A program made the position numbers and the translations under genes. The notes under the pieces were generated by a model that saw only the letters and a list, made by a program, of their open reading frames with translations, was not told the DNA's origin and did not search any database. A DNA stretch of 32,000 bases from Bigelowiella natans nucleomorph (taxonomy: Eukaryota; Protista; Cercozoa), in assembly GCA_000002455.1 (NCBI GenBank), contig DQ158857.1, positions 30,001-62,000 on the forward strand, read 5' to 3'. This document shows positions 1-32,000 of the stretch, piece after piece. The number at the start of each line of letters is the position of its first letter. Position 1 is the first letter of the stretch.

Positions 1-1818
1 CTCAAATAATACGATAATATCGATATCGATTATATTTTTACCTAGATAATGACTACTTGTTAGGAAAAGGTTATCGTTATTATCGTGTTCAAAATACATG
101 ATCCAAGTACTTTTCAAAACGACAAATAATTGTGAAAAGTTAGAAGTAGCTATAGATATTTCAGATCCTTTAGGTATATCCCATCTAGAGATCATATTTT
201 TTTTTGAAATCCAGAAAATGCCTTCCTTAAATACTTGAATTATGGAAGTTTCATTTAGAATACTGCAGTAAATAGTTTTGACGGATTCCTGTAATCCAGT
301 TTTATGAGATTCTTCAAAAATACTTGAATTTTTTTCATTAAATCTGAAGAAAGCACTGTAAGTATGAGTTTCAAAAGAAATAACGATCAAAAATTTGTTA
401 TCAATACCATCATAAGTATTTATACTCCATATACCTATTGGTTCGGTAGGAAGTTTGGCAGTAGCGATTTCTAAAACCCCGATACCATATTCTAGAAAGT
501 GTAAAAAAGAGTTAAATCCTGCATTCGAAGTTAGATAAATTTCTTGTGATACCGAGTTTGTCTCAAATTTGTTTATGGTTAAACTGGAAATATTTGCGAG
601 TATTTCAATTTGATTTATTATTGATAATGTACTAAGATTTCTATGAATAAAGAAGCATGGAAGAAAAATATTAGAATAATTTATAGTTGAAAAGTTGCTT
701 GATATTAAATTTTTTTTTTCTTTAATACTATTTCGTAGTCTATAAATGTAATGAAAGTTATGGTTCTCGCTTAATGCAAAAAATGTATCTAAATTAATCA
801 TATGTAAATCCGATGCAGGAATTATTGTATCTACGTACTCTAAGCTTATAAAAAAATTCCATGATTGGTTACTATTCATTTGAACTACGAAGATATCACC
901 AACACTGTTTTGAATAAAGTAGGAAATATTATTTTCTTTATTTTGTATAAAATAAGAGTATCCATTGAAAATGTTTTTTTCCAAACTTCCTATCCGCCTT
1001 GGAAAATTAATTGATAATTCTATCTGATATCTTGTTTTTATAGTTATATAGGATGAAGAAAGTAGTAAACATGCCGGCCTGATATTAATATTGTTTATTA
1101 TTGGGATTATAGTACTAAAATACAAAGGTATTTTATCAATATATGAAGTTACGAGCAATCCTAAACCCATATCAAATTCATAAAAAACTAAATACTGACA
1201 TATTTCAAAGCTATGACGAGAATTAAAGTGTGTGTTTTTTTTATCTAATTCTAGTGTTGCAAATATAGGATTTTTGAATCCATTAAATACGCATTTTAGA
1301 CAAGTTATTAGTGCATTCGACTTATGTACTTCTATTGGAAAGATCGATAAGTTATTGTTTTTTTGATTTTTATTAAGAATGTATACATATCTTAATTTAT
1401 CTAAAGAACAAATCATACATATTCTTCCGATCAAATCACTCTCTAGATAATATCCCGGGGTCATTCTTCTGCAGCCAGATCTTCCCAGAAAGTGATTAGA
1501 AATTCTTAGCCAACCTACGTTTAAATTATATTTATAAATTGAAAAGGATCCAGACCCTGAGCAAATTATTAAAAAATCCTGGCTTTGATTTAAAAATTTC
1601 AGGGCTTGTATTTGTCTAATAATACCAAAGGTAAAAGTAGAGGAAACTAGATTCATTGAAAAAAGAGAGTTTACTTTGAAAAGATCTATTAGATTAGGTA
1701 AGTATAAAATAGTACTATTTTTATCTTTAGCTAAAAAACTCCCCTTTACAATACCCTATACTATTTTATAAACTTTGTATTGTTTGCTTCGAATTATTGT
1801 AAAGTTAAACAGTTTCAT
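1..1818 (-). CDS. sf3b3: Splicing factor 3B subunit 3 (SAP130/Rse1), 3' end runs off the window
   Basis: ATG at 1818 (MKLFNFTII) and an 18-nt intron at 1756-1773 ending in an in-frame TAG. Motifs GRSGCRRMTPG, FPIEVHKSNAL, GFKNPIFATLE and FYEFDMGL match SF3B3 (GKSGCRRIVPG, SPLEAHK, GFENPMFACLE, FYELDLGL). Not in the ORF track. Confidence 0.92.
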
Positions 1819-1908
1819 TAAGTATACTGGCACAAGTATGAAAAATAAGAAGAAAATGTTAGCTCATAATAAATAATAAAAAATATAGTTGTTACTGAAT
1901 ACTAATAA

Positions 1909-2265
1909 ATGGTATAATGTATTAATAAAGGTAAAATATCCACGAAATCAAAAGAAATATTGCAAATTTTGCAAAGTTCATGTTGAAATGAAATCTTACG
2001 AATATAAACCAGGAAAAGCTTCATTAAATGCGCAGGGTAAAGTAATACATAATAGGAAAAAGACGATATGATAGAAAACAGCAAGGTTATGGAGGTCAAA
2101 CTAAGCCTGTTTTTAGGAAACAAGTAAAAAATACTAAAAAACCATCGATAAAACTTTCATGTGAAATTTGTAAGAAAGAATTTATCAAATCACTAAAAGT
2201 TTATTTATTTATATAAGAGAACTAAGAGATTTCAGATTACAATAATTACTAAAATTAATAAATGA
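1909..2265 (+). CDS. rpl44: 60S ribosomal protein eL42 (L44/L36a)
   Basis: Three 19-nt GT-AG introns (1912-1930, 2037-2055, 2199-2217). Spliced product [16 protein letters not shown]...[22 protein letters not shown]. Confidence 0.97.
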
Positions 2266-2273
2266 TTTAGTTT

Positions 2274-3360
2274 TCATATTAAAGTTTTTAGTCTTTCAAA
2301 TTTCTTACTCAGTGTAAATAAAGATTCTAAAAATAAATATTCTGGTCTTAGAGATCCAACTGATTCAAGGCAAAATAAAAAGTGATTTTTCCTTTTATAT
2401 TTACGTAGTTTTCATTAAAACAATTGTTTTGTAATAAACCTGAATTCTATGACTTAAGAATAAACCTTAAGTTTAGTACCGTTTAGAAGATGTTTGGTAT
2501 TATAGAATTTACTAAATTTTTTATTGATATTCGTCTTTTTTAAGTAAAGAAAGTTTTCTAGATTTTGTTTATAGTAAATTAAATTCTGTTACTATTATAA
2601 TACTTTAATCAATATAGTCGTAGAATAGTATAAATACCATGCAGCTGCTACTGGTGAATATTTTGAATGCTGAGTAGAATATCCTTTTTTACAATGTGCT
2701 TCTAAGAAAAGTAACTTTACAAAAATCTATACTTGTTTAGGTTTAAGTTTAGTGATAAGGATATCCTCGAAGGTCAAAAAAGAATTTTTTTTAACAATAT
2801 CTTGTTTTATCGAGAAGTATACTCTAGATTGATGCGGTATTAAGCTTCCGTATCTTCTGTATGAAAAATCTTTACAAAATACTAAAAAATATGTTAAAAC
2901 TATCTTTTGTTAATCGAAAAGAATTACAAAAATTTGAATTCTTTAAAATTAATACTACAGAATTAGTTTGATCTTTTAGACAATACACTAAAAAATAGAT
3001 TTGTACTCTTCTGAAATTGTATTTGCTTAGGATTAATTCTTAATGGGATTAATCCTATTCGATGTGCCAAAATATTATCCTTTTCTAATAGTTTTTACAT
3101 TAAGTATTGAAGTGTTCTCAAAAACATAAATATCTTCGATAGCGATCGTAGCTATTTCAGAAAGTAATATTCTTCTCATGGCATTAATTATAGAACTATC
3201 TAGACCAACTATCTCAATTTCCATGAAAAAGTTATTCAATACGAGTACCTTGAATTGAAAACCTTCTTCTACGATATGAATTTCCCAGGGTTTTTTATTA
3301 GGGTAATTTTTATAAAATTTTTTAAATACCTACTTTATTAGTCTAAACTTTGGAAGACAT
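2274..3360 (-). CDS. rpc40: RNA polymerase I/III alpha-like subunit AC40
   Basis: ATG at 3360, first 19-nt intron at 3330-3348, more tiny introns inside. Motifs INAMRRILLSEIATIAIE, NTSILN/DNILAHRIGLIP, HSKYSPVA and FCLESVGSLRPE. Confidence 0.9.
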
Positions 3361-3410
3361 GTTTTATCAGGTTTTAATTAATGTTATAATAGCAATTATA
3401 ATATTAAATT

Positions 3411-4305
3411 ATGAGTGATTTACTTAACTTAAAGATTGTAAAAAATAATCCTAAGTCACTTTGTGTTTTATTTTATCATTGCGATACTTCTTTTACACAT
3501 GCAATAAAAAATATAGTAGAAAACTCAATTATCACCCTTGCAGCCGATACCATTATGATTTTTGAAAATACTTCTAACTTTAATGATGAGTTTATTGCAC
3601 ATCGAATTGGATTAATTCCTCTTATTAGTAATACTTTATACGAGGCTTGTAATTGGGAAAAAAATCCGAAAATTGTATTTGATATTAATAAATTTTGTAA
3701 GAATAACTCTAGTTGTTTTGTATCGACTAAAGATTATAGATGCAACACTTTTAGAAATAGGGTCACTCCAATAGGTTACTCTTATTATGATAAAATAAAT
3801 CAAGAAAATAAATTTAACTTAGTGAATTATTCTCATATATTAATCTTAAAGTTAAAACAGTCGCAGGTATTAAGTATGAAAATTACTCTTAAAAAAGGTA
3901 AGGGTAGTGATCATACTAAATGGTGTTCTAATTATGGGAATATTCTTTTTCCTATACCAACAATAAGATGGAATTTGATAATGCTACTAATGATGGATAA
4001 AATGAACACTAGTTATCTATGTGATACATTATTAGATATAGTAAATATAACTAATATTCATCATAATCAAGTAATATTAAAAGTAAAAGATATTAAACAG
4101 TCATATGATCGAAAATTTACAAAATAGTAGTATTCATTCCCTTTTTGAATTCTTAAAGAGTACTAAAATAGTAAAGTTTGGAGGTTTGCAAAAAACATTC
4201 TTTAAGTTTGAATCAAATGGTTCACTTTTACCTAAATATATTTTAATTTTTAGTATGGAAGCTTTAGTAAAAAGATTAGATTGTTTTGTAAAGACCTTAT
4301 CTTAA
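3411..4305 (+). CDS. rpb3: RNA polymerase II subunit Rpb3
   Basis: NTSNFNDEFIAHRIGLIPL, LILKLKQSQVL, KGKGSDHTKW and FESNGSL. A 19-nt intron at 4071-4089 joins the two ORF-track pieces in frame. Confidence 0.88.
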
Positions 4306-4307
4306 AA

Positions 4308-4381
4308 TACAAACAATGAGATTCGAACTCATGATAACTGCGGCCTAAACGCAGCGCCTTAGACCACTCAGCCATGTTTGC
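4308..4381 (-). tRNA. trnL-UAG: tRNA-Leu(UAG) with a 5-nt variable region
   Basis: Cloverleaf GCAAACA TG GCT-GAGTGGTCTAA-GGC G CTGCG-TTTAGGC-CGCAG TTATC ATGAG-TTCGAAT-CTCAT TGTTTGT A, 74 nt. Confidence 0.93.
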
Positions 4382-4804
4382 ATGGTAGCCAATAACTATA
4401 TTAAAAGCTTACCTTCAATTTCGATTATCTTTAGATGTTGCGTTGATAAAAATGATTATCGTGGATTTATAAAAAAACTTTCAAGAAAATTGATTTTTAT
4501 TAACAATAAAATAAATGATATAAGTTTTAAAAAACAAATACAATTTCAAAACTATTATTTATTTCTCGAGAACTATTATTATGAACTCTATTTCTATGTA
4601 CTAAATAAGAAAAATGTATCTTATATTTTAAAAATCAAGCCATTTATTCTACCTCTTATTGATCTTTTTGTTAAAAAAACTAAAAGTGTCAAAGCTTTTT
4701 TGATTAATTTTGTCAAATGTATGCGAATAATAGAAGTTTTTTTATCAATAATAGATTGTAAAACTTCATCAGTATATAAAAATAGCTTTACTTTTTTTGA
4801 CTGA
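4382..4804 (+). CDS. Hypothetical protein
   Basis: 140-codon ORF starting on the base next to the tRNA-Leu 5' end. All three frames close by about 4808. No motif recognised. Confidence 0.55.
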   Translation: MVANNYIKSLPSISIIFRCCVDKNDYRGFIKKLSRKLIFINNKINDISFKKQIQFQNYYLFLENYYYELYFYVLNKKNVSYILKIKPFILPLIDLFVKKTKSVKAFLINFVKCMRIIEVFLSIIDCKTSSVYKNSFTFFD

Positions 4805-4841
4805 TTAAAAAGTAAATCTTTAATACGAATTAAGATATTTA

Positions 4842-5277
4842 ATGTCTTCTTTAAGAATTAATAAACTAAAAAATATATTTATTAAATTCGAACGAGTAAA
4901 TGATTTATTAATTAAAAAAAATATGTTTCTTATTAATATTGGAGCGTATGGAATATTATAATAGTAAATCTAAGATTTATGAAGTTTCAACTTATGAAAA
5001 TTTGAAAAGTATCTTTACAATCTCGAACTTGAAATTTGGACCTTTACTTCCCAAAATTAAATACGTGTTTAACGAGCGTGAACTCAGGATAAAGCGTCAA
5101 TATTATCAGAACAATTTGATAAAAATAATATTCCTTAACTGTTCTATGAATATTTATCCTAAGAAGTCTTTTCATTTCAGAAATCTTATTACAAAATACA
5201 TCTTTTTGTTCAAAACTACTTTCTGTTTTACTAATTATTCTGATATAATTTCCTCTGTTTCTTTGTTTTATTTTTAA
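4842..5277 (+). CDS. Hypothetical protein, faint resemblance to an RNase PH-type exosome subunit
   Basis: ATG at 4842. A 19-nt intron at 4946-4964 joins it in frame to ORF 4939-5277. Confidence 0.55.
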
Positions 5278-5316
5278 ATTTATAATAGTAAAGCTAAACA
5301 TTTTTATTTTTAATAT

Positions 5317-5832
5317 ATGGTTACAAGTAAATAAATAAAAAATAAGAATTAAAAAAATCCAGAAAAATGAGAGGTAAAAATAGTTCAGGGCATGGAAGAA
5401 TTAATAAACATAGAAAAAATCCAGGAGGAAAAGGCAAATCAGGAGGACAGCATCATCATAAGATTATTTTTGAAAGATATCGTGAAACATATTTTCGTAA
5501 AGTTAGAATAGAAGATTTTAGACTGGTATGCGAATTTATAATTTGGAAAAGACACTTAATTCAACCTTCTTGTTGAAATTTAAAGATATGCTCAAAATAA
5601 ATTTTTTTGAGGTATTCTTTTAGTTTATAAGAATCTATTATTCAACTCATATACTAGTGTTTTTTTAACTTTACTAAATTTATCCGCTTTAAGAATAAAA
5701 AAAGTTCTAGGCAATGGAATTTCAGATTTTAAAAATGCTTTAATAATAGTTAATTCTGTAGCTAAGAGTGTTAATAAAAAAGCCGTCCAAAGATCTAGTG
5801 TTATGCTAATTATTGTTAAAAATATTAATTAA
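5317..5832 (+). CDS. rpl27A: 60S ribosomal protein uL15 (L27a)
   Basis: Three tiny introns. Motifs SRKMRG...[24 protein letters not shown] and KVLGNG. Confidence 0.95.
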
Positions 5833-5859
5833 AAAGTAACTTGATTAAATTATTAATTC

Positions 5860-7464
5860 ATGATTTGCCTTGGAATTACTAAAGCTAAAGCTATCTTTAG
5901 TATATATCAAAAAATAAAAAAGATCTACGGTCCTCATGGCTTTGTCACGTTATACTTGAAAAAAGTATTATTTTTATTTGTAGAAAATAACTAAAACTAA
6001 TAATATTTATCATATGATTATAAATAGCAGCAGCTACAGCGTTAAGTTCTATTTTCTTAGCTTTGTAAAGCATTTATATAATCAAGTAAATATTTTTAAA
6101 TAGATAAATTATTATACTTTTTATATAATATCATTTTTAAATTACTTTTATCTAAAATTAATCCAGTTACAAAAAAAGTTTTTAAGAAGAATAGATTCTA
6201 AAGATGATTCCAGTAATTATTTTAAGCTTTTAAAAATTTTATACAAGAAAATAAAAAGGTATCATAAAATCAATAATAAAGTGTTCCAACAGACAAATTT
6301 TATTAATAGCTTGCAATATATTATAAGATTTAATTTAGTTAAATATTTTAGAAATAGGAAGCTAGACTACACTATACGTTTTTAGATTCTTTAATTAGAA
6401 ATATATTTGATTTAAAAAATGCTCATAAGAGAGTATTCATTAAGTATTTTGAAGGAGATCCGATGGATCGCAATTTGATTATTAATGGGTATGTATTAAA
6501 GAATATAAATGCAAAATATTTTTATGGTACTTTTGTTAAGAGTATTGTCAATCCGAAATTATTAGTAACAAGTTTCGATATTAATAAAAATTCAAATTAT
6601 CTAAATTTTAAAAAAATAAAGGGTACTGCCTTTTATTTGGATTATGTTTCAGAAGTAGAATGGATTTTGTTCTATTTTAAATTGATTAAATGTATTAGAA
6701 TAAATTGTGATTTGATATTAAGTCTAAAGGAGGTTGATGACATAGCTCATCAATTTTTTAAGGATTCTCTTATTATAGTGTTTGATAAATTAGAAAAAAA
6801 AGATTTATTTGTGGTTGCATTGTTATCTTCTGCACCGCTGATATCTGATGTAAATTCTCTGGATATTAGTGGCACTAAAAATCCATTTTGCGACCTGATG
6901 GAGATAACAAATGTAAGAATGTTATTAAAAAGATTAATAACATGGAGTACATTTTTTTCTTAGGAATTAAAAATTTTAAAGTAAAAACTGTTTTAATGAA
7001 CACCAATGAAATTTCAGATATACAGAATTTTGAAAAAAATATAATTTTAATGATATATTTATGGAAATTGTATCAGAGAAACAACGAAGTACTAAGTGGG
7101 ATCGGTAATTTAGAGCTGGCTTTGAGCATTCTGTTGAGAGAGTCAAAAAAAACTGATGATTTGTTTCTAGTATTAGTTAAAAGTATGCTAGCGTTTTCGT
7201 TTGAAGTAAAAAAATAAGAACTAGGGAATTTACAAACTTTTATTAAATAATTGTGGAGTGAATCATAAAATGGTTATTAATATAATCAAGTCATTTTTTT
7301 ATTTTAAAACTAAGAAGTGCTTTAATTTCAGTATTGATTTTGATAAATCTATTATAAATAGTCTTAAAACAAATAATTATTTAGAGCCTAACAATTTTAA
7401 GAGGAAAATTATTAAAAACATACTCTTGATTATTTTAATTAATCAAAAAACTGAGTTTATTTAA
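5860..7464 (+). CDS. cct1: Highly divergent CCT/TCP-1 chaperonin subunit, most like alpha
   Basis: IYGPHG near the N-terminus, then INGYVL, KSIVNPKL, GIGNLELALSILL (alpha GGGAVEAALSIYL) and YLEP near the C-terminus. Multiple tiny introns. Subunit assignment is tentative. Confidence 0.65.
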
Positions 7465-7494
7465 TAGGAAACGGAAAATTTATGTTTATCTCCT

Positions 7495-8133
7495 TTAATT
7501 TTTAAGTTTTTTTCCTTTTTTAATATATTCAATAAACTGTTGGCTTTTAAATTTAGTGAATCCCCTATAAAGTAGATTGTTACCAATTTTTTGAAATTTG
7601 AATAATTTGAAACCCTGATACTTTATAACATGCTTGTTTAAGAGCATTTATTACATTATCCTCATCCTTATAGCGACACCTGACACTAAGTATACTTTTA
7701 TTCTTTTTAACTCGCGCACAAATGCTCTCGGGTTTACCGAAAGAGTTTCTCATACCGGTTTGAACCCGATCAGCACCTGCTCGAGATAACATCTTATTAT
7801 TTCTCAGAATATGTAGTGGATGCATTTTTATTTTTAAATGAAACTTTTTATTCTTAATTGACTTTGTGAGATTTCTATTCATCACGATTCTCACACTTTC
7901 TAAGCATTCTGATGAAATGTTTATAGGCTGCAAACTTTTTTGTTAAAGCTTACTTTACAAGATTAATACAACATGGATAGATATTTTTTTTAGCTCTTTT
8001 GTCGCCTATATCAAACATTTTTATTTTTGATACAGGACATTTTTTACAGTACTTTGATTTTGGATAAGGTTTATTTTTTATAAATCTATAGCATTTAAAA
8101 GGCCCTATATATTTTTTTATAACTTCTTCCCAT
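7495..8133 (-). CDS. rpl10: 60S ribosomal protein uL16 (L10/QM)
   Basis: MGRRPFKCYR..KNKPYPKS, MLSRAGADRVQTGMRNSFGKP and KNWGFTK after removing three tiny introns. Confidence 0.97.
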
Positions 8134-8187
8134 ATGTTATAAATACATCTTACATATAATAAAGATTGCTGAGGCTGGTCTTGCTAA

Positions 8188-8561
8188 ATGGTAAAACATC
8201 ATTCTGATTTAATAGTATGTTTAAAACAACCAAGTCAAGGTATCGGTAGATTATGTGAAAAATGTTTTCATTTAAATAAAAGGTGAAGGTAAATGTCCAG
8301 TTTGTGATACTTATGTTCGACCAAAGTTAATTATTCATCTATGTAATGACTGTAGTTTTGGAGACGTAAGTAAAAGATGCCTCATTTGTGGAGATTTGGG
8401 TATATCCGATGCTTATTATTGTAGTGCTTGTGTATTGTTGGAGAAAGATGTAATATTTAACGACTTAGAGAGATGGATGTCCTAGGGTAATTAATATAGG
8501 GTCGTCAAGAGCTGATACTTTCTATAATAGAAATTCTAAGGGACTAAAGAAAAAATATTAA
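8188..8561 (+). CDS. phf5a: PHF5A/Rds3, SF3b zinc-knot subunit
   Basis: 19-nt introns at 8264-8282 and 8450-8468. Product [31 protein letters not shown]...SDAYYC...[16 protein letters not shown]. Absent from the ORF track. Confidence 0.97.
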
Positions 8562-8590
8562 AATAATTTGTTATTGAAATTATAAAAAAA

Positions 8591-8995
8591 TTAGTTGATA
8601 TCTGCTAATTCCCATACAAAAAAATCTTCATAACTGTTGATCATTTTTTTACCTACCGTCTGAAAAATATCTTCTAATCTTTAGTGGAATCTTATTTTCT
8701 CTATATTCTTTCAAGGCAATCTAATAAATGATATTTTACTAAAAGAGGGTCTGTTTCACCTTCTAGTGGTACTGTTGGTGGATTTCCGTTACTATTTATA
8801 TTTTGATAACCTTATTTGTTTAGCTCTAACTCCTAGTAATTTAGCCTTTTCGAACTTACTGATGAAAGGATACGAGAATCTTTTGATTGGTTGTCGTAAG
8901 TAATTTTTACCAATACTATTCTTGATTTCAGATTCATTATCGGAAGATGAAAAAATTTTTAATGATGTATTGAAGTTTTTTTGTGATGGTTGCAT
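8591..8995 (-). CDS. rpb6: Shared RNA polymerase subunit Rpb6
   Basis: SKFEKAKLLGVRAKQI, GETDPLLIALKE, KIPLKIRRYFSDG and YEDF. Three tiny introns. Confidence 0.95.
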
Positions 8996-9101
8996 TAAGG
9001 ACTTATTATTAATTATACAACTGATTTTTATTTTATTTTAGTTATAGGTAAAGTAATATTTTAATGAAAAATTATGATTGGCTTCCGTATTAGAATAAGT
9101 T

Positions 9102-9374
9102 ATGAGTGAATTATTAATTTGGATAACAAATAAAATGGGAGAAAAGTTTCAAATTATTTGCAAGTAATAGGTTTTTTTTAGATCGACTGATACAGTATTA
9201 GAGTTGAAGAAAATTATTGCTCTTTATAGAAATACCGACTGGAGACGAATGAATTTGATTAAAAAGTTTAAATTTTTAAATAGCTCCGTTTATTTAATAG
9301 ATTTTCTTACTTTAGAAGACTACGAAATTAATAATGAATCTTGTATAGAGTGTGTGGATTCATTAAATATGTAA
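9102..9374 (+). CDS. hub1: Ubiquitin-like splicing modifier Hub1/UBL5
   Basis: 18-nt introns at 9164-9181 and 9266-9283. Product ...NKMGEKFQIICKSTDTVLELKKIIA..TDWRRMNL..LTLEDYEI matches UBL5 (NDRLGKKV.VKC..DDTIGDLKKLIA..T.W...LGDYEIH). Confidence 0.88.
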
Positions 9375-9507
9375 TTACAAGGACTACCTTATGGTCTAAT
9401 TTTTTGAAATTCATCAAAAGCTCAAATATTTTTCTTGAAGGTAAATGTGTTTTACAGAGTAATCTTTTTTTAGGACTATAAAGAACTCTAAACTAATCCA
9501 ACAATGA

Positions 9508-9580
9508 TACTCTCAATGGGATTTGAACCCACGACTTGCGGTTCATAAGACCACCGCTCTACCATCTGAGCTATGAGAGC
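9508..9580 (-). tRNA. trnI-UAU: tRNA-Ile(UAU), intronless
   Basis: GCTCTCA TA GCTC-AGATGGTA-GAGC G GTGGT-CTTATGA-ACCGC AAGTC GTGGG-TTCAAAT-CCCAT TGAGAGT A. Confidence 0.95.
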
Positions 9581-9586
9581 ATTAAA

Positions 9587-9672
9587 TTCGAGTCCATCTC
9601 CTTAACCACTCGGACACAGACGCGTAGCCGCGCCTGACAGGATTCGAACCTGTGCGGTAAAAACCAATGGAT
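9587..9672 (-). tRNA. trnS-CGA: Circularly permuted tRNA-Ser(CGA)
   Basis: The 3' half (9672-9629: A TCCAT TGGTTTTTACCG C ACAGG-TTCGAAT-CCTGT CAGGCGC G) precedes a 5-nt linker GCTAC and the 5' half (9623-9587: GCGTCTG TG TCCGAGTGGTTAAGGA G ATGGA CT CGA A). Acceptor and anticodon stems pair fully; long variable arm and G73 fit Ser. Confidence 0.93.
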
Positions 9673-9920
9673 TAATCTTAACTATTACAATTCTATTAAT
9701 ACATAGACTTCCATGATTAAGCATAGCTACACTATATGAAACTGCATTTCGTAGTCTTTTTTTTGAATTTCTCATTTGAGTGTTATATTGAGTTCGTATT
9801 AATACATTATCAATATGCCATACCATTTTGTTCTAGTTAATATATAAATTAAGTATAATATTTTTTCGATAACTTCACTTTAAATGTGAAAAATAAGTTG
9901 GAGTGCATAGTGGCTTTAAT

Positions 9921-10018
9921 AGCAGAAATCCTGCAAAAATTATGTCGTGGGTATATAAAATCCCTGAACTTAGATTAGTTAAAGAAAATTCAGAACAATT
10001 TCCCGACCAGGTAAGTAC
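9921..10018 (-). ncRNA. Miniaturised U1 snRNA
   Basis: 5' GTACTTACCTGG, closing helix GTCG (10007-10004) with CGAC (9947-9944), Sm site AATTTTTG (9941-9934) and terminal hairpin GCAG-GATTT-CTGC, in the canonical U1 order. Confidence 0.85.
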
Positions 10019-10071
10019 GATTTGTATATTATTGCTTTATATCAAATAATTTACATTTATTTAATACTTAG

Positions 10072-10779
10072 TTAAAATACAATGTAAGACCTACCCATAG
10101 TCCGTTTCATTGTAATTGTTTTTATATGTGAAACCTTCTTCTTTAATAATGATATCAAGAAAGAGACTACTATTTTTGCATTTTCTGTTACTTTTTCCTG
10201 TGCCATCCTTAGATCACCTACAACTACACCGGTACTAAAGTTTTTACGAAAATTTATTTTTACTTCTTTTAATATTAGTTTTATCTACTTTAATATTTAT
10301 ATACTTGTTCAGTAATAGGAATTGTGCTTGTTATTGAAAACGGGAATTTTCCAACTTTCGCTAGAGCTGGTCCTAGATATCTAGGTATTATTTTAATTAA
10401 GGATTCAGATGCTATGAAAACTTCGAACTTTTTGACTATTTTTTTCTTTTTACCTAATTTTTTAAGAACTTTTTTTTTGTTTTTTAGAAGCTTAATCTGA
10501 TTGATATCTAAATAGTATAGACCAAGGTTTTTTGCTTCGGTTATATGTCTTTGATCTGCGAGCATACAAATTTTAACAGCTCGTCTTGGTCCAAAGGGTA
10601 ATTTAACACCGCCGGATATTTTTTTATGTTTTTTAAAATTAATTGATTTTAAAGAAAAATTTAGTTCTACTTTTTCTATAAAATTTCTTTTCTTATTTAA
10701 ATCAGGGTTTTTTATATCTATCAATTTTTCTTTAACCCTTTATTGCTTTTATGAATTCTAATTTGCTGGTACTTGGCAT
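10072..10779 (-). CDS. rpl10A: 60S ribosomal protein uL1 (L10a)
   Basis: KKRNFIEKVEL, FIASESLIKIIPRYLGPALAKVGKFP and KRTMG. Three tiny introns including an in-frame 18-mer at 10436-10453. Confidence 0.95.
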
Positions 10780-10845
10780 ATAAAATTTTTATAATTAGTT
10801 TAATAATTAAATGTTATTTTAAATTTTCAAAATACATATCTTATA

Positions 10846-11019
10846 TTACACTGCCTGTATTTTTTTAACTCTTATGGACCGCTTTTTGAAAAGGATATTA
10901 AAGTGGCATATATTACATATAATATTGTCTTTAATACTTATTTCATTTGTAGCTCCACATTTACCGCATACATATTCTAAATATGTTTTTTGTTTAAACT
11001 TTCGTTCTGTATCCTTCAT
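10846..11019 (-). CDS. rpb12: Shared RNA polymerase subunit Rpb12 (RPABC4)
   Basis: 57 aa, intronless: EYVCGKCGATNEISIKDNIICNICHFNILFKKRS zinc ribbon. Below the ORF-track size cutoff. Confidence 0.92.
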   Translation of the reverse strand: MKDTERKFKQKTYLEYVCGKCGATNEISIKDNIICNICHFNILFKKRSIRVKKIQAV

Positions 11020-11084
11020 TCTTAAGAGAAGGGCTTAAATTAAAAAGTTCACCTTGAAAGATAAATGTAAAATTATTTTAATTA

Positions 11085-11737
11085 TTATTTTTCCAAGCAT
11101 AGTTTTAAAATTTGAACGTTACACGTGATTATTTCTTGCATGATTAACGAAAAATATTCTGCGTTTATCTATAAATAAAGATATTACATTTATTTTTTTT
11201 AAAGCAAGCGGCAAAGGATATTTAAGATAAATGGATAACTTAGTGCCATGATTTACTTTATCGTTCTTAAAGAAAACTCTTCCGCATATAGGCATACCGA
11301 AATTAGAGGAATTTTGAAATTCAAAATATTGGTTGTCTTTTTTATGTATAACTTTTATTGGTATAACACACTCTAGAGAAGGTAAGTTTCTAAAAGAAAA
11401 GTTGGAGTGTATTAAGGCATTAGAATTATCTTTAGAGATACCAATCTTATTAAATGAAAATTACTTGATAAATAAACGAATTCCAATACACCAGATTTGT
11501 AAAATTTAACATGTACTGGAAAACGTTAATAACAGGTTTATTTATTGAAATAGAAATGTAGTTTTCACAAATATCTGATATTTTATTTGAAAAATCAGTA
11601 TTACTAATAAAATTTTTTTGGTTATTAGACATGGGTAATTCGTTGTGTATGAGTTTTTTTCTTGTATATTTAACCGATAAAGTTCTTTTATGTTTTGTAA
11701 TTAGATATATATTTTTAACTGGAAATGTTTTTAGCAT
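11085..11737 (-). CDS. SRPBCC/START (polyketide cyclase-dehydrase-like) protein with transit-peptide-like N-terminus
   Basis: 19-nt introns at 11446-11464 and 11169-11187 give 204 aa. Segments ISISINKPVINVFQYMLNFTNLVYWNSFI, NQYFEFQ..FGMPICGRVFF and LSIYLKYPLP plus a C-terminal helix follow the cyanobacterial/plastid SRPBCC pattern. Confidence 0.6.
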
Positions 11738-11778
11738 ATTAATTACATAGTGTTTAAGTTAAATTAATAATGAAAGCA

Positions 11779-12195
11779 TCATGCATCTGGAATTACCTTG
11801 GAGAAGACTTTTATTACATTAAATCTTACTGTTTTTGATATAGGTCTGATAATAAAAAAATTACCTGCATTCAGCAATTATAACAATATCACCTACTTTA
11901 CAAGTTAATAAATTAGATAAATGTGCTGGGATATTTTTATGTCTTTTAACAAATCTGATTATAAGATTCTAACCTATTATATTTTTTCAAGAATTTCAAA
12001 TAATCAATTCTAATTATTACGGTGGATTTCATTTTGATTTTTCTAACTTTTCCCCTAAGTATTCTTCCTCTCAAATTTATTTTTCCATAAAAAGGACATT
12101 TTTTATCTATTTTATCTTCTATCTTATTAATAAGTACTATTTCTCAAAGGAATTTTTATTTTGAATTTATTTATCATACCTCCGGTAATTACCAT
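11779..12195 (-). CDS. rps11: 40S ribosomal protein uS17 (S11)
   Basis: [19 protein letters not shown] and [21 protein letters not shown]. Three tiny introns. Absent from the ORF track. Confidence 0.95.
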
Positions 12196-12226
12196 AATTA
12201 TTTAGTATTTTTAATAATAATTGTTT

Positions 12227-14519
12227 TTAATTATTAAGAAACACAACGAAGTAGCGTTGACTCCTAGAAATTTTAAAATGACCAGCTTTTTGTAGGTACT
12301 GTATAATTTCTTTCTTGCTTAGAGAGAAAAAGTATGAGGAAACTGTATTACAAAAGCTACTATTCTTTTAATGAATACTCGATTGGTAATATTAAAATTC
12401 TTCTATCTTTATTGCTTATGCTGTATTTTTGAGTTAGATTATCAATTAAAATTTCTTCAACAATGTTCTCAAAGAAATTTTTTCTGATAAATTTTAAATC
12501 GAAAAGATCTTCAAATTTTAATAAAGTTTTAAGTTGTACCCGTCGAGGTAAAGTCGATAGTTTGTTCGATAAAATAAATCTATTTTTAAAGTCTGTACTG
12601 ATATGAATTGAGAATATTTTTTAATTTGATAGTGTTATTTAATTCTAATTTTGCATTGGCAATTGAAATTTTTATCATTAAATAAAGAAATTTAAATCTA
12701 TAAAATTTAATGAGTCCTAACTTATCTCTTTTTCTAAGATCTCTATATAACTGAAATTAATATATAAACATGCATGATAATAGTAATATTAACTTTAGAA
12801 ATTGAGGGAAGAAAAACTCGATTAATAAAATTAAAATATTGTTTTAAAATAAGAACAGGTATAATTGGTGCAAAGCTATTTTTATTTCGTGAACCTTTTA
12901 GTGGTATATGCATCATGCTTCTTTTTATTTTTAAATGATTCATAATGGTACGTTTTAGAATAGCATAATGCTTCTATGAATTTCATTGAGAAATTATTCT
13001 CTAAAAATGATATTAACTTTATTTATACATACAATATCGAACACATTTAAACTTGAGATTTCTCTGTTAATATTATAGTTTAGTTTTTCTATACTATTGT
13101 AGTATCCAAGCTTAGGAAGACAGGTAGTGAGAAATTGATAACTCGGTATCATATTATTGAAAAAGGTAGTGATATTTGAATTTTTGTTATTAATTTCATG
13201 ATTATAAATACTCCTAGAATTCTTTATAAATAGATTAAAATCGTCAATAATTAGATGTTGAATAGTATAACAAAGTTTTTTAGCGTTACCTAAAAGCTCT
13301 ATTATATTTTTTGAATCTTTATTAATTATTAATCCTGAATTTTATTTTTCAACCTTTGATGAAAAAAGAATTAGGATAAATATTCTTTAAAAATTCTAGA
13401 TACTGAGTTTTTCCAGAATATTTATCACCAATTATCATTACTGATAACGGAGAGTCTAGAGATTTTAGCCATTTATTATCGATCTTAGATATTAATATGT
13501 AAAAACAGATAGTTTTCTTCACCATTTTATGTCCAATAATGGAAGGAGTAATGGAATTGTAAATTTTCGTTTTAATTCTTGAGTAAAAGCGAAATCTTTT
13601 AATAAAAAAGCTGTGGTTATTAATGAAAGGTGTATTATTTTTTTCTTTTGTGTATATTTGGATGAGATTGGAATCAAGATAATATTTAAATAATCCATCG
13701 AAGTTGAATGAATTTTTTTCTAACGAATTACTAACTTTCAAGCACCCTCTTTTATTTTATTCTACCTGTAATTGCAATAACATCTGAAATGTAAAAACAA
13801 TCAACGTACTCTTTATCTAACAAGGCAATGAGATTAAAATTTTCATAAAAAGAACTACTAAATTTGTTCGTCGATAACAATATTGTTTGAATAAATACTG
13901 CAGAATTGTTTGGATTGGTAAATTTCTTCTACAAATAATTTAACGTTGTTGATTTTATTAGATCTCTTTGACCTTTCATAAAAGTTATTTATAGTTTCCC
14001 TTTCTCTAAAATTATTATTGTCTATAAGTTTATTACAAAATATTAATTTTTTATTAAAAACTTTTTTTACGAAACCTACTGTTTTTATTAAGAGGTTAAT
14101 ATGAATATTTCTTTTTCTTTGAATACTACTTTAAATATATAATTTTCTCGATGATAGGAAAATCCAATATTCTAGTATTTATAGAAACATTTCGAAAATT
14201 CAGTGAATTAGATATTTTTAAAACTATTTTATAAATTGCTATGTTAAATAAATTTATGATTTTGTTAGGAAACTCTGAAAGCAAAAGAGAAATTAATGGC
14301 ATTTTATGTGAAAGATCTAAAAAGGATATAAAAAAGCTACTTTCATATCCTATTACTATTTAATTTACCCATACTATTAATTTTAAGCTGTTTTATATAA
14401 AATTCATGATTTTTTATGGATGAATCTAATAAAAAAGATTGAATTTTTCTGATTATATTCTTTAAAAATACTCTTTTTCTAAAAAGTTTTTTTATATTAT
14501 TTTCAGAAAACCGTATCAT
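12227..14519 (-). CDS. mcm2: Divergent MCM helicase subunit, most like Mcm2
   Basis: ATG at 14519 in frame with ESSFFISFLDL..LLLSEFP (Mcm2 ESLVVNYEDL..FLPEAP). Also SITPSIIGHKMVKK, Walker A-like GDKYSGKTQ, IPVLILKQY and LMIKISIANAKL. Many tiny introns. Confidence 0.78.
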
Positions 14520-14600
14520 ATAAAAGCAGCCTTTAAGCCTACTTTTTTTACTAAATTGTTATTGCAGCGATTTACTTATTTAATTAATTTTAGAAATTCT

Positions 14601-14784
14601 ATGACAAATAATATTATCCTTAACAATAAAACAGTTAAGCAAAATGAATATACGTGTTCAGTTTGTAAAATAACAATAATAAAAGGGCATGGTTTTACTA
14701 TTTTAAGATTAAAAAAGGTTTTAATTAAATTAAAAGAAGATATACTACTGCTCAAGAAAATGTAAAAATCGTTTAAAATACTAG
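14601..14784 (+). CDS. rpl24: Minimal eL24/Rlp24-family protein (54 aa)
   Basis: A 19-nt intron at 14718-14736 gives TCSVCKITIIKGHGFTILRLKKKIYYCSRKC, the L24e/TRASH signature. Confidence 0.8.
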
Positions 14785-14829
14785 CAGCTATTTTTACTTA
14801 TTTTGCATTGTTCTTAAATTTTATGGAAA

Positions 14830-15524
14830 TTACATCATAAAATATGAATTGTAATATTTTAAAATAATTAAATGTTCTCTGAATAAAAAAATGGATTTAG
14901 AAAAATAGCTAAATTTATGTGATAATTGAAAAATATTTTTAAAATAAGAATATTTGTTTAGTAATAGTAAAAAAAAATTATCTTTCTTAATCGTCTTTTC
15001 AACTTTTTTCCAAATATAAAATTTTTGATTGTAGCTTAATTCTTTTTTTAAAAGAAGAATCCAGTCTATAGATAAACTCTAAAAAATACTGTAGAAACTT
15101 GGTTATTTCGTAAATATTTATTAAAAAATAAATAATTCGATAAAAAATATTTATTGTTTTTTAATGAAGAACTCGTTTTTAGAATTATAATGAACCTTTC
15201 TGAAAAGTGGGTAATAAATCTTTTAAGCAACAGTTGTTTTATAATTTTGTTATTTTTTTCAAAGTTCAAACGAAGAGTTATTATTCTATAATTGAGTTGT
15301 CTAATGAAGGATGCAGGCTCTATATACATTTTCATGTTGTTAGTTTCTTGATAATGATTGTTAAATTTAGTTTTTTCAAGTAGAAAATTATTTTTTTTGT
15401 ATTCTTTAATTAAAGTTTTGTTGTTTTGTCTTGATGGGTGAAAATTATTGAAAAATGTATAGTCTTTAATATTCAAATTAGCTATGCTGAATATATTATA
15501 TGATATCGGATTTAGCGGTATCAT
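14830..15524 (-). CDS. Hypothetical protein
   Basis: 152-codon ORF plus a downstream open frame ending at 14830. The intron junction is not resolved. Confidence 0.5.
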
Positions 15525-15589
15525 GGTGTAATGGTTATCACGTTAGTTTAACATGCTAAAGGTTTTTGGTTCGATTCCAAATGATACTA
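15517..15589 (+). tRNA. trnV-AAC: tRNA-Val(AAC)
   Basis: GGTATCA TG GTGTAATGGTTATCAC G TTAGT-TTAACAT-GCTAA AGGTT TTTGG-TTCGATT-CCAAA TGATACT A. Confidence 0.93.
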
Positions 15590-15596
15590 TTGTATT

Positions 15597-16128
15597 ATGG
15601 CAAGAAACAAAGAGAAGGCACATGCATTATTAAATAAGTTCACGTCTTATAAAAAAAAAATTAAGGGATATTCCTTTCTCAGATCAAAGATTAAAGAAAA
15701 GAAAGATTTATATGTTTTAGAAACATATAAAAAAAAAAATGAGATTCTAAAAGTTATATCCAATACCTTGTTAAATATTTATAATGGTTATTCTTCATTT
15801 AAGTAAAATTTTCTTGTGTAGTAAAAAAAATATAGAATCATTAAAACATTCTATAAAAGAAAAATCTAAGATTGAAAGATTTCTAAAAAAAAACTCAATT
15901 GACAACAATAATATGAAAAAGATTAATAAAAATTATTTATTAATAAGGGGATCAAAAAAAATGCCTTATAATTTCACCAAAAAGTTTACTAAGAATAATA
16001 GATTATTTTTTTACTCGTTGAAGATTCCCAATATCACACTTTTATCAATTATCTCTGTAAAGAAAATGATGAATTTTCATTATTATTCTTTGATTATTTG
16101 TAAAATAAGGGAATTAGCAAATAATTAA
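15597..16128 (+). CDS. isy1: Pre-mRNA splicing factor Isy1 (NTC)
   Basis: Starts MARNKEKAHALLNKF (Isy1 MARNAEKA). A 19-nt intron at 15803-15821 joins both ORF pieces. Confidence 0.85.
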
Positions 16129-17693
16129 TGACTCCATATTTAATAACTCACTTGCAATTTTATAAGTTATGCAATAAATATTTTCAGTCGTATCTAATAA
16201 GTCCAAAATTCCTAGTTTATTAATCAACGAAAAGTTGCACAAAAGCGAATTAATGCCATATTTAGTATAGAAAAGTGTAATAAATTTAAAGAAGTAAATA
16301 CTTTTTTTTAATTTGTATGAATTAGAAAGCAGTATCTTAGGTATAGTAAATAAAGAATCAAGATAACAATATATTATTCTTTTATATTTTAACTCTCTTT
16401 TATAAAGAGATCTTATTAAGTACTTGTAAATGAAAAGCTCAATAAACCCAGAACCATAAGTGATCCGTGTATAGTCCGATAGTTTAGAAAAAATTTTTAA
16501 TGACGTAAAGAGTTGGCTTTTCAGTATTTTAAGATTAAAAGTTGTTCTTGCAATTAACATGATATTCAGGCATAGCGAGTAGTGTTTGTTTTCCATTAAG
16601 AAAAACCTTTTTCCATGAAATTCAAGTTCATAAAAGTACTTGATAATAATAGGTAAATTAGATTCTAGTGGTTTATTCTATAATAAAATTACCTACTTTA
16701 GGTTGGTGAGTTTTTGTTACGTAAGATTTTAGGGCAAGTACTTGATTTTTATCGCATTCTGTAATCAAATATATATTCTCTTTTATCAATTTTTTTTGAA
16801 GGGAAAGGTGAATTTTCTGATCAGTTATAATTATTTTATTACGATTATACTGATAATGACTTTTGTGGAAATGACTCTTTAGATTCATCATCAAAATATT
16901 TGGTGAGTTGGTAAAATCCTTAATAAGTCTTTCACTAAGCGCTCCAACTGAAAAAAAGACTAGATTGTTAACTAGTAATTTAGGAAAGAATATATTTCTC
17001 TTATTATTAGAAATAATTAATCCATTGAAAAAAAATATCGAAGAAAAGGCAACATTTTTTAGTACAATTATTGAAATCTAAAAGCTTATAACTGACTTTA
17101 TTGCTTTTTTTAATCTTTTTAGCTAAAAATTGTTTTTTGAAATTGATGACTAATTCTTTTGAAATAAAAGCAGAAATATCCTTATCTAGTTTAGTTTGTA
17201 ATATTGTTTTTATTAAATTATATTTTATTTTTGCATGTGCTTCATTTGCACGAACTCCAGCATTGTTAATAATTTCTAAACTTTTTGCAGTGCACTTTTT
17301 TAAAATCTTAAAAAATACATCTAACTTTAATTATGGTAGTCGAGGTAAAAAAATCATCCATAATAAAAAGGGAATTAACTATTATTTTGGAAACAAATAT
17401 TATCAATCTCAAGAGGCCGTCACTATTGTTGCATTGTATACTTAAAATGTGAATGAAAATAGCTTACTGAAAAGCTTGTAAGTTTTAAAATAGGATTCTT
17501 GGTCATTAATACTTTATAAATATTTAAAGTATCTTTCATAAAAATTACTTCTAAAATAATAAAAACTACCATCGTTGATTTGTAAATTCTTATATATACC
17601 GAAAGGTCCTAATATATTTTTAAAAAGTCTAATTAATTGCATAAAGCTATATGAAATTAAATATTTTATCTCTAATTTATCCAAGACCTCCAT
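16114..17693 (-). CDS. cct6: Highly divergent CCT subunit, most like zeta
   Basis: KNILGPFG..MKD..KNP, ILQTKL, YGSGFIE and LGILDL. Multiple tiny introns. Subunit assignment is tentative. Confidence 0.62.
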
Positions 17694-17804
17694 TTTTTTT
17701 AAAGCGCAATCTTTATTTCCATTATTTAAAGTGAATAAAATTATAGAAATTTTGATTTTAAGTTGTAATTTCTATAATGTTTAAGTACTTTATAATTTTG
17801 TATT

Positions 17805-18477
17805 ATGGGAACAGGAATTAAAATAATATCTTGGAAAGTAATTATATAAACATAGGTTATGAAGGAAATAGAATGCTGCTTTAGAATTAAAAAAGATCTA
17901 TTAAATCTATGCAGGTTAAAGGAAAACATAAGTGGATACTGTAAAAAAGCATTTTGTCCTCTAGTTCAAAGAGACTATGCTTTTGTTGAAAAGCAACAAG
18001 GTAAAATTTATCTGTACACAAAAAAGATGCAAAACAATTTACGAATTCATTGGTCGAAGTATCTTTTAAGCGAAAACTTTATCAAGGCTTTAGAACAACT
18101 AGAAGTAATTTTAAATAGGTGGCCTAAGTATTTTTTACATTTTAACAAAACTAAACTTACTATTCTTTATGATAATATTGTTTCAAGGAAAAAAAGACAA
18201 GAAGAGGGTAAACTATATATTGATTTAAATAAAAAGAAGTATCATTTTTCTATCTAGGAAAAATAAAATAATTAGGAAAGTACTTATAAAGAGGCATAAT
18301 AATTATGAAATTATGAAAAATATAAAAAAAGAGCTGTTGAAGAGGTTGAAGTCTGGTTTTTATGGAAATGTTTTTAAAAATTTCGGCTCTAAAAGCCTAA
18401 ACTTTAAAAAAAAGTCTCCATTGGAAACAAAATTACTGAATGTAAAAAGTTCTACTTACAAAAGTAATCTATCATGA
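17805..18477 (+). CDS. mak16: 60S biogenesis factor Mak16
   Basis: Introns at 17838-17855 and 18239-18257. Motifs CCFRIK..LCR..ISGYCKKAFCPL..YA and IKKELLKRLKSGFYG. Confidence 0.92.
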
Positions 18478-18489
18478 CCATTTTATATT

Positions 18490-19171
18490 ATTAATTACAA
18501 TAGAGGTTTTTAGTTGATCCTGTTGATTCTCTTGAATTTTTAAAATTAAAACCAAGCAAAAAATGTTTTTTCTTTTAATATTGATAATGTTAATAATTGA
18601 ATAAAAATATTGCAGTTTATAATAATTTAGTATTAAAGTATAGTTTCCTACATATAATGAGTGGAAAATTTGAATAGCGCCATGATAAATAAGATCTATT
18701 AAATAAAAGTTCTTTCTATAGAATCTAAAAACTTAATTAAACTTCAATTGGCTATAAAAATGCTTTCTTTTCATTTTTAAAGATAACAAAGTCATTTCCG
18801 AACAAATTTTCTCATAGAATTCATTACTCTTTTGTTTTTCACAAAGTCCTAATTTAATTCTTGTTAAGATATTTAAATTAAAGTTCTTGTTATATATATT
18901 TAGATTTAAAATTGTTTTCGTTAAATAAACTTTTTAATATATTACAACTAGAATAAAAGAAATTATTCATAATGTTATAAAAAAATGAGAAAATCGGAAT
19001 TATTAAATATGTTTTATAAGTTTTAATAAAGTTAGACTTCAATATACTAGAAGTCAGTTTAGACTTTTTTGAATATTTGAAAACATTGTTTTTGTTCATT
19101 TTTTTATAATTCTTAATTCCTAGGAAATGAGAAAGAGAACTACTGTTTTTATGCTGAAAGAATTCTTCCAT
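18490..19171 (-). CDS. Hypothetical protein, 3' end approximate
   Basis: 93-codon ORF from ATG 19171 followed by further coding-like sequence up to the mak16 end. Confidence 0.4.
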
Positions 19172-19215
19172 TCTATTTGTACAAGTATTATTTGTGTTAT
19201 CAATATAGATGTGAT

Positions 19216-20730
19216 ATGAGAGATCGTTTGTCTTTTTATAAAAATGAATACAAGTTACTATATGGTATTAACAATATTTTTAAAAATTCTCTAGGTCCTA
19301 AAGGTAATAAGTTCATAAAAAGGAAAGTATTATATAATTAAATATTTTGGTCGATACTTGATAATGTATGAAACAAAAACATTATTATATTTCCTATTTA
19401 ATAAGTCTACATACTATACTCACATCTTGCATGAAATTCTGATACATGCCGAAGAATTTCAAGATGGTGTAAAATATGTTAAATTAAATGGTATAGATAC
19501 TAGTAGTAATCACGGAAATTTTAAAGCAAATCAATAATAGACAAATATTCTATAATTCTAAAATTAAGATTAAACTTTTAACAATTTTAAAACTGGTACT
19601 TTTTTTATAAAAAGATTTTGAAATTCGTATCAAAAGCTAGTTTTTTACGTTCTCGGAATCTTGATATTAAGAATTTATATAATCAAAAAAAGTTTATTAG
19701 AATGCTTTCAAGAAGTGATATAATAGATTTTTCTAGAGATTTTTTAAGTATAGTCAGTACCCTTATTTATGACTATTATGCTAAATCTATCGATACAAAT
19801 CATTTAAAATCTATAAATATCATTAATCTTCGTATTGATAAATCAACCAAATTCTATATACTCAATGGCATGATTTATAAAAACGTAATAAAAAGCTATA
19901 GAAAATTTCTAAACAATACTAAAATAGCATATATCAAACAAACTAATTCTACTTTTAGATCTTCTACATTACGCTATAAAGAAAAGCATGTTTTCTCTAA
20001 ATTATTAATGGAAGAAAAAATTATGTACATAGATTTAATGAAAATATTTCAAAACAATAGTATAAACTGTTTATTAATATACAAAACTATTTCTGATACA
20101 TTATTAAAATTTTTTGAAAAGCATGAAATAATAATTTTGCAACCATCAAACGTGCACATTCTTACATCAATACTATCTTTAATTAAGGCTAAATCACTTC
20201 AGACTTTTTCTGAAAACTTTGAAATTTTAGTTGGAGTAGCGAGGTGTATATTTTCAAGGAGAATTGTCGACAATAACTATACTGTTATAAAACAGTATGA
20301 ATATTTATCGAATAAAAAATGCATGTTAGTAAATTTTTCAAATAAAGGATTCTACATGATGTTTAAAATTATGTTTTTTAAATTACTTAGTATCCTTACA
20401 ATCGCAAGGTATAAAACAAGATTAATTATAGCTGGAGGATTATTAGAAATAGGAATTATAAGATATTTTTTAAATATTAATTATAAAAATAAGAACAATG
20501 ATAACTTATTGTTGATACTTCTTGACAGCTTTGCAGTAATACCTTTTGAACTCTGTGGTGATACTATTTTATCACGAAATAAATTTATAAGAAAGAATAA
20601 TTGCAAAGATTGTTGGTTAAACTATTCTCATTATAACATGGTAAAAAATTTGTTAGAAATTTTTTTTATTAAATGGCATTCACTAAAAACAATTTTTTTG
20701 ATTTTAAGCAGGTTCCTACATGTAAACTAA
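19216..20730 (+). CDS. cct7: Highly divergent CCT subunit, most like eta
   Basis: KNSLGPKG, EEFQDGV, IIAGGLLEI and VIPFELC (eta IIPRQLC). Tiny introns in the 5' part. Confidence 0.68.
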
Positions 20731-20751
20731 TAATAAATTTTATAAGCATCA

Positions 20752-21251
20752 ATGAAAAATTCTATTAAAAAAGTTGTTTATATAAAATCTAAAGGAGGTC
20801 AAGTAGCCTCAGCCTCTGTTCTGGCACAAAAGATTGGTCCTTATGGATTATCACCTAAAAAGATAGGTGAAGATTTCGCTAAAAAAACTAAGAAAAACTG
20901 GGATGGTATCATTGTAACTATTAAATTAACTATAATAAAAAAAAATGCATATCTAAAAATTGTTCCTTCTGTGTCTTCTTTGTTGAAAAGAGAAATGCAA
21001 CTATATGGAAAAGTAATTACTGATTTTATTAGCCGTCAGTTTTAACTTTTAAGCAACTAATAAAAATTAGTAAAAAAGTACAGACTAAATCATACTCTAA
21101 AGCCTTTAAAGGAGTTGTTAAAGAAGTATTAGGAACTTGCTGTTCTATGGGAATATTAATTGACAGATTTAAGGCTAAGTCTTTTCTGAGAAAAGTATTC
21201 TTTAATATTTAGATTGAAAACGATGAAATCGCTATTCCAAAATCTATTTAA
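20752..21251 (+). CDS. rpl12: 60S ribosomal protein uL11 (L12)
   Basis: LAQKIGPYGLSPKKIGEDFAK and VKEVLGTCCSMG. 20-nt and 18-nt introns, stop at 21249-21251. Confidence 0.95.
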
Positions 21252-24200
21252 TTCGAATAGAAATATTGGTGGCCTGTAATTCTTGGAAAAGTAATTTAAA
21301 TGCGTATGAAATGCGATTTTTATAAATTTTGTTGGTGGTAGACAATTTTTTATTTGAAGCGTCGATGATTCCTGATTTCTTAACTAAAATAAATTTATGT
21401 GAATCAGAATTTTCTAACATTCTTTCAACTAAAACACTAGTACATCCAAAAGCTATTATGCAATCTTTTTCCATTTCGCCAATTCTTAGTCCACCCTGTT
21501 TACCACGACCTTTAACTGGTTGTTTAGTTAAAATATGCTTTCTTCCTGAGGATCGTGACTGAATTTTGTTGGAAACTAGATGTTTTAGTTTATGATAAAA
21601 GATAGGACCGGTAAAGATTGTAGAATTATAGATGGATCCTTTTTTAGGATTAATCATTGTTTCTTTACCCGAAAATTCAGTATCACAGAGTATTAATGAT
21701 TGTGTACAATCTTTTAAATAAAGCTTGTTTGATTCAAATATGCTACTTTTAAATGGGTTTCCTTTTGCTAAGACCACTTTTGTAAAGAGACTCTCTAAAA
21801 CTTGACCCATTGTCATTCTAGAAGTAAAACCAGCAGGATTCATTATAAAATCCGGTATTTGTCCATTTAAATTGAATGGGAAATGTATTTTATTTCCCAT
21901 AAGACCGACTACACCTTTTTGTCCGTGTCTACTCGAGTACTTATCGCCAATTTCAGGAAAATGATTTAAAGTATATTTGAGATCAATGTCAGACTTCTTC
22001 GTGATCATGCAAATGCTGTTTGCTAAGTGACTTCTTAAAATATTAAATCTTTTTTCTTTTGATGAGAAGGATAAGAAATTATTTTCGCCTAATTTTTCTT
22101 CTGAATCATTTTTTATTATCTTTTTTCTAGTTAAAAATTCAAAAAATGTTATCTTAGTAGGCTCTGTAATTGGTTTGTTGATTCTGTATATTAAGAAAAC
22201 TACTTGGCAAATCTGTAACTTATCAGAGAGCTGCCTCTAAATAGACCTAAAAAAGAAGAGTCTTTGTTTGCTATTAAAGAATCTTCAATATTGAAAGAAT
22301 CGAAGTTCATAACGCTTAAAATAATATTTTGGGCTCCACCGATTATATCTGTTTTGTTACTTTTAGAGATATCATTATAAACCAAGCTTTTTTGAGGATA
22401 CCACAAAATATTAATCGTCAAACTGTTATTCACAAACTGGTTGAGCCCATAAAATCCTATATTTTGTTTTTCCATGGCACACTAATTAAAATACTTTTAC
22501 ATGGTAAGTATTTCTAGGTGCTTGATTATGATTAGTAAAAGGTACTATTCCAGCTATAATTCCAAAAATAGTGAAATTTCCGATTTCTATATGGCTAGTA
22601 TATTTATTAATATTTTTTTCAAAAGGTACTGGATTAGTACAAATCTCTTCGTCATAGTCCAAAAATTCTATATAACCTCTTAGCATTAAATCTCTTAAAG
22701 TTTTGTTATCAGTTTTTCCAAAGTAGTTATTTTTAATGGTATTTGATTTGTAGATCTTTAAAGTAAATAATGGTCTTAAAATTCTACCTTCATCTGAATT
22801 TATGACGCATATTTTTTCGTTTACATAGTAATTTAAAAATTTATCTAAAAAAAAGGAACGCCGTAGCTGTCTAATTTTCTAAATTTGAACTTTATTGTAT
22901 AAATAAGCCAGAAAATATTTTCATGATATCCGATAATTTTTGTTTTGTGAAATACTGAAAATTGTTTTCTTGATAACATTAGTAGGTTAAGATCATTTCT
23001 GAACACTCTCGTTCCGAGTGTCAGTAAATAAGAGGTAATTTTATTTTCGTCGATAGTAAACGATATTTGCGAGTAGTAAGATAAATTTTTAATCAGCCCA
23101 CAACTTTCACCTTCTGGAGATTCTATAAAACAAACTCGATTCCAGTAGTTTAAAAATAGTGATCTAGGATATAAGCTTTTTATGCTCTTGTTAACATACG
23201 AATTTATTTTATTTAACATGCTTGTTGTACTCAAATAGGAAAATTTTGTATGAACCTTCTAAAATGTATTAAACCTGTGAGTTACATACTATGCTTACGA
23301 CCAAATTTTTGTTTGTAAAAATTCCACTAAGAAGAGAATACTCGATTGCCTGAGTTATGTTATGACTTTTTAGAATGCGAATAATGTTTATTTTTGAATT
23401 TTTGGTTATATTAGTTGACAGTTTTAGAATGCTCTTTATTAAGAATTCAAATAATTTATTCATGCAGGATGAAAAGGTAATTTTAAGTAAATCTCCTAAA
23501 ATTTAGAATTTCACCTATTCTCAGATATCTAGTGTTTGATAAACTAAATCCCGAAATTAGTGGGGTATTATTGTGAAGTAGAATTAGTGACTTTTTTATT
23601 AAAATGATTAAAAATACTATTTTATAGGAAAAATCTCCGTTTAAGTACGGAATTTCGGATAAGAGTATATTTTCCAAGAATTTATCTATGAATTTTTTTT
23701 TATGATTAAATATAAATGCTTTAACAAATGAATCAATCTTGTTTTTTAAATAGCATTTTGATAGTTGCTTTATTATAAATGTTAACTTTGTCAAAATTTC
23801 TGAAAGTGTTATTAATTTTAGAAAAAAGTTCCATGCTATATACTCCAATAGAATTTAAAAAATGATAAAGTTTTACTTCTTTCAATCCTAGTGCTATCAG
23901 CAAAATTATTAGATCTATTTCTGAATTAAATAAATTCGAAGACAATGTAAACTTCGATTTATTTATAATTATCTTATATTTGAATATTTTTTTGTAATAT
24001 TTCATAAATAGTTTGGTAATAACTGAATTTTTTTTATAAAGTCTAAAATTAAATAGAGAAGATTTATAGATCTCTTGTATTAGGATTGATCTTTCTTTAC
24101 CCTGTTTTAATTTATCATACCTTCAAAATAAAGTATCCTCCTAAATCAAGCGGACATTCCCCATAGCAAATAGATTTCTTGACTTGTGCATAATTTAGAA

Positions 24201-24621
24201 TACATCTATAACAAATATTTTACTTTAAAGATCTGAGTAAAATTGGTATATTTCCTAAATTTATAAAATAGCATTTAGAATCATTTTTTTTAAATTGGTT
24301 TAATTTTATTGTTTCTACGTTAATAGCTATCAGTAATATTCCAGAATAAGAGTATTTGCAGAGTCTCGAAATAAAAGGCGTGAATTTTTTAAAGTTTTTA
24401 CCTTCTATCTTTAATGGTAAAGTTAAATGAGAATTTGTACCCCTTTTTAAAATATTGTACCTAATATTTAAGCCAAATTCATTGTCTTTGAATATTATTT
24501 TAATCTTTTTTTTTTTAACTATGTTTTTAATAGTATTTGTGATAAAGTTGTTATATGAGATTATCTGTTGGTAAATTGAAGTTAGGAAATTTTGATTATT
24601 AATATTTATGTTGTAGACCAT
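21244..24621 (-). CDS. rpc2: RNA polymerase III second-largest subunit Rpc2 (C128)
   Basis: ECPLDLGGYF, ESPEGESCGLIKNL, NHNQAPRNTY, PEIGDKYSSRHGQKGVVG, GGLRIGEMEKDC and YAFKLLFQEL. EIGDK.SS and QKGV favour Rpc2 over Rpb2 or Rpa2. Many tiny introns. Confidence 0.87.
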
Positions 24622-24707
24622 ATAGTTAATATTATTTACTGGAATACAAAATTTATTATTTTAATAAAAATTAATTTAAATAGTTAAATAATAATACAAA
24701 TATTTTG

Positions 24708-24993
24708 TTATAAAAATACATTAATTTCTGTATAAAATCTTGATACTAGCTCAACTGTTTGTTTACAATAATAGCTATCTAGTTTCTTGTTATAAGCATT
24801 ATTTTTCATCAAATTATATAGAATATTAAATCTATTTGTCTATTACATATATAATCACTTTTTTGGTATTTTTAACTATGTTATTAATAAATAATGAATT
24901 AAACAATCCGATCTATACAAGAACGTTTACGTTGAAAAATTTTTTATCATTGAATAAAAATAAAATGTCAAAATATTTTTTATTGTGTATCAT
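24708..24993 (-). CDS. Small hypothetical protein (82 aa)
   Basis: ATG at 24993. Removing one 18-nt and one 19-nt GT-AG intron gives a continuous frame to TAA at 24708. Confidence 0.5.
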
Positions 24994-25032
24994 AAAAAGA
25001 AATTTCTTATAATTAGTTTATGATAGTTATTG

Positions 25033-26710
25033 TTAATTAAATTCAATTATTCTTTGAATAAATATATGATTGAAGCATAAAAATGGCTTAATTTTAATCT
25101 TCAATTCCGATGAAAATTTATTATAACTTTTATTCGTATTGTGAAAATTGGTCCACGCTAAATTTTCTACAATTTCAAAGATATCCGATCCTGTAAGTGT
25201 ATAATATAATTGTTTTCTATTTATAGATCTTAAATCCAAACAATTTCCAAGTAGTTTCGCACGAATATGATGTTTACATATTTTTATTTTTTCTTTTTGA
25301 GATGGATAAGGGATATAATAGACATTTGTAAATCTAAAAAGTTATTACTACCTGCCGCTTCTCAAGAGTGCTGAATCAATTAATTCTAGACAGTTAGTTG
25401 CACCTATGATTATTATATCATTTGAGTTTGAAAGATTGTCAAACTCTATTAGAAATTGTTGAGTAATTCTATCATTTGTGCTACCATGAGAATAATTTCT
25501 TGACATGCAAATCGTATCAATTTCGTCAAAAAAAATTAAAGATGGAGAGTTATTTTTTGCATTTTGAAAAAGATCTCGTAATTTTTTTTCTCCTACGCCC
25601 ACATACTTACTCAATAATGAAGGGCTATTAATATAGTAAAAAGGAAATCTAAAAACATGTGATATAGTATTCGCTAATAGTGTTTTACCGCAGCCTGGTG
25701 GTCCGTAAAGTAAAATGCCAAGTATTTTGTTTCCTTTATCTGATTTAGGATTCTATAATAATCTTGAAACTTTATAAAAAAATTGATAGGTCTTTTTTAT
25801 CAGTTTACTTTGTTTAGGAGGAATCTTATTGACTTTGCTAAGAGTTTTTTTAGAGCAATTCTCTAATTGTAAGCTAATTTGAAGGTCATATCCAGTAAAG
25901 ATCGCATAAAATAAATAATTTCTTAAATAGGAATCGTCGAATTTTTTATTTATTAGTCTATAATTGTGATGAAATCTTTTTATGGCTAATAAACAAATTT
26001 TTTTGAGTACTTTTATTATTTTTGGCAAACTCAGAAAAGTATAAAAAGTTTTTAGAATTTTAACTATTTGATTTTGGCTTATAATTAAATTTTTATTGAA
26101 TTCCTTTAAAAATTGAATAATACTTCAATAATATAATAAAAATGCTTTATCGATGGCTTTCTAAAATAAATAGATGATATAGAGTTTTTCTTAGTGATAT
26201 TAAGTAAATTTTTATCCATATCGCAATTAAATAGCCCTATAATTATCATTTTTGTAAAGCTTATATTAATTTTTTAACTTGTTTGCTTGTTTTCTTCTAA
26301 AATTTATTATTTTTTTAAGTATGGTATCATCGAATGTATCTAGAGTTAATTTAAGATGTCTAAATTTTTCTATATTTTGATAAATAAAGATACAACGACT
26401 ATAATACTTAAGGCATTTTGAAATCAGTGCTGTTAATCGTAAATCTATAGATTTTTTTGTCCATGCTTTTTTAATTATCTAATTCGAATTTTAAAACTTC
26501 TATAGAAGGTAGATTACAGTAATAAGAAACTAATGATATAGCAAATTTCTTTCCTGATCCAGGAGTTCCAAAAAATATACATTTCTTAATTATATCAAAA
26601 GAAAACCAGTTATATAGAAATTTATATTTAATCGGAAGTATGAACTCTAATTTTATGTTATTTTCAATACCAAGTATTTTCAAGAACTTTTGATAAATGT
26701 GGATTTCCAT
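25033..26710 (-). CDS. Double-ring AAA ATPase, Rix7/NVL-like
   Basis: D2 has GILLYGPPGCGKTLLA, SKYVG, IFFDEID, GATN and LLRSGR; D1 is degenerate. KYVG argues against Cdc48 (MWFG) and GKT against Afg2 (SKT). Confidence 0.75.
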
Positions 26711-26771
26711 AAAGTTTTATAAGGAGGCTAATAACACAACTTGATTATAAGTAGATATGTTGAAGAACAAT

Positions 26772-27558
26772 TCAAGGCAATAAGTTTGAGTAAATTTTAG
26801 AAAAATATAAACGGCATTCGTAATCGTTTATAATACTAAAGCAGGAACAACTTTTAGACCAGAAAACTTTATCCCTTAGAAGATCTGGTAAAATTATTAG
26901 AAAAATTATCTTTTTCAAGATAAATAGTATTTTTTTACTGTAATTTGTTATTTTATTTATTTTATATTTTTTATCATATAATTGAATTTTATTCTTATCC
27001 AAAATAATTTTAGATAGTACATGGAAAAAACTTTGATTGACACTATCAAACTAAAACATTAATATTTACTTTTAAAAGCTCCAAATTTTTTTTTTTATAC
27101 CAGCATCCATGGTGTATCTTTTCAGTTTTGATATGATCATTAATCAGATAAAATATGTATTTTATTAAAATGTTTTTCATAATACAAAATTTTGCAGTAT
27201 ATTTAGTTGTTTTAGTAGTATTAAAGATTTTATTCAAAATCCGATTATCTTTGACGCTTTCTATTGAATTAAAATAGAATCTTATTCTAGATAATTTTTG
27301 AAATATATCTTTGCATCGATAAAATATTTTATTAATATACAATTTTTCATGATTGAAAATTTTAATTTTTCTAGAATTAAAGTATTTTTTTTTTAATACA
27401 AATTGTGAAATACCTTTTCTTCCAATATTAGGCCATTTTCTATTTATATCGTAATTCAAAATTCTTGTTCTGTTTATGGAAAGAATGAGTATTATTTTAC
27501 TTTTTATAGCATTTAAAATAATAGAGTAATAGTTACTTGAAAAAACAGAATTATGCAT
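26772..27558 (-). CDS. Hypothetical protein
   Basis: Two ORF-track pieces joined in frame by the 19-nt intron gtaaatattaatgttttag. Confidence 0.55.
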
Positions 27559-28050
27559 AGATACAAGTTTTCATCAAAAGTAGTTAACATCACTTTTCTA
27601 AAAATGATTAGGAATAAATTTTTCAACTTTTTATCTAACGTTACACCTAAAGATAGGAGACTTTATAAATTAAAATCTAACAAAAAAAAATTTTTAAAGT
27701 CAATATTATTGAACATCAACTGTGCTAACATTTTTGAAATTCAATTGTCTAAAGGAGTTACACAGTCGAGTGTACTCTATGAAAAGAAATTAGATTTAAA
27801 TCTCAAAAATCTTCAGTTGCTAGGTACAAAATTAGAATATGTTTCCAAAAAGTTAATAATAATTAATAGTTTTCTAGAAAAAAATCAATTTCTAAAATCA
27901 TATCAAATGGCATTGTTTGATAAGAAAAAGTTCTTTGAAATAATAAAATCATATAATAAAAAGATAACTAAAAACTTTTATGAATATCACAATTTCAATA
28001 AAATATTCAACAAAAAATTATCAGTTCATTTTATTTTTGTTAGATATTGA
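27553..28050 (+). CDS. Hypothetical basic protein, may extend 3' via an intron
   Basis: 165-codon ORF with no confident motif. Confidence 0.5.
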   Translation: MHRYKFSSKVVNITFLKMIRNKFFNFLSNVTPKDRRLYKLKSNKKKFLKSILLNINCANIFEIQLSKGVTQSSVLYEKKLDLNLKNLQLLGTKLEYVSKKLIIINSFLEKNQFLKSYQMALFDKKKFFEIIKSYNKKITKNFYEYHNFNKIFNKKLSVHFIFVRY

Positions 28051-28176
28051 TAAATTTGAAGCTAAGAAAATCCGTGACAAATAAAATGGTTTCCTTTATA
28101 AAAATGTTTTACTTTAGCGTCAAGTCTAGGACTAAATTGCTATAATAACACAACTTTCTTAGATACTAGTTGATTA

Positions 28177-28482
28177 ATGGAAAAAAAAAGCGACATACAA
28201 AAATCTCGCTTAAGTATTAATAACATTACCTCTAAAAGTTATATTTCGAAATTATCCATAAAACGTCTTGCCCGTAAAAGTGGAATTAAGCGTATGTCTT
28301 GTACTATTTATGCAGAAATAAACAAATTTATTGTTGAATTTCTCACAAAGATAGTCAAAGATATAATAATGTATTTTTAATATTATAGATTTTGTAGATA
28401 TGAAAATAGAACTTTAATCAAAGTTAGCGATGTCCTAGTAGTTTTGAGAAGATATGGAAAAATGTACTATGGTAAGCGTTAA
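28177..28482 (+). CDS. H4: Divergent histone H4 (95 aa)
   Basis: 18-nt intron at 28371-28388. ISKLSIKRLARKSGIKRMS..IY.E...DVLVVLRRYGKMYYG matches the H4 fold. Confidence 0.93.
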
Positions 28483-28533
28483 GAATGATATTTCATAAAT
28501 ATTTAAGTATAGTACTAAGTAATAAAATAATTT

Positions 28534-31224
28534 ATGATGGGATCTTATCCTAATTATGAAATGGATGAAAGTATCATAAAGTAGAAAAGAAAAAATTTAT
28601 ATTTTCCTAAAAAATTTCAGTAAGTTTAAACAAAAAATGAATAAAAAAGGCTATAAGTATTTAGACTTATTAGTATAATCATATAAAATAGGTTTCATGT
28701 GCTTATAACTTAAAGAAAAGTTTAGTTATTGAATTAGTTGATTTGATTAATGTAAATATAAAAGTAATAGTATTTTCAATCTAATATTAATAAGGATTTA
28801 GAACTATTGTATAATTTCCGAACAAATTTTTATGGATACTACATAATTACAAAAAAAGCCGTCAGGGATATAATCTTTGAGATTCGATTTAGAGTTTTAA
28901 ATGTTGATTAAATTTTAAGTAGAAAACCTTAAAGTCAACATTACTCTCTCATATTAAAAAAATTGTAGATTTTAAGTATGGAAATATTCAATTAATAATA
29001 CATTCTGGTAACTATGCCTCTAGTTTAGTAAAAAACATGAAAATGTATTTATATATAGGAAGCTTAATTAAATCCAAGGTAATTATATATAAAAATAGGT
29101 ATATATAATGCATAAATCTAGAACATTTTTGAAAATTGATTCAATCTTACAAAAAATTAATAATAAAAATAACATATCTTTGGAATTGATAAATTACGAA
29201 TCCTTTTCGGCATTATCTAGCAATTCAATCGATTTAAATAATAAAGTAAGTTATAAAAAAAATTTTTTACCATTGCAGTTTAGTCTCAGTCGTTTAAAAA
29301 ATAAAAACGTTTGTTTTATTATTTAGAAAAGCTATAATCTTAATGATTCATTATTAATGCTTGTTTTGGAGGGAATATTTATTGATTCCTGTTCAGTTCA
29401 CAAAGAATATATAGTTTCTGGATTATTAAGTTCAGCTCCCTTAAATAATGGAAAAATCGGTTATTCTTTAAATTTTTTCATTCATATACATAGTATCGGC
29501 TATTCTAATCAATTAGTTTTGAATATAGGTTCTTTTTATAAAATATATAAACATTTAGTAAAAATATTTACAATAGAAAACTAAAAAAGCAGAGTCATTA
29601 TACTACTTTTTAAGTATTCTATTATTCAATGAATTAAAGTCTTATAGCGAATTAAAAAAAATATTATTTTTAATGCTGATAAAAAATAATAAAAATGAGA
29701 ATCTTTTTAATAAAATAGAAAATAATATTAATATATGTCTTTTGAATAAATCAAGCTTCGATCTAGAATCATTATTAGACCAAGTAGTATCATATAAATA
29801 CATTAACTTTTTCAATGTTTCTAATACTTCGCATCAAAGTAAATTTAGTAATTTTTTTTTTATCAGATATTTACAATGCCTTAGAAAATAATAATATCTA
29901 TAGAAATTGTACAGATAATTTTCATTCGAAAAAGCCATGTTCTTTTTTTAAATCTATAATTTTACTTAACGATATAGATTTAGTTGATTTAAACAAAACA
30001 ATATTTAATTTTCACGTAAGTGTAAAAATTTTAGATCACTGAACAAAACAAAATTTCTGTATTTGATTTTTCTAATAATCAAAAGCTGTATTTCTCTAAT
30101 TTGAGTTTTATTTTCAATATAAATTTATACTTAAATTATAAGGAAAAACTGAAATTTCGAGAACTAAACTTAAAACTAGATAATTACATCAAGTATTTTT
30201 TCATTAATTAGTTTTGATTTATTTATAAGTACAGTAAAAACTAGTAACAAAAAACAATTTTCTGATATCTTTTATATTTTCGATAAAACAGTTATTAAAG
30301 AATCAAATATTAACAATGAGATAAAATCTAAGTACAAGAAGCTTTTGGGAATAATGATGTATTCTAAGCCTTATTTGAGTAACACCAAGAAAAGTTATAT
30401 TTTAAAAATTAGATTACTTAAAACAATTATATTATTCGATTAGAAAGCAAAAATACTCAAATAAAAACTATAAAATTAGTAACCATAAAATATTTCTAAG
30501 TTTCTTAAAGTTATCATACTTATCATCAAAACTTTATTTACATAAAAAGGTATTTTACCTTGAATAGGTTAAATTCAGTACATTTGAAGAGATATTGTCT
30601 ATTTTTTCTAGAGCTTTGTAAATTAGAAATAATTACTCTAAATAATTATAATTGAATTTAAATGTTTACAGATATTCCGTTGGTTTGTAATAAGTGTTTA
30701 AGTAATAAAAAATATGTGACTTTCGTCAAAGTTATTTTGAAGTAAATAGGACAATAATATGAAAAAGTGTGTAATTAGTGGATTTAGTTTTTTTCCTTTT
30801 ACTGTTAATGTTAATGGTCATAATATTAAAACTATAATTTGTAAAGAAATTGCAATTCTCAAATTAATTTGTCAAGTAAATATTACAAAATAGGTATGTC
30901 TCTTGAACGTAGCAAATAACAATAATATTAAAAGAAAGCCATCAATAAGAATTAAATTAGATGATAAAAGTATCTCTAAAAAAAGAAATATGTATTAAAA
31001 TATATTTTAGTTGTACTACTTTCTTTAGAATAAATAGTAGAAATAATGAATTTGAAGAATTATACAATGAGCATGAACTTTTTCGATTTTGTTCATTAAA
31101 GATCAACAATAAGTATGGGATTGAGTACTTATCCTTAAATACCTCTGATCATAAAGGAAAGCTTAGAATAGTAATTGGTAATAAACGATTTCAATTTTTT
31201 AATTTAAAAGTATATATAATTTAA
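28534..31224 (+). CDS. spt16: Probable FACT subunit Spt16, highly divergent
   Basis: Intron-rich gene with colinear remnants IIHSGNY (Spt16 IIQSGGNY), IG.....SRTFL (GIRFKSYCSNLVRTLM), FNFH (PFH) and FFPFTVNV (WPPFVVTL). Exon structure traced only in the 5' part. Confidence 0.6.
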
Positions 31225-31292
31225 AAAAGTATTTCATAAGAGCTTTTTATACATCTATATTGAAACAAAATAAATAAATCTTTAATTATTTA

Positions 31293-31638
31293 TTATAAGT
31301 AAAGTATAAAAAATACACTTATTTTTTTGTTGATTCCAAAAAAAAATTTATTTAACCTATTATACTTTTAAATAAATTTAACTTTTAAAAAAGTAAGAAT
31401 ATTTGTCATTACTAAGGATGATTGACGAAATATTTGCTTTGTAGTTCTACTTGTATCAACTTTGAAGTTGGAAACTCCGAAAATATTTTTCCAGTTAAAA
31501 GGACCATGTTTACAATTTCTTGTGAAGTGATTATACTTTTATATAATGCGTTACTTCTCCGCATATTTCGCAGCTTATACTCATTATTTTGATGTTTTTT
31601 ATAATTGATAGCATGTTATTAGTTTTGGGTCTTAACAT
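31293..31638 (-). CDS. Small CCHC zinc-knuckle protein
   Basis: Removing the 19-nt intron gtaacgcattatataaaag gives SCEICGEYNHFTRNC (CX2CX4HX4C). A second 18-nt intron lies near the 3' end. Confidence 0.7.
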
Positions 31639-31758
31639 TATGTATAAAAGTAGATCTAATTAAAAAAACTACTACTTCTGTGTTGTGGTATTAATGGTAC
31701 AACCTAAAAAAAAGTTTTCTAAGCAGACAAAGTTAAATTAGAAATAAAGAAAAATTAA

Positions 31759-32000
31759 TTACTTAGAAAAATTCAAAAATACAAAAGAGTGGAAAATAGT
31801 AATTGCTCCTAAGATATTTGAATATAAAATTATAGGATACATTATTAATAATAAATACACTAATAATTCAGGTCGACTAAAGGAAATTTCAAAAAGAAAT
31901 TTGGAAGTTTCTTTATCTGAGCTAATAAATGTTTTTAAACTCAAAATAGGATTATTCAAGCTATTATAAGATTATAAAATTACAACCTTATACTATGAAT
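31759..32000 (-). CDS. 3' end of a hypothetical protein with hydrophobic C-terminus
   Basis: ORF-track frame ending at 31759 that probably begins beyond the window. Confidence 0.4.

Follow-up and report, generated by a model that had tools for sequence, protein, structure and literature searches.

In the nucleomorph of Bigelowiella natans a permuted gene for tRNA-Ser(CGA) lies directly upstream of a canonical gene for tRNA-Ile(UAU) on the minus strand of chromosome II, with six nucleotides between them. The pair is best explained as a dimeric (dicistronic) tRNA gene that would be transcribed into a single precursor, from which the ordinary tRNA enzymes would release the two tRNAs, a reading to which we assign a probability of about 55%. 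The pair seems to have arisen through genome compaction, with the next tRNA occupying the place of the T-run found after most green-algal permuted Ser genes, and there is no need to invoke a dedicated mechanism that couples the two genes. It is best read as a permuted tRNA gene within a dimeric one, each of which is a known kind of gene. The window analysed here comprises 32,000 nucleotides (GenBank contig DQ158857.1, positions 30,001 to 62,000) and is AT-rich, with a GC content of 19–30%. Positions are those of the window unless a contig is named.

The permuted gene itself is already known. According to PMC3978253 and PMC4494063 it was published by Maruyama et al. 2010, and Table 1 of PMC3978253, which follows that paper, gives Ser(AGA) and Ser(CGA) as the permuted genes of the B. 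natans nucleomorph, both being of type II with the junction at 37/38 and with 5-bp intervening sequences. As the gene described here has the same 37/38 junction, the anticodon CGA and a 5-bp intervening sequence, it is the published Ser(CGA) gene, the expression of which has been reported (PMC3978253). Both permuted Ser genes are also present in A. amoebiformis, and two Lotharella species have none (PMC4494063). A fused downstream tRNA is not mentioned where these later accounts deal with the gene, and the original paper (Maruyama et al. 2010) may show the arrangement. What is new here is the adjacency of Ser(AGA) to a tRNA-Tyr gene, the retention of the Ser(CGA)-Ile pair in a relative and the contrast with the green-algal loci.

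Layout of the tRNA-Ser(CGA) and tRNA-Ile(UAU) pair

The permuted gene starts with its 3' half, which runs from A38 to the discriminator G73 (9629–9672, minus strand). This is followed on the same strand by the 5-nt linker GCTAC between G73 and G1 (9624–9628) and by the 5' half from G1 to A37, which carries the anticodon CGA (9587–9623). The 3' half thus precedes the 5' half, as in a type II permuted gene with its junction at 37/38. A full cloverleaf can be rebuilt from the two halves, with the linker closing the acceptor stem. When the cloverleaf was checked by coordinates, leaving the halves unjoined, every stem was found to be paired (acceptor 7/7, D 3/3, anticodon 5/5, T 5/5 and variable arm 3/3). 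A search of 9581–9700 with Rfam at a relaxed threshold gave a 16-bit partial tRNA match, covering the T arm and acceptor, and otherwise only chance-level matches. Owing to the permutation the internal boxes are inverted, the B box in the T loop coming before the A box in the D loop, and the variable loop contains a T5 run (9663–9659).

The spacer TTTAAT (9581–9586, minus strand), which serves both as the trailer of the Ser gene and as the 5' leader of the Ile gene, contains no T4 run. The canonical tRNA-Ile(UAU) gene follows (9508–9580, minus strand). It has A73 at its discriminator position and scores 68.1 bits against RF00005 over model positions 1–71, the gathering score being 29, and ARAGORN reads its anticodon as tat. 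Its acceptor stem is topped by a G1-U72 wobble pair, which is also present in the related contig L004 described below. In the 3' flank of the gene (9416–9507, minus strand) the first T4 run, at 9419–9416, lies 88 nt downstream. The initial annotation, according to which Ser position 37 and G1 of tRNA-Ile are parted on one strand by TTTAAT alone with no T4 run, is therefore correct to the base. As in a dimeric gene, the two members share a strand, the spacer is no longer than about 10 nt and no terminator lies between them. Upstream of the pair a TATA-like block, ATTAATAGAATT (9689–9700, minus strand), is situated 17–28 nt before A38 and is a weak candidate for a promoter element.

The second permuted gene and loci in relatives

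When the entire genome (372,870 bp in three contigs of 140,590, 134,144 and 98,136 bp) was searched by pattern, only one other permuted gene came to light, Ser(AGA), at C2:100257–100342 on the minus strand. Four nucleotides (TTGC) downstream of it begins another tRNA gene, at C2:100174–100252, which has a C1-G72 pair, A73 and CUGUAA in its loop and is on these grounds read as a gene for tRNA-Tyr(GUA), interrupted at 37/38 by an intron of 7 nt. ARAGORN wrongly calls it Phe or leaves it undetermined. Together the Ser(AGA) and Tyr genes span C2:100174–100342 on the minus strand (1399–1567 of L003). A fragment of a seryl-tRNA synthetase gene is found approximately 2.3 kb further downstream on the same strand (L139 2120–2551, minus; C2 ~97.4–97.9 kb).

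Each of the two permuted genes therefore lies directly upstream of a tRNA, for which the chance probability is 0.043, given five such positions among the 22 tRNA genes. Close spacing is also seen among tRNAs that are not permuted. Ser(GCU) is followed after 7 nt by Cys, and at C3:19018–19257 on the minus strand Trp is followed after 21 nt by Ile(AAU), then after 2 nt by Gln and then directly by a T6 run, so that Trp, Ile(AAU) and Gln likely form a tricistronic unit.

The Ser(CGA)-Ile pair is kept on a related nucleomorph contig (L004, a JGI contig from sample 3300017007), the rpl10a of which is 73% identical to that of B. natans. The gene order rpl10a, U1 snRNA, permuted Ser(CGA), tRNA-Ile(UAU), Hub1 and rpb6 is the same on both. 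In the alignment the Ser exons differ at two bases of the variable loop and are otherwise identical, and the tRNA-Ile(UAU) genes are identical throughout. The linker is CTTGA in L004 as opposed to GCTAC in B. natans, and the spacer has 8 nt, TTCTTGTA, as opposed to the 6 nt of TTTAAT. The leader and flanks have diverged and the T5 run of the B. natans variable loop is not conserved, while a TATA-like block, ATTTATAGGAATT, aligns at the same distance from the gene as the B. natans block at 9700–9689. A further block, starting ACTTACCTGG (~9921–10018, minus strand; L004 ~940–1040), is near-identical in the two with flanks that diverge, and it agrees with the short U1 snRNA that PMC6461891 describes.

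An orthologue of the Ser(AGA)-Tyr pair was sought in the relative through its neighbours. A search with the adjacent 873-aa ORFan matched only itself, and the seryl-tRNA synthetase fragment led to an ENA contig of 3689 nt (L140) in which there is no tRNA. The synthetase on this contig is 57% identical to the nucleomorph one and is split into four short overlapping ORFs, from which the contig looks like part of another mini-intron genome.

A scan of marine metagenomes gave about 15 distinct permuted tRNA-Ser loci of the Mamiellales type among the matches listed, with GC contents of 35–65%. None of these approximately 15 listed loci has a tRNA within 50 nt downstream; one of them has a tRNA-Leu at +52. 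In around two-thirds of the loci listed there is a run of T4 to T9 no more than 30 nt past position 37. With both nucleomorph loci (2/2) and none of the 15 Mamiellales-like loci listed being followed by a tRNA, the difference has a Fisher p of 0.007.

Transcription and processing of the pair

Most probably, transcription by RNA polymerase III would start before the Ser 3' half and continue across the 5-nt linker, the 5' half of Ser and the spacer of 6 nt to take in tRNA-Ile. The tRNA splicing endonuclease would cut after A37 and before A38, and ligase would join A37 to A38. RNase P would cut at G1 of tRNA-Ile and, with tRNase Z, would also open the circular Ser intermediate at the linker. To part tRNA-Ile from tRNA-Ser one of two cuts would be enough, that of the endonuclease or that of RNase P at G1 of tRNA-Ile. 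We infer the shared transcript and the order of these cuts from the anatomy of the locus and from the comparative pattern. The claim that both tRNAs come from one transcript gains indirect support from the spacing of 4–8 nt at three copies, from the retention of the pair in L004 and from the green-algal T-runs, while the stranded RNA over the pair is plus-sense only. The pair persists in L004 although the sequence of the spacer has changed, and what follows most of the green-algal counterparts is a T-run and not, as in the nucleomorph copies, a tRNA. The dimeric reading also draws support from the tight tandems elsewhere in the genome and from the predicted fold of the precursor into two separate tRNA domains. 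Against it count the intact A and B boxes of tRNA-Ile, through which this gene could be transcribed alone, the unreliability of T-run terminators in this genome and the negative search for promoter motifs described below.

A T4 run occurs within 5 nt of the end of 6 of the 17 unit-final tRNAs, compared with a background of 12.7% (p=0.015), and for the remainder the first T4 is 27–145 nt away. Five tRNA genes, including Ser(CGA), have internal T4 or T5 runs, and short T-runs probably do not halt the polymerase III of the nucleomorph. Since such runs are found inside other tRNAs and the first T4 is as far as 88 nt past tRNA-Ile, the absence of a T-run from the spacer is in itself weak evidence for read-through. 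Among the internal runs, that of Val(AAC) is in the T stem (15517–15589, plus strand), and those of Leu(CAA) (C1:61125–61205) and Ile(AAU) (C3:19091–19164) are in the acceptor stem.

The alternative that fares best, though we consider it unlikely, is that there are two overlapping independent units, with tRNA-Ile transcribed from its own A and B boxes, from a start inside the Ser 5' half, and with any read-through from Ser being incidental. In the canonical model of a type 2 promoter TFIIIC directs initiation to a point approximately 10–20 bp before the A box, and a start inside the Ser gene would agree with this. The tRNA-Ile gene has canonical A and B box regions and scores 68 bits against the tRNA model, and many single tRNAs of the genome are without a recognisable upstream TATA. 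The regions upstream of the 17 nucleomorph tRNA units yielded no promoter motif of significance, and TATA motifs at −45 to −13 were not enriched (6/17 units compared with a background of 0.32, p=0.48). Even with independent starts, however, the Ser gene would still have no terminator before tRNA-Ile and would be read through into it. The adjacency at both permuted genes and its retention in L004 also speak against independence, as does the lack of a TFIIIC B-block subunit among the proteins encoded by the nucleomorph. Neither such a subunit or domain, the import of which is possible, nor a splicing endonuclease is encoded in the nucleomorph genome, and the gene for RNase P RNA has been reported missing from it (PMC6461891), so that these factors must be imported. 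TBP is encoded at C3:40240–40852.

A more elaborate proposal is that the downstream tRNA is functionally required by the permuted gene, with RNase P cleavage at tRNA-Ile creating a 6-nt trailer needed by the splice junction and the Ile boxes recruiting TFIIIC on behalf of a gene whose own boxes are inverted. A canonical tRNA does lie 4–8 nt after both permuted genes and after the L004 orthologue (p=0.043 for the adjacency in the genome and 0.007 for the comparison with the loci listed), but we regard this proposal as very unlikely. On the canonical model, TFIIIC bound at the Ile boxes would direct initiation to a point within the 5' half of Ser. As this point lies past the Ser 3' half, such binding cannot explain how the 3' half is transcribed; with no B-block subunit encoded either, recruitment of TFIIIC for the Ser gene in this way is improbable. 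In the published model, permuted tRNAs are transcribed from an upstream promoter and not by way of TFIIIC, and a circular intermediate precedes the mature tRNA (PMC3978253).

The suggestion of a required trailer is similarly not borne out by the comparison of the loci. The trailers of Ser(CGA) in B. natans, Ser(CGA) in L004 and Ser(AGA) are 6, 8 and 4 nt long respectively, and all that they have in common is that the first two bases are TT. The partner also differs from locus to locus, being Ile in one case and Tyr in the other, and tandems of non-permuted tRNAs are equally tight. The eukaryotic splicing endonuclease measures from the body of the mature tRNA and does not need a trailer of defined length. 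As the RNase P RNA gene reported missing (PMC6461891) implies, the enzyme would have to be imported anyway. In the predicted fold of the precursor there are two independent tRNA domains in both species, with a z of about −2.5.

Also in favour of a functional requirement is the state of the junction, the motif of which has been termed a relaxed hBH (PMC3978253). All of the Mamiellales-like loci listed (L007–L119) have a G at leader position −3 that is the partner of C32, and pairing between leader and trailer is seen in all five of those that were folded, for example as a 7-bp helix in L008. In the nucleomorph Ser(CGA) copies the −3 G:C32 pair has been lost, position −3 opposite C32 being occupied by T in B. 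natans and by A in L004, only two of the four pairs of the central helix are possible at the junction, and there is no conserved leader-trailer helix. Recognition of the junction must differ somehow, given that both the −3 G and the helix have gone from nucleomorph Ser(CGA). Ser(AGA), as read from its sequence, can form a 4-bp central helix (U32-A, U33-A, A34-U and G35-U). A pairing of AGAUU with AAUUU between leader and trailer is predicted for B. natans, and as it is absent from L004 it was discarded as a conserved element. It is conceivable, although we think it improbable, that the permuted genes of chlorarachniophyte nucleomorphs gave up the terminator and the leader-trailer helix and now depend on the tRNA fused downstream. 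If so, the fold of that tRNA or its cleavage by RNase P would set the end of the trailer and thereby enable recognition and circularisation, which would be an obligatory tRNA-assisted route of maturation, undescribed for any permuted tRNA.

The stranded RNA reads over the pair run in the opposite sense. A sequence search gave 24 runs, 20 of them with the stretch, and four were mapped on 9250–9950. The only run of raw RNA reads (X24) is stranded, oligo-dT-like and 3'-biased, and its reads are almost all plus-sense, that is, antisense to both tRNAs. The plus-sense RNA has poly(A) tails after 9884 and 9893, with a depth of 40–60 near the tail (9700–9893, plus strand), and continues at a depth of 8–11 over both tRNA genes down to ~9510; it is probably a 3'-biased view of a Hub1 mRNA with a long 3' UTR. 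Loose 5' ends of the reads resemble a template-switch oligo. Over the tRNA pair the run has neither joints nor clustered ends, and it contains no minus-sense reads over 9514–9657, as would be expected of an oligo-dT-like library, which would miss such RNAs. Reads in which A37 is joined back to A38 numbered zero in the four runs, the libraries of which are unsuited to tRNA.

Two assembled contigs from two studies, X1 and X15 (2.3 and 10.2 kb), cover the whole of 9250–9950 with an 18-nt intron at 9266 removed. The missing 18 nt show that these contigs are derived from RNA, and neither carries strand information; the plus-sense polyadenylated transcript that ends at 9884/9893 explains both. The 18-nt stretch lies within Hub1 (9102–9374, plus strand) and is a spliced nucleomorph mini-intron. 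That the tRNAs are excised, in a punctuation-like manner, from long polymerase II read-through transcripts with no dedicated polymerase III unit has little to commend it: the 2.3- and 10.2-kb contigs do span 9250–9950 with the mini-intron removed, and pervasive overlapping transcription has been described for nucleomorphs (PMC6461891), but those reads over the pair for which the strand is known are plus-sense, antisense to the tRNAs, and the enrichment of T-runs after 6/17 tRNA units (p=0.015) fits termination by polymerase III.

Relation to known permuted and dimeric tRNA genes

Permuted tRNA genes raise the questions of how a gene with misordered internal boxes is transcribed and how its ends are recognised. 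The nucleomorph loci offer a compact natural test case, both permuted genes being fused to a normal tRNA and the green-algal junction helix not being conserved. If the members of the Ser(CGA)-Ile pair are simply co-transcribed, as in the dimeric reading that we prefer, they would be a further case in which compaction has brought transcription units together, of use for annotation and unsurprising.

Dimeric tRNA genes are known from the nuclear genomes of yeasts, namely tRNA-Ser-tRNA-Met(i) of S. pombe, with a spacer of 7 bp, and tRNA-Arg-tRNA-Asp of S. cerevisiae, with a spacer of 10 bp. These are co-transcribed and the tRNAs are separated by the enzymes that process tRNA ends. The nucleomorph pair resembles them in that both members point the same way on a single strand, the spacer is shorter than about 10 nt and no terminator lies between them. 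Unlike in the yeast dimers, the upstream member is permuted and its 3' boundary is a splice-type junction at A37 and not the acceptor end, so that detaching the upstream tRNA from the spacer would fall to the splicing endonuclease and not to tRNase Z.

The nucleomorph genes are like the permuted genes of Cyanidioschyzon merolae and of the Mamiellales (Ostreococcus and Micromonas) in having the 3' half first, a presumed upstream promoter and a maturation route that would pass through a circle formed by the splicing enzymes. The C. merolae and Mamiellales genes, however, stand alone, most with a T-stretch downstream, whereas the nucleomorph copies have a tRNA there instead. Similarly, in the Mamiellales-like copies listed the G at −3 pairs with C32, with leader-trailer pairing in the five that were folded, whereas the nucleomorph has no conserved helix.

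A third parallel is provided by the dicistronic tRNA-snoRNA genes of plants (Kruszka et al. 2003, as cited in PMC13578239). As outlined in that citing account, these too are polymerase III tRNA units from which a second small RNA is released by the tRNA-processing enzymes. In the plant genes the partner is a snoRNA that follows a normal tRNA, whereas in the nucleomorph both members are tRNAs and it is the first of them that is permuted.

Follow-up and report, generated by a model that had tools for sequence, protein, structure and literature searches.

At positions 9587–9672 of the DNA analysed here, a 32,000-nt stretch of chromosome 2 of the Bigelowiella natans nucleomorph (hereafter the window), the two halves of what resembles a serine tRNA lie on the minus strand in reverse order. 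The question raised by this locus is whether it is a genuine circularly permuted tRNA gene, a chance or assembly-made juxtaposition, or a gene in decay, and by what route an RNA encoded in this way could be matured. We conclude that the locus, C2:39587–39672 in whole-chromosome coordinates (C2, chromosome 2), is very probably the type II circularly permuted tRNA-Ser(CGA) gene already published for this nucleomorph, in which it has a single copy.

The nucleomorph assembly comprises 372,870 bp in three contigs, of which chromosome 1 accounts for 140,590 bp and chromosome 2 for 134,144 bp. Chromosomes 1 and 2 end in TCTAGGG repeats and have a GC content of about 28%, and the genes near the locus contain GT-AG introns of 18–20 nt. 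The published description gives 372,879 bp for the genome, 134,144 bp for chromosome 2 and a GC content of 28.5% (Suzuki 2015, PMC4494063).

Structure of the permuted gene

The arrangement set out in an earlier note on this DNA, including its coordinates, strand and permuted order, holds as described: read along the minus strand, a 3′ half of 44 nt is followed by the 5-nt linker GCTAC, which joins the acceptor ends, and then by a 5′ half of 37 nt (see the table). The 3′ half comprises the 3′ anticodon strand, a 13-nt variable arm, the T arm with the B box, the 3′ acceptor strand and the discriminator G73, and has no encoded CCA, while the 5′ half comprises the 5′ acceptor strand, the D arm with the A box, the 5′ anticodon strand, the CGA anticodon and A37. 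The B box (9650–9640) lies upstream of the A box (about 9616–9605), again as had been claimed, and the GC content inside the gene is 53%, compared with about 28% for the genome.

When the halves were swapped, ARAGORN called a tRNA-Ser(cga) of 81 nt, which confirms the predicted serine cloverleaf with its break at 37/38. All four stems are intact (acceptor 7 bp, anticodon 5 bp and T 5 bp among them), the long variable arm and G73 expected of a eukaryotic tRNA-Ser are present, and the eukaryal consensus positions U8, G15:C48, G18G19, U33 and U54U55C56 are all matched. In the genomic order, ARAGORN and Rfam call only tRNA-Leu(UAG), tRNA-Ile(UAU) and tRNA-Val(AAC) within the window, in line with the expectation that standard finders miss such a gene, and a partial tRNA match at 9637–9698 reaches only 18.5 bits. 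A match of the locus to the Rfam family YrlA (E 0.12) was rejected as merely reflecting the T-arm/D-arm order. The permuted Ser(CGA) gene is thus a useful positive control, being missed by standard finders yet found from the raw sequence.

The 37-nt 5′ half ends in the anticodon followed by A. As an A stands at leader base −1 as well as at position 37, the same mature RNA would result from a cut at 36/37 or at 37/38. The sequence itself cannot separate the two, 37/38 being the canonical site and the one assigned in the literature.

Table. Features of the permuted tRNA-Ser(CGA) locus and of the related tandems (window positions unless marked C2)
Feature	Position	Strand	Basis or remark
3′ half of tRNA-Ser(CGA), positions 38–73, 44 nt	9629..9672	-	sequence, ARAGORN call on swapped halves
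5-nt intervening sequence GCTAC, loop closing the acceptor stem	9624..9628	-	sequence; length equals that in Table 1 of Soma 2014
5′ half of tRNA-Ser(CGA), positions 1–37, 37 nt	9587..9623	-	sequence, ARAGORN call on swapped halves
Leader, relaxed BHB-like junction	9673..9682	-	pairs with trailer (5 bp) and with U33/C34 (2 bp)
6-nt spacer TTTAAT, trailer of permuted Ser and 5′ leader of tRNA-Ile(UAU)	9581..9586	-	sequence
Intact tRNA-Ile(UAU), directly downstream	9508..9580	-	ARAGORN; Rfam 68.1 bits
Ser(CGA)–Ile(UAU) tandem	9672-9508	-	6-nt spacer
Permuted tRNA-Ser(AGA)	C2:100342-100257	-	swap scan; 44+5+37 nt, 37/38, 81-nt product
Ser(AGA)–Tyr(GUA) tandem	C2:100342-100174	-	4-nt spacer
Intact Ser(GCU)–Cys(GCA) tandem	C2:24754-24915		7-nt spacer

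When chromosomes 1 and 2 were scanned for 37/38-type junctions by swapping and rescoring, the hits were Ser(CGA), Ser(AGA) and a chimera of the latter with the neighbouring Tyr gene. As a control, these 275 kb were block-shuffled 20 times, and the 20 copies together gave one locus. With any junction position allowed (326,772 constructs), no third permuted tRNA was found on chromosomes 1 and 2, the other matches of that scan being rejected as reuse of an intact tRNA or as Ser(AGA)–Tyr joins. Contigs from three other public runs carry the locus in the same order, with identical letters and no joints, and this letter-for-letter agreement led us to reject sequencing or assembly error as a cause either of the permutation or of the weak bulge-helix-bulge (BHB) junction described below. 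A 74-codon open reading frame on the minus strand (9826–9602), which runs through the leader, the 3′ half and the linker, has almost no sense reads and was treated as chance.

The sister gene and the splice junction

The permuted Ser(AGA) gene is identical to Ser(CGA) at 60 of 81 positions, and the changes keep the stems. The linkers differ (AAATG in place of GCTAC), as do the spacers to the next tRNA, which measure 4 nt to Tyr(GUA) behind Ser(AGA) and 6 nt to Ile(UAU) behind Ser(CGA). In the canonical register, Ser(AGA) forms a full hBH motif with all four H pairs and an h′ of 2 bp, whereas Ser(CGA) has the 5-bp h and the 3′ bulge but only two of the four H pairs (U33–A and C34–G, with position 32 unpaired). 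The pairing between leader and trailer suggested earlier is real, extending over 5 bp (trailer +2 to +6) as an h′ helix that lies one register off, and it is equally correct that a strict BHB cannot be drawn.

In the precursor fold, the linker closes the acceptor stem, and past the anticodon stem the leader is paired with the trailer. The permuted-tRNA family admits relaxed BHB motifs (hBH/BHL) and "no H" forms, and eukaryal endonucleases position themselves by the tRNA body. Because the central BHB helix of Ser(CGA) has only two of its four pairs, the cut site is most likely set by the distance that the eukaryal enzyme measures from the body of the tRNA, together with the 5-bp clamp of leader and trailer.

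Tandem arrangement and transcription

The A and B boxes of the permuted Ser(CGA) gene are unusable in their normal order for transcription. Since TFIIIC places the start some 20 nt ahead of an A box, a promoter "borrowed" from tRNA-Ile was rejected: by this geometry, the start would fall within the permuted gene. An upstream AT-rich promoter has been proposed in the literature for permuted genes; in DNA that is 75% AT, a promoter of this kind cannot be judged. The nucleomorph has three genes of the RPB2 family (not typed individually), as expected for Pol I–III.

The tRNA-Ile(UAU) gene begins 6 nt past the Ser 5′ half, with no T4 between the two; past Ile, the next 88 nt are also free of T4. 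A T5 run (9663–9659, minus strand) in the variable arm/loop of the permuted gene could stop Pol III, and tRNA-Val(AAC) (15517–15589) contains an internal T5 run too. Most nucleomorph tRNA genes have no T4 within 30 nt downstream, and Pol III termination in the nucleomorph may depart from the usual T-run rule.

All three nucleomorph Ser genes lie 4–7 nt upstream of another tRNA gene, an arrangement for which no description was found in a literature search to which the primary 2010 paper did not belong. With 9 of its 22 tRNA genes in tandems, the genome has many such arrangements, and the Ser-led ones may reflect compaction only; the genes of each Ser-tRNA tandem are likely to be co-transcribed. 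It is possible, though on balance doubtful, that both permuted Ser genes form the first cistron of a tRNA–tRNA precursor in which the 4–6-nt spacer is at once splice trailer and RNase P leader, with Ser(CGA) being cut with almost no central BHB helix. If true, sharing the spacer would tie the two maturation routes together and set their order. No report of such coupling with a near helix-free cut was found in the literature searched, again exclusive of the 2010 paper.

RNA over the locus

Run X23, of which 6% was read, has the character of a poly(A) 3′-end library and is unsuited to tRNA. It is stranded, with first mates sense; the minus-strand gene rpl10A, with its poly(A) at 10021, served for calibration. 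No joints at the 37/38 junction or across the linker occur in it, and sense reads are nearly absent from both tRNAs. Plus-strand RNA is present at 7–59x with a poly(A) site at 9884, antisense to tRNA-Ile, to the permuted Ser gene and to the region upstream (about 9510–9884), and it is probably read-through of a plus-strand open reading frame ending near 9374. Antisense transcription is general in the B. natans nucleomorph (PMC6009652). Seven reads share an unexplained loose 5′ end at 9715.

Upstream of the permuted gene, the rpl10A mRNA ends at 10021 in a clean poly(A) site. At about 10017–9921 on the minus strand, there is a miniature U1 snRNA candidate missed by Rfam, with a 5′ splice-site motif, an Sm site and a short terminal hairpin, which matches the 102-nt B. 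natans U1 (PMC6461891). Run X18 (2025) differs from the assembly at 9996, 10019, 10021 and 10102, one of these positions being inside U1 and none in the tRNA genes, and probably represents another B. natans strain.

Serine codons and the tRNA set

In a rough, unannotated count over 38 long stop-free frames, the serine codons divide into UCU 30%, UCA 29%, AGU 19%, AGC 9%, UCC 7% and UCG 6%. Ser(AGA) with inosine reads UCU, UCC and, weakly, UCA, and the Ser(GCU) gene covers AGY. UCG, at about 6% of serine codons, needs the permuted Ser(CGA) or import. No tRNA-Ser(UGA) was found in the genome, although UCA makes up about 29% of serine codons, and its decoding must depend either on I34 wobble in the product of the permuted Ser(AGA) gene or on import of a tRNA.

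An intact tRNA-Ser(CGA) elsewhere, which the earlier note had named as part of what would refute the permuted gene, was not found in the genome by Rfam or by D-arm and anticodon-arm patterns, the searches by which chromosome 3 was covered: the D-arm pattern with 3 mismatches allowed recovers only the two permuted genes, and the joined Ser(CGA) anticodon arm has no genome match with fewer than 3 mismatches. The three Rfam tRNAs of chromosome 3 are clustered and, at 71–74 nt, too short for Ser. Together, the 20 Rfam tRNAs of the genome and the two permuted genes make 22, as in the published table (Suzuki 2015, PMC4494063). Genes for Ala, Arg, Gly, Pro and Ser(UGA) tRNAs were not found among the typed tRNAs, which do not include those of chromosome 3, and it has been concluded in the literature that the compartment must import some tRNAs (PMC6461891).

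A SerRS gene lies on chromosome 2 at C2:97428–97869, matching TIGR00414 in two exon pieces (E 3e-25 and 4e-15), and the compartment thus keeps a serine set. SerRS is also the only synthetase kept in the Guillardia nucleomorph (PMC4494062). The distance from the Ser(AGA)–Tyr pair downstream to the SerRS gene is about 2.3 kb.

Proposed maturation and its enzymes

The established route for the permuted class leads from a linear precursor through an endonuclease cut to a circle that contains the linker, which is opened by RNase P and RNase Z and then receives CCA, and circles have been shown for the class in red and green algae. The earlier note had given this mechanism (circular intermediate, splicing endonuclease, ligase, RNase P/Z), correctly for permuted tRNAs. 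By analogy with the class (Soma 2007/2014, Maruyama 2010), Ser(CGA) would be made as one linear precursor consisting of leader, 3′ half, linker, 5′ half and trailer, which would probably start at an upstream AT-rich promoter and run on into tRNA-Ile(UAU), an RNase P cut at the Ile 5′ end then probably freeing the Ser precursor from Ile. The precursor would fold into a cloverleaf in which the 5-nt loop caps the acceptor stem and the anticodon loop stays open, the eukaryal tRNA splicing endonuclease would cut off leader and trailer at 37/38, and a ligase would join 37 to 38 to give an 86-nt circle. The linker would be removed by RNase P and RNase Z and CCA then added, and the nucleomorph-encoded SerRS would charge the product, which would be expected to read UCG.

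Profile searches of the nucleomorph gave no match for the splicing endonuclease (PF01974, a weak search in an intron-rich genome), for the TFIIIC B-block (PF04182, likewise a weak search) or for PF07741 and PF02403. Such blanks carry little weight, as PF02403 missed the SerRS that is present. That this weak search detected no endonuclease gene in the nucleomorph fits import of a host-encoded enzyme. RNase P RNA has also been reported missing (PMC6461891), and we suggest that the enzymes needed for processing are probably encoded in the host nucleus and imported. Very short anticodon-loop introns of about 5–8 nt are seen in tRNA-Lys(CUU) (C2:69953–70029), tRNA-Tyr(GUA) (C2:100174–100252, miscalled as Phe by ARAGORN) and tRNA-Met(CAU) (C1:86068–86147, on chromosome 1), and these insertions mean that splicing activity is needed in the compartment anyway.

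Alternative explanations

That tRNA-like pieces came together by chance, or that an ordinary tRNA-Ser gene was rearranged in the assembly, is so improbable that it can for practical purposes be dismissed: the same order and letters recur in the contigs of three other runs, the 20 shuffled copies gave one match, a second gene of identical build exists, and the gene is published. A very unlikely reading, yet one with more in its favor, is that Ser(CGA) is a true permuted tRNA by descent that is now decaying or weakly processed, with UCG read by a host-imported tRNA. Its BHB is weak beside that of the sister gene and it contains an internal T5; Ala, Arg, Gly, Pro and Ser(UGA) genes are missing among the typed tRNAs, and the literature infers import of some tRNAs (PMC6461891); both permuted genes went undetected in two Lotharella nucleomorphs; and a poly(A)+ transcript runs antisense across the locus. 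However, all four stems are intact, the gene keeps 53% GC in a genome of 28% GC, it is retained in Amorphochlora amoebiformis, and a run that departs from the assembly at three other places in the stretch agrees with it throughout the gene; as for the antisense transcript, such transcription is general in this nucleomorph (PMC6009652).

A further alternative concerns only the route and leaves the identity of the gene untouched. Mature Ser(CGA) might be made without a dedicated Pol III transcript, either cut from read-through of the same-strand rpl10A/U1 snRNA or joined from its halves in trans without a circle. The inverted A and B boxes, which by normal TFIIIC geometry cannot set a start upstream of 9672, point in this direction, as do the blank (if weak) search for a TFIIIC B-block, the erratic T-run terminators and the low minus-strand coverage (0.4–2.5x) between U1 and the gene. 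On the other hand, the rpl10A mRNA ends cleanly at its poly(A) site at 10021, the three RPB2-family genes suggest that Pol III has been kept, circles have been shown for the class in red and green algae, and the hairpin precursor folds in cis. We therefore consider this route unlikely, and we favor a permuted tRNA-Ser(CGA) gene whose precursor would be spliced in cis through a circle.

Comparison with known systems

The permuted Ser(CGA) gene has been known since 2010 (Maruyama 2010, doi 10.1093/molbev/msp313, listed in Soma 2014), and the suspicion in the earlier note that it had already been described was well founded. Table 1 of Soma 2014 (PMC3978253), drawing on Maruyama 2010, lists Ser(AGA) and Ser(CGA) as the permuted genes of the B. 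natans nucleomorph, both of type II (37/38), intron-free and with an intervening sequence of 5 bp, and both appear again in Suzuki 2015. As Ser(CGA) is single copy, its entry in that table is the locus analysed here; genome, compartment, anticodon, junction and 5-bp linker are the same, and no difference was found. The same review calls the B. natans junctions hBH, whereas our register count gives Ser(CGA) only two of the four H pairs. Within the chlorarachniophytes, both permuted genes also occur in A. amoebiformis, and neither was detected in the two Lotharella nucleomorphs (Suzuki 2015, PMC4494063).

[quoted passage not shown] Their junctions lie at several positions (types I–IV) and some have introns, while the B. 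natans gene is broken at 37/38 and has none; the archaeal permuted tRNAs of T. pendens, moreover, have a 59/60 junction and an encoded CCA, which B. natans Ser(CGA) lacks. Closer counterparts are the nuclear permuted tRNA-Ser(CGA) genes of Ostreococcus and Micromonas (Soma 2014, Table 1), which are also of type II; likened here by their table entries, they have intervening sequences of 12–28 bp, compared with 5 bp in B. natans. According to a review, "some" of the nucleomorph and green-algal permuted genes have been shown to be expressed. The green-algal lineage to which Ostreococcus and Micromonas belong is the source of the B. natans nucleomorph, and a 2026 review (PMC13578239) cites the permuted genes in support of a green-algal ancestry for the nucleomorph of chlorarachniophytes.
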